Shown here in pieces: positions 1 to 64,000 of a stretch of DNA of 64,000 nucleotides. The notes below the pieces were generated by a model. The model made no database searches and was not told the DNA's origin. It worked only from the letters and a program-made list of their open reading frames with translations. Source of the DNA: Ruminococcus sp. (GTDB lineage: Bacteria; Bacillota; Clostridia; Oscillospirales; Ruminococcaceae). The stretch covers positions 18,351 to 82,350 of the forward strand of contig SVNO01000002.1 in assembly GCA_015066845.1 (NCBI GenBank). The letters are read 5' to 3'. The first letter of the stretch is position 1, and the number at the start of each line of letters is the position of its first letter. Made by a program: the position numbers and the translations under genes.

Positions 1-78
1 CCACCGGCATCCGCAACAGGGAATAGTAAAAAGAAGCGCACGGAAAAGCCTTCTATCCGTGCCTGACAGGAGGAAACC

Positions 79-681
79 ATGAAGTTCAATGATGCCACGT
101 TCGCGATGGCTTGCGGCAAATGTTCCCAGCTCCCGAAAACCGGACGCATGGAATTTGCCTTTCTCGGACGTTCCAATGTCGGAAAATCCACATTGATTAA
201 CAAAATTGTCGGGAGAAAGTCACTGGCGAGAGTCAGTGCCGTTCCCGGCAAAACGGCGACCATCAATTTTTATGCTGTGGATTCGGTGTATTTTGTGGAT
301 TTGCCCGGCTATGGCTATGCAAAGACCTCCAAATCCGAGCAGGAACGCCTGAAAAAGCTGATTTTCGGTTATTTGCAGGAGGACAGGGATTTGCGCCTTG
401 CCATCCAGCTGGTGGACATGCGCCACAAGCCCTCCGCAGACGACCTGACCATGATCAACGCCCTGATTGACGCGGAAATTCCGTTCATCATCGTCTTTAC
501 CAAGGCGGACAAGCTCAACAAGACCGAGCGCGAACGACGTATGCGCGGCTTTGCGCAGGAAATCCCGTGCTATGAGGATATCCACACCATCGCCTATTCT
601 GCCAAGACCTTTGAGGGGCAGGAGGAGCTTCGCGCCCTCTTGTCCGACATTGCTGAGGAAGCCGATGAGGATGACGAATGA
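79..681 (+). CDS. engB: Ribosome-biogenesis GTPase EngB/YsxC
   Basis: 200-aa ORF with P-loop GRSNVGKSTLINK, G3 DLPGYG and G4 TKADK; AGGAGGA RBS at 67-73. Confidence 0.93.
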   Translation: MKFNDATFAMACGKCSQLPKTGRMEFAFLGRSNVGKSTLINKIVGRKSLARVSAVPGKTATINFYAVDSVYFVDLPGYGYAKTSKSEQERLKKLIFGYLQEDRDLRLAIQLVDMRHKPSADDLTMINALIDAEIPFIIVFTKADKLNKTERERRMRGFAQEIPCYEDIHTIAYSAKTFEGQEELRALLSDIAEEADEDDE

Positions 682-775
682 AATATTTTTGTAAAATTTT
701 CTAAAAAAGGCTTTACTTTTATGCAATAATGTGTTAAAATATAAGTACCAATATTGCACGAAAGGATGGAACCCA

Positions 776-1126
776 ATGAAAAGAGGAAAGTTTAAGCCTT
801 CCGCGCTGGATGAATTGTATGAAGCAATCCTGTGTCTGGAAACCAAAGAGGAATGCAGTGCATTTTTTGATGACCTTTGCACTGTTCTGGAGCTTCAGAC
901 GCTCTCACAAAGACTTCAGGTTGCAAAAATGCTGCGTGAGCATCATGTGTACAGTGATATCGTCAATGTTACCGGTGCCAGCACAGCAACAATCAGCCGC
1001 GTTAATCGTTCGCTCAACTACCAGAGCAAGAATGGTTATGACATTGTGTTCAACCGGATGGAGGAGCAGCACAAGTACCACAGGACTGAGCTTGCAGATG
1101 CTGAACCGGATGAATCAGAAGAATAA
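776..1126 (+). CDS. yerC: YerC/YecD family TrpR-related protein
   Basis: LYEAILCLETKEECSAFFDDLCTVLELQTLSQRLQVAKML...TGASTATISRVNRSL is typical of the YerC family. The internal ATG at 776 (MKRGKF) is preferred over the ORF-track start at 731. Confidence 0.85.
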   Translation: MKRGKFKPSALDELYEAILCLETKEECSAFFDDLCTVLELQTLSQRLQVAKMLREHHVYSDIVNVTGASTATISRVNRSLNYQSKNGYDIVFNRMEEQHKYHRTELADAEPDESEE

Positions 1127-1140
1127 GTGACAAAACTGGG

Positions 1141-1173
1141 ACAGCTCTCCGTAAGGAGGGCTGTTCTTTTTTT
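1141..1173 (+). terminator. Intrinsic terminator after yerC
   Basis: Stem ACAGCTCTCC/GGAGGGCTGT (one mismatch) followed by TCTTTTTTT. Confidence 0.7.
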
Positions 1174-1252
1174 GAATATGAAATTGTTGTGAATTCTACC
1201 GTGACTTGTGCTAAAAAAACATATCTGCAATATTTAGGGTGCAAGATGCAAA

Positions 1253-1281
1253 TTGACAAACGTCCTTTTTTCAGGTATAAT
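1253..1281 (+). promoter_or_regulatory. Promoter of the PL11 lyase gene (perfect TTGACA-17-TATAAT)
   Basis: Hexamers at 1253-1258 and 1276-1281. Confidence 0.75.
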
Positions 1282-1390
1282 TAAGACATAAGGTATCAGC
1301 GGCGTATGAGGGTACGCCATGATAATGACTGGAAACACGCAGACATTGCCCTGCAATGCTGCACGACATTTTTAACGAGGTGGAATTGTT

Positions 1391-4300
1391 ATGAAAAAGA
1401 AATTTGGGGCAGCCCTGCTCGCAGGTGTAATGAGTCTGTCACTCTGCGCAGGACTTGTACCGCAGACAGAACTGCCGATGTCTGCATCCGCAGCAGGCGC
1501 AAGTCTGGAGTATCTCAACCGCGGTATTACCGCCGTGAAAACCGGTGACGGAATGCTTGTCAGCTGGCGTTTTCTGGCAACTGACCCTGCCAATGCCATT
1601 TTCAAGCTCTACCGTGACAACACACTGGTTTATACCAGTGAAGCCGGTGCGCCGACCTGCTTCTGGGATGCAAGCGGTTCAACATCCAGCAGCTACCGTG
1701 TGGAAACCTACGATGGTACGGCACTGCTGAGCAATGAAAGCTGCGCGATGATTGCAGGCAGCAATTACTTCGATATTCCTCTTGATTCCCCCGGCAGCAT
1801 TTATTCTCCCAATGACTGCTCCGTGGGTGACGTGGACGGTGACGGCGACTATGAAATCTTCGTCAAGTGGGATCCGAACAACTCAAAGGATAATTCCAAG
1901 GATGGCGTGACCGATAAGGTTTATATCGACTGCTACACACTTGAGGGCAAGAAACTCTGGAGAATTGACTTTGGCGTGAACATCCGTGCAGGCGCACATT
2001 ATACACAGTTCCTCGTTGCCGACTTCGATCTGGATGGCAAGGCAGAGATGACATGCAAGACAGCCGATGGTACAATTGACGGTACAGGCAAGGTCATCGG
2101 CGACAAGAGCAAGGACTACAGAAATTCCGGCGGTTACATCCTGTCCGGTCCGGAATATTACACCCTGTTTGATGGTATGACCGGTGCGGCACTCGATACT
2201 GTCGATTATGAGCATCCGCGCGGTGAAGTTTCCAAGTCAACATGGGGCGATAATTACGGCAACCGTGTAGACCGTTTCCTCGGTGCAGTGATGTACTGTG
2301 ACGGCGTAAAGCCCAGTGCAGTGTCCGTGCGCGGATACTATACAAGAATGACCGCTGTTGCGTATGATGTCGTGGATAAGAAGCTCGTCAAGCGTTGGGC
2401 ATTCGATACGGGCTATAATTCCTCCGCAGCCGGCTATGGCGACGGTAACCACAACTGTATGCCTGCCGATGTGGATGGTGATGGCAAGCAGGAGCTTGTA
2501 CTTGGTGCATCCTGTCTGGATGATGACGGCACAATGCTCTGGTGCAACAATAAGGGACATGGCGATGCAATGCATCTGAGCGATTTCCTGCCGGATCGTG
2601 CCGGTCAGGAGCTTTGGGTATGCCATGAGGTGAGCCCTTATGGTGTAACTCTGATTGATGCTGCAAATGGCAAGACCATTTTCCATGTGGACAATTCCAA
2701 GGACACCGGACGTTGTGCAGCCGGCAATGTATGGGCAGGCAACGATGGCGGTGAATTCTGGGGTATGGGACAGATTTTCAACGGCACAGGTGCAAATCTC
2801 TCCTGCAAGGTTCCGGCAGTCAACTTCCTGACCTACTGGGACGGCGACTTGGAGCGTGAGCTGCTCGATGGCGGCGACAATGCACCGGCAGCCATTACTG
2901 ATGTCAAGGAAGATGGTTCTATCCAGACCATTCTGAAAACAGACGGCTATCTGACCTGTAATTCCACAAAGGCAACACCCAGCCTTTCTGCCGACCTGTT
3001 CGGTGACTGGCGTGAAGAGCTGGTGCTCCGTGCAGCAGACGGTAAGTCCCTGCGCGTTTTCACAACACCCTACGATACAAAGTACCGTATCACAACTCTG
3101 ATGCATGACCCACAGTACAGAATGCAGGTTTCTGCACAGAATACTTCCTACAACCAGCCGCCGCACACAAGCTTCTACCTTGGTTCTGACAAGGATGTGC
3201 CGACCAATCCGGGCGGTACAACAACACCGCCGGCTCTCAAGGAAGGCGCAGTGCTCGACACTTCTTACACCTATAGAATCAAGAACCAGAACAGCGGTCT
3301 GTATCTGGAAGTCAAGGATGCACTGGCAGAAAACGGCGCGAATGTGCAGCAGGGCACAACCGGTGCGACTGAATGGACGCTGGCAGAGGGCACGGATGGA
3401 TATTACTACCTCTATTCCACACTGGGCGATGGAAAGACATTCCTGTTGGACATCGACCGTGGCTTGCAGGACAACGGCACCAACATCGGCATCTGGGAAA
3501 ATACCAACTGTGACGCACAGCTGTTCAAGTTCGTAAAAAATGCCGACGGCACATACAACATCTGCACAAAGGTAACAGGTGACAAGAGCGCGATCGGTGT
3601 CAGTGGCGGCAGCACAGAAGCAGGTGCGAATGTCATTGAATGGGAATGCGATGGTACAGCAAACCAGAACTGGACGCTGGAAATTGTACTGCCGGAACTC
3701 AAGGGTACAGTTGTGGAAAGTATCCAGACCTTTGACCCTGCAACTCACCAGTTCTGGAAAGTGGACGATAAAATTCAGGTAGGCGACTTCATATTCGGCG
3801 ACCGTGATTTCACCTACACACAGCTTCCGGCAGAGCTGGAGGGTGCAGAAGCCATCCTGACTCCCTGTGATGCAAAGTTCCTGAAAACCGACCTTGCAGT
3901 GCTCACAGCAGCAAAGGATATGACGGTATATGTTGCAATGGACAGCCGCGTTGAACCCCTGCCGGCATGGCTGGATGACTGGACAAAGACGGATATGACT
4001 GCAGCAAGCAGCAATGACGTGGTATTTCACCTGTATGCCAAGGAGCTGAATGCAGCGCAGTCCGTAACACTTGGCGCGAATGGACAGGACTCCTACTGCG
4101 TCAACTATACCGTATTCTCTGTAGAGAAGAAGGCAGAGGAAACCACTGCACCTGCGCAGACAACCACAACAACGACTACAAATTCGTCTGCAACCACCAC
4201 CACAACCACAACCAGCACTACAGAGGAGCCGTCCGGTCTGCTGTATGGTGATGTGAACGAGGATGGAGAAGTGAGCATTGTAGACGTACTGGTACTCAAC

Positions 4301-4444
4301 CGTAACCTGCTGGCAGGCGATCCGCTGACGCAAAACGGCACACTTGCAGCGGACGTGGATAAGGACGGTGCGCCGACCGCAGCAGACGCGCTCCTGATTC
4401 TGAAGCACACAATCGGTCTGGTAACAAAACTGCCGGTTGCATGA
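1391..4444 (+). CDS. Secreted multimodular rhamnogalacturonan lyase (PL11/YesW-like) with ricin-type CBM13, an unassigned module, a Thr-rich linker and a type-I dockerin
   Basis: Signal peptide MKKKFGAALLAGVMSLSLCAG. FG-GAP/beta-propeller motifs (VGDVDGDGDYEIFVKWDP, ADFDLDGKAEM, ADVDGDGKQELV) as in YesW/YesX. QxW-type ricin repeats (ATEWTL, AQLFKF, NQNWTL). Linker TTTTTTNSSATTTTTTTSTT. C-terminal GDVNEDGEVSIVD...ADVDKDGAPTAADA dockerin. Confidence 0.85.
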   Translation: MKKKFGAALLAGVMSLSLCAGLVPQTELPMSASAAGASLEYLNRGITAVKTGDGMLVSWRFLATDPANAIFKLYRDNTLVYTSEAGAPTCFWDASGSTSSSYRVETYDGTALLSNESCAMIAGSNYFDIPLDSPGSIYSPNDCSVGDVDGDGDYEIFVKWDPNNSKDNSKDGVTDKVYIDCYTLEGKKLWRIDFGVNIRAGAHYTQFLVADFDLDGKAEMTCKTADGTIDGTGKVIGDKSKDYRNSGGYILSGPEYYTLFDGMTGAALDTVDYEHPRGEVSKSTWGDNYGNRVDRFLGAVMYCDGVKPSAVSVRGYYTRMTAVAYDVVDKKLVKRWAFDTGYNSSAAGYGDGNHNCMPADVDGDGKQELVLGASCLDDDGTMLWCNNKGHGDAMHLSDFLPDRAGQELWVCHEVSPYGVTLIDAANGKTIFHVDNSKDTGRCAAGNVWAGNDGGEFWGMGQIFNGTGANLSCKVPAVNFLTYWDGDLERELLDGGDNAPAAITDVKEDGSIQTILKTDGYLTCNSTKATPSLSADLFGDWREELVLRAADGKSLRVFTTPYDTKYRITTLMHDPQYRMQVSAQNTSYNQPPHTSFYLGSDKDVPTNPGGTTTPPALKEGAVLDTSYTYRIKNQNSGLYLEVKDALAENGANVQQGTTGATEWTLAEGTDGYYYLYSTLGDGKTFLLDIDRGLQDNGTNIGIWENTNCDAQLFKFVKNADGTYNICTKVTGDKSAIGVSGGSTEAGANVIEWECDGTANQNWTLEIVLPELKGTVVESIQTFDPATHQFWKVDDKIQVGDFIFGDRDFTYTQLPAELEGAEAILTPCDAKFLKTDLAVLTAAKDMTVYVAMDSRVEPLPAWLDDWTKTDMTAASSNDVVFHLYAKELNAAQSVTLGANGQDSYCVNYTVFSVEKKAEETTAPAQTTTTTTTNSSATTTTTTTSTTEEPSGLLYGDVNEDGEVSIVDVLVLNRNLLAGDPLTQNGTLAADVDKDGAPTAADALLILKHTIGLVTKLPVA
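3265..3685 (+). other. Ricin-B/CBM13-like lectin module inside the PL11 protein
   Basis: Three-fold repeat pattern with QxW-like motifs (EWTL, QLFKF, QNWTL) and YLEV/LLDI hydrophobic cores. Confidence 0.7.
4235..4441 (+). other. Type-I dockerin module (two Ca-binding repeats)
   Basis: GDVNEDGEVSIVDVLVLNRNLL and ADVDKDGAPTAADALLILKHTIG duplicated F-hand repeats. Confidence 0.85.
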
Positions 4445-4469
4445 CGCGGAGCTGCTGAAAAGAAACTAT

Positions 4470-4500
4470 CCCCCTTGATGTGAGTCAAGGGGGAATTTTT
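4470..4500 (+). terminator. Intrinsic terminator after the PL11 lyase gene
   Basis: 9-bp stem CCCCCTTGA/TCAAGGGGG followed by AATTTTT. Confidence 0.8.
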
Positions 4501-4524
4501 CATCTGTACAGTACCGGAAATGGC

Positions 4525-4801
4525 GGGGTTGGGGGCAGTTACAGGGGTGATAACCCCAGAAAAAGACTTTTTCTACAAGCTGAAAGGACGGAGTCCTTTG
4601 GCGGATTAGAGGGTACGCAGTACCCTCCCAATGCAGTCCCTCCCCCTTTGGGGCAATGTCATCAACTTAAGCGGGGGCAAGGGGACGATAGCCCCCAAGC
4701 GGGGTTCCAAGGGGCGCATCCCCGTGGGCGGTGGAGGCGGCGCAGCCGCCTCCCATAATCCCCCTCCCTTTGGGAGGGGGCAGGGGGTGGGGCAGTTTGG
4801 G
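4525..4801. repeat. Non-coding cluster of G/C-tract hairpins and G-quadruplex motifs bounded by an imperfect direct repeat
   Basis: Direct repeat GGGGTTGGGGGCAGTT (4525-4540) / GGGGGTGGGGCAGTT (4783-4797). Perfect hairpins at 4558-4574, 4583-4599, 4609-4627, 4673-4696, 4733-4753 and 4760-4780. G-runs at 4772-4801. Confidence 0.6.
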
Positions 4802-4852
4802 TAAGCTTCGATAAAGAAAAATTGATTTGTGTGTAAATTTCCTGTAAATTAC

Positions 4853-4881
4853 TTGACAAATCAACCGAAATATTGTACTAT
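4853..4881 (+). promoter_or_regulatory. Distal candidate promoter of adhE (TTGACA-17-TACTAT)
   Basis: Hexamers at 4853-4858 and 4876-4881, preceded by the tandem TGTAAATT repeats (4832-4839 and 4843-4850). Confidence 0.55.
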
Positions 4882-5043
4882 ATTCTTATAGCACATCCAT
4901 CCTCCCTCAGGGTTTCTGCCCGAACTGTTGTATAGAATTCCTCATCATGGTGCATAATAATGTGACGGCACATTTGTAAAAAATGCATAAAAACTCCAGT
5001 GAGATTCTCATGAAAAATGGCTGTTAACAGGTGCAAAAATCCA

Positions 5044-5072
5044 TTGACAAAAATATAACGATGTGCTACAAT
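5044..5072 (+). promoter_or_regulatory. Proximal promoter of adhE (TTGACA-17-TACAAT)
   Basis: Hexamers at 5044-5049 and 5067-5072, about 70 nt upstream of the adhE ATG. Confidence 0.75.
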
Positions 5073-5141
5073 AGAATTGTAAGGATGAGGTACATCCTGA
5101 ACAAGAAGATTCCGAACGCTTTAGAATGGAGAGGAAAATTT

Positions 5142-7760
5142 ATGAATGATGTGAACACAACTGCCAAGACGGAAGTACTGGTGGACAGTGTGGATACACT
5201 GATGGTAAAAATACAGGAAATCCGCGCAGCACAGGCAAAATTTGCATCCTACACACAGGAGCAGGTTGACAGAATCTTCAAGGCTGCGGCAATCGCTGCC
5301 AACCATGCAAGAATTCCGCTGGCAAAAATGGCTGTGGAAGAAACCGGCATGGGCGTTGTTGAGGATAAGGTCATCAAGAATAACTATGCAGCAGAGCATA
5401 TTTACAATGCTTTCAAAAATACCAAGACCTGCGGTGTCATCGAGGAGGATAAGGTGTTCGGTACAATGACCATCGCAGAGCCGATTGGTGTTGTCGCTGC
5501 CGTAATCCCCACCACAAACCCGACTTCTACCGCAATTTTCAAGTGCCTGATTTCTCTGAAAACAAGAAACGGTATCATCATCAGCCCCCATCCGAGAGCT
5601 AAGAAGTCCACAATTGCAGCTGCTAAAATTGTACTCGAAGCTGCTGTCAAGGCTGGTGCACCTGAGGGTATTATCGGCTGGATTGACATTCCCTCTCTGG
5701 AAATGACCAATACAGTGATGAAGGAATCCGACATCATTCTCGCAACCGGCGGCCCCGGCATGGTAAAGGCTGCATATTCCAGCGGTAAGCCTGCACTGGG
5801 CGTAGGTGCTGGTAATACCCCTGCCATCATTGATGTGTCCGCTGATATCCAGCTCGCTGTCAATTCCATCATCCACTCCAAGACTTTCGACAATGGCATG
5901 ATTTGTGCATCCGAACAGTCCGTCATCGTGGATAAGAGCATCTACAAGGATGTCAAGAAGGAATTTGAAAAGCGCGGCTGCTATTTCCTCACCGCAGAGG
6001 AAACGGAAAAGGTACGCAAGACCATCATCATCAACGGCGCACTGAATGCGAAAATCGTAGGTCAGCCGGCTGCTGTCATTGCGGAACTTGCCGGTGTCAA
6101 GGTGGACCCCGATACAAAGATTATCATTGGCGAAGTGACCAATGTTTCCATTGATGAAGAATTTGCACATGAAAAGCTTTCTCCGGTACTGGCAATGTAT
6201 AAGTCCGAAAACTTTGAGGACGCAATGGATAAGGCGGACAGACTCGTGCAGGACGGCGGCTTCGGTCATACTTCCTCGCTGTATGTGAATGCTGTTACAG
6301 AAAGAGAGAAAATCGCTGCATTTGGAGAAAAAATGAAAACCTGCCGTATTCTGGTCAATACACCTTCTTCCCACGGCGGCATCGGCGACCTTTACAACTT
6401 CAATCTCGCACCCTCTCTGACACTGGGCTGCGGTTCATGGGGCGGCAACTCCGTTTCTGAAAACGTTGGCGTAAAGCACCTGATCAATATCAAGACTGTC
6501 GCAGAGAGGAGAGAGAATATGCTGTGGTTCAGAACTCCGCAGAAGGTATACTTCAAAAAGGGCTGCCTGCCGATTGCCCTCGATGAGCTGAAGAACGTAC
6601 TGGGCAAGAAGCGCGTGTTCCTCGTAACCGACAGCTTCCTGTATAAGAATGGCTATACCAAGTGCATTACCGATAAGCTTGATGCTATGGGCATTGCACA
6701 CACCACCTTTGCCGACGTAGAACCCGATCCGACACTGCTCTCCGCACAGAAGGGTGCAGAGGCTATGACAAAGTTCGAGCCGGATTGCATCATCGCACTG
6801 GGCGGCGGTTCTGCAATGGACGCTGCAAAGATAATGTGGGTACTCTATGAGCATCCCGATGCAGACTTTATGGATATGGCAATGCGCTTTATCGACATCC
6901 GCAAGAGAGTTTACACATTCCCGAAGATGGGAGAAAAGGCATATTTCATCGCCGTTCCCACATCCTCCGGTACAGGCTCCGAGGTAACACCCTTTGCTGT
7001 TATCACTGACCAGAACACCGGTATCAAGTATCCGCTGGCAGACTATGAGCTGCTCCCGAATATGGCAATCATCGACACTGACCTGATGATGAGCGCACCC
7101 AAGGGACTGACCTCTGCATCCGGTATTGACGCGCTGACACACGCATTGGAAGCCTATGCATCCGTTATGGCAACTGATTACACAGACGGTCTGGCACTCA
7201 AGGCAATGAAGAATATCTTCGAGTACCTGCCGGCTGCTTACAATGACGGCAATGACGTAGTAGCCCGTGAGAAGATGGCAAATGCATCCACTATTGCAGG
7301 TATGGCGTTTGCCAATGCATTCCTCGGCGTATGCCACTCCATGGCGCACAAGCTCGGCGCATTCCACCACCTGCCGCACGGCGTTGCAAACGCGCTGCTG
7401 ATTATCGAGGTAATGCGTTTCAATATCGCAGCTGCACCGCGTAAAATGGGCACATTCTCTCAGTACCAGTATCCGCAGGCATTGGAGCGTTATGCGGAAT
7501 GCGCAAGATTCTGCGGCGTAAGCGGTAAGAATGACAATGAAGTATTCGAGAAGTTCTGCAAGAAGATTGAAGAACTCAAGGAAGCCATCGGCATCAAGAA
7601 GTGCATCAAGGACTATGGCATTGAAGAATCCGTATTCCTCGAAACACTCGATGAAATGACCGAGCAGGCATTCGATGACCAGTGCACTGGCGCAAATCCG
7701 AGATACCCGCTGATGAAGGAAATCAAGGAAATGTACCTGAATGCATACTATGGCAAATAA
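5142..7760 (+). CDS. adhE: Bifunctional acetaldehyde-CoA/alcohol dehydrogenase AdhE
   Basis: N-terminal aldehyde dehydrogenase domain (NGMICASEQS catalytic Cys region) fused to an Fe-ADH domain (GGGSAMDAAK, histidine-rich AHKLGAFHHLPHG). The ATG at 5142 has a GGAGAGG RBS. The ORF-track GTG at 5031 lies over the promoter. Confidence 0.96.
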   Translation: MNDVNTTAKTEVLVDSVDTLMVKIQEIRAAQAKFASYTQEQVDRIFKAAAIAANHARIPLAKMAVEETGMGVVEDKVIKNNYAAEHIYNAFKNTKTCGVIEEDKVFGTMTIAEPIGVVAAVIPTTNPTSTAIFKCLISLKTRNGIIISPHPRAKKSTIAAAKIVLEAAVKAGAPEGIIGWIDIPSLEMTNTVMKESDIILATGGPGMVKAAYSSGKPALGVGAGNTPAIIDVSADIQLAVNSIIHSKTFDNGMICASEQSVIVDKSIYKDVKKEFEKRGCYFLTAEETEKVRKTIIINGALNAKIVGQPAAVIAELAGVKVDPDTKIIIGEVTNVSIDEEFAHEKLSPVLAMYKSENFEDAMDKADRLVQDGGFGHTSSLYVNAVTEREKIAAFGEKMKTCRILVNTPSSHGGIGDLYNFNLAPSLTLGCGSWGGNSVSENVGVKHLINIKTVAERRENMLWFRTPQKVYFKKGCLPIALDELKNVLGKKRVFLVTDSFLYKNGYTKCITDKLDAMGIAHTTFADVEPDPTLLSAQKGAEAMTKFEPDCIIALGGGSAMDAAKIMWVLYEHPDADFMDMAMRFIDIRKRVYTFPKMGEKAYFIAVPTSSGTGSEVTPFAVITDQNTGIKYPLADYELLPNMAIIDTDLMMSAPKGLTSASGIDALTHALEAYASVMATDYTDGLALKAMKNIFEYLPAAYNDGNDVVAREKMANASTIAGMAFANAFLGVCHSMAHKLGAFHHLPHGVANALLIIEVMRFNIAAAPRKMGTFSQYQYPQALERYAECARFCGVSGKNDNEVFEKFCKKIEELKEAIGIKKCIKDYGIEESVFLETLDEMTEQAFDDQCTGANPRYPLMKEIKEMYLNAYYGK

Positions 7761-7843
7761 TGCTGAATAATCGCACCAAATCGTATCCCTGCCGGCATCC
7801 GGCAGGGGATGGCTGAATATTACTTTGAAAGGAGAAATGAACC

Positions 7844-8584
7844 ATGGAAGTACTTGCACAGCGTCCGACAAAGGTTGTATACCGCGAGGGCAATTACGCA
7901 GTCAAGGAGTTCAACGAGGATTATTCCAAGGCAGATGTCCTCAATGAAGCGTTGAATCAGGCAAGAGTGGAGGAAACCGGACTTGCAATTCCGAAGCTCG
8001 TGGAGGTCAGAAAAATCGACAATAAGTGGGCAATTGTAATGGAATACGTTGAGGGTAAGACCATTGCACAGCTCATGGAGGAGCATCCTGACAAGGTGGA
8101 TGAATATCTCGAAAAATTTGTGGATGTACAGCTTTCCATCCACCAGCAGCGCGCACCGCTGCTGAACAAGCTCAAGGACAAGATGAACCGCAAGATTTCG
8201 GAAACAGAGCTGGATGCTACCACACGTTATGACCTGCACACCCGTCTGGAGGGTATGCCCAAGCATAACAAGGTATGCCACGGCGACCTTGGTCTGTCCG
8301 ATGTCATCATCACCGAATCCGGCGAAGCATTCATTATTGACTGGGCACATGCTACACAGGGCAATGCCGCAGCCGATGCTGCACGTTCCTACCTCAAGCT
8401 TTGTCTGGAGGGCAAGGGCGAGCTTGCAAGCAAGTATCTCAGACTGTTCTGCAAGAAGAGCGATACTGCAAAGCAGTATGTACAGAAGTGGATGCCCATT
8501 GTTGCAGCGTCCCAGACTGTCAAGGGCAGAGCAGAGGAGAGAGAATTGCTGCTGAGCTGGGTGAATGTTGTAGAATACGAGTAA
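7844..8584 (+). CDS. Phosphotransferase (APH/choline-kinase-like) family protein
   Basis: Kinase-fold motifs VKEF (Lys), HGDLGLSDVI (catalytic loop) and IIDWAHA (metal-binding Asp); GGAG RBS 9 nt upstream. Confidence 0.75.
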   Translation: MEVLAQRPTKVVYREGNYAVKEFNEDYSKADVLNEALNQARVEETGLAIPKLVEVRKIDNKWAIVMEYVEGKTIAQLMEEHPDKVDEYLEKFVDVQLSIHQQRAPLLNKLKDKMNRKISETELDATTRYDLHTRLEGMPKHNKVCHGDLGLSDVIITESGEAFIIDWAHATQGNAAADAARSYLKLCLEGKGELASKYLRLFCKKSDTAKQYVQKWMPIVAASQTVKGRAEERELLLSWVNVVEYE

Positions 8585-8625
8585 TGCACAGCTTGCAGGC
8601 AAAGCGTTTGTTCACATAATAGGAT

Positions 8626-8674
8626 AAAAATCCTGTCAAATTCCGGTATTTCGCCGGTTTGACAGGATTTTTTC
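8626..8674. terminator. Bidirectional terminator between the kinase-like gene and the GGDEF gene
   Basis: Stem AAAAATCCTGTCAAA/TTTGACAGGATTTTT with an inner CCGG...CCGG stem; A- and T-runs on both sides. Confidence 0.8.
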
Positions 8675-8680
8675 ATTACC

Positions 8681-10585
8681 TTAGAGCCTGAGTTTTTTTC
8701 GTTCCACCTTATTCGCGTACATCCGCGCGTCTGCCTCATCGAGAATTTCCTGTAAACTGTCATGCTCCGTGACTGTCTTGCAGACATAGCCGAAGCTTGC
8801 GCCGACCTCGTAGGGCTTTTCAGAGGTGGAATTATACCATTTGAACGACTGCGCCATATTGTTCAGGTATTGTGCAATCATCTCCTCGGTATAATCCGCA
8901 CAGCCGACTGCAACAAATTCATCGCCGCCCGTCCGTGCACAGACCTCGCCGTGGTTGAGACAGGTGTTGAGCACATTGGCAGTCACCGAAATGGCATTAT
9001 CGCCCTCAATATGTCCGTATGTATCGTTGATGAGCTTCAGACAGTCCAAATCCGCAGCAATGACGAGGAACGGCTTTCCCGTATTGATGGATTTGGCAAA
9101 CATTTCCGCAGAATACCGCCAGAATCCCTTGCGGTTGAAAAGACCGGTGAGCGTGTCGCGGATGGATGCCATGTAAAGCCGCTGGTGCATACTATTGTAA
9201 ATATTACGCATCCGGACAAATTCCAGCGCGTTGTTCAAATTGCTTGTCCATGTCTGGTAGAGCTTGTCAAAGGCAAGCGGCTGCGTACCGTAGCCGAGTA
9301 CCTCGTAGCCGAAGCAGCGTTCGTTGAAGTGCAGCGGTGTGAAATACCACACGCGCGGAATTACCGATTCCTCGAACAATGCCGGCAGAATGCAGGAACG
9401 GTCAAACGGTTCATCCACAATCGCGCCGTCATGGTCCTTGACCTTGATACGCAGGCGCATGGTGTCCGTGTATTCCCGATAGTCCGTGCCGTTGTTTTCT
9501 TCGCACTCATAATCATCCCACTTGTCGCACATGCACAGGTAATAGTCCGTCATGCCATGCAGCAGGTAGAGAAATCCGGAAATGCGCTCCAGACACATAT
9601 TCAGTGTCTTTGCCGAATTGAGCGATTCTGCCATATGCGAGGTATTGTACAAATCCGCATAATCCGTTGCACTCCGGATGCGCTTCTGGTGGCGAATCAA
9701 CCGCAGCGCGAAATCCTCGCCGCAGCCGCAGCTTTCCGCAGTGATCAGCCGTCCCTTGTCCTCCGATACCGGCTGTACCCGTTCGCCCGTCAGAAGTTCA
9801 TGCGCCTTGAGTACCGCCTGCATTCCCATGCCCGTCAGCGGTCTGGAATAGCTGGTGATGGAGGGCACATTATGGGAGGATTCCTTGGCAGCGTCATAGC
9901 CGGCAATGAGGATGTCCTCCGGTACACGGATGCCCAGTTCAATGAGCCGGTTGCACAGCGACATGGCAACAAAGTCGCTCACGCACACAACCGCTTCCGG
10001 CAGGGGACGTTCTCCGCTTGCGAGCTTCTGCGCAAGGTCGAGAGCCGCCGCTACCCAGAAATCGCCGTAGATGATATTGTTGCTGTTGATGGGCAGTCCA
10101 TGCCGGCGCATTGCCTGACAATAGCCTTTCAGACGTGCTTCCGCCTGCATATTATGCTGGAAACCAGTCAGACATACAATGTCCTGTAAATGATGGTGTT
10201 CAATCAGATGGGACACCAGCTCATCAAAGCCCTGTACATCATCCACGCCCACATTGTAGTACTGCGGTTCGTCAAATTCCAGTGCAATCACAGGAGCTTT
10301 GCACTTTGTCTTCAGACTTTGGTCAAACAGCTCCCGCTGTGCAAGCTTGCTTGCGGAGTTGGGAATGTAGATTACCGCTTCAAACAGGTCATAATTGATG
10401 ATTTTGAAAATATTATTTTCACCGTACTGGTAATTGGTTTCCTCATCAAAATTCATGAACATGGTAAAGACGGCGACATCATAATTCAGCGCGTGTGCCT
10501 GCTGGATGATGCCTTTCAGGATGCGCTGCTGGTAGGTATGGTAGACATCACAGATGATGACCGCAATACGCTTACGATTTTTCAT
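8681..10585 (-). CDS. Diguanylate cyclase with an N-terminal LacI-type periplasmic-binding-protein-like sugar-binding domain (no HTH, no TM)
   Basis: RIAVIICDVYHTYQQRILKGIIQQA...VVCVSDFVAMSLCNRL resembles the PBP1/LacI ligand domain. C-terminal GGDEF domain (LTGLFNRKGF, ARTGGDEFVAVG). Confidence 0.85.
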   Translation of the reverse strand: MKNRKRIAVIICDVYHTYQQRILKGIIQQAHALNYDVAVFTMFMNFDEETNYQYGENNIFKIINYDLFEAVIYIPNSASKLAQRELFDQSLKTKCKAPVIALEFDEPQYYNVGVDDVQGFDELVSHLIEHHHLQDIVCLTGFQHNMQAEARLKGYCQAMRRHGLPINSNNIIYGDFWVAAALDLAQKLASGERPLPEAVVCVSDFVAMSLCNRLIELGIRVPEDILIAGYDAAKESSHNVPSITSYSRPLTGMGMQAVLKAHELLTGERVQPVSEDKGRLITAESCGCGEDFALRLIRHQKRIRSATDYADLYNTSHMAESLNSAKTLNMCLERISGFLYLLHGMTDYYLCMCDKWDDYECEENNGTDYREYTDTMRLRIKVKDHDGAIVDEPFDRSCILPALFEESVIPRVWYFTPLHFNERCFGYEVLGYGTQPLAFDKLYQTWTSNLNNALEFVRMRNIYNSMHQRLYMASIRDTLTGLFNRKGFWRYSAEMFAKSINTGKPFLVIAADLDCLKLINDTYGHIEGDNAISVTANVLNTCLNHGEVCARTGGDEFVAVGCADYTEEMIAQYLNNMAQSFKWYNSTSEKPYEVGASFGYVCKTVTEHDSLQEILDEADARMYANKVERKKLRL

Positions 10586-10726
10586 AATGCTGTTTCCGGT
10601 GCCGGAGCACCAGCCCCTTCTTAACTAGTATACATCTATTGTAACAGATGTTACCCTGATTTACAAGAGATAATTTATAAATTCCAAGTACAGGCTCACA
10701 AAAATTCATGTTGAAATTTGTGCAGG

Positions 10727-13117
10727 TTAACGAAGTGTAACCACTGTTACGCCATCCTCACCCTCGCCGTACAAGCCGTTGCGGAATTCCTTGACGCATT
10801 TCATCTGGCGCAGCCGCTGCTGTATCGCCTTGCGCAGAAGTCCCGTGCCCTTGCCATGGATGATGGTGACTGTGCCGATATTGGCAAGCACCGCGCTGTC
10901 AATGAATCGCTCCATTTCATACACGCCCTCATCGCAGGCATGACCGCGGATATCCAGCTCCATTGAGCCTTTTCGTGCGATTTTCGCTGAAACATTGCCT
11001 TTTTTGCGCTGCTGCTTCTTCTTGTCGTTTTCCTGTGCCTTTTTCTTGTCAAGCAGCCGCAGACGGGAAATCTGGATTTTCATTTTCATCAGCCCCATCT
11101 GCACGAATACAAAATCGGACTGTCCCGGCGGCTCTGCAATCGTACCTTCCTGATTGAGGTCTGCAATGAGAACACGGTCGCCCTTTTGCAGCGGACGCGG
11201 CAGCACATAATCGCCGTTTTCGTTCGTACTGCCCAGAACGGGGTTGGCATTTTTGTACATACTGCGTAATTTCTGGGTACTGTCGGATTTCGCAGAGGAT
11301 ACGCGGTTTGCAAAATCAGCCTTTTCCTTGTCGCGGCGCAGCTGTTCGAGCTCATCAAGCAGAGCATTGGACTGCGCCTTGGTCGATTCCACAATTCGGC
11401 TTGCCTGTGCCGCTGCACGTTCCATGGCTTCCTTTTCCTCCGCAGCAATGCTGTCACGCTTTGCCTGCCATTCCTCCTGAAGCTGCTGTGCCTGTGCACG
11501 GAGTCTTGCTGCCTCCTCGCGCTCCTGTTCGAGAGCCTTGCGTGCCTCGTCAAAACGTGCAATGACATTTTCAAAATGCCGGTTTTCCTCGCTGATGAGG
11601 GACTGCGCATGTCTGAGGATGGATGCGGGCATACCCAGCTGACCGGAAATGGCAAATGCGTTGGATTTACCCGGTGAACCGAGAATCAGCCGATAAGTCG
11701 GACGCATGGCATCCGTATCAAATTCGCAGGACGCATTGATAACATCGGGTGTATCCGCCGCATAGAGCTTCAGCTCCTGATAATGCGTTGTCACCATCAG
11801 CTTTGCGCCGAGCTGCTTGAGATAGTCAATGATGGAAATGGCAAGTGCCGCGCCCTCCACAGGGTCAGTACCGGAGCCAAGCTCATCGAGCAGGACAAGG
11901 GTACTGTCGTCGGCAGTTTCGAGAATTTCTACCACATTGAGCGTGTGGGAAGAAAATGTGGAAAGACTCTGCTCAATGCTCTGGCTGTCGCCAATGTCTG
12001 CCAGAATATGCCGGAAAACCGAAATCCGGCTGCCATCCGTTACGGGAATGAGGAAACCGCACATGGTCATTGCCGTGAGCAGTCCTGCCGTTTTCAGGGC
12101 AACGGTCTTACCGCCCGTGTTCGGGCCTGTGACAATGAGCGCGTTGTGTACCTCGCCGAGTGCAAGGTCGATCGGCACTGCCTTTTTCTGGTCGAGCAGG
12201 GGATGCCGTGCCTTTTTCAGCTCCATAATGCCGTCATCGCTGATTTCCGGCTTGACAGCCTTGAGGGATGCCGCGTAATTTGCCTTGGCGAAATAATAGT
12301 TCAGTTCCGCACAGGTTTCATGCATCCGCCGCAGTGCCGGAGCCTGTGCACCGACTGCCGCGCAGAGTTTCTGCATGATGCGGTCGATTTCCTCCAGTTC
12401 ACGGCTTTCCAGCAGACGAATATCATTGTTCGCCTCCACGATCTGCATCGGTTCAATGAAAATCGTCTGACCGCTGGAGGATGTGTCGTGAATCAGACCT
12501 GCCACCTGTCCGCGGTATTCCGTTTTGACGGGGAGCACAAACCGTCCGTCACGGAGGGTAACGGTCGTTTCCTGCAAGTACTTCTGCATGGATTTCGAGT
12601 GCACCATTTTATCCAGAGTTTCGCGCAGATGGGAACGTGATCGCTGGAGTTTGCGGCGGATTTCGGCAAGCGTCGGGCTTGCCGCGTCCGCAATTTCTTC
12701 CTCGGACACGATGGAACGGTCGAGGGTGGAAAGCAGCGCGTCATCGGGAACGATGAGCGAGAATAAGTAATCGAGTGAGGTTGCCGATTCGCTGCAATGC
12801 CCGTACCAGCTGTGCAGGGATTGTACCTGCCGCAGGAGGTCTGCCACATCCAGTAAATCACGCAGGGAAAGCCGTGCGCCGGATGCTGCGCGTGTGACGC
12901 TGTTGCAGATATTCCGGAAGCCCGAAAAGGGCGGTGTGCCGAATTGCATTGCAAGCCGGAGCGCGTCATCAGTTTTTTCCACCTCTGCGCGCACCTGTGC
13001 AAGGTCGCTGCTCGGCTTGCAGGCAAGCATCATGCCGCGGCTGGTTTCATTCGAGGTGAATGCCGCTGCCTGCTGCAATACCTTGTCAAGCTCTAAAACC
13101 TGTTCAAAAGACTTCAT
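10727..13117 (-). CDS. mutS2: Endonuclease MutS2 (MutS ATPase plus C-terminal Smr domain)
   Basis: Walker A GPNTGGKTV, DELGSGTDP, coiled-coil middle region, C-terminal Smr (LDIRGHACDEG...IIHGKGTGLLRKAI); AGGAGG RBS. Confidence 0.95.
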   Translation of the reverse strand: MKSFEQVLELDKVLQQAAAFTSNETSRGMMLACKPSSDLAQVRAEVEKTDDALRLAMQFGTPPFSGFRNICNSVTRAASGARLSLRDLLDVADLLRQVQSLHSWYGHCSESATSLDYLFSLIVPDDALLSTLDRSIVSEEEIADAASPTLAEIRRKLQRSRSHLRETLDKMVHSKSMQKYLQETTVTLRDGRFVLPVKTEYRGQVAGLIHDTSSSGQTIFIEPMQIVEANNDIRLLESRELEEIDRIMQKLCAAVGAQAPALRRMHETCAELNYYFAKANYAASLKAVKPEISDDGIMELKKARHPLLDQKKAVPIDLALGEVHNALIVTGPNTGGKTVALKTAGLLTAMTMCGFLIPVTDGSRISVFRHILADIGDSQSIEQSLSTFSSHTLNVVEILETADDSTLVLLDELGSGTDPVEGAALAISIIDYLKQLGAKLMVTTHYQELKLYAADTPDVINASCEFDTDAMRPTYRLILGSPGKSNAFAISGQLGMPASILRHAQSLISEENRHFENVIARFDEARKALEQEREEAARLRAQAQQLQEEWQAKRDSIAAEEKEAMERAAAQASRIVESTKAQSNALLDELEQLRRDKEKADFANRVSSAKSDSTQKLRSMYKNANPVLGSTNENGDYVLPRPLQKGDRVLIADLNQEGTIAEPPGQSDFVFVQMGLMKMKIQISRLRLLDKKKAQENDKKKQQRKKGNVSAKIARKGSMELDIRGHACDEGVYEMERFIDSAVLANIGTVTIIHGKGTGLLRKAIQQRLRQMKCVKEFRNGLYGEGEDGVTVVTLR

Positions 13118-13126
13118 AAAGCCTCC

Positions 13127-13882
13127 TTATATGGAATCCATGGGCGATTGTACCGCCCGATAATAGTCGAGTGCCGGAAAATGGTGGTCAATGTGGTATT
13201 GCAGAAATTGCTCTGCAAAGGACGAAAGCACAGTCATGCATTCTTCCTGCAGCCGGAACGAAAATATGCGTTCAAGCTCCTGCAATACAATATGGCGCAC
13301 CGCCTGCAGCACTGCTGCCGGCATTTCTATGCCATGCGCTTCCTGTGCACAGTCGGTGCAGCAGAAGCTTCCCTCCTCAATGGAGAAATGCAGCTGTTTT
13401 GGCAGGTATTCACCGCATTTGCGGCACATCACCACATCGGGCATAAAACCAAGGAGTGCCGCCATGCGCAGCTCAAAAATGCATTTGAGCATGGTTTCCG
13501 GATATGTCTGTTCTGAAAGAAAATGCAGGCAATTGAGAAAAAGCCGCTGAATTTCGCGGTTGCTTGCCTGCGGCAGAACGGAAAACTGAATAATCTGGGA
13601 AAAATACGAGGCAAGTGCAACCGCTGTCAGGCTGTCGCGCAGCTCGTAGAAAATCCGGATGGGGGAAACGCTGTCGAGCATGTAGCCGCGCTTTCCCTTG
13701 CGCAGACAAAAGGCGGAATATGCAAACAACTGTGTTGCACATCCGCTTTTGCTGCTGATTTTGCCCGCGCCCTTGACCAGAACTTCAAGAACACCAAGTT
13801 CATCTGTCAGAATATCAATAAACCTGTCCTGCTCACCAACCGGTTTTTGCGTCAGTACAACGCCCTTCACTGTCAGTAGCAC
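13127..13882 (-). CDS. recO: DNA repair protein RecO
   Basis: OB-fold N-terminus (KGVVLTQKPVGEQDRFIDILT) and zinc motif CRKCGE...CCTDC. The ORF extends to 13924 (TTG), but the GTG at 13882 has an AAGGAAG RBS, so the start is uncertain. Confidence 0.8.
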   Translation of the reverse strand: MLLTVKGVVLTQKPVGEQDRFIDILTDELGVLEVLVKGAGKISSKSGCATQLFAYSAFCLRKGKRGYMLDSVSPIRIFYELRDSLTAVALASYFSQIIQFSVLPQASNREIQRLFLNCLHFLSEQTYPETMLKCIFELRMAALLGFMPDVVMCRKCGEYLPKQLHFSIEEGSFCCTDCAQEAHGIEMPAAVLQAVRHIVLQELERIFSFRLQEECMTVLSSFAEQFLQYHIDHHFPALDYYRAVQSPMDSI

Positions 13883-14026
13883 TGGTTCTTCCTTTCTCAG
13901 CGGCATATTGCAGATAATCCGCAATACTGCCGGTTCGGGTAAATTGTTCCCAAAATTGCTCTGTCTGCATAGGACATCCCTCCGCCGATAGTATCCGCTG
14001 GAGGGATGCAGATTATCACTGGGATA

Positions 14027-14920
14027 TCATTCCTCGGACAGTCCGAAGCTGCGAATCAGCCTTTCCTTGTTGCGCCAGCCTTCCTTGACCTTGACAAAGC
14101 ACTGGAGGTTGACCTGAATTTCAAAGAACTGCTCCAGATCCCGTCTTGCGGAGCTTGCAATTTTTTTGAGCATACTGCCCTGCTTGCCGATGACAATGCC
14201 CTTGTGGGAATCACGTTCGCAGTAGATCACCGCGGAAATATCGAGAATATCCTTGTCCTCGCGCTCCGTCATGGATTCCACCGTTACGGCAATGCCATGG
14301 GGTACTTCTTCATTGAGCAGGCGCAGGAGCTTTTCACGAATCATCTCCGCTGCCAGTACGCGTTCCGGCTGGTCGGTAAAGGAATCATCCGGAAAGAAAT
14401 GCACCGAGGGCTTTGCAAGCTCCTGTGCTGCCTGCATGATCTGGTCGATGCCGTCCTTCTGGGACGCGCTGACCGGAATGATGGCATGGGGCTGATATTC
14501 GTTGTTCAGCCGCAGCAGCAGGGGCATCATCACGGATTTGTCCTGCAAAAGGTCCACCTTGTTGACCACGATAATGCAGGCAATTTTCTTGTCGCGGATG
14601 GTTTTCAGCATGGCTTCATCCTGTTCATGCAGCTTCTTGGTGCAGTCAATGACATAGAGCACCGCGTCCGCGTCCACTGCCGAGCTTTCCGCTGTCTTGA
14701 GCATATGTGTACTCAGCTTGTTCTTGGGCTTGTGCAGACCGGGAGTGTCAATGAACACATACTGCGTATCGCCTTCGGTCAGAATGCCCGTAATGCGTGT
14801 GCGCGTGGTCTGGGATTTGCTGCTGACTGCCGCGATCTTCTCGCCGATGAGTGCGTTGAGCAGTGTGGATTTGCCGGCATTCGTTCTGCCGGAGAGCGTC
14901 AGAAATATTGTTTTTGACAT
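14027..14920 (-). CDS. era: GTPase Era
   Basis: GRTNAGKSTLLNAL, DTPGLH, NKVD and a C-terminal KH domain (GKQGSMLKKI); AAGGAAAGGA RBS. Confidence 0.95.
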   Translation of the reverse strand: MSKTIFLTLSGRTNAGKSTLLNALIGEKIAAVSSKSQTTRTRITGILTEGDTQYVFIDTPGLHKPKNKLSTHMLKTAESSAVDADAVLYVIDCTKKLHEQDEAMLKTIRDKKIACIIVVNKVDLLQDKSVMMPLLLRLNNEYQPHAIIPVSASQKDGIDQIMQAAQELAKPSVHFFPDDSFTDQPERVLAAEMIREKLLRLLNEEVPHGIAVTVESMTEREDKDILDISAVIYCERDSHKGIVIGKQGSMLKKIASSARRDLEQFFEIQVNLQCFVKVKEGWRNKERLIRSFGLSEE

Positions 14921-14947
14921 AACTGTCCTTTCCTTGTGGTGCAGAAT

Positions 14948-15457
14948 TTATTCGGTGACAAACGTCATATCTCTGGAAATGCCGAGCTTTTCAAGCACAG
15001 CCTCCTCCTTTTCACGCATAATGCGTTCGTCAAGCTTGCTTGTTTCGTGGTCATAGCCCAGCAGATGGAGCATGGAATGTACCGTCAGGAATCCGATTTC
15101 ACGGTCAAGGGAATGCCCGTAGATATTTGCCTGCTTGACTGCGGTTTCAATGCAGATGACCACATCTCCCAGCAGCACATAGCCGGTTTCTGCGTTGATT
15201 TCCATTGTACCATCAGAATCGGTCAGCGGAAAGGACAATACATCCGTCACACTGTCCTTGTTGCGGTATACTTTATTCAGGCTCCGGATTTCACTGCCGG
15301 ATACGAAAGAAACACTGACTTCCGCATTCTTGTGGAATCCCTCGGATACCAGTACTGCATGGCAGCAGCGTCTGATGAGCAGACGGATGCCGGAAGGAAT
15401 CCTGACATTGTTCTGCGTGTTTTTCACATAGACCTTTAATTTACCTGTTTGCTGCAT
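14948..15457 (-). CDS. ybeY: rRNA maturation endoribonuclease YbeY
   Basis: Zinc motif HSMLHLLGYDH. Its start overlaps the phoH stop (TAATG). Confidence 0.9.
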   Translation of the reverse strand: MQQTGKLKVYVKNTQNNVRIPSGIRLLIRRCCHAVLVSEGFHKNAEVSVSFVSGSEIRSLNKVYRNKDSVTDVLSFPLTDSDGTMEINAETGYVLLGDVVICIETAVKQANIYGHSLDREIGFLTVHSMLHLLGYDHETSKLDERIMREKEEAVLEKLGISRDMTFVTE

Positions 15458-16422
15458 TAGAGTTTTCTCCCTTCCTTATAGTAGGCTTCATAAGCCTTAA
15501 TAATGTCCTGTACAATCTTGTGGCGCACAACATCCTTGTCTGAAAAACGGATGGTGGCAATATCGTCCACATTCTTCAATACCTTCATTGCTTCAATCAA
15601 TCCGGATTTGCGCTTTTCCGGCAGGTCGATCTGCGTAATATCACCAGTAATGACCATTTTGCTGCCCTCGCCCAGTCGCGTCAGGCACATTTTGATCTGT
15701 TCGGGCGTGGTGTTCTGCGCTTCGTCAAGGATGATGAATGCATTGTCCAGCGTCCGTCCTCGCATGTAGGCAAGGGGTGCGACTTCAATGACATTCTTTT
15801 CCATATGCCGTGCAAAGGTTTCTGCACCGAACATATCAAAAAGCGCGTCATACAGCGGTCGGAGATACGGGTCAACCTTTTCCTGCAAATCACCCGGCAG
15901 AAAGCCGAGCTTTTCACCGGCTTCCACCGCCGGACGCGTCAGGATGATTTTCTGGATCTCATGCGCACGGAATGCGCGTACTGCCAGCGCAACGGCAAGA
16001 TAGGTCTTACCCGTTCCGGCAGGGCCTACGCCGAGTACGATGGTATTTTTCGCGATAGCATCCACATATTTGCGCTGTCCAACCGTTTTCGGGCGGACAA
16101 CCTTGCCGGATGTGGTTACGCAAATGCCGTCCCCGTTGAAGGTATGCAGTGCCTCCGCTTCACCATCGGATACCATGGAGGTGACATAGCGCACGGTCTG
16201 CTCGGTTAAATGCTGCCCCTTTTCGGCAAGCTCCATCAGCAGACGGATGGCACTTTCGGCTTTTGCAATCTGTTCCGGCTCGCCGCTGATGGTGACATCC
16301 GCACCACGGACGAACAGGATGACTTGATATTCACGCTGGATTGCGTTGAGGTTTTCATCACAGGAGCCGAGAAGCTCCGGAATTTTCGCAGGATTCTGTA
16401 GCTGAATGATTTTTTCTGACAT
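15457..16422 (-). CDS. phoH: PhoH family ATPase
   Basis: Walker A GPAGTGKTYLAVA, IILDEAQN, GDITQIDL. Confidence 0.9.
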   Translation of the reverse strand: MSEKIIQLQNPAKIPELLGSCDENLNAIQREYQVILFVRGADVTISGEPEQIAKAESAIRLLMELAEKGQHLTEQTVRYVTSMVSDGEAEALHTFNGDGICVTTSGKVVRPKTVGQRKYVDAIAKNTIVLGVGPAGTGKTYLAVALAVRAFRAHEIQKIILTRPAVEAGEKLGFLPGDLQEKVDPYLRPLYDALFDMFGAETFARHMEKNVIEVAPLAYMRGRTLDNAFIILDEAQNTTPEQIKMCLTRLGEGSKMVITGDITQIDLPEKRKSGLIEAMKVLKNVDDIATIRFSDKDVVRHKIVQDIIKAYEAYYKEGRKL

Positions 16423-16484
16423 GAATTCACCTGATTCTCTTTCTTTGCAGCCGCAGTGCGCGCCGCAGAATTCTATACTTCTAT

Positions 16485-16514
16485 ATTATAACATATTTTC
16501 TGGTAGAATTGCAA
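16485..16514 (-). promoter_or_regulatory. Candidate sigma-A promoter for phoH-ybeY-era-recO-mutS2 (TTGCAA-18-TATAAT on the minus strand)
   Basis: The reverse complement reads TTGCAA, an 18-nt spacer, then TATAAT, about 55 nt upstream of the phoH start. Confidence 0.5.
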
Positions 16515-16719
16515 TAGGAAAATGCGTTTTTCGTGAAAAAACCGTAAAAATTGTGGAGATTTACAGGGGAAAGGGGAATGTCAAAAATGCAGAGGAGGAA
16601 GAATGACCGAAATTCCGTGGAAATTGCAGAAAATTGCGGACGATGGGATGGGATTCTGCCATGGATTTTCCGGTGCAGAATTCAGTTTTTCAAAAAAACA
16701 AATTATTTTTGAAAAAACA

Positions 16720-16748
16720 CTTGACAAATCCGGAGGAATGCGCTATAA
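16720..16748 (+). promoter_or_regulatory. Sigma-A promoter of infC-rpmI-rplT (perfect TTGACA-17-TATAAT)
   Basis: TTGACA 16720-16725, 17-nt spacer, TATAAT 16743-16748. Confidence 0.8.
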
Positions 16749-16754
16749 TATATA

Positions 16755-16901
16755 ACGAAAACAAAGCAGACACGCTATGTGGCTCACCGTTTGACGACTG
16801 CCGAAACGGTCAATATGTTGTTCCAACCGCTTTTGTGGGGGAATAATATGTGGTGAGTGCAGGCATGTGTCAGCACTCATTTTTGTTTTAAATTTTAATG
16901 C
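16755..16901 (+). promoter_or_regulatory. L20-leader-like transcription attenuator upstream of infC
   Basis: A leader of about 150 nt with a stem ACCGTTT/AAACGGT (about 16785-16810) and an intrinsic terminator (16854-16889). The upstream CTCACC (about 16781) can pair with GGTGAG (16852-16857), which overlaps the terminator's 5' arm, giving a possible antiterminator. Confidence 0.55.
16854..16889 (+). terminator. Leader terminator (attenuator) before infC
   Basis: Stem TGAGTGC/GCACTCA followed by TTTTTGTTTT. Confidence 0.65.
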
Positions 16902-16916
16902 TTGGGGGTGCCCGCA

Positions 16917-17435
16917 ATAAGTAAACAGGACATGCAGATCAATGAAATGATCAGGGACAAGGAAGTTCTCGTCATTGACGCTGACGGCTCAAAGCTGGGC
17001 GAAATGTCGGCAAAGGATGCACAGAAGCTTGCCTATGAGAAGAATCTCGACCTTGTAAAGATTGCACCGCAGGCGAAGCCGCCGGTGTGCCGCATTCTCG
17101 ATTATGGCAAATACTGCTATGAGCAGCAGAAGCGTGAGAAAGAGGCAAGAAAGAATCAGAAAGTCATGACAATCAAGGAGATCAGAATGTTCTCCGCAAT
17201 TGACGACCACGATTTTGAAACCAAGGTCAATCAGGCAATCAAATTTCTCAGCTCTGGCGATAAGCTGAAGGTATCTGTCAGATTCCGCAAACGCGCCATT
17301 GCACATCCGCAGATCGGTGAAGAACTGCTTGCGAAATTCAAGGATGCATGTGCTGAAGTCGGAACGGTTGAAAAACCCGCAAAGATGGAAGGGCGCAGCA
17401 TTGTAATGTTCATATCCCCGAAAGCATCCAAGTAA
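16917..17435 (+). CDS. infC: Translation initiation factor IF-3
   Basis: [23 protein letters not shown]...[17 protein letters not shown] is typical IF-3. The start is ambiguous: TTG 16902, ATA 16917 (6 nt after the SD-like GGGGGTG) or ATG 16932 (poor SD). Confidence 0.9.
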
Positions 17436-17451
17436 AAAGGAGGAACTACTC

Positions 17452-17655
17452 ATGGCAAAGGTGAAAGTAAAAACACATTCCGGTGCGAAGAAGCGTTTCA
17501 AGCTGACAGCAAACGGCAAGGTAAAGTATCAGCACACCAACAAGCGTCACAGACTGACACAGAAGGACACAAAGCGTAAGAGAATCGCAAGAGGCGCAGG
17601 CGTTGCAGACGTAACAAATGCACCGACCATCAAGAAGCTCGTTCCCTATCTGTAA
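17452..17655 (+). CDS. rpmI: 50S ribosomal protein L35
   Basis: [33 protein letters not shown]; AGGAGG RBS. Confidence 0.95.
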
Positions 17656-17721
17656 GTCGTAAGGCTCGCAGGAGCGAAGCGTAATCTGACAGTAACATAA
17701 AATATACGGAGGTAGATGACA

Positions 17722-18075
17722 ATGGCACGTATTAAGGGTGCAATGATGACTCGTAAGAGAAGAAATAAGACTCTGAAGCTGGCTAAGGGCTATTTCGGCG
17801 CAAAGAGCAAGCATTTTAAGATGGCGAAGCAGGCTGTGATGAAGTCTGGTCAGTATGCATATGTTGGCAGAAAGCAGAAGAAGAGAAACTTCAGACAGCT
17901 CTGGATCACCAGAATTTCCGCAGCAGCAAAGATGAATGGCATGAACTACTCCACATTCATGAACGGCTGCAAGAAGGCAGGCATCACACTGAACAGAAAG
18001 ATGCTCTCTGAGATTGCAATCAACGATGCAGCAGGCTTTGCAGCAATCGCTGAGAAGGCAAAGGCAGCTCTTTGA
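17722..18075 (+). CDS. rplT: 50S ribosomal protein L20
   Basis: [29 protein letters not shown]...RQLWITRI; GGAGG RBS 9 nt upstream of 17722. Confidence 0.95.
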
Positions 18076-18087
18076 TTTGAATCAAAA

Positions 18088-18120
18088 ACACGCTCTTGAC
18101 TGTGAAAGAGCGTGTTTTGT
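18088..18120 (+). terminator. Intrinsic terminator after rplT
   Basis: Stem ACACGCTCTT/AAGAGCGTGT followed by a T-run. Confidence 0.75.
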
Positions 18121-18165
18121 TATACAAGTTGGTTTTTCACAGAATACCGGAGCAGGAGGCAGCAT

Positions 18166-18969
18166 ATGCAGGAAAACGCCAGAATCACGGCAAAAGATAA
18201 TCCATCAGTCAAGCACTACAAACGGCTGCGCGACCAGAAGAAAGCGCGCCGGACGGAGGGCTTGTTTGTCGTGGAGGGACTGCGCATTGCCTGCGATGCA
18301 TTGCAGAAAACAGGTCGTGTGCAGCAATTGTTTGTGACGGATACCGCATGGGAAAAGCATGGTGAAGCCCTCGCTGCACAGATGCAGGAAACCGGACGGC
18401 TTCTGCGCATTTCTGACGCAGTGGGCGAAACCATGGCGGATACCGGACATACACAGGGCGTTTTTGCCATCTGCCGGATACCCGTACAGCGTGAGCTGTC
18501 CACGGTTCTGCGTGAGGACGGGAAATACCTTGTCCTCTCCAATTTGCAGGACCCCGGCAATATGGGCATGATTCTGCGTACTGCCGATGCCCTTGGTGCG
18601 GATGCCATTCTGACAGTCGGGAGCTGTGAGCTTTACAGCCCCAAGGTCGTCCGCGCAACCATGGGCTCTGTGTTCCGCGTACCGGTCTATGATTGTCCGG
18701 ATGCGCAGGAATTGCTTGCTGTACTGCATCAGGCGCGGATTCATACCTATGCCGCCGTACCTGCAAAACAAGCTGTTCCCGTGACGGATTGCAGTTTTAC
18801 AGGCGGCAGTGCGGTCTGGATCGGCAATGAGGGCAATGGACTTGCGCCGGAGGTGATTGCAGGCTGCCAGACAGCCGTGACCATCCCGATGCAGGGCGGG
18901 CCGGAATCGCTGAATGCGGCAATGGCTGCCGGTATTCTTCTGTGGGAAATGATGCGTAATGGGGGTTGA
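18166..18969 (+). CDS. TrmH/SpoU-family RNA 2'-O-methyltransferase
   Basis: The C-terminal SPOUT knot motifs are NLQDPGNMGMILRTADALG, VWIGNEGNGL and ESLNAAMAAGILLWE. The ATG at 18166 follows AGGAGG. Confidence 0.85.
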   Translation: MQENARITAKDNPSVKHYKRLRDQKKARRTEGLFVVEGLRIACDALQKTGRVQQLFVTDTAWEKHGEALAAQMQETGRLLRISDAVGETMADTGHTQGVFAICRIPVQRELSTVLREDGKYLVLSNLQDPGNMGMILRTADALGADAILTVGSCELYSPKVVRATMGSVFRVPVYDCPDAQELLAVLHQARIHTYAAVPAKQAVPVTDCSFTGGSAVWIGNEGNGLAPEVIAGCQTAVTIPMQGGPESLNAAMAAGILLWEMMRNGG

Positions 18970-18974
18970 ATGAA

Positions 18975-20219
18975 ATGCAAGAGGATAACACAAAATACTG
19001 GCTGTGGCTGGTGATGGTTTTTGGTGTCGCAAATCCTAAAACACTGGAAATCGTGCAGATGCACAGCACACCGAAGGAATTGTACTATGTAATGCATGAT
19101 CCGGATTGCAGTTTGCTCGGAGAAAAGGAACAACGGAATGTGCGCAAAACCCGTCTGGAACAGGCGGAGAGCGTCATGGCGTACTGCGAGAAGAATGGAA
19201 TCGGAATCATGACATGGGAAAGTGCACTTTATCCCGAATCATTGCGGCATATTTTCAATCCGCCGCTGGTGCTTTTTTACAAGGGCGAGCCATCCTTGCT
19301 CACTGGCAATATGCTGCTGACTGTTGTCGGAACGCGCAAACCGTCCGATTACAGCAAGCGTGTGGCAGACTGGCTGTGCCACGACCTTGCACGCTGCAAT
19401 ATCGTGCTGGCAAGCGGTTGTGCAGTCGGACTCGATGCCGCTGCCCATCGTGCAGCCATTGACGAGAACACGCCCACGATTGGCGTTCTCGGCTGTGGTG
19501 TGGATTATGACTATCCAAAGGAAAACCGCGAATTGAAGCAGAAAATTGTAGAGAACGGCTTGCTTTTGTCCGAGTATTTTCCGGGGACAACGCCGTTTCC
19601 GGGAAATTTCCCCGTGCGCAACCGCATCCTTGCCGGCATCAGTGAAGCAACGCTGGTACTGGAAGCAGGTTCACGCAGCGGTTCTCTGATTACCGCAAAT
19701 CTTGCCTGTGAACAGGGAAAACCTGTGTTCTGCGTACCGCCGGCGGATTTGTTTGATGCACGTTACAGCGGCGTGGCAAGTTTCCTGCGTGACGGGGCAT
19801 ATCCGGTGTTTAATTATCTGGACATCCTCTACACCTATTACCTGCGCTATCCGCATAAGCTGACACTGTTTGACGAGGAACATGCCACACGCACACAGGA
19901 TTCCCTCATTTTTGATACGGAAAAGCCGGCACGGAGCACACCGCGCCGACAGGTGCGCACAGTTCCCGTCAAGGAGGCTGAACAGCCGCTGCAGGACGAA
20001 CCCATCGCAACGCTGGACTGGATGACACAGGAACACCGCGTCATTCTCTCTATGCTGCAGGATGGCAGCAAGAGCAGCAATGACATTTGTCTGCGGTTGG
20101 AAAAAGAATTTCAAGAAGCGTCCTTGCTGACGTTGGAATTAGAATTACAGGGATTGATTGTCAACACACAAACAGATAGATTTGAGCTTACCGAAAAGGG
20201 CAAGCGTGTTCAGCAATAG
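18975..20219 (+). CDS. dprA: DNA-processing protein DprA (Smf)
   Basis: The Rossmann-like DprA core is VVGTRKPSDYSKRVA...SGCAVGLDAAAHRAA...PVRNRILAG...EAGSRSGSLITA. A TTG at 18966 is an alternative start. Confidence 0.85.
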   Translation: MQEDNTKYWLWLVMVFGVANPKTLEIVQMHSTPKELYYVMHDPDCSLLGEKEQRNVRKTRLEQAESVMAYCEKNGIGIMTWESALYPESLRHIFNPPLVLFYKGEPSLLTGNMLLTVVGTRKPSDYSKRVADWLCHDLARCNIVLASGCAVGLDAAAHRAAIDENTPTIGVLGCGVDYDYPKENRELKQKIVENGLLLSEYFPGTTPFPGNFPVRNRILAGISEATLVLEAGSRSGSLITANLACEQGKPVFCVPPADLFDARYSGVASFLRDGAYPVFNYLDILYTYYLRYPHKLTLFDEEHATRTQDSLIFDTEKPARSTPRRQVRTVPVKEAEQPLQDEPIATLDWMTQEHRVILSMLQDGSKSSNDICLRLEKEFQEASLLTLELELQGLIVNTQTDRFELTEKGKRVQQ

Positions 20220-20254
20220 AAAGGAGGGTGCGTCATCTTATTGATGACGAATCT

Positions 20255-22333
20255 ATGGCAAATTTAGTAATTGTAGAGTCACCTGCAAAGGCAAAGACCA
20301 TACAGAAATATCTTGGAAATAATTTTGAAGTCATCGCATCCATGGGGCATGTCCGTGACCTGCCCAAGTCCAAAATTGGCGTGGATGTGGAAAATGGCTA
20401 TGCACCGCAATATCTGGACATGAAAGGCAAGGAAGATGTCATTAAAGACCTGAAAAAACGCGCCAAAAAGAGCGACTGCGTTTACCTTGCAACTGACCCT
20501 GACCGCGAGGGTGAGGCGATTTCATGGCATCTGGCACAGATGCTCGGACTTGACCTGAATGCCAACAACCGCGTGGCATTCAATGAAATCACAAAAACCG
20601 GTGTGCAGACCGGTATGGCAAATCCGCATAAAATTGACCTTGACCTTGTCAATGCACAGCAGGCGCGCCGGATTCTTGACCGTCTGGTGGGCTATAAGCT
20701 CAGCCCGTTCCTCTGGAAAAAAGTCAAGCGCGGACTCTCTGCCGGACGTGTACAGTCCGTGGCAGTGCGCCTGATTGTGGACAGGGAGGAGGAAATCCGC
20801 GCATTTGTACCCAAGGAATACTGGAGCATTGACGCAAAACTGCGCTCCCCCCACAGCGCAAAGCAGTTCATGGCGAAACTGACATCAGTTGATGGCGAGA
20901 AAATCGAAATTGTCAACGAAGCGCAGGCACAGATGCTGCTGCAGCGTCTGGAAAATACGCCCTTTGTCGTATCCGGCATCAAAAAGCGCGTGACCAAAAA
21001 GCAGCCTGCACCGCCGTTCATCACCTCCACATTGCAGCAGGAAGCCTCCAAGCGACTGGGCTTCCAGTCCAAGCGCACCATGAAGGCAGCGCAGGAGCTG
21101 TACGAAGGTATTGACCTTGATGATATGGGCGCAGTCGGTCTGATTACCTACATGAGAACCGACAGCCTGCGAATTTCCGCGGATGCACAGGCAGCAGCAG
21201 CGGAGTATATCAAGGGTGCATATGGCGAGAATTACCTGCCGGACAAGCCCCGTGTATTCAAGTCCAAAAAAAGTGCGCAGGACGCGCATGAAGCCATCCG
21301 CCCGACCATGCCGGACATGACACCGGACAGGGTGAAAAACAACCTGACCAGCGACCAGTACAAGCTCTACAAGCTCATTTGGGAGCGTTTCATTGCCAGC
21401 CAGATGGCAAATGCACTGCTCGACACAGTTTCCGTGGACATTGACGCAGGCGGCTGTCTGTTCAAGGCTTCCGGCTATTCTGTGCGGTTTGACGGCTTTA
21501 CCATTCTTTATGAGGAGAAGAATGAGAACGAGGAGGAGAACCAGAAAATGCTCCCCCTGCTTGCGGTGGATGATATTCTCAAGGTGCTCAGCCTTGACGG
21601 CAATCAGCATTTCACACAGCCCCCCGCAAGATTCTCAGAAGCAACGCTCATTAAGGCTCTGGAAGAAAACGGCATCGGCAGACCGAGTACCTACGCACCG
21701 ACCATCACCACCATTCTTGCGAGAATGTATGTGGAACGCGAGGGCAAGCAGCTCAAGCCGACTGCATTGGGTGAGGTCATCACGCAGCTGATGAAGGAGC
21801 ATTTTGAGCATATCGTGGATACGGCATTCACAGCGAAAATGGAAACCGATCTGGATAATGTGGAACAGGGCATGGCAGACTGGGTGCAAACGCTGGATGC
21901 GTTCTATCAGGATTTTGCAAAAACCCTTGCACAGGCAGAAGAAGCCATGGAGGGCAAGCATGTCAAGGTGCCGGATGAGCAAACGGACGAGGTTTGTGAG
22001 CAATGCGGCAAGCCCATGGTCATCAAAATCGGCAGATTTGGCAAATTCCTTGCCTGCTCCGGTTTTCCGGACTGCAAGAATACACGCAAAATCGTGCAGG
22101 AAACAGGCGGTCTGTGTCCTCTTTGCGGCGAGAAAGTCGTGCTGAAAAAATCCAAGCGCGGCAGAAGCTTCTACGGCTGCAACGGCTACCCGAACTGCAA
22201 TTTCATGACATGGAATATCCCCGTGGAGGAAACCTGTCCGCAGTGCAGTTCCACGCTGTTCCAGAAGGGCGGCAAATCGGGCAAACTGGTCTGTGAAAAG
22301 CCGGAATGCGGTTATGAACGGAGTCTGAAGTAA
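20255..22333 (+). CDS. topA: DNA topoisomerase I
   Basis: TOPRIM LVIVESPAKAKTIQKYLG, ATDPDREGEAISWH, active-site region ITYMRTDS, C-terminal Cys4 zinc ribbons. Confidence 0.96.
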   Translation: MANLVIVESPAKAKTIQKYLGNNFEVIASMGHVRDLPKSKIGVDVENGYAPQYLDMKGKEDVIKDLKKRAKKSDCVYLATDPDREGEAISWHLAQMLGLDLNANNRVAFNEITKTGVQTGMANPHKIDLDLVNAQQARRILDRLVGYKLSPFLWKKVKRGLSAGRVQSVAVRLIVDREEEIRAFVPKEYWSIDAKLRSPHSAKQFMAKLTSVDGEKIEIVNEAQAQMLLQRLENTPFVVSGIKKRVTKKQPAPPFITSTLQQEASKRLGFQSKRTMKAAQELYEGIDLDDMGAVGLITYMRTDSLRISADAQAAAAEYIKGAYGENYLPDKPRVFKSKKSAQDAHEAIRPTMPDMTPDRVKNNLTSDQYKLYKLIWERFIASQMANALLDTVSVDIDAGGCLFKASGYSVRFDGFTILYEEKNENEEENQKMLPLLAVDDILKVLSLDGNQHFTQPPARFSEATLIKALEENGIGRPSTYAPTITTILARMYVEREGKQLKPTALGEVITQLMKEHFEHIVDTAFTAKMETDLDNVEQGMADWVQTLDAFYQDFAKTLAQAEEAMEGKHVKVPDEQTDEVCEQCGKPMVIKIGRFGKFLACSGFPDCKNTRKIVQETGGLCPLCGEKVVLKKSKRGRSFYGCNGYPNCNFMTWNIPVEETCPQCSSTLFQKGGKSGKLVCEKPECGYERSLK

Positions 22334-23649
22334 TGACGGATGCAGTAGTTGTTGTTGGCGGCGGTCTTGCCGGCTGTGAAGCTGCATGGCAGCTTGCAAA
22401 TGCCGGATTTGCTGTCACTATGTATGAAATGAAACCCCATCGCTACAGTCCTGCCCATCATCACGAGGGGCTGGCGGAGCTTGTGTGCTCCAATTCCCTG
22501 AAAGCTTCCCGTTTAGGCTCTGCCGGCGGATTGCTCAAAACCGAAATGGAGCTGCAAGGCTCGCTGCTCGTCCGCTGTGCCAAGGCATGTGCGGTTGCAG
22601 CAGGCGGTGCGCTTGCCGTGGACAGGGAACAGTTTTCGGCGATGGTAACCGCGGAAATCACAGCACATCCGAAGATTACCGTTGTCCGTGAGGAACTGAC
22701 GCAGCTGCCGCAGAACAATGCGGTCATTGCCACAGGCCCTCTGACCTCGGACGCGCTTTCAGAAAAAATCGAACAGCTCTGCGGCAGCCGCCTGAGCTTT
22801 TTCGATGCTGCCGCGCCCGTTGTGGCTGCGGATAGTCTGGATATGGAGCTGGTATTTGCCCAGTCGCGGTATGACCGCGGCGATGCGGATTATCTGAATT
22901 GCCCGATGAATCGGGAAGAATACGAAGCATTCTGGAATGCCCTTGTGACGGCGGAAAAAGCACCGCTGCATGAACATGACAAAGCGGCATTCCGTGTATA
23001 TGAGGGATGTATGCCCGTGGAGGTGCTTGCCTCCAGAGGGATGGACACCCTGCGATTCGGGCCTTTGAAGCCCGTTGGACTGACCGACCCGCGCACCGGC
23101 AGGCGGCCGTATGCCGCTGTGCAGCTGCGCCGTGAAAACAGGGAGGGCACAATGTTCAATCTCGTAGGCTTCCAGACAAATCTGAAATTCGGCGAGCAGA
23201 AGCGCGTGTTCGGCATGATTCCGGGACTTGCAAATGCGGAATTCCTGCGTTATGGCGTGATGCACCGCAATTTCTTCCTTGACAGCCCCAAGCTCCTTGA
23301 CGCGGATTATTCCCTCAGAGGCGCGGAAAACCTGTTCTTTGCCGGACAGATGACGGGTGTGGAAGGATATATGGAATCCGCTGCAAGTGGTATCATCGCC
23401 GGAAAAAGCCTTGCCAGAAAATTGCAGGGAAAGCCTGCCTACATCCTGCCGCGCGGCACGATGATGGGCGCACTTGCCGCTTATATCAGCGGCGACTGTG
23501 TGGGCGAATTTCAGCCGATGGGTGCAAATATGGGCTTGCTGCCGCCGCTGACCGAGCGCGTCAGGGACAAGCAGCGCAGATATGAAATGGTTGCAGAGCA
23601 GGCACTTTCTGTTCTCAGAACGGCTCTGCAAGCAATGGAAACGGAGTGA
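22333..23649 (+). CDS. trmFO: Methylenetetrahydrofolate--tRNA-(uracil-5-)-methyltransferase TrmFO
   Basis: FAD motif VVVVGGGLAGCEAAWQLA; GQMTGVEGYMESAASG. Its ATG overlaps the topA TAA (TAATG). Confidence 0.95.
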   Translation: MTDAVVVVGGGLAGCEAAWQLANAGFAVTMYEMKPHRYSPAHHHEGLAELVCSNSLKASRLGSAGGLLKTEMELQGSLLVRCAKACAVAAGGALAVDREQFSAMVTAEITAHPKITVVREELTQLPQNNAVIATGPLTSDALSEKIEQLCGSRLSFFDAAAPVVAADSLDMELVFAQSRYDRGDADYLNCPMNREEYEAFWNALVTAEKAPLHEHDKAAFRVYEGCMPVEVLASRGMDTLRFGPLKPVGLTDPRTGRRPYAAVQLRRENREGTMFNLVGFQTNLKFGEQKRVFGMIPGLANAEFLRYGVMHRNFFLDSPKLLDADYSLRGAENLFFAGQMTGVEGYMESAASGIIAGKSLARKLQGKPAYILPRGTMMGALAAYISGDCVGEFQPMGANMGLLPPLTERVRDKQRRYEMVAEQALSVLRTALQAMETE

Positions 23650-23653
23650 GGAT

Positions 23654-24649
23654 ATGAGAATTATCGTAGACTGCTTCGGCGGTGATAATGCGCCCGTTGA
23701 GGTGCTCAAGGGCTGCCGTCAGGCGCAGGATACACTGGATGTGCAGATTGTCCTCTCTGGTGACGAGGCGCGCATCCGTGAGGCTGCGAAACAGGAAAAT
23801 ATTGAGCTTTCAGACATTGAAATTCTCCATGCACCGGAGGTTTTTGATATTCATGCACAGCCGACCACCATTGTGAAGGAAGGGAAGAATACCTCTCTCG
23901 CTGTGGGCTTGCAGGCATTGCATGACGGCAAGGGCGATGCCTTTGTCAGTGCCGGCAGTACCGGCGGACTGGTGGCAGGTGCTACCTTCATTACCAAGCG
24001 CATCAAGGGTGTCAAGCGTCCTGCGCTTGCGCCCATTCTGCCGACCGCAACGGGGCATATGATGCTCATGGATGCCGGCGCGAATGTGGAATGCCGTCCG
24101 GAAATGCTTGTGCAGTTTGCCATCATGGGCAGCGCGTACATGGAGCGCGTCAAGGGCGTGAAAAATCCCCGTGTGGGCTTGCTCAATGTCGGCGCGGAGG
24201 ATACCAAGGGCAGGGAACTGGAGCAGCAGGCATACAAGCTCTTACAGGAAGCCCCCGTCAATTTTGTGGGCAATGCAGAGGCAAGAGAATTGCCGTCCGG
24301 TGACTTTGATGTTGTGGTCAGTGACGGATTTTCGGGAAATATTGCACTCAAGCTCTATGAGGGCATGGGCAGCTTTTTCAAAGGGAAAATCAAAAACTGG
24401 TTCTCCGGCATCGGCGGAAAATTTGCCGCTGTGATGATTCTGGGCAAGATCAAGGCATTCCAGAAAAGCATGGATTACAAGGAGGAGGGCGGTGCCGTTC
24501 TCATGGGCATTTCCGCGCCCGTCATTAAGGCACATGGCAGCTCCGATGCAAAGGCATTCTATAACGCTGTCCGTCAGGCAAAACGCTGTGTGGACGGCAA
24601 TATTACCGCAACCATCGCGCAGACGGTTGCGCAGATGAAGGGGGAATAA
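23654..24649 (+). CDS. plsX: Phosphate acyltransferase PlsX
   Basis: MRIIVDCFGGDNAP...SAGSTGGLVAGA...DGFSGNIALK. Confidence 0.95.
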   Translation: MRIIVDCFGGDNAPVEVLKGCRQAQDTLDVQIVLSGDEARIREAAKQENIELSDIEILHAPEVFDIHAQPTTIVKEGKNTSLAVGLQALHDGKGDAFVSAGSTGGLVAGATFITKRIKGVKRPALAPILPTATGHMMLMDAGANVECRPEMLVQFAIMGSAYMERVKGVKNPRVGLLNVGAEDTKGRELEQQAYKLLQEAPVNFVGNAEARELPSGDFDVVVSDGFSGNIALKLYEGMGSFFKGKIKNWFSGIGGKFAAVMILGKIKAFQKSMDYKEEGGAVLMGISAPVIKAHGSSDAKAFYNAVRQAKRCVDGNITATIAQTVAQMKGE

Positions 24650-24651
24650 GC

Positions 24652-25344
24652 ATGGAACCGGATTTCGCTGAGTTTGAGCAGATTTTAGGAATCACATTTC
24701 GGAACAAGGAGTTATTATACGAGGCACTTTCGCATTCCTCCTATGCCAATGAGAAAAAAAAGCAGCGGCGCAGCAATGAACGGCTGGAATTTCTCGGTGA
24801 CAGCGTGCTGTCCATTGTCGTGTCGCAATATCTGTTCCAGAATTACCCCGACCTGCCGGAGGGCGAGCTGACCAAAATCCGTGCGGCTCTCGTCTGTGAA
24901 AAATCCCTCCACCGCTTCGCGCTTCAGATTCGTCTGGGCGAATTCCTCCTGCTTGGCAAGGGAGAAACCCACACCGGCGGCAGGGAGCGTCCCTCCATTC
25001 TCGCCGATGCATTTGAAGCCGTGATCGCGGCAATTTACCTCGATGCCGGACTGGAGATTGCAAGGGCGCATATTCTGCGGTTTATTCCGAAGAATATTCC
25101 GGAAAACCGTTCGATGCTGTTCGGCGATTACAAAACAGCCTTGCAGGAAGTCGTGCAGAAAAATCCTGAAGAAAAGGTCGAATATCTCCTGATTGATGAA
25201 TCCGGCCCCGACCACAGCAAGACGTTTGCAGTGGAAGTCTGCCTCAATTCCAATGTCATCGGCAGAGGAAAGGGCAGAAGTAAAAAGGAAGCCGAGCAGA
25301 TGGCAGCAAAGGAAGCACTGGAACTGATGGGCTATGAAACATAA
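24652..25344 (+). CDS. rnc: Ribonuclease III
   Basis: Signature ERLEFLGDSVL and a C-terminal dsRBD (GPDHSKTFAVEV...GRGKGRSKKEAEQMAA). Confidence 0.95.
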   Translation: MEPDFAEFEQILGITFRNKELLYEALSHSSYANEKKKQRRSNERLEFLGDSVLSIVVSQYLFQNYPDLPEGELTKIRAALVCEKSLHRFALQIRLGEFLLLGKGETHTGGRERPSILADAFEAVIAAIYLDAGLEIARAHILRFIPKNIPENRSMLFGDYKTALQEVVQKNPEEKVEYLLIDESGPDHSKTFAVEVCLNSNVIGRGKGRSKKEAEQMAAKEALELMGYET

Positions 25345-26323
25345 GAATATCGCCATTTTTGTACCACATGCAGGGTGCAGGCAGACCTGCGCATTCTGCA
25401 ACCAGAGAACCATCACCGCACAGGAGGCAATGCCCCGTGCAGCGGATGTGCAGCGAATCTGTGCACAGGCGTATGCGGAAATTTCCGACCGCCGCCACAC
25501 GGAGGTCGCGTTCTTCGGCGGCAGCTTCACGGCGATCGACCGTGGGTATATGCTGGAGCTTTTGCAGGCAGTACAGCCATTTCTGGGTGAGGATGGATTT
25601 TGCGGCATCCGCATTTCTACACGTCCCGACTGCATCAGCAGGGAAGTACTGGAGCTGCTGCAAAGCTTCCATGTCACGGCAATTGAACTGGGTGCGCAGT
25701 CGATGTGCGACCATGTGCTGCTGGCAAATGAGCGCGGACACACGGCAAAGGCAGTGACCGATGCCTGCGCGCTGATTCGGGAATACGGCTTTTCACTGGG
25801 CTTGCAGATGATGGTGGGACTCTACCAAAGCAGCGTGGAGGATGAATGGCATACGGTGGAGGAAATCTGCCGGCTGCATCCAGACACGGTGCGCGTGTAT
25901 CCGGTGGTGGTGCTCAAAGGCACGACACTTGCAGAAAAGCTGAAAAACGGTGAATATCAGCTGTTTTCCTTTTCAGACACCGTGGAACTTTGCGCACGGA
26001 TGCTCTGGAAATTCCACAGCGAGAGCATTCCCGTTATCAAATGCGGACTCCACGCTTCGGAATTTGTGGAACAGGACATGGTGGACGGCTTCTACCATCC
26101 GGCATTCCGCGAGCTGTGCGAGAGCAGGATTTACCGCGAACGCATGGAAGAACTGCTGACAACACGCGGCACACGCGCGGTACTGGCAGTGCATCCATCC
26201 GCAATCAGCAAGGCGATCGGTCAGAAAAGGTCGAATCTTCTGTATTTTCAGGAGCGCGGTATTTCTGTGACTGTCACGGGCGATGCAGAATTGAAAGAAT
26301 ATGAGATTGCAATAAGGGAGTAA
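25334..26323 (+). CDS. ELP3-like radical SAM protein (no acetyltransferase domain), function unknown
   Basis: CxxxCxxC cluster motif HAGCRQTCAFCNQ followed by a TIM-barrel-like region (FFGGSFTA, RISTRPD, ELGAQS). Overlaps the rnc stop by 11 nt. Confidence 0.8.
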   Translation: MKHKNIAIFVPHAGCRQTCAFCNQRTITAQEAMPRAADVQRICAQAYAEISDRRHTEVAFFGGSFTAIDRGYMLELLQAVQPFLGEDGFCGIRISTRPDCISREVLELLQSFHVTAIELGAQSMCDHVLLANERGHTAKAVTDACALIREYGFSLGLQMMVGLYQSSVEDEWHTVEEICRLHPDTVRVYPVVVLKGTTLAEKLKNGEYQLFSFSDTVELCARMLWKFHSESIPVIKCGLHASEFVEQDMVDGFYHPAFRELCESRIYRERMEELLTTRGTRAVLAVHPSAISKAIGQKRSNLLYFQERGISVTVTGDAELKEYEIAIRE

Positions 26324-26326
26324 CAA

Positions 26327-29300
26327 ATGTACTTAAAATCCTTGGAACTACAAGGCTTCAAATCCTTTCCGGATAAAGTCAAGTTACAATTTGACAATGG
26401 TCTGACCGCCGTCGTCGGGCCGAACGGCAGCGGAAAAAGTAATATCGGTGACTCCGTGCGCTGGGTATTGGGCGAACAATCCACCAAAACCCTGCGCGGA
26501 AACAAGATGGAGGACGTTATTTTTTCCGGTACTGTTGCAAAACGACCGATGGGCTTTGCCGCGGTAACGCTTGTTATTGACAACAGTGAGGGCAGACTGG
26601 AGGGCTACGGCGATGAGGTAAGCGTCACGCGAAAGCTCTACCGCAGCGGCGACAGCGAATACCGCATCAACGGCAAATCCGTCCGCCTGAAGGACATCAA
26701 CGAGCTGTTCATGGATACAGGACTCGGACGGGATGGCTATTCCATCATCGGACAGGGCAAAATTGCCGAAATTGTCGGCGCAAAGAGCAATGACCGCCGC
26801 GAAATTTTCGAGGAGGCAGCCGGCATTTCCAAATTCCGCTACCGCAAGCTGGAGGCAGAACGAAAGCTTGATGCAGCGGAGGAAAACATGCAGCGGCTTG
26901 GCGACATCGTTTCGGAGCTGGAGGGCAGAGTTGAGCCGCTTCGGGTGCAGTCGGAAAAGGCGCAGAAATTCCTCGTGCTTGCGCAGGAGGAAAAGACGCT
27001 GGAGATTTCCGTCTGGGTTGACCAGCTTGCTGTACTGCATGAAAAAATCAAGACATTGGGCGAAAAACTTCTCATCAGCCGCACGGAATACGAAAATGCG
27101 GAACGCGATATTGCCGATGAGGAGGAGAAAATCCAGAACTGCTACCGCATCATGCAGCAATGCTCCGTTGATGCGGAAGAAGCACACCGCACCGTCAAGG
27201 AGCTGCGTGAACGTTCCGCGCAGATGCAGGCAGAAATTGCGGTTCTGAGAAATGATATTGTGCACAATGAGGAGGCACAGAAGCTTGCACAATCGCAGCT
27301 TGCCGAGGAATTGCAGGCACAGCGGACGCAGGCAGAACGCCTTGCACAGGCAGAAGCCACCTTCGCACAGATGCAGGCACAGTGCCGCAGTACGGAAGAA
27401 GCACTGACAGCGGCTGCGTCAGCATTCGCGAAGATGGAAAGTGCGTGGATGCAGGAGGATGAAAAAACGCAGCAGGCGGACGCGGAACTGCACCAGCTCT
27501 ACTTGCAGCGCAGTGAATTGCAGTTTGCCATCCGCGCCGCACAGGATTATGATGAAAAATGCCGTCTGGAGCTGGAGGTGCTGTGCGCAAATGCCGAAGC
27601 GGACGCGCAGAAGCTTGCAGAAGCCGAACGCACTCACGCACAGGCATTGGAGGCATTGCAGACTGCGCAGGACAATGCAGCCGCACAGGAAACAAAAATT
27701 GTACAATGCCGCCAGAATGCGCAGGAACAACTCCGGTGCAGACAGGAGGCAGAGGAACAGTTCCGGCAGCTGGGCTTCCAGATGCGTGACAAAAAGCAGC
27801 GTCACCGTTTCCTGACAGATTTGGAAAACAACATGGAGGGATTTTCCGGCAGCGTCAAGAGCATCATGCGCAGTGTCCGACAGGGCACATTACAGGGCAT
27901 TTTCGGTACGGTCGCACAGCTCATTCAGGTGGACAGCCGTTACGGCATTGCCATTGAAACAGCGTTGGGCGCATCCGTGCAGCATTTGATTGTTGCTGAT
28001 GAAAATGCCGCAAAATCGGGAATTCGCTACCTGCGTGACAACCGCGCAGGCCGTGCGACCTTCCTGCCGCTGACTTCCATCCGCGGCAAGCACCTGCATG
28101 AACAGGGGCTCGAAGCACAGACGGGTTTCGTGGCAGTGGCAAGCGACCTTGTGGACTGCGCACCGGAATACCGGCAGATTGCGGAATCCCTCCTCGGCAG
28201 AATCGTCATTGCAGAGAATATTGACGATGCAACGGAAATTGCAAAGCATTACGGCTATCGGTTCCGGATAGTGACCATGGATGGACAGGTCATCAACGCG
28301 GGCGGTTCATTCACCGGCGGTTCTGTACAGAAAACCGGCGGTATGCTGACGAGAAAAACGGAACTGAACGCATTACAAAACAGCATTGCCACACTTGCCG
28401 TGCAGTGCGATGAAGCGGAACGGACAGCACGTCGCTGTGCGGAGCTTGCCGCAGCAGCGGAAGCGTCCCTGCAAGCGGAAAGCGAACAGCTCACCGCATT
28501 GCAGCAGCAGCTTTTGCAGGCACAGGCAGAAGTAGAACGCTGCGCCTTTCCTGTGGAGCAGTACCGTACACAGGCACAGGAGATGGAGCAACGCCGCGCA
28601 GCACTTGCACAGAATGTGCAGGAAGCAGGCGAAAAAGTGGAGCAGACACAGGCAGAGTATGACGCGATGCTCCAAAAGATCGCCAATGCGGAAAGCGGCG
28701 TGACGGGCGCAAAGGAGCGCAGAACTGCCATGCAGCAGGAGCGCAGCCGGCTTTCGGAGGAATTCGGAGAGCTGAAAATCCGCCTTGCACAGGCACAAAA
28801 AGACGAAGAATCGGCAGAAAACGCACTTTCCCTTGCAAAGGAGGCTGTGCAAACAGCAGCCATCCGGACGCAGCAGCTCACCGCACAGGTGGAGCAGTGC
28901 GCCAACGTGATCGCGGAAAAGAATGCGCAGGCAAGCACCTGCGAGGAAAGCTTACAGGAAACGGGAACGCGGATTGTTGACGCGGAAAAACGCGCAAGAC
29001 AGGCAACACAGGCACATGACGACCAGAGCGCGCGCATCCGCATGATGCAGAAAGGGCTGACGGAATTCCACGCGGCAAAGGAAAAACTGTCCGCGGAGGT
29101 CACGAGGCTGACCGAGCGTGAGAACAATCTGCAAAGTGAGCATGACGGTATTGTTGCCAAGCTTCTGGAAGTCTACGAGCTGACGCGCTCCGAGGCACAG
29201 CAGATGGCACAGCCGATTGAGGATGCCGTTGCTGCGAAAAAACGCCTGAGCGAGCTGAAACAGAAAATCCGCGCACTGGGCAGCGTCAATGTGGACGCGA

Positions 29301-29890
29301 TTGAGGAGTACCGCGAGGTTTCCGAGCGTTACAAATTCCTCTCCGCACAGATGGCAGACGTGCGCCGGTCAAAACTGGAGCTGGAAAAGCTCATTGCAGA
29401 GCTGACAGAGGAAATGTGCCGAATTTTTGCGGAAAGTTTTGCTGTCATCAACCAGAATTTCAAGGAGATCTTTGTGGATCTGTTCGGCGGCGGCAAGGCG
29501 GAGCTGACGCTGACAGACCCTGACAATATCCTGACTTCCGGCATTGAAATCAATGTCGCACCGCCCGGAAAGGTCATCAAAAACCTGATTTCCCTCTCCG
29601 GCGGCGAGCAGTCCTTTGTGGCAATTGCCATTTATTTTGCCATTCTCCGCCTGCGCCCTGCGCCGTTCTGTATTCTCGATGAGATCGACGCGGCACTGGA
29701 CGAGGCGAATGTCCGCAAATATGCGCGGTATCTCAAGCAATTTACCGATCACACACAATTTGTGCTTGTTACACACCGCCGCAGCGCGATGGAGGAGGCA
29801 AATGTCCTTTACGGCGTAACAATGCAGGAGGACGGTATTTCCCGTCTGCTCAAGCTCGAACAGCCGGAGGATATTCCGCTTGACGAATGA
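26327..29890 (+). CDS. smc: Chromosome segregation protein SMC
   Basis: Walker A GPNGSGKSNI, long coiled coils, hinge (GTVAQLI...), signature LSGGEQS, Walker B ILDEIDAALD. Confidence 0.96.
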   Translation: MYLKSLELQGFKSFPDKVKLQFDNGLTAVVGPNGSGKSNIGDSVRWVLGEQSTKTLRGNKMEDVIFSGTVAKRPMGFAAVTLVIDNSEGRLEGYGDEVSVTRKLYRSGDSEYRINGKSVRLKDINELFMDTGLGRDGYSIIGQGKIAEIVGAKSNDRREIFEEAAGISKFRYRKLEAERKLDAAEENMQRLGDIVSELEGRVEPLRVQSEKAQKFLVLAQEEKTLEISVWVDQLAVLHEKIKTLGEKLLISRTEYENAERDIADEEEKIQNCYRIMQQCSVDAEEAHRTVKELRERSAQMQAEIAVLRNDIVHNEEAQKLAQSQLAEELQAQRTQAERLAQAEATFAQMQAQCRSTEEALTAAASAFAKMESAWMQEDEKTQQADAELHQLYLQRSELQFAIRAAQDYDEKCRLELEVLCANAEADAQKLAEAERTHAQALEALQTAQDNAAAQETKIVQCRQNAQEQLRCRQEAEEQFRQLGFQMRDKKQRHRFLTDLENNMEGFSGSVKSIMRSVRQGTLQGIFGTVAQLIQVDSRYGIAIETALGASVQHLIVADENAAKSGIRYLRDNRAGRATFLPLTSIRGKHLHEQGLEAQTGFVAVASDLVDCAPEYRQIAESLLGRIVIAENIDDATEIAKHYGYRFRIVTMDGQVINAGGSFTGGSVQKTGGMLTRKTELNALQNSIATLAVQCDEAERTARRCAELAAAAEASLQAESEQLTALQQQLLQAQAEVERCAFPVEQYRTQAQEMEQRRAALAQNVQEAGEKVEQTQAEYDAMLQKIANAESGVTGAKERRTAMQQERSRLSEEFGELKIRLAQAQKDEESAENALSLAKEAVQTAAIRTQQLTAQVEQCANVIAEKNAQASTCEESLQETGTRIVDAEKRARQATQAHDDQSARIRMMQKGLTEFHAAKEKLSAEVTRLTERENNLQSEHDGIVAKLLEVYELTRSEAQQMAQPIEDAVAAKKRLSELKQKIRALGSVNVDAIEEYREVSERYKFLSAQMADVRRSKLELEKLIAELTEEMCRIFAESFAVINQNFKEIFVDLFGGGKAELTLTDPDNILTSGIEINVAPPGKVIKNLISLSGGEQSFVAIAIYFAILRLRPAPFCILDEIDAALDEANVRKYARYLKQFTDHTQFVLVTHRRSAMEEANVLYGVTMQEDGISRLLKLEQPEDIPLDE

Positions 29891-29916
29891 TCCGTTATCA
29901 GATTAAGGAGTGAATT

Positions 29917-30897
29917 ATGGGACTTTTTTCAAAAATCAAAGCCGGTCTGCAAAAGACGCGTGATGCCGTTGTACAGAAGATGCAGCGCGTGGTCAATTCC
30001 TTTACAAAGATTGACGAGGAGCTGTTTGAACAGCTCGAAGAAACCATGATTATGAGCGATATGGGCGTGGAAACTTCCATGGAAATCTGCGCAAGACTGC
30101 GTAAGCTTGTCAAGGAGCGCGGTGTAACGGACCCTGCAAAAATCATGGAGCTGATTGAAGAGATCATCGGCGACATGATGGGCGATGACGTGGCACTGGA
30201 TTTGTCCACAACCCCGTCCGTCATCATGGTCATCGGTGTCAACGGTGCCGGAAAAACCACCACCATCGGCAAGCTCTGCCACCAGTTCAAGCAGGAGGGC
30301 AAGCGCGTGATTGTTGCAGCAGCCGATACATTCCGTGCCGCTGCCATTGACCAGCTGGAAGTCTGGACGCAGCGCGCAGGAGTGGACATTGTCAAACATG
30401 CCGAAGGCTCCGACCCCGCATCCGTGGTATTCGATGCCATCACCGCAGCAAAGGCAAGACAGTGCGATGTGGTGATCGTGGACACCGCCGGCAGACTGCA
30501 TAACAAGAAGAATCTGATGGATGAGCTTGCGAAAATCAACCGCATCCTCGAATCCCGTGCAGAGGGCTGCGCGATCGAGGTGCTGCTCGTTCTTGACGCA
30601 ACCACCGGACAGAATGCCGTCAATCAGGCAAAACTGTTCAGCGAGGTGGCAAATATCACCGGTATCGTCCTGACAAAGCTTGACGGTACAGCAAAGGGCG
30701 GTATCGTGGTTTCCATTAAAAATGAGCTGGGCATTCCCGTCAAGCTCGTAGGCGTAGGCGAGAAAATCGACGATTTGCAGACCTTCGACAATGCCGATTT
30801 TGTCAAGGCATTGTTCGACCATTCCAAGGATGTCAAGCTCCCCTCTGAGGAACAGACAAAGGAGGAGCAGGAAGAAAGCGAGGACGAAAATGCGTAA
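29917..30897 (+). CDS. ftsY: Signal recognition particle receptor FtsY
   Basis: NG domain with [21 protein letters not shown] and [10 protein letters not shown], plus a short acidic C-terminal tail. Confidence 0.95.
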
Positions 30898-31486
30898 TAT
30901 TGTACTTGCCACGAACAACAGCCATAAACTGCGTGAAGTGCGCGAAATTCTCGAACCTCTGGGCATTACCGTGCTCTCCCAGCAGGAAGCAGGCGTACAG
31001 GTAGAGCCGGAGGAAAATGGCAGCACCTTTGCAGAAAATGCAGAAATCAAGGCACGGGCAGTGTATGCAGAAACGGGACTCCCCGTACTTGCCGATGACA
31101 GCGGTCTTTGCGTGGACGCGCTTGACGGTGCACCGGGCGTATATTCCGCAAGATTTGCACCGGCAGGCGAGCTTTGCAGCAAGCTCCTGTCCATGATGCA
31201 GGATGTTCCGGCAGCGCAGAGAACGGCGAAATTCGTCACGGATATTGCATTCATTGACGAAAACGGACAGCTGCTCATCTGCGAGGGCGAATGCTGCGGC
31301 ACGATTGGCTATGAGGAACGCGGAACGAATGGTTTTGGCTATGATCCTGTGTTTTTCTATGGTGACAGATCCTTTGCAGAACTGTCTGCACAGGAAAAGA
31401 ATCAGGTAAGCCACCGTGCCAATGCCCTGAAGAAATTGTATGACGTACTCAAAGAAAGGTATGGTGAATCACATGCTGACAAGTAA
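30890..31486 (+). CDS. rdgB: Non-canonical purine NTP pyrophosphatase RdgB/HAM1
   Basis: [13 protein letters not shown]...[21 protein letters not shown]...GFGYDPVF...SHR. The ATG overlaps the ftsY stop. Confidence 0.9.
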
Positions 31487-31775
31487 ACAAAGAGCGTATC
31501 TGCGCGGAATTGCAGCGAATTATGAAACAATTTTCCAGATCGGAAAGGGCGGCATCAATGAGAATCTCATCCAGCAGGTGCTCGATGCCCTGCGCAAGCG
31601 TGAGCTGATTAAGCTGCGTGTGCTGGATAATTCCATGCTCTCGGCAAGAGAAGCCGCCGAGGACATTGCCGCACAGACCAAGGCAGAAGTCGTGCAGGTT
31701 ATTGGCAGCCGTTTTGTACTGTTCAAGCGCAATCCGCAGGAACCCGTCATCGAACTGCCCAAGAACAAGAAGTAA
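31473..31775 (+). CDS. yhbY: CRM-domain RNA-binding ribosome assembly protein YhbY
   Basis: [13 protein letters not shown]...FQIGKGGINENLIQQVLDAL..RELIK. Confidence 0.85.
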   Translation: MLTSKQRAYLRGIAANYETIFQIGKGGINENLIQQVLDALRKRELIKLRVLDNSMLSAREAAEDIAAQTKAEVVQVIGSRFVLFKRNPQEPVIELPKNKK

Positions 31776-32392
31776 TGCGCATCGGCTTATTCGGCGGCAG
31801 CTTCAATCCCCCCCATAACGGGCATCTCCACCTTGCAAGGAGCGTCCATGACGCGCTTGCACTCGATGAAGTCCGCCTGATTCCGGCAAAGCAGCCGCCT
31901 CATAAATCCGCCGCTGCCTATGCTCCGGCACAGGACAGGCTGGCAATGTGCCGCCTTGCCGCAGCTGCTGAACCGTGGCTGTTTGCCGATGATTTCGAGC
32001 TTTTGCAGGATGGTGTGAGCTATTCGTACTACACCGTAACCCATTTCGCAAAGCAGTTTCCGGACGCATCCCTTTTTCTTCTCATTGGCGGCGACATGCT
32101 CCGCACCTTTACCCAGTGGTACCGCTGGCAGGAGATTTTGCAGCATACCGCCCTTGCCGCGATTGCAAGAGAACCGGAGGAGTACAGGGAACTGGAGAAA
32201 TGTGCGGAGAATCTGCGTCAATATGGCAAAATTCACCTGTTGAATGTTGAAGCTTTTCCCATATCTTCCACAAAAATTCGCGAAGATGTCCAAAAAAGAC
32301 GGAATAATTCTTGCTATTTGCCGGAAAACATAGTACAATATATAAATGAGAGAAATTTGTATGCAGGAAGTGATGCGCAATGGAGCAAGTAA
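31775..32392 (+). CDS. nadD: Nicotinate-nucleotide adenylyltransferase
   Basis: GGSFNPPHNGH nucleotidyltransferase motif and ISSTKIR near the C-terminus. Confidence 0.92.
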   Translation: MRIGLFGGSFNPPHNGHLHLARSVHDALALDEVRLIPAKQPPHKSAAAYAPAQDRLAMCRLAAAAEPWLFADDFELLQDGVSYSYYTVTHFAKQFPDASLFLLIGGDMLRTFTQWYRWQEILQHTALAAIAREPEEYRELEKCAENLRQYGKIHLLNVEAFPISSTKIREDVQKRRNNSCYLPENIVQYINERNLYAGSDAQWSK

Positions 32393-32964
32393 AGGAAATG
32401 ACAGCCGTTCTTGCACAGCGGCTTTCACAGAAGCGGTTCCGGCATTCCTGTAATGTCGCGCAGGCCGCCAGAGAGCTTGCCAAGCGATATGGCGCGGATG
32501 CAGACAAGGCGTATTTTGCAGGTCTTGTCCATGACATCTGCAAGGAATTGCCCTTTGAGGAGCAGGAACAGCTTGTGCTTGCCAGCGACATGCAGCCTGA
32601 TTTGGCAGAGCTGCATTCCAAAAAAGTCTGGCATGGTATTGCCGGTGCACAGCTTTTGCGTACGGAATTCGGCATTACGGATATGGATATTCTCAATGCT
32701 GTGCGCTTTCACACGGTCGGCAGGGCGCAGATGAGCCTGCTTGAGGAGATTATCTACATCGCGGACATGATTTCCGAGGAACGCGATTACAAGGGTGTCG
32801 GCAGAATGCGCCGGCTTGCCTATGAAAATCTACAGGAGGCAATGCTGGAGGCATTACAGGATTCCGCCGCAGCCGTCCTGAAAAAGGGTGTAATGCTGCC
32901 GGAATACAGCATTGCTGCCTATAATTATTATTTGTTGCTTCTGAGAAAGGACGAGTTGAAATGA
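32380..32964 (+). CDS. yqeK: HD-domain bis(5'-nucleosyl)-tetraphosphatase YqeK
   Basis: HS..VA...GLVHDICK HD motif, in the conserved position after nadD. Confidence 0.85.
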   Translation: MEQVKEMTAVLAQRLSQKRFRHSCNVAQAARELAKRYGADADKAYFAGLVHDICKELPFEEQEQLVLASDMQPDLAELHSKKVWHGIAGAQLLRTEFGITDMDILNAVRFHTVGRAQMSLLEEIIYIADMISEERDYKGVGRMRRLAYENLQEAMLEALQDSAAAVLKKGVMLPEYSIAAYNYYLLLLRKDELK

Positions 32965-34136
32965 GCAAGAAGAAAAAGTCTTCGGCTTCTTCCATTGCAC
33001 TGAATATCTGCATCAAGCTTGCGGCAATTGTTTCAACGATTGCACTGATGCTGACCATGGTGCTCAATGTCCCGATTATCGCTTATCATGAATTCGATGG
33101 AAAAACCACCAAGGTGGAAAATCTTTCCATCGTCAACTACCTCAAACAGCGCAAGCCCATGATTCATGTGGAGGGTACCATCTCCCGAACTGAGTCAAAG
33201 GATGTGGAGCTGCGCAGTGATGTGGAGCTGATTGAGAATGACGGACTTGACCTGAACCAGACCATCGAGGGACAGTACACCATCCTGTTCCTTGGTTTCG
33301 ATACCATTACCAACGGCAGCGGTAATCTGCATGATGTGAATTATCTGGTGCAGTTCAATCTGCTGACAGCCAGCATGAACATCCTCCAGATTCCGCGTGA
33401 CACTTATATGCCGGACTATACTAACGCATCCTCTGGGAAATTCAACAGCATTTATTCGTTCGGTGATTCGAGCGTCAGCAATATCCAGCGCGTTGTGGAT
33501 ACCGTGCAGCAGTGCTTCGGCATTCCCGTGGATGCCTATGTCACCACCTCCTGCGACAATATCGTGGAGATCGTGGACATCATCGGCGGCATTCCGATCA
33601 ACATGCCCTATACCGTGTACTATGAACCGGGCAAGATTATTTACGAGGGCGAGCAGGTGCTCAACGGCACACAATCGGAATGGTTCGTGCGCTACCGCAG
33701 CGGCTACAACGAGGGCGACATCGGCAGAGTCAAGGCACAGCGTATCTTCCTTGCGGCAGCAATGAAGAAAATGCTGGATATGGGCAGTTTCAAGATGATG
33801 AGCTGTGTCAATGAAGTCTACGAAAAGGAGCTTCTGGCAACCGACCTGAGCCTTGCGCAGATCAGCATGATTGCCGACCTTGCATCCACCATCAGCATGG
33901 AGAATGTCAATGTCTACATGCTTCCCGGCGAAGGCGCGGACGCGTATGGACAGTCCATCTGGTCAGTTCACAAGCGCGCTGCACTGGAAATCGTCAACGA
34001 ACATTTCCGCACCCAGCAGGTACGTCTGCGTGACGACCAGAGCGCATTGATTGAATGGGTGCCGGAGGGCAGCTACCGCAATACTCTCAATGATGATACA
34101 GAACAGAGCTTTGAAGAGCTTTACAACAAAGATTAA
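32961..34136 (+). CDS. LCP (LytR-CpsA-Psr) family glycopolymer transferase
   Basis: N-terminal TM anchor followed by ILFLGFD...NILQIPRDTY...KFNSIY...RSGYNEGDIGRVKAQR. Confidence 0.85.
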   Translation: MSKKKKSSASSIALNICIKLAAIVSTIALMLTMVLNVPIIAYHEFDGKTTKVENLSIVNYLKQRKPMIHVEGTISRTESKDVELRSDVELIENDGLDLNQTIEGQYTILFLGFDTITNGSGNLHDVNYLVQFNLLTASMNILQIPRDTYMPDYTNASSGKFNSIYSFGDSSVSNIQRVVDTVQQCFGIPVDAYVTTSCDNIVEIVDIIGGIPINMPYTVYYEPGKIIYEGEQVLNGTQSEWFVRYRSGYNEGDIGRVKAQRIFLAAAMKKMLDMGSFKMMSCVNEVYEKELLATDLSLAQISMIADLASTISMENVNVYMLPGEGADAYGQSIWSVHKRAALEIVNEHFRTQQVRLRDDQSALIEWVPEGSYRNTLNDDTEQSFEELYNKD

Positions 34137-34148
34137 GGAGTGAAATGC

Positions 34149-34514
34149 ATGACAGCAGAAGAAAAAATCAGAGAAATCGTACAGGCACTCGATGCCAAGC
34201 GCGCAGAGGACATTCGTGTCCTGAAGATTACTGACAAGTCTTCGTTGGGTGATTACTTTGTAATTGCAAGCGGAAACAGCAGCACACACACGCGTACACT
34301 TGCGGATGAGGTGGATTTCCGCCTTGGACAGCAGGGCATTGAGCCGGCACACAAAGAGGGCATGAATGGCTCTAACTGGTACATTCTGGACTATTCCGAT
34401 GTCATTGTGCATGTGTTCTATCAGGAAATGCGCAGCTTCTACCGCCTCGAACAGCTCTGGGGCGATGCAGAGGATGTGGATATTTCACAGTTTATTGAAA
34501 AAACAGAAGCGTAA
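34149..34514 (+). CDS. rsfS: Ribosome silencing factor RsfS
   Basis: The match is LKITDKSSLGDYFVIASGNSSTHTRTLADEV....W.ILDYSDVIVHVF. The ATG at 34149 lies 8 nt after AAGGAG. Confidence 0.9.
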   Translation: MTAEEKIREIVQALDAKRAEDIRVLKITDKSSLGDYFVIASGNSSTHTRTLADEVDFRLGQQGIEPAHKEGMNGSNWYILDYSDVIVHVFYQEMRSFYRLEQLWGDAEDVDISQFIEKTEA

Positions 34515-34540
34515 GCTTACGATAGAAAGAAGGTATTATC

Positions 34541-36949
34541 ATGGCAAAATATGATTATGAACGCATTGAAAAGAAGTGGCAGGCATATTGGGATGAGCAC
34601 AACACATTCCGTGCAGGTACGGACTATTCCAAGCCGAAATTCTACGCGCTTGTAGAATTCCCCTATCCGTCCGGACAGGGCTTGCACATCGGTCATCCCA
34701 GACCGTATACTGCAATGGACATCGTGTCCAGAAAACGCCGTCTGGAGGGCTATAATGTCCTGTTCCCGATGGGTTGGGACGCATTCGGTCTGCCCACGGA
34801 GAACTTTGCTATCAAGAACAAGATTCATCCGGCAATTGTTACTGAAAAGAACGTGGCACGTTTCAAAGGTCAGCTCAAGGCACTCGGTCTTTCCTTTGAC
34901 TGGGAGCGCGAGGTGAACACCACTGACCCCGACTATTTCAAGTGGACACAGTGGATTTTCCTCCAGCTGTTCAAAAAAGGACTTGCCTATAAGAAGGAAA
35001 TGGCAGTTAACTGGTGTACTTCCTGTAAGGTCGTACTGGCAAATGAGGAAGTAGTCGGCGGCTGCTGCGAACGCTGCGGCGGCGAGGTGATCCGTAAGGT
35101 CAAGAGCCAGTGGATGCTCAAGATCACGGAGTATGCGCAGCGTCTGATCGACGACCTCGATCAGGTGAACTATCTCGACCGTATCCGTACCACCCAGATC
35201 AACTGGATCGGCAGATCCGAGGGTGCAGAGGTGAACTTCACCACAACGACCGGCGATGTACTGACTGTTTATACCACACGTCCTGACACCCTGTTCGGCG
35301 CAACCTACATGGTCATTGCACCGGAGCATCCGATGCTCAAGAAGTGGGCTGACGTACTGGAAAATAACGATGAAATCGCAGAATATCAGGAAAAATCTGC
35401 GAAGAAGTCCGACTTCGACAGAACTGAAATGAACAAGGAAAAGACCGGTGTACAGCTTAAGGGCGTTCGTGCAGTAAATCCTGTCAACGGCAAGGAAATT
35501 CCGATTTTCATTTCTGACTATGTACTGATGAGCTATGGTACCGGCGCAATCATGGCTGTACCGGCACATGATGACCGTGACTGGGAATTTGCAAAGGTAT
35601 TCGGCATTGATATGGTTGAGGTCGTTGCCGGCGGCAATATCGAAGAAGCAGCCTTCACAGACTGTGCAACCGGTGTGATGGTCAATTCTGGCTTCCTCAC
35701 TGGACTGAGTGTGGAGGAGGCAAAGGTAAAAATCAAGGAATGGCTGGAAGAACAGGGCATTGGCGAGCGCAAGGTAAACTTCAAGCTCCGTGACTGGGTA
35801 TTCAGCCGTCAGAGATACTGGGGTGAGCCGATTCCGCTGGTTCAGTGTGAGAAGTGCGGCTGGGTGGCAATTCCCGAAGAAGAACTGCCCCTGCGTCTGC
35901 CCGAAGTAGAGAGCTACATGCCCACCGATAACGGCGAATCTCCGCTGTCCACACTCGAAAGCTTCATCAACACCACATGCCCGTGCTGCGGCGGTGCTGC
36001 AAAGCGCGAAACCGATACCATGCCTCAGTGGGCAGGTTCCAGCTGGTACTTCCTGCGCTACTGCGACCCGCATAATCCGGATGCACTCGCTTCCAAGGAA
36101 GCCATTGAATACTGGATGCCCGTTGACTGGTACAACGGCGGTATGGAGCATACCACACTGCACCTGCTCTATTCCAGATTCTGGAACAAGTTCCTCTATG
36201 ATATTGGTTCTGTCGCACATACAGAACCGTACATGAAGCGTACCGCACATGGTATGATTCTGGGAGAGGATGGACAGAAAATGTCCAAGTCCCGCGGAAA
36301 TGTTATCAATCCTGACGACATCATCCGTCAGTACGGCGCAGATACTCTGCGTATGTATGAAATGTTCATCGGCGACTTTGAAAAGTCTGCACCGTGGAGC
36401 CCCTCCAGCATCAAGGGCTGCAAGCGTTTCCTTGACAGAATCTGGGCAATGCAGGATTTCCTGACCGATGGTGATGCATACCGTCCGGAGCTGACCTCCG
36501 CATTCCACAAGACCATCAAGAAGGTTTCCGAGGATATCGAAGGTCTGAAGTTCAACACCGCAATTGCTGCAATGATGGCTCTGGTCAACGACATCTATGT
36601 GACCGGCAGTGTTAACCGCGCAGAATACCGCACGATCCTCATGCTGCTCAATCCCTTTGCGCCGCATCTGACCGAGGAACTGTACGAAGTCTGCGGTTAT
36701 GAGGGTGTCCTCAATGCACAGCCGTGGCCGAAGTATGACGAGGCTCTGTGCATGGATGAAACAGTGGAAATCGTTGTACAGGTCAATGGCAAAATCCGCA
36801 CCAAGATGAATGTTGCAGTTACCGCTGAAAAGGATGATGTTCTTGCACAGGCAGCCGCAGAACCCAAGGTTGCTGAGGTAATGGCAGGAAAACAGGTGCT
36901 CAAGCAGATTTATGTACAAAATAAGCTTGTGAATTTTGTTGTAAAATAA
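34541..36949 (+). CDS. leuS: Leucine--tRNA ligase
   Basis: HIGH motif (GLHIGH), KMSKS, CP1 editing domain. Confidence 0.97.
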
Positions 36950-36977
36950 CAAAAATGCGATATTCAGTAAAAACCTA

Positions 36978-37006
36978 TTGACAAAAGCACGGGCATATGC
37001 TATAAT
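36978..37006 (+). promoter_or_regulatory. Sigma-A promoter of rpsU (perfect TTGACA-17-TATAAT)
   Basis: TTGACA 36978-36983 and TATAAT 37001-37006. Confidence 0.8.
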
Positions 37007-37147
37007 GAGTATATGCCTGTGTAGCATATTTACATTAAAGATGTGGTTGACGAACTACCTTCTCGCAAGGGAAGTTTAGTATACTATCCAATACAGGGAA
37101 CTGTCGGATAGAACCTCTGTCTTGGTGGCAAAGGGAGGGAATAGTAA

Positions 37148-37321
37148 ATGGCAGAAGTACGCGTTGGCAAGAATGAGTCTCTCGATACAGCTCTGAAGCG
37201 TTTCAAGAGATCCTGCGCCAAGGACGGTGTGATTGCTGAGGTTCGTAAGAGAGAACACTACGAAAAGCCTTCAGTAAAGCGCAAGAAGAAGTCCGAAGCG
37301 GCTCGTAAGAGAAAGTATTAA
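37148..37321 (+). CDS. rpsU: 30S ribosomal protein S21 (57 aa; below the ORF-track length cutoff)
   Basis: My own translation is [67 protein letters not shown], followed by a terminator. Confidence 0.9.
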
Positions 37322-37334
37322 TCTTAAAAAATCA

Positions 37335-37366
37335 AGGGCGCACCGGACGGTGTGCCTTTGTTTTTT
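37335..37366 (+). terminator. Intrinsic terminator after rpsU
   Basis: 10-bp stem (AGGGCGCACC / GGTGTGCCTT, with G-U pairs) followed by TTTGTTTTTT. Confidence 0.75.
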
Positions 37367-37383
37367 CGCAATCTGGAGGAACT

Positions 37384-37875
37384 ATGATGTTTCGTGCAAC
37401 AACGGCAGTACGCAGCGTCTGCCAGATTACGCCCGACATGCTGCGCTCGATGGGCGTGGAAGGGCTGCTGCTGGATATTGACAATACACTGACAACCCAC
37501 GACAACCCCGAACCTGCCGCCGGAGTGGAGGCATGGATTGCCGCAATGAAAGCAGCCGGCATCCGGATGCGGCTGGTATCGAACAATCATCCGCCGCGTG
37601 TAGAGCCATTTGCCGCGCGGCTTGGCATCCCGTGCATCTGTGACAGCCGCAAGCCACTTTCCGATGGCTTCCGGCGCGCAATGGAGAGCATGGAGCTGCC
37701 CAAGGAACGGCTCTGCGTCATCGGCGACCAGATATTCACGGACATCCTCGGTGCGAACTGGTTCGGTGTGAAAAGCATCTATGTGCCGCCGATGGAGCTG
37801 GAAACAACGGCGTTTTTCAAGTGCAAGCGGTTTCTGGAGAAACCCTTTATTCCGAAACAAATCAAGGAAAGATGA
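37384..37875 (+). CDS. yqeG: YqeG-family HAD-IIIA phosphatase
   Basis: LLLDIDNTLTTH (DxDxT), VSNN, KP, GDQIFTDILGAN. Confidence 0.85.
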   Translation: MMFRATTAVRSVCQITPDMLRSMGVEGLLLDIDNTLTTHDNPEPAAGVEAWIAAMKAAGIRMRLVSNNHPPRVEPFAARLGIPCICDSRKPLSDGFRRAMESMELPKERLCVIGDQIFTDILGANWFGVKSIYVPPMELETTAFFKCKRFLEKPFIPKQIKER

Positions 37876-37885
37876 GGCGGCTTCT

Positions 37886-38323
37886 ATGGCAAGAAAAATT
37901 CTGGTCATCCATGGACCAAACCTGAACCTGCTCGGTGAGCGTGAGCCGGGTATTTACGGTGATGTCAGCTTTGACAAGCTCAACGAACGCATTATGGAAC
38001 ACGCGCAGAAGCTCGGTCTGGAATGCGAGATTTTCCAGTCAAACCACGAGGGCGCAATTGTGGATAAGCTCCACGAGGCGCGTAAGGAATTCTTCGGCGT
38101 TGTCCTCAATGCAGGCGCGTACACGCACTATAGTTACGCCATTTCCGACGCAATTAAGGCAATTAAGATTCCCTGCGTTGAGGTGCATATCAGCAATGTA
38201 TTTGCTCGTGACGCATTCCGTTCGCATTCCGTCATTGCTCCCGTATGCAGGGGCAGCATTTCGGGCTTCGGCTTGCAGAGCTATTATCTGGGCATGACAG
38301 CCCTTGCGGAGATGGATGCATGA
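37886..38323 (+). CDS. aroQ: Type II 3-dehydroquinate dehydratase
   Basis: ILVIHGPNLNLLGEREPGIYG...NAGAYTHYS...VEVHISN. Confidence 0.95.
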   Translation: MARKILVIHGPNLNLLGEREPGIYGDVSFDKLNERIMEHAQKLGLECEIFQSNHEGAIVDKLHEARKEFFGVVLNAGAYTHYSYAISDAIKAIKIPCVEVHISNVFARDAFRSHSVIAPVCRGSISGFGLQSYYLGMTALAEMDA

Positions 38324-39390
38324 AGCAGCGGCTCTCACGCCTGATGCAGGCGATACAGGGAAAGGCAGACTGTGCCCTCATCTGTGACGACATCAACCGC
38401 CGTTACCTGACGGGCATGAAATCCTCTGCCGGTACGCTGCTGGTTTTTCCGGAGCAGGCATACCTGCTGATTGATTTCCGCTATATTGAGAAAGCGCGTG
38501 AAGTGGTAACGCACTGTGAGGTCATTGAGCAGCACTCGCTGTACAATCAGATCGCAGAGCTTCTGGAGTACCACGGCGCAAAATGCATTGCTCTCGAAGC
38601 ACGGAGTCTCACCCTGCGCCAGCACAGCATCATGGCGCAGAAATTAGAAGGGGTGGAATTGCTCACCGATGACACGCTCAGCAAGGCTCTCTACGACCTG
38701 CGTACGGTCAAGACAGTGCAGGAGGTGGAGAAGATTCGGGCGGCACAGGAGCTTGCAGAGAACGCACTGGAGGCACTCCTGCACGAGCTTCATGCCGGCA
38801 TGACCGAGCGTGAAGCGGCTCTGATGCTGGATTTCCACATGCGCCGCAATGGTGCGGAGGATCTGTCCTTCGACACGATTGCTCTCACGGGTGCGCATAC
38901 GTCCATGCCCCATGGTGTGCCGGACGACAGAGAGATTTGCAGCGGTGATTTTGTCCTGCTGGATTTCGGCGCGGTGGTCGATGGTTACCACAGCGACATG
39001 ACGCGTACCGTCTGTGTGGGTGAACCGACACGGGAAATGCAGCTAATCTACGACACGGTGCTCCGTGCACAGGAGAGCGCACTTGCCGGTGCGCGCGCAG
39101 GTATTACGGGTGAGGAGCTTGACAAGCTCGCGCGTGATGTGATTGAACAGGCAGGCTATGGCGAATGCTTCGGGCATTCCCTCGGACATGGCGTGGGCAT
39201 GGAAATTCATGAATTCCCGCTGGCAAGTCCGAATTACTGCGAACCGCTTGCCGCCGGACATATCGTAACCATTGAACCGGGCATTTATCTGGCTGGCAGA
39301 TTCGGTGTTCGCATTGAAGATTTCGTGCATATTAACGAAAATGGATGTGAAAATTTGACGAAGTTCACAAAGAAATTGATATGCCTGTAA
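38320..39390 (+). CDS. M24-family Xaa-Pro aminopeptidase
   Basis: Creatinase-like N domain plus pita-bread metal ligands (DFGAVVDGYHSDMTRT, HSLGHGVGMEIHE, VTIEPGIY, RIED). The ATG overlaps the aroQ stop. Confidence 0.9.
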   Translation: MKQRLSRLMQAIQGKADCALICDDINRRYLTGMKSSAGTLLVFPEQAYLLIDFRYIEKAREVVTHCEVIEQHSLYNQIAELLEYHGAKCIALEARSLTLRQHSIMAQKLEGVELLTDDTLSKALYDLRTVKTVQEVEKIRAAQELAENALEALLHELHAGMTEREAALMLDFHMRRNGAEDLSFDTIALTGAHTSMPHGVPDDREICSGDFVLLDFGAVVDGYHSDMTRTVCVGEPTREMQLIYDTVLRAQESALAGARAGITGEELDKLARDVIEQAGYGECFGHSLGHGVGMEIHEFPLASPNYCEPLAAGHIVTIEPGIYLAGRFGVRIEDFVHINENGCENLTKFTKKLICL

Positions 39391-39406
39391 TATTTTCAAA
39401 TTTCTA

Positions 39407-39435
39407 TTGAAAAAAAAACAGTTTTAGTGTAAAAT
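39407..39435 (+). promoter_or_regulatory. Candidate promoter of efp (TTGAAA-17-TAAAAT)
   Basis: Hexamers at 39407-39412 and 39430-39435. Confidence 0.55.
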
Positions 39436-39512
39436 ATATATATGAGTGTCCGGTACATCTCTGCAACATGGCGATGTATCGGGAAGTAATGAATTTACGG
39501 AGGTTTATATTT

Positions 39513-40070
39513 ATGATTACAGCAGGCGATTTCAGAAACGGTGTTACATTTGAGATGGACGGCAACGTTGTACAGGTTGTAGAATTCCAGCATGTAAAGC
39601 CGGGTAAAGGTGCCGCATTTGTAAGAACCAAGTTCAAGAACGTGATTACAGGCGCAGTCGTAGAGCGTTCTTTCAACCCGACAGAAAAGTTCCCGACCGC
39701 ATTCATCGAGCGCAAGGATATGCAGTACCTCTATGAGGACGGCGGTTTGTACTACTTCATGGACGTTGAAACCTATGAGCAGCTTCCGATTGAGGCTGAT
39801 AAGCTCGGCGACAATTTCAAGTTTGTCAAGGAGAACATGGAAGTGAAGGTACTGTCCTACAAGGGCAATGTATTCGGTGTTGAGCCGCCCTACTTCGTAG
39901 AGCTGCAGATCACACAGACTGACCCCGGCTTCAAGGGCGATACTGCAACCAACGCAACCAAGCCTGCAATTCTGGAAACAGGCGCAGAAATCCGCGTACC
40001 GCTGTTCATTGACGAAGGTGACATGATTCGTATCGACACCAGAACCGGCGAGTACATGGAGCGCGCATAA
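39513..40070 (+). CDS. efp: Elongation factor P
   Basis: [44 protein letters not shown]. Confidence 0.96.
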
Positions 40071-40126
40071 GCCAAGGGAACTTTTCAAAGTTCCTACATA
40101 ACATTCCGAAAGGAAGGGGAAACGGT

Positions 40127-40582
40127 ATGGATAAGATTTCTTACCTGAAGGGCCTGCTTGCAGGACTGGATATTGACGCAGCATCCAAGGAGGGCAAGGT
40201 GTTTTATGCACTTTGTGACGCGCTTGATGAAATGAGAGCATATACTGAGGAGCTGGAAGACCGCATCATGGAGCTGGAAGAGCTTTGCGACATTCTGGAT
40301 GAAGATCTGGGTGACGTTGAGGAGCTGCTTCTGGATGATGAGGACGACTGCGACGGCTGTGACCTTTGTTCCGCTGACGCAGCACTGGACGACGAGGACT
40401 TCGAGGAGCAGTATGAAACCATCTGCCCGACCTGCGGCAATTGCATTGTACTCGATGAGGGTACACTTGAGGAGGGTGAAACTACCTGTCCGAACTGCGG
40501 CGAGGAGCTGGAATTCGATTTCGATGAACTCGACCTTGAAGAACTTGATTCTCTGGATGGAGAAGCACAGGAAGAAGAATAA
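40127..40582 (+). CDS. Highly acidic zinc-ribbon protein conserved downstream of efp in Clostridia (function unknown)
   Basis: The motif is CPTCGNCIVLDEGTLEEGETTCPNCGEEL (CxxC...CxxC). Long D/E tracts; GGAAGGGGA RBS. Confidence 0.7.
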   Translation: MDKISYLKGLLAGLDIDAASKEGKVFYALCDALDEMRAYTEELEDRIMELEELCDILDEDLGDVEELLLDDEDDCDGCDLCSADAALDDEDFEEQYETICPTCGNCIVLDEGTLEEGETTCPNCGEELEFDFDELDLEELDSLDGEAQEEE

Positions 40583-40640
40583 CGTCATTTTGCCCCACCT
40601 GCGGTGGGGCAAATCATATACCTACGAATGGAGGAAGCAT

Positions 40641-41147
40641 ATGGCATTTGTAAAAAAGGAACTGCATGAACTGGGGATCGACCCGTTCCAGACCATTGGC
40701 AATGACTGGTTTCTGCTGACAGCCGGTACACCGGAGGATTACAACACCATGACCGCTTCATGGGGTGCGATGGGAGTTATCTGGGGCGGCCCTGCCATGA
40801 CAGCCGTTGTGCGCACATCGCGCCACACGTTCGGCTACATGGAGGAGAACGATGTATTTACTGTCTGCGTATTCCCTGACGCACAGCGCAAGGCATTGCA
40901 ATACTGCGGTTCACATTCCGGCAGGGATGTGGATAAGGCAAAAGAAACCGGACTGACACCGGTTGCATTGGATGGTTCGACTGCATTTGCCGAAGCACGG
41001 CTTGTTCTTGTCTGCGAGAAGATGTATGCGCAGATGATGGGGGAGGAGCACTTCACCCAGCCGGAGCTTTGTGAAAAGTGGTACGGCAGCGACCCCATGC
41101 ACAAGATGTTTATCGGCAGAATCAAGGCTGCCTATGTACAGGAATGA
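40641..41147 (+). CDS. Flavin reductase-like (FMN-binding split-barrel) protein
   Basis: NDWFLLTAGTPEDYNTMTASWGAMGVIWGGPAMTAVVRTSRHT...GSHSGRDVDK. The ATG at 40641 follows GGAGGAAG. The ORF-track start at 40299 overlaps the preceding gene. Confidence 0.8.
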   Translation: MAFVKKELHELGIDPFQTIGNDWFLLTAGTPEDYNTMTASWGAMGVIWGGPAMTAVVRTSRHTFGYMEENDVFTVCVFPDAQRKALQYCGSHSGRDVDKAKETGLTPVALDGSTAFAEARLVLVCEKMYAQMMGEEHFTQPELCEKWYGSDPMHKMFIGRIKAAYVQE

Positions 41148-41155
41148 TGCCAAAA

Positions 41156-41182
41156 AGCCTGCGTCACCGCGCAGGCTTTTTC
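41156..41182 (+). terminator. Intrinsic terminator after the flavin reductase gene
   Basis: Stem AGCCTGCG/CGCAGGCT followed by TTTTT. Confidence 0.75.
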
Positions 41183-41199
41183 TGAAAGGAGGGAATAGA

Positions 41200-41370
41200 A
41201 TGAACGATTGTGAAACCTGCGCATATTATTACTACGATGAGGAATGGCAGGACTATGTCTGCGAGCGCGACCTTGACGAAGATGAATATGCAAGATTTTT
41301 ACAGGGACAGTACAAAGAATGTCCGTACTACCGTGATGGTGATGACTACAAAATCGCAAGCAAGCAGTAA
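41200..41370 (+). CDS. Small Cys-containing acidic protein (56 aa), function unknown
   Basis: MNDCETCAYYYYDEEWQDYVCERDLDEDEYARFLQGQYKECPYYRDGDDYKIASKQ; AGGAGGG RBS. The pattern recalls small DUF-type proteins of Clostridia. Confidence 0.6.
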   Translation: MNDCETCAYYYYDEEWQDYVCERDLDEDEYARFLQGQYKECPYYRDGDDYKIASKQ

Positions 41371-41554
41371 TGCCAGTTTTTGCTGCCTCTGTACCGGATT
41401 GCCATAAACATGCACGAAAAACAGGCAATGCAACCTGAAATTGACAGAAAAAAACTGAAACGCAACATGAAATTGGTTCACTTTACATGGCGGATATGGT
41501 ATCATAAGGGTGCTGGCAGCGACAAACTACATCATTAAACGGAGGTACATAACA

Positions 41555-42469
41555 ATGACAACTGGTGAAAATATTCAATTTTTAAGAAAGCGTGACGGCT
41601 ATACGCAGGAGGGCTTTGCGGAGAAGATGGGCGTATCCCGACAGACCATTTCCAAGTGGGAATCGGACTCGTGTTATCCGGAGATGGACAAACTCGTGCT
41701 GATGTGCGAGATGTTCCACTGCAAGCTTGACGACCTCGTGCGCGGTGACGTACAGATGGAACGTGCCAAGGATACCGCAGGCTATGACGCACATATGAAC
41801 ACGTTTACAAAGAAGATTACGGTGGGCGTGGTACTCGTAATGCTTGGTGTGTGCGCAATGCTGTTCGCGTTGGCATTGGGCATTCCGGAACCGGCAACAA
41901 TCCTGCCGCTGCTGGTGTTCATCGCTGTTTCGCTTATATTCTTCATCAGCGGCGGCATTGAGCATGACCATTTTGTCAAGAAGCATCCCGAAATCTTACC
42001 GTTCTATGATGACGAAGAGCTTGACGCATTCCGCAAGAAATTTGCACTTGCCATTTCCATCGGCATTGCCCTGATTCTTCTGGGCGTGATCGTTCTTATC
42101 GGCGGTACAGCCGTGATTGGGGAAAGTACACTCGATGTCAACGGTAGAATTGCAGGTGCATTGACAGGTACAATGCTGCTGTTCATCACTGCCGGAACCG
42201 GCACACTGGTGTATGCCGGTATGCAGAATGCAAAGTACGATGTGCAGGAGTACAATTCCGAGAACAAGCACGAAAAAACCAAGGTAGGTCAGATTTCGGA
42301 TACCATCTGCGGGTGCACTATGCTGCTCGCAACGATAGTTTTCCTGCTCTGGAGCTTTCTGGGGGACAGTTGGGAAATTTCATGGATTGTATTTCCCGTT
42401 GGCGGACTTCTCTGCGCTGTGACATCCACGATCTGCAAGTTGATGGAGAAACAAGCGGAAACAGAATAA
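41555..42469 (+). CDS. XRE-family HTH protein fused to a polytopic membrane domain
   Basis: ENIQFLRKRDGYTQEGFAEKMGVSRQTISKWESDSCYPEMDKLVLMCEMF (Cro/C1 HTH) followed by about 5 hydrophobic spans. Confidence 0.8.
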   Translation: MTTGENIQFLRKRDGYTQEGFAEKMGVSRQTISKWESDSCYPEMDKLVLMCEMFHCKLDDLVRGDVQMERAKDTAGYDAHMNTFTKKITVGVVLVMLGVCAMLFALALGIPEPATILPLLVFIAVSLIFFISGGIEHDHFVKKHPEILPFYDDEELDAFRKKFALAISIGIALILLGVIVLIGGTAVIGESTLDVNGRIAGALTGTMLLFITAGTGTLVYAGMQNAKYDVQEYNSENKHEKTKVGQISDTICGCTMLLATIVFLLWSFLGDSWEISWIVFPVGGLLCAVTSTICKLMEKQAETE

Positions 42470-42472
42470 AGG

Positions 42473-42505
42473 AAAAACCCCTGCTTCACTAAGAGCAGGG
42501 GTTCT
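42473..42505. terminator. Convergent terminator hairpin between the HTH-membrane gene and the lipoprotein gene
   Basis: Stem CCCCTGCT/AGCAGGGG. The A-run on the plus strand gives a T-run for the minus-strand gene. Confidence 0.65.
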
Positions 42506-42515
42506 CTGTATAGTA

Positions 42516-43220
42516 TTACATTCCCGAAACCGTGAATGTCACTTCCATCGTTGTCCAACTGCTGAAAGTAATCGGTTCAACGATCTTCGGCGCGTATGCA
42601 TCCACATCCGACAGTGCAGGGGTGGCAGGGTTGTTGTCCTTGTAAAGTGCACCCTCGGCAGACCTTGCGTCAACTGCCGGCGATTTTGCTGCGGCATTGT
42701 ACACATTGCAGTGCAGGCTGCCGTCCACCGTGGTGGTATAGCTCTTGGCTGTCAGCTCCTTTTTCTCGCCGTCAAGCGTGACGCTGTCAATCGTAATCAC
42801 TGCGTTCGGGCAGGCAGTTGCGCCGTCTTTGATGACAACAGCAGTCACAGAACAGCCACTCGGTGTGTAGATACCATCCTCCTTGCCTGTTACAGAATAA
42901 CGAAATTCCGGCGTATCCGCAGTCAGGCTGACAGTGTACTGTCCGTTGCCGTCAATCGTCACCACTTCCGCAGAGTAGGCAAGCATGGAGCTGTCCGTGC
43001 CGTCATAGGAGATCCAGTCCTGTGAATCGCGGAACAGCAAGTATGCCTGACCGGACTGTGCAGCAACGGGCTTTGCTGCAGCTTCCGTTGCCTGTTCGGT
43101 CGCTTCCTCTGCACTGGAATTGTTCATGGACTTGTCGTTCTTCGCTTTTCCGCAGGCTGTCCATGTGCCGCAGAGCATCACGACCGCCGCCAGAATGGCA
43201 ATGTTCTTTGTGTTCTTCAT
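42516..43220 (-). CDS. Putative lipoprotein, function unknown
   Basis: MKNTKNIAILAAVVMLCGTWTACGK (signal peptide with lipobox-like TAC); 26 nt downstream of the ABC-F gene. Confidence 0.65.
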   Translation of the reverse strand: MKNTKNIAILAAVVMLCGTWTACGKAKNDKSMNNSSAEEATEQATEAAAKPVAAQSGQAYLLFRDSQDWISYDGTDSSMLAYSAEVVTIDGNGQYTVSLTADTPEFRYSVTGKEDGIYTPSGCSVTAVVIKDGATACPNAVITIDSVTLDGEKKELTAKSYTTTVDGSLHCNVYNAAAKSPAVDARSAEGALYKDNNPATPALSDVDAYAPKIVEPITFSSWTTMEVTFTVSGM

Positions 43221-43246
43221 ATTCATACCTCGTTTCTGTAAGTGAT

Positions 43247-45166
43247 TCAGGCTTCTTCCAGCTCGCAAAGCTCCAGAAAGCATTCCTCCGAATGCAGCTT
43301 TGCCTGTTCAAGCTGGTCGCAAACCTCATGCATTTTCTGATAATCCGTGCAGATTTCCGGCAGCGTCAGCTGTTCTTCCAGTTCTGCAATGCGCATGTCA
43401 AGTTGTTCGATCTCCTGCTCCAGTTCCCTCATGCGGTTGCGCCTTGCCGCGTCCGCACTTCTCTGCGCCTTGGAACGATGGGATACTGCCGCCTTTGGCT
43501 TTGCCTGTACAGCCGCCTGCTGTGCCGCCGCTGCAAGGGCTTTTGCCTTTGCCTTTTCCTCCAGATATTGCTCAAATCCGAACGGATGGAGAATTGCCCC
43601 CGTTTCCGTCAGCTCTAAAATCTGCGTAGCAAGCCGTTTGAGGAAGTAGCGATCATGGGACACAAACAGCAGCGTACCCGTGTACGCGTCCAATGCCTCC
43701 TCCAGTACCTCTTTCATGGGCAGGTCAATGTGGTTGGTCGGTTCGTCAAGTAGCATCACATTGGCGTGTTCCAGCATCAGCAGTGCAAAACACAGCCTTG
43801 CACGTTCGCCGCCGCTGAGGGCGGATACACGCTTGAATACATTCTCTCCCGTAATGCGTACCTGTCCCAGAATACTGCGGATTTCGCCGTCCAGCATCGC
43901 CGGAAACCGGTCGTGCAGCTCGTCCATCACCGTGTTGTCAGGGTTGAGATTTGTGCTCTCCTGGTCAAAATAGGCAAGTTTGACATTCTTGTTGAACCGT
44001 ATCACGCCCTGATGGGGGAGAATGTTGAGAATTTCCTTGAGCAGCGTGGATTTGCCAATACCGTTGACACCTACAATGCCCAGCTTTTCGCCCCTGCGCA
44101 CAAGGAAAGAAATGTGTTCGAGCAAGGTTTTCCTGTCCATGCCCTCGCCCACGCTGATGTCCGCGTCGCGTACCTCCAGTACCTCCTGCGGCGGTTCAAC
44201 CTCGTAGGAAAACCGCAGGATTGCGCGTTTTTCATGCGTAATGGGCTTTTCAATGCGCTCCATCTTCTCCAGCTGTTTCCGGCGGCTCTGTGCACTTTTC
44301 GTGGTGGACGCGCGTACAAGATTACGCGCTACATAATCCTCCAGCTTGGCGATTTCTTTCTGCTGGAGTGCATATTCCTTTTCCTGACGCTCCACCGCCG
44401 CCGCCTTGAGTACCGTGAATGCGGAATAATTGCCCTTATATCGGGTTAATTTTCCGCGCTCAATCTCACAGACGGACGTGCACAACTTGTCCAGAAAGTA
44501 CCGGTCATGGGATACAATCAGCAGCGCGCCCTTGTAGCTCTGCAAATACTCCTCCAGCCATTGGATGGTTTCAAAATCCAGATGGTTGGTCGGTTCGTCC
44601 AGAATCAGGAGATTCGGGGCTTCCAGCAGCAGACGCGTAATGGCAAGGCGCGTTTTCTCTCCGCCGCTGAAGCTTGACACAATGCGGTGAAAATCAGGCT
44701 CCGTAAAGCCCATACCATGGAGTACCGTTTTGATTTTCACGTCAATCTGGTAGCCGTCATTTGCCTCAAACCATGCCGTCATGCGGTTGTATTCCTCCGC
44801 GACCTCCATACTTCCGCCCTGCATCTGAAGCTCCGCTTCACGCATTTTTTCCTGTGTTTCGAGTAATTTGGAAAAGACGCTGCGCATTTCCTCCCAGACC
44901 GTCTTTTCAGAATCCAGTGCCGCCGACTGTGCCAGATACCCCACCGAGGTCTTTGCACCGCGTACCAGAATACCCTCCTCCTCCGTTTCACGGTCAGGGA
45001 GCAGCTCGCCGAGAAGAATTTTAAGCAGTGTGGATTTTCCACAGCCATTTGCACCAATCAGACCAATTCTGTCCTGGTCGTCAATTTGCAGGCAGACATC
45101 GGAAAACAGCGGCTCGCCGTTGAAAATTTTGTGGATATGTTCTGCTTTCAAAAGCATAGCTGTCAC
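43247..45166 (-). CDS. ABC-F family ATPase (two ABC domains, no TM, C-terminal coiled coil)
   Basis: GANGCGKST / LSGGEKTR / LILDEPTNHLD and GVNGIGKST / LSGGERAR / MLLDEPTNHID, plus an inter-domain linker. Confidence 0.92.
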   Translation of the reverse strand: MTAMLLKAEHIHKIFNGEPLFSDVCLQIDDQDRIGLIGANGCGKSTLLKILLGELLPDRETEEEGILVRGAKTSVGYLAQSAALDSEKTVWEEMRSVFSKLLETQEKMREAELQMQGGSMEVAEEYNRMTAWFEANDGYQIDVKIKTVLHGMGFTEPDFHRIVSSFSGGEKTRLAITRLLLEAPNLLILDEPTNHLDFETIQWLEEYLQSYKGALLIVSHDRYFLDKLCTSVCEIERGKLTRYKGNYSAFTVLKAAAVERQEKEYALQQKEIAKLEDYVARNLVRASTTKSAQSRRKQLEKMERIEKPITHEKRAILRFSYEVEPPQEVLEVRDADISVGEGMDRKTLLEHISFLVRRGEKLGIVGVNGIGKSTLLKEILNILPHQGVIRFNKNVKLAYFDQESTNLNPDNTVMDELHDRFPAMLDGEIRSILGQVRITGENVFKRVSALSGGERARLCFALLMLEHANVMLLDEPTNHIDLPMKEVLEEALDAYTGTLLFVSHDRYFLKRLATQILELTETGAILHPFGFEQYLEEKAKAKALAAAAQQAAVQAKPKAAVSHRSKAQRSADAARRNRMRELEQEIEQLDMRIAELEEQLTLPEICTDYQKMHEVCDQLEQAKLHSEECFLELCELEEA

Positions 45167-45266
45167 CTCTCATTCGCAGCAGCAGGGAATCCCCCCTGCG
45201 CTGCACAGTTCCATTCCTTAATTATAACAGGAAATCTGCCTTTTGTCAAATCTTTGCGAAAACCCA

Positions 45267-45295
45267 TTGACTTTCCGCGAAAAATCCTCTATAAT
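45267..45295 (+). promoter_or_regulatory. Promoter of the pyridoxal kinase gene (TTGACT-17-TATAAT)
   Basis: Hexamers at 45267-45272 and 45290-45295. Confidence 0.7.
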
Positions 45296-45331
45296 GGTAA
45301 AGGCAGCACGAAAGGACAAAGGAGATTGGCT

Positions 45332-46168
45332 ATGAAACGAATACTGACCATTCAGGATATTTCCTGCATCGGGAAATGCTCCGTCACCGCGGCATTGCCC
45401 ATTCTGTCCGTCATGGGCATTGAAACGGCAATCCTGCCGACAGCGGTGCTCTCTGCGCATACGGCTTTTGCAAGCTATACCTTTCACGACCTGACAAGCG
45501 AAATGCCTGCCATCATCGCCGACTGGAAAGCGCAGGGGATTACTTTTGACGCGATTTATACGGGCTATCTCGGCTCTATTGCGCAGGTTTCCATTGTCGA
45601 ATCCCTGCTTTCGCAGTTCCGCACAGAAGATACCCTCCTGTTCGTAGACCCCGTTCTGGGTGATTTCGGGCGGCTCTACAGCGGTTTTTCCATGGATTTT
45701 CCGCATCATATGAAACGCCTGTGCAAGGCGGCTGATGTCATTGTCCCCAATCTCACCGAAGCTTGCTGTATGCTCGACATTCCTTACCCTGACGATGGCT
45801 ACACGGATACAGAAATCTGTCGTATTCTCCAAGGACTTGCAGGATTTGGCGCAAAACAGGTGATTCTTACCGGTGTCAGCTTTGCCGATGACAGCGTGGG
45901 CTTCATGGGCTATGACGCAGTACGTTCGGAATACTTTTCCTATTTTCACCAGAAATTCCCCCAGCAGTTCCATGGTACGGGCGATGTGTTCGCAAGTACC
46001 TGCGCCGGCGGACTGCTCCGCGGACTCTCTCTCGAAGCGTCCGCATGTCTTGCTGAGGATTTCACGCTCGAATGCATCCGCAAAACCTGCGCAGCTCCCG
46101 ATCAACGCTGGTACGGAGTCCATTACGAAGCGGCATTTCCGTTCCTCATACACCGCCTGTATCCATAA
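45332..46168 (+). CDS. pdxK: Pyridoxamine/pyridoxal kinase
   Basis: ILTIQDISCIGKCSVTAALPILSVMGIE...TGYLGS...DPVLGD...GTGDVFAS (ribokinase-fold PdxK/PdxY); AAGGAG RBS. Confidence 0.85.
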   Translation: MKRILTIQDISCIGKCSVTAALPILSVMGIETAILPTAVLSAHTAFASYTFHDLTSEMPAIIADWKAQGITFDAIYTGYLGSIAQVSIVESLLSQFRTEDTLLFVDPVLGDFGRLYSGFSMDFPHHMKRLCKAADVIVPNLTEACCMLDIPYPDDGYTDTEICRILQGLAGFGAKQVILTGVSFADDSVGFMGYDAVRSEYFSYFHQKFPQQFHGTGDVFASTCAGGLLRGLSLEASACLAEDFTLECIRKTCAAPDQRWYGVHYEAAFPFLIHRLYP

Positions 46169-46173
46169 TCCAC

Positions 46174-46204
46174 AGCCCTGACGGTCAGACCGCAGGGCTT
46201 TTTG
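46174..46204 (+). terminator. Intrinsic terminator after pdxK
   Basis: Stem AGCCCTG/CAGGGCT followed by TTTTTGT. Confidence 0.7.
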
Positions 46205-46266
46205 TATGGGGAAATGCCGATGCAGCGCAGGATTTGAAAAAAAATCAGAAAGTTTTCAGCAAGGTC

Positions 46267-46295
46267 TTGCAAAACCACGCGGAATGGTGTATAAT
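46267..46295 (+). promoter_or_regulatory. Promoter of the MBOAT operon (TTGCAA-17-TATAAT)
   Basis: Hexamers at 46267-46272 and 46290-46295. Confidence 0.7.
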
Positions 46296-46363
46296 AAAGG
46301 ATGTGGAATTTTGTCGAATGAATAGGATTCCGTGGATTAAAGATAGAATATGAGGCAATAAAA

Positions 46364-47764
46364 ATGATATTTTCAAGTTTGATTTTTCTGTATCTGTTCC
46401 TGCCCATTTGTCTGGGCAGCTACGGCGCAGCAAGAACAATGCGCGCCAAGAACATGGTACTGATTCTCTTTTCCCTGTTTTTTTACGCCTGGGGCGAGCC
46501 GGTGCGTATTCTCCTGCTGCTCCTGAGCGCGTTTCTCAATTATTTCTTTGGCATCGGGGTGCGAACTTATCAGGGAAAGGCAGCGAAAGCCATCCTTGGG
46601 GTAAGTATCGCATACAACCTCGGTATGATTGGGGTATTCAAATACAGTGGATTCCTTGTGGAAAACATCAATGCCATTTTTGGCGCAGGATTCCCTGTTC
46701 CTGAAATTGCCCAGCTGGTCGGCATCAGTTTCTACACGTTCCAGATTTTGTCCTATGTGGTGGACTGCTACTGGGAAAAGGTCGAACCGCAGCGCGATTT
46801 TATGAAGCTCCTGCTCTATGTATCACTCTTTCCGCAGCTCATTGCAGGCCCGATCGTGCGCTACAGCACCATCGCCGCAGAAATCGACCAGCGGCATACC
46901 ACCCTTGAGGACCTCAGCTGCGGATTGTCGCGTTTTATCATCGGTCTGTCGAAAAAAGTCATCCTTGCCGACCAGCTGTTCCGCATTGTGGACGATTTCC
47001 TCGGCGGTACGCCAGAATCCCTCTCCATTGTCGGAACATGGTATGGCGTGATACTCTATTCGCTCTACATTTACTTCGATTTTTCGGGCTATTCCGATAT
47101 GGCAATTGGTCTGGGAAGGATGTTCGGTTTCCATTTTGACGAGAATTTCCGCCACCCGTTCCTGTGCAAGGACATCACGGAATTCTGGCAAAGATGGCAT
47201 ATTTCCCTCGGCTCGTTCTTCCGCGATTATGTCCTGCCGCTGCCGGTATTCGGTCTGCGCAACAAGTACCTGAGCCTGTTCGTGGTATGGCTGTGTACGG
47301 GCATCTGGCACGGCGCAAGCTGGAATTATGTCCTCTGGGGCTTGTATTACGGCGCATTCATCATGCTTGAAGCATGGCTTGGCAAGAAGAAAATGCGCAG
47401 CATTCCGCTGCCTGTCCGCCACCTCTACAGCAAAATCGTCATTATCATCGGCTTTGGTATTTTCTACTTCGAGGACGGCAGCCAGCTGCTGCAATTCTTT
47501 CGCAATATCACGCTGTTCAATCCTAACGGCTTTCTGAGCACCATGGAGAAAATGTCGTTCTGCAACAATCTTTTCCTGATTATCGCAGCCATCATCTGCG
47601 TTTTCCCCATTCTCGAAATCCCGAAGAAAATCGCAGCCACATCACCGAGAGCCAAGAATGTTACCATGCTGCTCTCCACACTCACACAGGCGGCTTTGCT
47701 CATTACCAGCAGCATCCTGCTCGTGGATGCGACCACCAAAGCATTCCTGTACTATCGCTTTTAA
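46364..47764 (+). CDS. MBOAT-family membrane O-acyltransferase (DltB/AlgI-like)
   Basis: Polytopic membrane protein with the invariant His motif FWQRWHISLGSFFRDYV. Confidence 0.9.
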   Translation: MIFSSLIFLYLFLPICLGSYGAARTMRAKNMVLILFSLFFYAWGEPVRILLLLLSAFLNYFFGIGVRTYQGKAAKAILGVSIAYNLGMIGVFKYSGFLVENINAIFGAGFPVPEIAQLVGISFYTFQILSYVVDCYWEKVEPQRDFMKLLLYVSLFPQLIAGPIVRYSTIAAEIDQRHTTLEDLSCGLSRFIIGLSKKVILADQLFRIVDDFLGGTPESLSIVGTWYGVILYSLYIYFDFSGYSDMAIGLGRMFGFHFDENFRHPFLCKDITEFWQRWHISLGSFFRDYVLPLPVFGLRNKYLSLFVVWLCTGIWHGASWNYVLWGLYYGAFIMLEAWLGKKKMRSIPLPVRHLYSKIVIIIGFGIFYFEDGSQLLQFFRNITLFNPNGFLSTMEKMSFCNNLFLIIAAIICVFPILEIPKKIAATSPRAKNVTMLLSTLTQAALLITSSILLVDATTKAFLYYRF

Positions 47765-47775
47765 GGAGGAACTGA

Positions 47776-49248
47776 ATGAACCAGCAGCCCACACAGGGAA
47801 TTGATATAGAGCTTCCGCAGGATGCTCCGAGTCCGGCAGCCGCACCAAAAACCGTGCGCAGCCGTCCTTCCATGCGGCCAGAGCGTCGTTACTATGCTGT
47901 AAACGTCCTTGTGCTTTTCTTTATTTTTGCCGCAATTTCGCTCTTTTTAGTTTTTGGCAAGCGTCCGGAAAAATCCGCCGAGGAGAACCGCGACCTTGCA
48001 CCCTGTCCGCGTTTTTCTCTCTCGTCCTATTTTGATGGGAGCTTTACCACGGAGTTTTCCCAGTATTTCAATGATTCTGTGCCCATGCGCAGTTTTTTCA
48101 AGGGTGTCATTGCCGATTTCCGCGGCAATCTGGGCGTACCCTATGACGAGGAAATCATCCTCATTGGCAGCATTCCGGAGGTGGAGAAAATCACCGAGCC
48201 GAACGAAACCGAACCGCATACGCAGTTCGCGCCCATGCAGGCACAGCCGACCGTCCCCACGGAGTATGAACCTGCCACACGTCCGACGGAACCAGCCACC
48301 ACCGGTCAGGAAATCGCCGATCCGACAGAAGCAACAGAGCCGGAGAATGACTACGAGAATTTTGACGGTGAAATTGCCAATAATATTCTCATTGTCAAGG
48401 ACCGCGGACTGATGCTCTACAACGGCACACAGAAAAATGCCGAGTATTATGCAAAAACGCTCAATGCTTACAAGACCGCACTCGGCAGCGATGTGAATGT
48501 CTATTCCCTCGTTGCTCCCACTGCCGTGTCCTACTATCTCCCGTCCAAATTCGCCGACTGTACGGCAAGTGAAAAGGACAATATCAACCATCTCAACAGC
48601 TTATTTGAGGATGTTGTGCCGGTTGATGCCTACGGTGCTCTGGAGGCGCACAAATCGGAAGCCATCTATTCCCGTACCGACCACCACTGGCAGCCCCTCG
48701 GCGCATACTATGCGGCAGAGGAATTTGCAAAGACCGCCAGTGTGTCCTTTGCGCCCATGAGTGCCTATGAAACCGCAGCACTGGACAATTATGTCGGAAC
48801 GCTCTACGGCTACACGGGCAATGCGGTATTCAAGGACAATCCCGAACCGTTCGTTTACTATAAGCCCACCAATGCATTCACCACGACCTATTACAATACC
48901 GACATGACCAATGCCCGTGAGGGCAGCCTGCTCCTGCGCAATGTGGAGCAGCTTGACCCGTCAAGCTGGTATCTGGTGTTCATGGGCGGTGATGACCGCA
49001 TCACCCATATCACCACCGACTGCACCAACGACAGACGGCTGCTGATAATTAAGGACAGCTACGGCAATGCCCTCGTGCCCTGCCTGACGCGCTCGTTCTC
49101 GGAAATCTGGGTGATTGATATGCGCTATTTCGAGCCGAAAGTGGTGGATTTCGCCAAGGAACATGAAATTACCGATGTCCTCTTTGCGATGAACACATTC
49201 AGCGCGATGGGCGGCAATGCCAAAAATCTCGAAACAATTATGAAATAA
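47776..49248 (+). CDS. DHHW-family protein (AlgX/AlgJ/DltD-like SGNH-type acyl transfer partner), membrane-anchored and extracytoplasmic
   Basis: Single TM YYAVNVLVLFFIFAAISLFLVF, a Pro/Thr/Glu-rich linker, and the SRTDHHWQPLGAYY motif. Confidence 0.85.
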   Translation: MNQQPTQGIDIELPQDAPSPAAAPKTVRSRPSMRPERRYYAVNVLVLFFIFAAISLFLVFGKRPEKSAEENRDLAPCPRFSLSSYFDGSFTTEFSQYFNDSVPMRSFFKGVIADFRGNLGVPYDEEIILIGSIPEVEKITEPNETEPHTQFAPMQAQPTVPTEYEPATRPTEPATTGQEIADPTEATEPENDYENFDGEIANNILIVKDRGLMLYNGTQKNAEYYAKTLNAYKTALGSDVNVYSLVAPTAVSYYLPSKFADCTASEKDNINHLNSLFEDVVPVDAYGALEAHKSEAIYSRTDHHWQPLGAYYAAEEFAKTASVSFAPMSAYETAALDNYVGTLYGYTGNAVFKDNPEPFVYYKPTNAFTTTYYNTDMTNAREGSLLLRNVEQLDPSSWYLVFMGGDDRITHITTDCTNDRRLLIIKDSYGNALVPCLTRSFSEIWVIDMRYFEPKVVDFAKEHEITDVLFAMNTFSAMGGNAKNLETIMK

Positions 49249-49263
49249 TTTCAGGAGGAAACC

Positions 49264-51045
49264 ATGCTCCAAGAACTCTGCTATCCTTTCGATAGTGACG
49301 TTATTCTGCAAAAACGCCGCCGTTTTCTGCGCATTCTCAAGGAACAGGAAGCCAATGCAGTGCCGCTGCGCATTGCCGTGCTTGGTGGCTCGACCACAAG
49401 CGACATCCTCTCCACACTCGAATTATTCCTGCGCAACCGTGGCATTGCCCCGACGTTCTGGGAATCGGAATATGCCCAGTACTGGAACGATGCCATGTTC
49501 CCGAACACATCGCTTGAAGCCTTTCAGCCGGAACTGATTTTCATTCACACCAGCAGCCGGAATGTACAGAATTTTCCGAAAATCGGCGATTCTGCGGAGG
49601 ATGTTGAGCAGAAACTTGAACAGACCTATGCGCATTTTTCCCAGATGTGGGACAGACTCTCGCAGGTCTACCAGTGTCCCATCATCCAGAACAACATGGA
49701 AATGCCCCTGACAAGACTCATGGGCAACCGCGAGGTCGGCAGCATCCACGGGAGCATTGACTTCCTCACGCGCCTGAACTGCTGCTTCTATGACTATGCA
49801 AGAACACACCGGAATTTCTATCTCCATGACATCAACTACCTGTCCGCCTGTTACGGGCTGGACAAATGGGCAGAGCCATCCTACTGGCATCTCTACAAAT
49901 ACGCGCTCTGTGTGCCGGCAATTCCGGAATTTTCCTATAATCTGAGCAATATCATCTGTTCCCTGATGGGAAAAAACAAAAAAGTCCTTGCCCTCGACCT
50001 TGACAATACCCTCTGGGGCGGTGTCATTGGTGATGACGGACAGGCTGGCATTGAAATCGGGCAGGAAACCTCGGTCGGGCAGGCATATGCAGCACTGCAA
50101 ACCTATGTAAAAGCCCACAAGGAGCTGGGGGTTCTGCTGACCGTTTGCTCAAAAAATGACCATGAAAACGCAATTTCCGGTCTGGAGCATCCGGAGGGCA
50201 TTCTCAAGCCCGATGATTTTGTCTGCATCAAGGCGAACTGGGAGATGAAATCGCAGAATATTGCCGATATGGCGCAGGAATTGAGTCTGCTGCCGGAGAG
50301 CTTTGTCTTTGTGGACGATAATCCTGCGGAACGTGCCATTGTGCAGGCGCAGCTGCCGGATACTGCCGTGATTCCGTTTGATTCCGTGGAGGACTGCATT
50401 TTGCGTCTGGACAGGGCAGGGTATTTTGAAGTGACAAATCTTTCCGCGGACGATGCCAAACGCAATGCCATGTACATGGAAAATGCAAAACGGCAGGCGG
50501 CACAGGCGAAATTCACCGATTACAAGGATTTCCTGAAAAGCCTTTCCATGCAGGCAGAGATCCGCGATTTTGACGCGGTATCCCTCCCCAGAATCACACA
50601 GCTGACCAATAAGAGCAACCAGTTCAACCTGACCACAAAACGCTATACACAGGCAGAAATGGAAGTCGTTGCTGCAAGTCCGGCGCATATCCGGCTGTAT
50701 GGACGACTGGAGGATACCTTCGGGGACAACGGTATTGTGTCGGTTGTCATCGGCAGAAAAGATGGGAGTGCTCTGCATGTGGAGCTGTGGCTGATGAGCT
50801 GCCGCGTTCTCAAGCGCGATATGGAGTATGCCATGCTTGACGCGCTTGTGGAAGAATGCCGGAAACAGGGGATTTCCGAGATTATTGGGTACTATTATCC
50901 CACGAAGAAGAACGCCATGGTTGCGCAATTGTACGCAGCATTCGGCTTTACTAAAACAGCGGAGGACGGAGAGGGGAATACTGTCTGGAATCTGCAAATT
51001 CACGACTATACAAACCGTAATTCCGTAATCAATGTCACCCACTAA
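49264..51045 (+). CDS. FkbH-like HAD-IIIC phosphatase/acyl-loading enzyme
   Basis: HAD motifs LALDLDNTLWGG, CSKND and FVDDNPAER. C-terminal acyltransferase-like half with WLMSCRVLKRDME (a conserved Cys, as in FkbH/OzmB). Confidence 0.85.
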   Translation: MLQELCYPFDSDVILQKRRRFLRILKEQEANAVPLRIAVLGGSTTSDILSTLELFLRNRGIAPTFWESEYAQYWNDAMFPNTSLEAFQPELIFIHTSSRNVQNFPKIGDSAEDVEQKLEQTYAHFSQMWDRLSQVYQCPIIQNNMEMPLTRLMGNREVGSIHGSIDFLTRLNCCFYDYARTHRNFYLHDINYLSACYGLDKWAEPSYWHLYKYALCVPAIPEFSYNLSNIICSLMGKNKKVLALDLDNTLWGGVIGDDGQAGIEIGQETSVGQAYAALQTYVKAHKELGVLLTVCSKNDHENAISGLEHPEGILKPDDFVCIKANWEMKSQNIADMAQELSLLPESFVFVDDNPAERAIVQAQLPDTAVIPFDSVEDCILRLDRAGYFEVTNLSADDAKRNAMYMENAKRQAAQAKFTDYKDFLKSLSMQAEIRDFDAVSLPRITQLTNKSNQFNLTTKRYTQAEMEVVAASPAHIRLYGRLEDTFGDNGIVSVVIGRKDGSALHVELWLMSCRVLKRDMEYAMLDALVEECRKQGISEIIGYYYPTKKNAMVAQLYAAFGFTKTAEDGEGNTVWNLQIHDYTNRNSVINVTH

Positions 51046-51057
51046 AGGAGGAAGAAC

Positions 51058-51300
51058 ATGAACAGAGAGCAGAAAATGGCAAAGCTCACAGAAATTTTTC
51101 AGGACGTATTCGATGACGACACCATCACCCTGACGGACGCAACCTGTGCGCAGGACATTGAGGACTGGGACAGTCTGGAGCATATCAATCTGATCGGTGC
51201 AGTGGAACGTGCATTCAAGATGCGTTTTACCGTCCGTGAAGTCAGCGGTATGAAGAATGTCGGCGAGATGCTGGATATTCTGGAGGAGAGGGCGAAGTAA
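51058..51300 (+). CDS. Acyl/peptidyl carrier protein (DltC-like size)
   Basis: 80 aa; DWDSLEHINLI phosphopantetheine attachment serine. Confidence 0.85.
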   Translation: MNREQKMAKLTEIFQDVFDDDTITLTDATCAQDIEDWDSLEHINLIGAVERAFKMRFTVREVSGMKNVGEMLDILEERAK

Positions 51301-51336
51301 AAACATTGGCGACAAGTGCAGAAAGGAATAATCAAT

Positions 51337-51777
51337 ATGTCGAAAACGAATCAGACATGCAGTCTCCCCGAAATTATCAGCTTTCTGGAAAACAGAAATT
51401 TTGACAAATTCCGTTTTGCGGATGATTATGCCTATATTTACAATTCAGATGGTATTGAAATCGTGATGGAAGCGGTTGATGAAAAAATAACCGATGAAGT
51501 TGCAGATCTGGCTGTCAATGCTCTGAATCATCTTGATCACTGTATGGAAACTGCACAAGGCATGTTAAAACGCATGAAAGGTGAATGCATCGGTGAGCGG
51601 ATGATCTATGGTATCTGTTTTGAACATTTCGGCTACGGATATGAAACCAGAACGTCATATGAACTGGGGTTCACCATCTCCTTTCACTATGAATACGACA
51701 ATCGGATTCATACGGTGAAATTCAATGCCCGTACTTTTATGCATGGGGCATTTGCAATTGAAGAATGGATTCAGTGA
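51337..51777 (+). CDS. Hypothetical protein (AT-rich, atypical codon usage)
   Basis: 146-aa ORF 36 nt after the carrier protein gene and upstream of the operon terminator. I recognise no motif. The ATG at 51337 follows AAAGGA. Confidence 0.55.
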   Translation: MSKTNQTCSLPEIISFLENRNFDKFRFADDYAYIYNSDGIEIVMEAVDEKITDEVADLAVNALNHLDHCMETAQGMLKRMKGECIGERMIYGICFEHFGYGYETRTSYELGFTISFHYEYDNRIHTVKFNARTFMHGAFAIEEWIQ

Positions 51778-51823
51778 AAAAACAAACACCTGAAAAGACC
51801 AGAAATCTTTTCAGGTGTTTTTC
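51777..51823. terminator. Bidirectional terminator between the MBOAT operon and xth
   Basis: 13-bp stem AACACCTGAAAAG/CTTTTCAGGTGTT flanked by A- and T-runs. Confidence 0.8.
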
Positions 51824-51825
51824 AT

Positions 51826-52578
51826 TTAATCAAGCTCAATCTCCAGCCCCACCGGACAATGGTCGCTGCCCATCACATCCGGATAGATCTTCGCATCCAC
51901 GATTTTATCCGCAATACGGTTTGATACCAGAAAATAGTCAATTCTCCATCCCGTGTTGCGTTCTCTTGCCTTGAACATATACGACCACCATGTATATGCA
52001 CCCTCCTTGTCAGGGTACAGAAAACGGAACGTGTCCGTAAATCCGGCATTCAGAAGTTCTCCGAATTTTCCGCGTTCTTCATCCGAAAAGCCCGCATTGC
52101 CGACATTCGTTTTGGGATTCTTCAGGTCGATTTCCTTGTGCGCTACATTCAGGTCACCGCACAGGATAATCGGCTTTTTCTTGTCCAGTTCCACCAGAAA
52201 TGCGCGCAGGTCATCCTCCCACTGCATCCGGTAGTCGATTCGTGCAAGCTCACGCTGCGCATTCGGCACATAGAGATTCACCAGATAGAATTTCTCGTAC
52301 TCGCAGATAATCGCACGTCCCTCGTCCGTGTGTCCGTCAATGTTGAATACCACGGAAAGCGGCTCTTTTTTTGTAAATACCGCCGTACCCGAATAGCCCT
52401 TTTTGACCGCACTGTTGAAATACTGTGTGTAGCCTTCAAAAGAGGTCGTGACCTGTTCGGGCTGCATTTTTGTTTCCTGAATGCAGAAAACATCCGCATC
52501 CAGTGCCTTGAAATGCTCCTCAAAGCCCTTTGTCAGACAGGCACGGAAGCCGTTGACATTCCATGAAATCAGTTTCAT
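51826..52578 (-). CDS. xth: Exodeoxyribonuclease III
   Basis: MKLISWNVNGFRA...FCIQETK...GDLNVAH...SDHCPV. Confidence 0.95.
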   Translation of the reverse strand: MKLISWNVNGFRACLTKGFEEHFKALDADVFCIQETKMQPEQVTTSFEGYTQYFNSAVKKGYSGTAVFTKKEPLSVVFNIDGHTDEGRAIICEYEKFYLVNLYVPNAQRELARIDYRMQWEDDLRAFLVELDKKKPIILCGDLNVAHKEIDLKNPKTNVGNAGFSDEERGKFGELLNAGFTDTFRFLYPDKEGAYTWWSYMFKARERNTGWRIDYFLVSNRIADKIVDAKIYPDVMGSDHCPVGLEIELD

Positions 52579-52589
52579 ACTTCCTCCCA

Positions 52590-52790
52590 TCAGGCAAGCC
52601 TGTCCATCTTCTTTGCGATCTCCCCAAGATGCTGCTCCGTTCCCTGGCTGCAAATTGCTGCTGTCAGAATGATGTCCTTGGCATCTGAAAACGGGATCTC
52701 GTGGTCCTGCGCAAAATTTTTAATCATCCAGTAAAGATCCTCCGCGTTGCCAAGGAGGATCTTAGTATCGAACCGTTCTAAATATCTCAT
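52590..52790 (-). CDS. Small hypothetical protein (66 aa)
   Basis: The ORF sits between the aminopeptidase gene and xth on the same strand, with gaps of 3 nt and 11 nt. No recognisable motif. Confidence 0.4.
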   Translation of the reverse strand: MRYLERFDTKILLGNAEDLYWMIKNFAQDHEIPFSDAKDIILTAAICSQGTEQHLGEIAKKMDRLA

Positions 52791-52793
52791 AAC

Positions 52794-54200
52794 TCAGCTC
52801 TCAAGAAATGCCGCAAATGCGCGGTATGCTGCATAAACGTCCGTCTTTGCCACCATCTCATAGGGAGCGTGCATGGAGAGCACCGGAACACCCACGTCAA
52901 TCGTGTCAATGTTCAGATTTGCCACATACATGGCAACTGTGCCGCCGCCGCCCATGTCTACCTTGCCAAGCTCACCGGTCTGCCAGATGACATTGTTGTC
53001 GTCAAGCAGTCTGCGGATTTTGCCTACAAATTCTGCGGAAGCATCCGATGTGCCGGACTTGCCGCGCGCACCTGTGAACTTTGTCACGCACACACCGCGG
53101 TTGCAGTATGCGCAGTTGTTGCGTTCGAGAACATCCCCGAAAGTCGGGTCATATGCTGCATTTACATCCGCAGACAGGCACTCAGACGCGGACATTACCG
53201 TCCTGCCGTTTGCGCCGAAGCATTCTGCAAGGTCGCAGAGGAAGTATTGCAGATAGGAGGAACAAAGACCGGTATTGCCATCGCTGCCGGTTTCTTCCTT
53301 GTCCGTCAGAATGGTCACGCCCGTGTGCACCGGCGTTTTGCTCTCCAGTGCTGCCATGAATGCTGTGTAGGCACATACTCTGTCGTCATGCCCATACGCA
53401 CCAATCAGGCTGCGGTCAAAGCCCACATCCTTTGCCTTGAATGCCGGAACTGCCTCAAGCTCCGCAGAGATAAAATCATCCTCGATGATGCCGTATTTTT
53501 CATTGAGAATATCCATGATCGCAAGCTTCACAAGATTGCTCTCGCTATCATCCTTGAACGGACGCGAACCAACCACAATGTTCAGTTCCTCACCCTTGAT
53601 GCCCTCGGACAATGTGCGCTTCATCTGGTTTGCAGCCAGATGGGGGAGCAGGTCTGTGATGCAGAATACGGGGTCATTTTCGTCCTCGCCGATGCATACT
53701 TCCACGCTTGTACCGTCCTTGCGGATGACAACACCATGCAGGGACAGGGGCATTGCCGTCCACTGGTATTTCTTGATGCCGCCGTAGTAATGCGTCTTGA
53801 AGAATGCCATCTCGGTATCCTCATACAGCGGATGCTGCTTCATATCCAGACGGGGAGAATCAATATGCGCCGCATTCAGCCGTACGCCCTCCGTGATGGG
53901 GGCAGTGCCGATGGTTGCCATAATGATTGCCTTGCCGCGGTTGTTCACATATACTCTGTCACCTGCCTGTAAATTCATGCCGGGGGTGAATTTCTGGTAG
54001 CCTGCAGCAAGCAGTGCAGCCTCAGCAAATGTCACAGCCTCGCGCTCGGTCTTTGCCTTGTCGAGGAATGTCTTGTAGCCCTCGCAGAATGCGTCACATG
54101 CTGCAAGCTCCTCCTCGCTCATGCGCTGTACTGCGTGTTTCGGATTGGAAAGCAGTGCTTCCTTTTTCTGTTTTGCCAGTGATGTTTCGTGTTCCATCAT
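52794..54200 (-). CDS. M18-family aminopeptidase
   Basis: AAHIDSPRLD, YGHDDRVC, DKEETGSDG and HAPYE metal and active-site motifs. Confidence 0.85.
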   Translation of the reverse strand: MMEHETSLAKQKKEALLSNPKHAVQRMSEEELAACDAFCEGYKTFLDKAKTEREAVTFAEAALLAAGYQKFTPGMNLQAGDRVYVNNRGKAIIMATIGTAPITEGVRLNAAHIDSPRLDMKQHPLYEDTEMAFFKTHYYGGIKKYQWTAMPLSLHGVVIRKDGTSVEVCIGEDENDPVFCITDLLPHLAANQMKRTLSEGIKGEELNIVVGSRPFKDDSESNLVKLAIMDILNEKYGIIEDDFISAELEAVPAFKAKDVGFDRSLIGAYGHDDRVCAYTAFMAALESKTPVHTGVTILTDKEETGSDGNTGLCSSYLQYFLCDLAECFGANGRTVMSASECLSADVNAAYDPTFGDVLERNNCAYCNRGVCVTKFTGARGKSGTSDASAEFVGKIRRLLDDNNVIWQTGELGKVDMGGGGTVAMYVANLNIDTIDVGVPVLSMHAPYEMVAKTDVYAAYRAFAAFLES

Positions 54201-54220
54201 TCTTCCACCTTTCAAAAGAA

Positions 54221-54853
54221 TTATCCCTCTATAGTATGATAGTAAACCTTGATTTTATCCGCAACTTCCTCAGCCAATGCGTACAACTGCTCGCAGTCCT
54301 CATTATTGCGGATGACATAATCCGAATGCCCGATGAAAAATTCCTCGCTCAGCTGTGCATCCATGCGGTTGCGCGCTTCGGTTTCTGTCAGATTGTCGCG
54401 CTTCATAATGCGTGAACAGCGCAGGTCGGGACGTGCCACCACGGAGATGATCAGGTCGCAGAAATCCGATGCCTGACTCTCGAACAATGTCGGCGCATCC
54501 AGAAGAATCAGGCTGTGCCCCTCAGCGATAAAATGGCTGATTCTCGCCAGAATTTCCTCTGTAATGAACGGATGGCAAATGCTGTTGAGGCTCTCAAGCT
54601 TGCGCTGGTCGGTAAAGACAAGCTCCGCAAGTGCCTTGCGGTTGAGTGTATTGTCGGGATTTCGGATGGCAGAACCAAAAAAATCAAACAGTTCCTCCAG
54701 ACAAGGCATTCCCGGTAATACAATTTCGCGCGATATACGGTCCGCATCAATCAGCGAAAAGCCGTTTTTCACAAAAATACTGGAAACTGTACTCTTTCCG
54801 GCACCGGTCTGACCGGTCAGCCCTATAATAATTGAGTGCTTTTCGTTGCTCAT
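54221..54853 (-). CDS. coaE: Dephospho-CoA kinase
   Basis: IIGLTGQTGAGKSTVS P-loop; length and layout typical of CoaE. Confidence 0.9.
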   Translation of the reverse strand: MSNEKHSIIIGLTGQTGAGKSTVSSIFVKNGFSLIDADRISREIVLPGMPCLEELFDFFGSAIRNPDNTLNRKALAELVFTDQRKLESLNSICHPFITEEILARISHFIAEGHSLILLDAPTLFESQASDFCDLIISVVARPDLRCSRIMKRDNLTETEARNRMDAQLSEEFFIGHSDYVIRNNEDCEQLYALAEEVADKIKVYYHTIEG

Positions 54854-55869
54854 AGCGTAATCACCTCAAATCCTGCCGCGCGCATCAGGCGGTTGTAAAC
54901 GGACAGTGCCGTTCCATTTTTATCCGGAATCCGGACATAAACCGTTCCAGCGTGAACCTCATCCAGTTCACGGAAACGCAGAAACAGATAATGTGCCTGC
55001 TCCCTGCCGTTGTCGCCGTAGCGCATACAGGGGATACCTGCGATTTCCGGATCGGAATCAAACAGCAGGCAATAGGTATCGTCCGTTTTCTGTGCATTGA
55101 CAAATGCCGCAAATGCGGCGAAATCCGGTGCATCCACCGGAATGATTTTTGCGTGGGGTGCATAATGACGGTACTTCATGCCGGGGGATGCTACCTTTGC
55201 ATCCGCGGCAATCTGCTGGTACACCGCTTCATCCACATAGACATGCGCAGCAAACGGCTCTAAATCCTCTGCGGAAATCAGCCCCGGACGCAGGATGTGA
55301 ATTGTTTCGTCATCATCAAAGCAAATGACCGTGGATTCGACACCGACATCACACTGACCGCCATCAATCACTGCGGCAATTCTCCCGTCCATATCGTCAA
55401 GCACATGCTTTGCCGTGGTCGGGCTTGGTGAGCCGGAACGATTGGCAGAGGGGGCAGCGATCGGGCATCCGGACATGCGGATGAGGGCGAGTGCCGCCGG
55501 ATGGGAGGGCATACGAACCCCCACCGTGTCAAGCCCGCCGGAAGTGACAGCCGGAATACTTTCTGCCTTGGGCAGTACCATTGTCAGCGGCCCCGGCCAG
55601 AATGCGTCAGCAAGTTTCCGCGCAATTTCGGGAATATATGTGACAATTCCCTGTAACATGTCCATGTCCGCAATATGCACGATCAGCGGATTGTCCGCCG
55701 GTCTGCCCTTTGCGGAAAAAATGCTGCGCACAGATTCTTCGCGCCGTGCATCCGCACCAAGTCCGTAAACTGTTTCGGTCGGGAATGCAACAAGTGCACC
55801 GCTGCGCAGAAGTGCCGCAGCAGTTTCCATATCTTCTGTTGTGTATTGTAAGCGTTTAGTTTCCATCAT
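54850..55869 (-). CDS. tsaC: L-threonylcarbamoyladenylate synthase (YrdC plus Sua5 domains)
   Basis: [15 protein letters not shown]...[12 protein letters not shown]...[11 protein letters not shown] plus a C-terminal Sua5 domain. The start overlaps the prfA stop by about 14 nt. Confidence 0.9.
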
Positions 55870-56935
55870 TCTGCCCTGCCAGTTTTGCTGCCTGGTCTGC
55901 GGTAGCCAGCGCGTCAAAAATTTCATCCAGATCGCCGTTGAGAATGGATTCCAGACGGTACAGCGTCAATCCGATACGGTGGTCCGTCATACGTCCCTGC
56001 GGATAATTGTAGGTGCGGATGCGCTCGGAACGGTCACCCGTACCAACCTGCATTTTGCGTTCTGACGCGATTTTATCATTCTGCTCCTGCTGCTTTGCCT
56101 CGAACAGACGCGCGCGCAGCACCTTCATTGCCTTGTCCTTATTCTTATGCTGGCTGCGCTCGTCCTGACATTCCACCACAACACCCGTGGGAATGTGGAG
56201 AATGCGCACAGCCGATTCTGTTTTATTGATATGCTGACCGCCTGCACCGCTGGAACGGAACACGTCAATTTTCAGGTCAGTCGGATTGATTTCCAGTTCC
56301 ACTTCATCCGCCTCCGGCAGTACGGCAACCGTTACCGTGGAAGTGTGAATGCGTCCCTGTGATTCCGTTTCCGGCACACGCTGTACGCGGTGAACGCCGC
56401 TTTCATATTTCAGGCGGGAATACGCGCCCTCTCCCTCGATGGAGAAGCTGATTTCCTTGTAGCCGCCAAGCTCCGTGGGATTGGCATTGAGCACTTCCTG
56501 CTTCCAGCGATGCGCCTCGGCATACATGCTGTACATGCGGTAGAGGGAATTGGCAAAGAGAGAAGCCTCCTCGCCGCCTGCACCGCCGCGGATTTCCACG
56601 ATAACATTCTTGTCATCGTTCGGGTCTTTCGGCAGAAGCAGGATTTTCAACTGCTGATTCTGCTCCTCCAGAAGCTCCTTTGCCTCCTCGTATTGCAGCT
56701 GCGCCATTTCTTTCAGTTCTGCGTCCAGACCGCCGTCCGCAAGCAGTTCCTTTGCCTCGTCAAATTCTGCCTGTGTTGCCTTGAATGCGCGGAAAGCCTC
56801 GATAATGGGCGTAAGATTCTTGTATTCTTTCATGTAGGCAGCATATTTTTCACGGTCACCGATCACCTCCGGGTCGGAGAGCTGCTCGTTGATCATGTCA
56901 TATTTTTGTTCCATCTGCAAAAGCTTTTCAAACAT
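55856..56935 (-). CDS. prfA: Peptide chain release factor 1
   Basis: [17 protein letters not shown] (GGQ) and a PxT-type decoding region. Confidence 0.97.
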
Positions 56936-56956
56936 GGGGGATTCACCTTTCTCTTA

Positions 56957-57166
56957 TCATTCGGTATCGGGCTTCGTCTGTGCATTCTCCGCGTGCGTCA
57001 CCTGTTTGATATGCTTTTCAATCTTGTGACGCGGCACCATAAATTCTCTGCCGCAGCCGGTACAGCGAAGGCGAAAGTCCATCCCTGTGCGAAGCACCTG
57101 CATTTCACGGGAACCGCAGGGATGCGTTTTTTTCATCAGCAATCGGTCATTGAGCCGGATATCCAT
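56957..57166 (-). CDS. DUF951-family small zinc-ribbon-like protein
   Basis: MKKTHPCGSREMQVLRTGMDFRLRCTGCGREFMVPRHKIEKHIKQV. Confidence 0.8.
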   Translation of the reverse strand: MDIRLNDRLLMKKTHPCGSREMQVLRTGMDFRLRCTGCGREFMVPRHKIEKHIKQVTHAENAQTKPDTE

Positions 57167-57394
57167 CTGCAAGTTCCACCTTTCCGATAATTTGTAGCAG
57201 CACTGCCCTGATTCTGTAAACGTTCCGTCAGTGCCGCATAGTCACCTTATATTATACCGCATTTTCAGGGAAAAGGCAATATTTAGTTTTCATATTTTTT
57301 GGATTTTGTTCAATAATGATAAAAAAGACGCTCCCATCCTATGCAGGGTGATGAAAATGTATGTTCACAAGCAATTGAAAGTGAGGAAAATGAG

Positions 57395-57784
57395 ATGGAA
57401 CTTTGCAGAATTCAAGGCGAATTTGAAGCCGTAGAGCTTGCCGAGCTTGCAGCCGGCAGAGTGCGCCGCAGCACGGACGGCATCCGGAAAATCATGATAC
57501 AGGCATTGGGCAGAGTCAGCAATGTCCCGACAAACCGCCAGCGTTTCACCATGCTGCCTGCCAACATGCGCATGGAGAATTATGCCACTGCCGTGATGAT
57601 TTCCGAAATCAGCGACGACGTGCTGCCCGAACCCAACCTGCGCCGGACTGCCCGTTTGCAGGTCATCTGCGATGTACGCTCCGCCGACCGTGTGTATTCC
57701 CTCCTGCTTGCAGCTGGGGCAGGAAATCTGCGTAATTATGCGCATTCCCATAATTCCGGAGAATGTGACAAAATACGCACTTGA
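57395..57784 (+). CDS. Hypothetical protein
   Basis: 129-aa ORF with a GAGGAAAA RBS upstream of the ATG at 57395, co-directional with and 148 nt upstream of the S1-domain gene. The competing minus-strand ORF looks like an antisense shadow. Confidence 0.5.
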   Translation: MELCRIQGEFEAVELAELAAGRVRRSTDGIRKIMIQALGRVSNVPTNRQRFTMLPANMRMENYATAVMISEISDDVLPEPNLRRTARLQVICDVRSADRVYSLLLAAGAGNLRNYAHSHNSGECDKIRT

Positions 57785-57932
57785 CAAGTTGCCGAAAATG
57801 TGTTAGCATTAAAGTAACACATCCGGCATGATGGCAGCGCAATGCATTCTGCGCGTTGGCATAGTGTTCCGGATTGCTGCATAGGATATGTTGGAACTGA
57901 TTTGTTCCCCAACTAACACATCGGAGGTTAAA

Positions 57933-58874
57933 ATGATGATGACAACTTTTTATCAGCCCGAAGGCGCATTGCTTGATACTGCAGAAAACAAGGCAGCCGT
58001 TGCCACCGCACAAAGTCTGCTGCAGGCACAGGCAACAGGACGCATTCTCGAAGCGCGTGCAACCATGTGCGACAGCAGCCACAATCTCTGGGTAAATCTG
58101 CCCTGTATGCGCGGCATTATTCCCCGTGAGGAGGGTGCAGTGGGTATTGCCGAGGGCGAGCTGCGTGACATCGCGCTCATTGCCCGTGTCGGAAAGCCCG
58201 TATCGTTCTGCGTTCTGCGCATTGAAACGGACGAGAACGGCGAACCGGTCGCTGTTCTTTCGCGCCGTATGGTGCAGGAGCAGTGCATGGAGCGTTATCT
58301 TGCGCATCTCCAGCCCGGTGATGTAATTGATGCCAGAGTGACGCATCTTGAGCCGTTCGGTGCATTTGTGGACATCGGCTGCGGCATTGTGTCCATGGTG
58401 CCGATTGACACCATTTCCGTTTCCCGTATCTCCCATCCGTCCGACCGTTTCACAGTAGGGCAGTGCGTCCGTGTGATTATCAAGGCAGTACAGGGCAAGC
58501 GCATTTGTTTGTCCCACAAGGAGCTTTTGGGTACATGGGAGGAGAATGCTGCATTGTTCCATGTTGGCGAAACGACCTGCGGCATTGTACGTTCTGTAGA
58601 AAAATACGGTGTATTCATTGAATTGATGCCGAATCTTGCCGGTCTTGCGGAGCTGCGCCAGCCCGTCCGTCCCGGTCAGCGCACGAGCGTGTACATCAAG
58701 GCATTGATTCCGGAAAAGCTCAAGGTCAAGCTGATTCTGGTGGATGTCTGTGAGGACGTAGCCACTCCCGATCCGATTCGTTATTTCTACAATGATTCCC
58801 ACATTGACCGTTGGGTATACACCCCTGAAAATTCCGGCAAGCATATTGAAACAGTATTTGACGGAACCATGTAA
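57933..58874 (+). CDS. S1 RNA-binding domain protein (about 3 S1 repeats)
   Basis: GDVIDARVTHLEPFGAFVDIGCGIVSMV and GETTCGIVRSVEKYGVFIELMPNLAGLA S1 motifs; GGAGG RBS. Confidence 0.8.
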   Translation: MMMTTFYQPEGALLDTAENKAAVATAQSLLQAQATGRILEARATMCDSSHNLWVNLPCMRGIIPREEGAVGIAEGELRDIALIARVGKPVSFCVLRIETDENGEPVAVLSRRMVQEQCMERYLAHLQPGDVIDARVTHLEPFGAFVDIGCGIVSMVPIDTISVSRISHPSDRFTVGQCVRVIIKAVQGKRICLSHKELLGTWEENAALFHVGETTCGIVRSVEKYGVFIELMPNLAGLAELRQPVRPGQRTSVYIKALIPEKLKVKLILVDVCEDVATPDPIRYFYNDSHIDRWVYTPENSGKHIETVFDGTM

Positions 58875-58880
58875 ACGACG

Positions 58881-58911
58881 ATCCCCCTGCTGTCCGGCAG
58901 GGGGATTTTTT
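58881..58911 (+). terminator. Intrinsic terminator after the S1-domain gene
   Basis: Stem ATCCCCCTGC/GCAGGGGGAT followed by TTTTTT. Confidence 0.8.
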
Positions 58912-59071
58912 GAAAAATGAGAATAATTCCGCATCTCCACGGATGCAACCGTTTTAGAACCTGTTCACATAACATAAATATGCAGGTTTTCGAGCATCAA
59001 TTTTATGCAGACTGCGTGAAATTTTGCCGAAAAGATGCGTATGAGATTTTAATGTGAACAGGCTCTTAGTA

Positions 59072-59506
59072 TTACAAATACAACCGGATATCAACAGCCA
59101 GTTCATCTTCCTCACGGATGAGCCGCTTGGTGATGTCCTTGGACTTCTCATCCGCAGCCTTGTACTGGTTCAGATAACGAGCCAGTGACTTCACGCCCAT
59201 GTGACAGCCCTCGGTGATAAAATCCGCAACGGCTGCATCGGAATCCTCCACTGCAAGCGTGATATTGGTCTTGAACCATTCCATGCCCTTTGCCATTGCT
59301 GCCGGCTCTTTGCCGTCATCATGGTAGACAGCGAGCAATTCCTGCATATCCGCAGCAATCAGCTCATGCTGTTCCAGACTGCGTTCGAGAATCCGCCGGA
59401 ATTCGTCATTCTTGACGTATTTCACGGAATCTCGAATGGACGAAATGCCCATTTTAATGCCTGCATCGCACTCGCGCAGCAGGCGGATGGTATCCTGTTC
59501 AATCAT
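59072..59506 (-). CDS. Four-helix-bundle (ferritin-like/DUF2383-like) protein, function unknown
   Basis: All-helical heptad-like sequence (IRLLRECDAGIKMGISSIRD...EGCHMGVKSLARYL). The ATG at 59506 lies 7 nt after GGGAGA. Confidence 0.65.
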   Translation of the reverse strand: MIEQDTIRLLRECDAGIKMGISSIRDSVKYVKNDEFRRILERSLEQHELIAADMQELLAVYHDDGKEPAAMAKGMEWFKTNITLAVEDSDAAVADFITEGCHMGVKSLARYLNQYKAADEKSKDITKRLIREEDELAVDIRLYL

Positions 59507-59696
59507 ATACATTCTCCCGATATTCCGTTCTTTTCCATTATACGGAAAAGATGTGATCGCAGACATGTCTGCGGTTTATTCTGTGCGGTTTTCGGGGAAT
59601 TATACGGAGAATAGAGATTTTGGATGGCTTGACGTTTCAGAATTACCGTGCGATGAACGGAACTGACAAAAAACAACAGGACAATGGCGAAATTGA

Positions 59697-59725
59697 TTGA
59701 CATATGTAGAAAAAAATAGTATAAT
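59697..59725 (+). promoter_or_regulatory. Promoter of the heparinase II/III-like gene (perfect TTGACA-17-TATAAT)
   Basis: Hexamers at 59697-59702 and 59720-59725. Confidence 0.75.
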
Positions 59726-59754
59726 ATAGATAAAACAACCAAGGAGGTATCGCT

Positions 59755-61896
59755 ATGAAAAAACAGCTATTGAGCATTTTGCTTGTACTGGTCATGATCA
59801 TCGGTATCATGCCGGTCAATGCATTTGCAGAAAACAACAGTGCAGACGCTTCTGAAACGGAGTCATACGGCACATTCATTGACGGTGAACAGGTTCTCAG
59901 AGATATGCTTGAAGCGAACGGAATGTATGCCCATCCGCGCATCATCATGTCTGAGGAACGGTTTGCGAAGTTGAAGAAAAGCGTCGGGAGTGATTCCGTC
60001 ACAGGTGTTCTTCTTGAAAAACTGCGCAGTGAAGCCGACAGAATCCTGACTGCGCCCGTAGCGCAATATGAGATCCCCGATGGCATCCGACTGCTTGAAA
60101 CATCCAAACGAATCCAGCGTCGTGTTGCCGCCCTTGCAATGGCGTACAATATTTTCGGCGAGGAACAATATGCGCAGCGGTGCTATGCAGAGCTTGAAGC
60201 GGCATGTCATTTCAAGGACTGGAATCCCAGACATTTTCTCGATACGGCTGAAATGACAACGGCGTTCGCTCTCGGCTATGACTGGCTGTATCATTGGATG
60301 AATGAGGAGCAAAGGGCATTGCTCAGAGAGAACATGATTGAAAAAGGACTTAATCAAGTGATGGAGGATTACGAGGACAAGCCACGGGAACGTACCTACA
60401 AGTGGTATCAGGACTATCCCGGCGACAACTGGAAACTTGTCTGCAACGGCAGTATGAGCATGGCGGCACTTGCCATCGGCGATGAAGCGGATGCAAAAGA
60501 CATTGCTTCCGATGTGCTGAACTATGCCTACAAGGAATCCTACTCCTTTGTCCGCCGTGCCTACAGCGCAAAGGACGGCACATACAGTGAAGGACTGGGT
60601 TACTGGGATTATGCTACTTATTATCTTGGTTTGCTTTCCTCCTCACTGATCAGCACCACCGGAACCGACTATGGTCTTGCTGATTATGAAGGCGTCCGCA
60701 AGTCTGTTGATTTTGTCCGCTATATGAGCTCAAATACCCCGAAATCCTTTAGCTTCGGCGATGATGGTGACAGCCGTGATACGGGATGGGCAGTGCTTCT
60801 GTGGCTGGCAGAGTATTACCAGTCGTACGATTACGCTTTGACTCGTCTTAAGAAAATAGAAAACGATAGCTTTTATTATCTGGATGTTCTCTGGATTGAT
60901 GAGGAAAAGACTTCTGAAGCATCCAAGGATAGTCCCACGGACTGGGGAGAGGTCGGTGCATCCAATGCGAGCTTTAGAAATACATGGGACGAAAGCGGCA
61001 TCGTGACAGCACTTCATGCCGGTGAAAATAATTATAAGTATCACGGACACTACGATTTGGGTACATTCTACCTTGAATCGAACGGCGCAAGATTTTTCAC
61101 AGACCTTGGCAATGAGAACTACGAGCTGGACAATCGCAAGTATTCCTATCGCATCAGAGCCGAGGGACATAATACGCTTGTCATCAATCCCTCCACGGAG
61201 CTTGACCAGGCAGAGGGTGCGGAATGTCTGATTACCGAATTCAGTGCAGGGGACGAAGCCTATGCCCTCACGGATTTGACTGCCGCGTATGCACAAAGCG
61301 GTGCAGAACGTGTTGTCCGCGGTCTGAAAATGATAAAAGAGCACGAATGCGTGATCGTGCAGGATGAAATTTCCCTGAAAGAAAACGGCGAAATTTACTG
61401 GTTTGCGCATACCAAAGGACAAATTGCAGTTGCAGACGATGGCAGAAGTGCGGTTGTGACTGTTGGTTCTGAGAGAATGTGGGTAGAAATCATCAGTGAA
61501 GACGGGAAATTTACCGTGATGAATGCCGAATCGCTGCCGACATCCCTCAGCGTTCCCAACCAGAGCGACAACAGCGAATACCGAAAGCTTGCTGTTCATC
61601 TGACCAATACCAAGGAAGCTGCAATTGCAGTTGCCTGCATTCCGCTGAAAGAGGGCGAATCCAAGCCAGCATGGATTCCGTCCATGAATGCGTTGTCCGA
61701 GTGGGCACCCAAAGTGATAGAGGGGGATGTCAATGCGGACGGGCAATGCAGTGTTGCGGATGTAATTGCACTCCAGAAATGGCTGCTCTGTGTTCCGGAT
61801 GCTGCACTGGCTGACTGGAAAGCCGGCGACCTGTGCGAGGACGGCAGAATTGACGCATTTGATTTGTGCATGATGAAACGGAAACTATGGAAGTAA
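59755..61896 (+). CDS. Secreted heparinase II/III-like polysaccharide lyase with a C-terminal type-I dockerin
   Basis: Signal peptide; alpha/alpha-toroid N domain (HPRIIMSEERFAKLKK, RIQRRVAALAMAY, DWNPRHFLD); heparinase II/III C domain (YKYHGHYDLGTFYLESNGARFFTDLG, RAEGHNTL); dockerin GDVNADGQCSVADV...GDLCEDGRIDAFD. Confidence 0.85.
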   Translation: MKKQLLSILLVLVMIIGIMPVNAFAENNSADASETESYGTFIDGEQVLRDMLEANGMYAHPRIIMSEERFAKLKKSVGSDSVTGVLLEKLRSEADRILTAPVAQYEIPDGIRLLETSKRIQRRVAALAMAYNIFGEEQYAQRCYAELEAACHFKDWNPRHFLDTAEMTTAFALGYDWLYHWMNEEQRALLRENMIEKGLNQVMEDYEDKPRERTYKWYQDYPGDNWKLVCNGSMSMAALAIGDEADAKDIASDVLNYAYKESYSFVRRAYSAKDGTYSEGLGYWDYATYYLGLLSSSLISTTGTDYGLADYEGVRKSVDFVRYMSSNTPKSFSFGDDGDSRDTGWAVLLWLAEYYQSYDYALTRLKKIENDSFYYLDVLWIDEEKTSEASKDSPTDWGEVGASNASFRNTWDESGIVTALHAGENNYKYHGHYDLGTFYLESNGARFFTDLGNENYELDNRKYSYRIRAEGHNTLVINPSTELDQAEGAECLITEFSAGDEAYALTDLTAAYAQSGAERVVRGLKMIKEHECVIVQDEISLKENGEIYWFAHTKGQIAVADDGRSAVVTVGSERMWVEIISEDGKFTVMNAESLPTSLSVPNQSDNSEYRKLAVHLTNTKEAAIAVACIPLKEGESKPAWIPSMNALSEWAPKVIEGDVNADGQCSVADVIALQKWLLCVPDAALADWKAGDLCEDGRIDAFDLCMMKRKLWK
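61714..61893 (+). other. Type-I dockerin module
   Basis: Two Ca-binding repeats, DVNADGQCSVADVIALQKWLL and DLCEDGRIDAFDLCMMKRKL. Confidence 0.8.
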
Positions 61897-62010
61897 TCAG
61901 ATGGGGTGGACTCTATGCCTGCTCTAAGCAGCCTTTTCGGCATCTTAATACATAGAGTATGTCTGCGGAGTGATCTAAAAAAGCTGTCAACCTGAATCCA
62001 AAACAGAAAA

Positions 62011-62049
62011 ACACTCCCTCTCCTTAGATCGGCAGAGGGAGTGTTTGTT
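62011..62049 (+). terminator. Terminator hairpin after the heparinase-like gene
   Basis: 11-bp stem ACACTCCCTCT/AGAGGGAGTGT followed by TTGTTG (weak T-run). Confidence 0.6.
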
Positions 62050-62218
62050 GATTGATGCAATCACAGATAACAGTGGTTTCCGCCCTCCGCCCGAAGCATC
62101 TCACGCCTCCGGCTGTCCGGCATCTCTTTCCTTTTTATCATAACAAATCAATCGGGCGTTTGTCAAGGGATGGTATCCTGTCCGCAGATTGATACAGCCC
62201 TTCAATCAGGACTGCATA

Positions 62219-62247
62219 TTGAAATTCAAGGGTATCTGTGATATAAT
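62219..62247 (+). promoter_or_regulatory. Promoter of the beta-helix gene (TTGAAA-17-TATAAT)
   Basis: Hexamers at 62219-62224 and 62242-62247. Confidence 0.65.
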
Positions 62248-62274
62248 GAAAAAAACAGTTAAGGAGGAACCCAT

Positions 62275-64000
62275 ATGAAATCAAAACTCATATCCACCAT
62301 CCTTGCGGCGGCTGTTATGATTGCATTTTTACCCTCTGCAATCACTGCTTCCAATGCAGACGCTCTGGAAGAATATACGGTAATGGACGAAATTCACGGA
62401 GTCAATGATTCTGTATTCTACATTGCAAGACCTGATGAAGCTTCACTGACTGTCATCAATGCGTCACAGTTCGGATTGTCCGCTGATGCGGAGGATAACA
62501 CACAGGCGATGCGGAATGCCTTTGATTATTGCAGGCAGCATCCCAATACCAAGCTTGTGATTGATAAGGGAATCTATCATTTCAGTCCGGAGGAAGATAT
62601 CTACCTGAACAGACTGCAAAATACGCTGGTTGATGCCAATAATGCTGAATTTATTTTCAGCACGCCGCATTATTTCAAAGTATATGCCTGTGATAATGTC
62701 GAAATCAGAAATATGATCGTTGACTGGGACTGGGATACACTGCGGCTTGGCTCTCTTGTAAAAATCGAAAATGAAAATGATGCAGACAATACGCTTGAAA
62801 TAGAATTCACCGAACTCGATGAAGTCGATGCAGATATCCCTCTGTTAAGCTTCATGCAGTATGATCCTGTCGATCTTGTGGCAGGGGTTCATGGAAGCTT
62901 TAAAATATACAGTCCTTCTGTGGATACGGAATGTATCAAAAATGTTGAAAAAGTGGAAGGCAAACCAAACGTGCTGAAGGTCACACACAGCGGTGCATTG
63001 GATTATTTCCGCAATGATGAAGTCTATCTGCTCCGTCATTATGTTTACGGCGGACAGGTTTTCAATACTGTGGAAGAATCCAGCAACATCACCTACAACA
63101 ATATCAGCATCTATGGTGCCTGCGGTATGGGATATGTCTTTGCATACGGCTCAAATCACTATCAGATCATCAATTCCTATATTGGCTTACGTCCCGGTGC
63201 GGAAGATAAGTACAGAATTTCCACAACAGCCGATGGCATTCATGTTTCCAACTCAGGAGGCTATTTCCGTATTGATAACTGTGACCTGAGCTTTTGTGGT
63301 GATGACATTCTCAATGTACACAGCAACATGTTTTATATCGAAAGCATTGATGAGAGCAGAACGGTTTTAGAGGGGACTGTCCCGAATAAAATCGTTGAAC
63401 CGGGGCATACATTGAGTTTTATGGATCTGCACTTCAATCCCATCGACTGTGAAGCAACCGTTGCATCCATCACAAGAAATGGATTTAAGGCAACGATCAC
63501 GCTGACAGAACCTTTACCGGATATTGTCACTGTGGATATGGCTGCGTATAACAAGAACAGGCACTCAGCAAATTATGTTCTGACGAATAACTATGTTCAC
63601 GAAACAAAGGGACGTGGATTTCTGCTGAATAGTGATAACGGACTCTGCGACGGAAATACATTCTACCGCACATGCAGTCAGACATTACAGGTCCGCACAG
63701 ACATTCCGAGCGATAAAGTCATTGAGGGAACGGGTGCAGACCATATTCAGATCAGTAATAATACATTTATCGAGTGTAATTTCGGCGGCAGAGGTGATGT
63801 TATTACCATTGAAAGTCTGCTGAATGGTGAACGTGTTCAGAATACTCCGTTAGCAGAAATCAGTGTGACGGACAACCAGTTCACTTCGTGCTATCAGGAG
63901 GTCATCAATGCGGACAATGTGAATGGCTTTACAATTGAGAACAATATTATCAGGGATTGCGAAAACTACATCATTGGCGAACATTGCAAAAACGTAAAAG
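62275..64000 (+). CDS. Secreted right-handed parallel beta-helix (pectin-lyase-fold) protein; 5' partial, continues past the window end
   Basis: Not in the ORF track because no stop falls within the window. My own translation is open for 575 codons from the ATG at 62275 (AAGGAGGA RBS). It begins MKSKLISTILAAAVMIAFLPSAITA (signal peptide). Other motifs: FGLSADAEDNTQAMRNAFDYCRQHPNTKLVIDKGIYHF, and PbH1-like repeats (NITYNNISIYGACGMG, ADGIHVSNSGGYFRIDNCDLSFCGDDILNVHS, NNTFIECNF, ENNIIRDC). Confidence 0.8.
   Translation, partial: MKSKLISTILAAAVMIAFLPSAITASNADALEEYTVMDEIHGVNDSVFYIARPDEASLTVINASQFGLSADAEDNTQAMRNAFDYCRQHPNTKLVIDKGIYHFSPEEDIYLNRLQNTLVDANNAEFIFSTPHYFKVYACDNVEIRNMIVDWDWDTLRLGSLVKIENENDADNTLEIEFTELDEVDADIPLLSFMQYDPVDLVAGVHGSFKIYSPSVDTECIKNVEKVEGKPNVLKVTHSGALDYFRNDEVYLLRHYVYGGQVFNTVEESSNITYNNISIYGACGMGYVFAYGSNHYQIINSYIGLRPGAEDKYRISTTADGIHVSNSGGYFRIDNCDLSFCGDDILNVHSNMFYIESIDESRTVLEGTVPNKIVEPGHTLSFMDLHFNPIDCEATVASITRNGFKATITLTEPLPDIVTVDMAAYNKNRHSANYVLTNNYVHETKGRGFLLNSDNGLCDGNTFYRTCSQTLQVRTDIPSDKVIEGTGADHIQISNNTFIECNFGGRGDVITIESLLNGERVQNTPLAEISVTDNQFTSCYQEVINADNVNGFTIENNIIRDCENYIIGEHCKNVK

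Follow-up and report, generated by a model that had tools for sequence, protein, structure and literature searches.

What does a compact gene cassette transfer when it joins an MBOAT and a DHHW-family transferase to an FkbH-like enzyme and a carrier protein, and from which donor? The question is raised by a locus in a 64,000-nucleotide stretch of DNA from Ruminococcus sp., a gut or rumen bacterium (the window, meaning here all of the DNA that was analyzed), where four co-oriented plus-strand genes encoding these proteins (ORF1 to ORF4, in that order) are separated by 11, 15, and 12 nt, within the range of 11 to 15 nt given in an earlier note on this DNA. That note interpreted the locus as a Dlt-like operon of four genes without its ligase. 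The observation itself is confirmed, while the interpretation is partly supported. The following features are relevant.

46174..46204, plus strand: probable intrinsic terminator for the pdxK-like gene upstream; hairpin AGCCCUG...CAGGGCU with a UUUUU tail (folding at -18.2 kcal/mol, z -2.6 versus shuffles)
46267..46295, plus strand: candidate sigma-70-type promoter TTGCAA-17-TATAAT; 10 of 12 consensus positions, a consensus match only
46364..47764, plus strand: ORF1, PatA/AlgI-type MBOAT, 466 aa; PF03062, 90.9 bits in a profile search
47776..49248, plus strand: ORF2, membrane-anchored DHHW-family SGNH-like O-acyltransferase, 490 aa; PF14286, 153 bits; ALGX, 29.4 bits
49264..51045, plus strand: ORF3, three-domain FkbH-like enzyme, predicted glyceryl-S-ACP synthase, 593 aa; TIGR01686, 283.3 bits versus a cut-off of 146.65
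51058..51300, plus strand: ORF4, dedicated acyl carrier protein (ACP), 80 aa; phosphopantetheine site Ser38 in DWDSLEH; match to 2LML
51337..51777, plus strand: fifth ORF, 146 aa, downstream of the ACP gene and ahead of the terminator; RBS AAAGGA; an annotated gene in public assemblies
51784..51820, both strands: two-way intrinsic terminator, 15- to 17-bp stem with T-runs on both strands, shared with the convergent xth gene

The probable terminator upstream delimits the cassette as a separate transcription unit; a consensus terminator scan passed over it because its apical part is larger than the loop limit of the scan. Both the candidate promoter and the bidirectional terminator proposed earlier were found, the former in a region where sigma-70-like sites are about twice as common as expected (16 observed versus 8.5 in shuffles). 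By position, the transcription unit comprises five ORFs rather than four, since the ORF at 51337-51777 had been missed. This fifth ORF has no Pfam, NCBIfam, PHROG, PADLOC, or PDB sequence match, and its AF2 model is confident (pLDDT 85) yet gave no fold match. Only six homologue clusters were found, with one homologue located elsewhere, apart from the cassette, and the ORF is present in 1 of 80 related loci (L005). It is co-transcribed by position and lies outside the conserved module.

Judged by sequence, the four cassette proteins possess the full set of expected catalytic residues and motifs. All four family assignments hold, with profile searches in agreement for ORF1 to ORF3, and every motif quoted for them is present (WHISL, DHHW, DLDNT, SKND, DDNP, SCR, and DSL with Ser38). 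ORF1 carries the invariant His279 in WHISL (motif start at residue 278) and ends in FLYYRF, which includes Tyr463 and fits the FxYxxF motif described as an acyl shuttle (PMC12148441). Its core matches the DltB structures 8JEM and 6BUG (E 1e-24), and it scores 156.5 bits against the DltB model, under the equivalog cut-off of 375 bits. The locus had been said to lack both a DltA-like ligase and a DltX-like element. The former holds, as no AMP-binding core motif was detected in the window with all frames scanned; the latter does not, because a DltX-like element appears, from the sequence, to be fused onto the MBOAT as FLYYRF and is thus not absent.

ORF2 has a TM helix at residues 38 to 64 (by hydropathy), an ENR motif at 70, and a Pro/Thr/Glu linker at approximately 135 to 195. 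Its catalytic blocks, DHHW (302-305), the serine of KDSYGN (motif start 426), and DMRY (448-451), align with the corresponding Ser, DxRY, and DHHW blocks of Bacillus cereus PatB1 (5V8D, E 1e-14), and its best structure match is PDB 4NZK (E 7.6e-73). A DltD identity for ORF2 was ruled out, the profile placing it in the DHHW family. With ORF1 under the DltB cut-off and ORF2 a DHHW protein, the description as a Dlt operon minus its ligase gives way to another: the architecture matches that of PatA1/PatB1 (a DHHW protein together with an MBOAT to which the FxYxxF motif is fused), and an FkbH-ACP donor module has been added to it.

In ORF3, an FkbH_N domain (PF21211) is followed by a HAD-IIIC phosphatase domain (TIGR01681, 64.3 bits versus a cut-off of 35.75) and a GNAT-fold domain bearing Cys513. 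The motifs DLDNT, SKND, DDNP, and SCR start at residues 245, 296, 351, and 512, and D245, D247, S296, K297, K329, D351, D352, and C513 are invariant in seven distant homologues. ORF3 matches PDB 3SLR (E 1.8e-47), as do the N and HAD domains of its AF2 model (pLDDT 80; TM 0.82), while the C-terminal domain of the model matches GNAT folds; the GNAT fold is a pantetheine binder. The alignment with ZmaN of the zwittermicin cluster (E 4e-34) takes in the Asp motifs of the HAD domain as well as the cysteine of SCR, and both active-site regions also align with FkbH of a Streptomyces tetronate-type FabH/FkbH/ACP cluster. ORF4 matches the solved putative ACP 2LML (E 2.4e-18), and DltC was absent among its PDB matches. 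It scores 19.4 bits for PP-binding in Pfam, slightly under the cut-off of 20.8, and its shortfall against the curated ACP cut-offs counts against the model proposed below. In 78 of 80 related loci, the FkbH-like gene has an ACP gene after it or nearby.

On balance, we lean toward a reading of the four genes as a self-contained module in which, judging by gene context, glyceryl-S-ACP, not acyl-CoA, would feed the MBOAT and then the DHHW protein to yield an O-glyceroyl ester on an extracytoplasmic polymer. Going by its family, the FkbH-like enzyme would convert 1,3-bisphosphoglycerate into a thioester on Cys513 of its GNAT-fold domain, its HAD domain would strip the 3-phosphate, and the glyceryl group would pass to the phosphopantetheine arm at Ser38 of the ACP. 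Within the cassette, an acyl-ACP has no possible cytoplasm-facing consumer other than the MBOAT, and gene context suggests that the cytoplasmic mouth of the MBOAT may receive glyceryl-S-ACP much as DltB receives D-alanyl-DltC. By analogy with PatA and DltB/DltX, His279 could then catalyze acylation of Tyr463 in the C-terminal FLYYRF shuttle that the MBOAT itself carries, at the outer membrane face. From there, by analogy with PatB1, the acyl group would be transferred to the KDSYGN serine of the tethered DHHW protein and would finally esterify a hydroxyl on a glycopolymer that is either bound to the wall or secreted. The cassette thereby suggests a previously uncharacterized route to glycerate esters on cell-wall sugars. 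We found no description of the MBOAT-DHHW-FkbH-ACP arrangement in the literature, and a 2025 mechanistic paper presents the MBOAT/SGNH pathways besides Dlt as operating without a carrier protein. Bacterial glycans bearing glyceroyl groups are known, and the genetic basis of this modification has been termed unresolved (PMC5378307).

Does the cassette behave as a unit? The same gene order is kept in 17 Oscillospiraceae and related loci (L001-L003, L005-L012, L014, L015, L019, L031, L079, and L081, the last with a duplicated DHHW gene). These occupy at least four different genomic settings, and the identities of the four cassette proteins drop in parallel across loci (r 0.88-0.95), so that the cassette appears to move and evolve as a unit. 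With family assignments, ZmaN alignment, and co-conservation all upheld, the reading of the earlier note has come through three of the tests that it had set for its own refutation.

A wider look at FkbH-ACP pairs bears on whether two functions are simply co-located, the MBOAT and DHHW protein acting as an acetyl-CoA-dependent O-acetyltransferase like PatA1/PatB1 and CcsH/CcsI and the FkbH-ACP pair serving an unlinked consumer, for example, a cytoplasmic glycan N- or O-acyltransferase, a lipid pathway, or a small metabolite. Carrier-free MBOAT-DHHW pairs assigned to O-acetylation are indeed known, and PatA, the characterized member of the PatA/AlgI-type architecture of ORF1 and sharing its C-terminal motif, takes acetyl-CoA as donor (PMC12148441), a point against the glyceryl-ACP model. 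Also against that model are some DHHW-FkbH-ACP clusters with no MBOAT in the stretch fetched (L093, where none is adjacent, and L077) and the many FkbH-ACP pairs that act in secondary metabolism elsewhere and lack a nearby MBOAT (L082, L084, L085, L087, L094, and L095); in many genomes, such pairs are found without an MBOAT. However, the compact cassette holds no other consumer of acyl-ACP and is nonetheless conserved at different genomic sites. Moreover, 61 of 81 FkbH-ACP loci have an MBOAT within 7 kb, 49 of them together with an SGNH-type partner (DHHW, GDSL, or DltD-like), and several apparent absences reflect flank or contig-end limits (e.g., L035, which is truncated relative to L064). 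The FxYxxF tail is present in 82 of 84 MBOATs adjoining FkbH-ACP. On pSymB of Sinorhizobium meliloti, a full module consists of a VOC gene, an MBOAT ending in FLYQGF, a membrane protein, an ACP, and an FkbH-like gene. Chance adjacency does not account for a link that recurs with three types of SGNH partner in two phyla, a randomly chosen gene being expected to have an MBOAT within 14 kb in about 1 to 2% of cases (our own estimate) versus about 75% observed. We regard mere co-location as rather unlikely.

The identity of the acyl group is a separate matter. In related loci, genes of the VOC/glyoxalase family (35 loci) or MaoC dehydratase plus SDR genes accompany the ACP gene, which shows that the unit on the ACP is commonly tailored, so that in some cases the acyl group may be something other than plain glycerate. 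Polyketide loading modules, for instance, make lactyl units through FkbH, DH, and KR. Conceivably, then, the relay is carrier dependent but conveys something else, derived either from a different phosphorylated acyl donor or from conversion of glyceryl-ACP by unlinked enzymes to, e.g., a lactyl or hydroxymalonyl unit or an epimer. For the cassette in the window, which contains no tailoring gene and fully conserves the HAD and Cys motifs, we consider this improbable.

Likewise, the glyceryl relay might operate as proposed on an acceptor other than a polysaccharide, such as a membrane glycolipid or lipoteichoic acid, peptidoglycan, or a surface protein. The targets of Dlt and PatA/PatB are lipoteichoic acid and peptidoglycan, respectively, and no glycan-synthesis locus that would name the acceptor lies in the window, an absence that also counts against our model. 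In contrast, PatB1, the characterized DHHW member, acylates a secondary cell-wall polysaccharide, and in Lachnospiraceae FkbH-ACP pairs sit beside a shuttle-motif MBOAT and an SGNH-type partner in glycan loci rich in glycosyltransferases, amid GT2, GT4, GtrA, and DegT genes. Another acceptor, which would be a sub-case of the glyceryl relay rather than a contradiction of it, seems very unlikely.

How does the module relate to known systems? The FkbH-domain gene cj1302 of the Campylobacter jejuni flagellar glycosylation island also lies in a glycan-modification locus, beside an "epimerase" gene (PMC7099621) that parallels the VOC genes next to FkbH-ACP in related loci, and pseudaminic acid derivatives of the glyceroyl type have been described (PMC5378307). 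In C. jejuni, however, the modification is cytoplasmic, on a nucleotide sugar, with no MBOAT-SGNH transmembrane relay. The closest solved relative of ORF2, 4NZK (EUBSIR_00411 of [Eubacterium] siraeum), is a DHHW structure without an assigned function; a DHHW-DHHW-FkbH-ACP cluster encodes a protein that is 95% identical to it along the aligned part, with no MBOAT gene in the 4.9 kb fetched upstream.

With the glyceryl-ACP synthases of the FkbH/OzmB/ZmaN/tetronate type, ORF3 shares the HAD-IIIC and Cys-bearing C-terminal domains and the adjacent ACP gene, and its long three-domain form is that of the Streptomyces FabH-like/FkbH-like/ACP cluster. There, PKS/NRPS or tetronate machinery takes up the glyceryl-ACP, whereas here there is no PKS, FabH-like enzyme, or dehydrogenase, and an MBOAT and a DHHW protein are the neighbors instead. 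Adjacent MBOAT and DHHW genes are also found in PatA1/PatB1 of B. cereus, which O-acetylates a secondary cell-wall polysaccharide, and in CcsH/CcsI of Clostridia, the PatA1/PatB1-type MBOAT sharing the C-terminal FxYxxF. These pairs have been described without a carrier protein and assigned to acetyl transfer, in contrast to the co-transcribed (by position) and co-conserved FkbH-like and ACP genes seen here.

Finally, Dlt (DltA, DltC, DltB, DltX, and DltD), which D-alanylates teichoic acid, is the only characterized MBOAT/SGNH relay with a carrier-protein thioester as donor, and its logic of MBOAT His to FxYxxF tyrosine shuttle to extracytoplasmic SGNH-like transferase is the same (PMC12148441). 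Yet loading falls to an FkbH-type HAD/GNAT enzyme here and to the adenylating DltA there, the shuttle is part of the MBOAT instead of being supplied by the DltX microprotein, the partner is a DHHW protein rather than DltD, and the acyl group is predicted to be glyceryl instead of D-alanyl.

The cassette comprises four co-oriented genes, for an MBOAT protein (ORF1), a DHHW transferase (ORF2), an FkbH-like enzyme (ORF3), and an acyl carrier protein (ACP; ORF4). With a hairpin and U-run upstream and a candidate promoter recognized by consensus match, it looks like a transcription unit of its own. These features, and two further genes of the window, are as follows.

32961-34136, plus strand: LytR-CpsA-Psr (LCP) family gene, 12 kb from the cassette
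46174-46204, plus strand: hairpin and U-run directly 3' of the stop codon of the pdxK-like gene (-18.2 kcal/mol, z -2.6)
46267-46295: candidate promoter TTGCAA-17-TATAAT, a consensus match only (10 of 12 positions)
46364-51300, plus strand: ORF1 to ORF4 (466, 490, 593, and 80 aa; gaps of 11, 15, and 12 nt)
51337-51777, plus strand: ORF5 (146 aa), with its own AAAGGA ribosome-binding site
51784-51820: two-way terminator hairpin
59755-61896, plus strand: 713-aa protein with DSE-like_N, Hepar_II_III_C, and dockerin domains

The upstream hairpin is probably the terminator of the pdxK-like gene, which ends at 46168; a consensus terminator scan did not pick it up. An Rfam search of the leader returned no riboswitch or other known RNA, its sole match being a chance snoRNA far under threshold. 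The earlier note had described a unit of four ORFs before the terminator and thereby overlooked ORF5, which starts 36 nt 3' of the ACP gene and ends 6 nt 5' of the two-way hairpin. All five genes are called identically on public metagenome contigs. ORF5 had no match in Pfam, NCBIfam, PHROGs, PADLOC, or PDB sequence searches, and its homologues form only six clusters in a collection of 5.8 billion proteins. Its confident AlphaFold2 model (alpha/beta; pLDDT 85, pTM 0.82) likewise gave no significant match in a PDB fold search. We do not count ORF5 as a member of the pathway, since it is present in only one related locus and a homologue is situated elsewhere. That homologue, away from the cassette, adjoins DUF6472 and SMI1_KNR4 genes.

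The genes that flank the cassette are housekeeping genes (ABC-F, pdxK, xth, M18 peptidase, coaE, and prfA), and no glycan locus was found in the window. Enzymes of the LCP family attach wall glycopolymers to peptidoglycan, and the LCP gene shows that the organism makes wall-linked polymers. The dockerin-bearing 713-aa protein points to a cellulosome-bearing, Ruminococcus-like host; taken with the closest genome hits, it assigns the window to an Oscillospiraceae or Ruminococcus-like organism. A phosphopantetheinyl transferase gene was found neither among ten small ORFs nor among the genes within 10 kb on either side of the FkbH-like gene.

The earlier note was right that the window lacks an adenylating ligase: its six frames contain no AMP-binding core motif, and no cassette gene matches an AMP-binding profile. 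The assignment in the same note of ORF3 to the FkbH family also held up. ORF3 exceeds the curated cut-offs for FkbH (TIGR01686; 283.3 bits against 146.65, model positions 3 to 320 of 323) and for HAD-IIIC (TIGR01681; 64.3 bits against 35.75) and carries an FkbH_N domain. Over its N-terminal and HAD regions it resembles the Bacteroides fragilis BF1531 structure 3SLR (E 1.8e-47), and the first two domains of its AlphaFold2 model (pLDDT 80) reproduce that structure (TM 0.82). The C-terminal domain is modelled as a GNAT fold, a pantetheine-binding scaffold that would fit transfer to the arm of a carrier protein. With ZmaN, which was taken from pBMB400 by its position in the zwittermicin cluster and which forms glyceryl-ACP, ORF3 aligns at E 4e-34, the catalytic Asp and Cys positions being in register (DLDNT/DLDCT, SKN, DDNP/DDQP, and LMSCRV/LMSCRV). 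HAD motifs I to IV and the putative thioester-forming Cys are all present. An alignment of seven sequences, covering Clostridia, Sinorhizobium meliloti, two Streptomyces clusters (one a FabH-like/FkbH-like/ACP tetronate-type set), a Clostridium perfringens plasmid, and ZmaN, left D245, D247, S296, K297, K329, D351, D352, and S512-C513-R514 invariant. In several clusters, FkbH enzymes convert 1,3-bisphosphoglycerate to glyceryl-S-ACP via a Cys thioester and HAD-type dephosphorylation (PMC7489565). As far as these alignments tell, all residues needed for the predicted formation of glyceryl-S-ACP are present in ORF3.

ORF4 is a small acidic protein that scores 19.4 bits against the PP-binding family PF00550 (cut-off, 20.8) and up to 30 bits against NCBIfam ACP models (cut-offs, 66 to 84). 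It matches 2LML, a solved putative ACP (E 2.4e-18), and its Ser38, in the sequence DWDSLEH where helix 2 begins, corresponds in the alignment to the DSL of that structure.

ORF1 is an MBOAT (PF03062; 90.9 bits against a cut-off of 27) with a core similar to the DltB structures 8JEM and 6BUG (E 1e-24), with which its catalytic, invariant His279, in WHISL, aligns. An assignment as DltB was rejected on the score against the TIGR04091 equivalog (156.5 bits; cut-off, 375) and also on architecture. Hydrophobic segments at 395 to 425 and 435 to 454 precede a C-terminal hexapeptide, FLYYRF (461 to 466), that conforms to the FxYxxF acyl-shuttle motif. In Dlt, this motif resides on the microprotein DltX, whereas PatA, AlgI, and related MBOATs carry it fused to two extra C-terminal helices; PatA passes acetyl from acetyl-CoA via the auto-acetylated Tyr of the motif to its SGNH partner (PMC12148441). 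The absence of a DltX-like peptide, reported in the earlier note, is thus correct for a separate microprotein but not for the shuttle motif itself, which is built into the MBOAT C terminus.

ORF2 covers the full DHHW model PF14286 (153 bits against a cut-off of 25) and in profile searches also matches ALGX but not DltD. It has a single N-terminal TM helix (38 to 64), an ENR motif, and a Pro/Thr/Glu-rich linker. The three blocks that form its catalytic site, KDSYGN, DMRY, and DHHW, line up with those of Bacillus cereus PatB1 and of 4NZK, the uncharacterized structure of EUBSIR_00411 from [Eubacterium] siraeum, to which ORF2 is very close (E 7.6e-73). PatB1, the characterized family member, is a secondary cell-wall polysaccharide O-acetyltransferase that works with the MBOAT PatA1 (PMC9487903).

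How might these four proteins act together? The MBOAT is the only cassette protein that could accept an acyl unit from a carrier in the cytoplasm; the DHHW protein faces outward. We propose that the FkbH-like enzyme and the ACP would form glyceryl-ACP as the donor and that, by analogy with Dlt and PatA/B, the glyceryl unit would pass to His279/Tyr463 of the MBOAT, then to the serine of the DHHW protein, and finally to a hydroxyl of an envelope glycan. We infer every step of this scheme, for which the bioinformatic support is good. That the carrier protein is the acyl donor of the MBOAT we consider probable, and if it is, glycerate is the acyl group to be expected with slightly greater assurance still. 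Both together, a carrier-fed MBOAT that handles glycerate, come out at a little better than an even chance. An acceptor other than a polysaccharide, which would be a sub-case of the same scheme, strikes us as very improbable.

Conservation was assessed by a scan with ORF3, using one genome per species, in which the best 80 loci of 408 relatives were examined; the neighbourhood counts come from 7-kb flanks, with simple ORF calling and clustering (L001 to L095 are handles for genomic loci that bear ORF3 relatives). An ACP gene follows or lies near the FkbH-like gene in 78 of these 80 loci, the remaining two being truncated contigs. The four-gene order, a check proposed in the earlier note, proved to be conserved in 17 loci: L001-L003, L005-L012, L014, L015, L019, L031, and L079, and also L081, where the DHHW gene is duplicated. 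In L001-L010, as in the window, pdxK and xth flank the cassette, while in L011, L031/L079, and L081 it sits amid unrelated genes. The identities of the four proteins to those of the window drop in parallel across loci (r 0.88 to 0.95). In view of these different genomic settings and parallel identities, the four genes move and diverge as one unit.

Beyond the conserved order, an MBOAT gene lies within 7 kb in 61 of 81 loci, 49 of which also have an SGNH-type partner; several apparent MBOAT absences stem from the limited length of the flanks (as L035 shows when set beside L064). Nearly all MBOATs clustered beside FkbH-ACP pairs (82 of 84) end in FxYxxF, the exceptions being that of L081, with a terminal Tyr, and one of the two in L032. 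In Lachnospiraceae (L016-L074; e.g., L041, 3016-15497), the FkbH-ACP pair is found inside larger glycan loci, for which two layouts recur: DltD-like< MBOAT< GDSL> FkbH> ACP> VOC< MBOAT> GT2> ... DUF6044, and MBOAT> GT2> (DUF6020) ... GDSL> FkbH> ACP> ... VOC< GtrA> DUF6044> rSAM> GDSL. These loci contain two different shuttle-motif MBOATs with GDSL and DltD-like SGNH partners, a VOC/glyoxalase gene (35 loci), and GT2, GtrA, DUF6044, DUF6020, and radical SAM/SPASM genes. Some also have MaoC dehydratase and SDR genes 3' of the ACP gene, an indication that the unit bound to the ACP may be tailored, e.g., by epimerization or lactyl conversion. The VOC and MaoC-SDR genes of such loci are what speaks for a carrier-dependent relay with a different or tailored acyl group, a rival reading that we regard as quite unlikely.

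A complete module also occurs in the alphaproteobacterium S. meliloti BL225C on pSINMEB02 (pSymB; L083, 3204-9089), with KpsM/T-like ABC transporter genes close by. Its members are a VOC gene, an MBOAT ending in FLYQGF, a single-TM protein of 409 aa, an ACP (6937-7158), and the FkbH-like gene, the last of which is found in about 40 S. meliloti plasmid records. The 409-aa protein had no Pfam or PDB match and is possibly SGNH-like; GGST and DPGH motifs were noted in it by eye.

A universal linkage of FkbH-ACP pairs to an MBOAT was rejected. FkbH-like genes occur without one in Ralstonia, Burkholderia, Streptomyces, the Bacillus zma cluster, and C. perfringens plasmids, in contexts of the secondary-metabolite type. 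On the mobilizable C. perfringens plasmid pZ1322PCP0054-3 (L087, 1-10001), VOC, ACP, and HAD-IIIC/FkbH-like genes stand without an MBOAT beside radical SAM, two ABC transporter, and nucleotidyltransferase genes, which looks like another use of the trio. Such MBOAT-free pairs, and the demonstrated use of acetyl-CoA by PatA-type MBOATs, would suit a normal acetyl-CoA-dependent O-acetyltransferase made of the MBOAT and DHHW proteins, with FkbH-ACP serving something else. We think this unlikely, as it leaves unexplained both the self-contained four-gene unit and the recurrent association across partner types and phyla; the presence of ACP and loader in the operon argues against an acetyl-CoA donor that bypasses the carrier.

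The carrier-fed relay may also give a role to 4NZK. A relative at 95% identity is encoded in a DHHW-DHHW-FkbH-ACP cluster (L093, 4937-9597), with no MBOAT gene in the 4.9 kb upstream. Likewise, a Ruminiclostridium locus (L077, 1166-9012) has four DHHW paralogues upstream of FkbH-ACP. These arrangements suggest one donor serving several acceptor specificities, with the MBOAT gene elsewhere.

Among the polymers that MBOAT-SGNH relays modify are peptidoglycan, teichoic acids, alginate, cellulose, and wall polysaccharides; the relays also shape resistance to lysozyme and antimicrobial peptides as well as host recognition. In our estimate it is an evenly balanced proposition that the cassette represents, for the first time outside Dlt, an MBOAT-SGNH pathway of envelope acylation with a carrier-protein acyl donor, loaded from a glycolytic intermediate with no ATP-dependent ligase and yielding wall or secreted glycans esterified with glycerate. 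Such a pathway would occur widely among gut Oscillospiraceae and Lachnospiraceae and also in Sinorhizobium, with 4NZK as a terminal transferase. If true, this would add a new acyl chemistry to Gram-positive envelopes, a hydroxy-acid ester direct from glycolysis, and would assign a function to an orphan crystal structure. The module is frequent among Clostridia that are abundant in gut and rumen and could therefore play a part in host-microbe surface recognition. Bacterial glycans are known to carry glyceroyl groups, the genetics of which has been called a major challenge (PMC5378307); the cassette would offer a genetic handle on these decorations. An FkbH-domain gene is present in the Campylobacter jejuni flagellar glycosylation island (PMC7099621). 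In the literature covered, which is incomplete, we found no paper joining FkbH or HAD-IIIC with MBOAT systems, and searches for FkbH with polysaccharide or for gellan glyceryl transfer did not turn up a description of the arrangement.

The MBOAT/SGNH field at present divides its pathways in two: Dlt, with a carrier protein, and all others, with acyl-CoA (PMC12148441). An FkbH-loaded carrier feeding a PatA-type MBOAT would break this two-way division. The cassette would share with Dlt the carrier-protein donor, but it is not a Dlt system and differs from the Dlt-like operon of the earlier note: DltA is absent, the DltX function is fused to the MBOAT, the DltB equivalog cut-off is missed, and the partner belongs to the DHHW family and not to that of DltD. 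With PatA1/PatB1 it has the pair architecture in common, to which it adds a polyketide-style module for the predicted supply of glyceryl-ACP.
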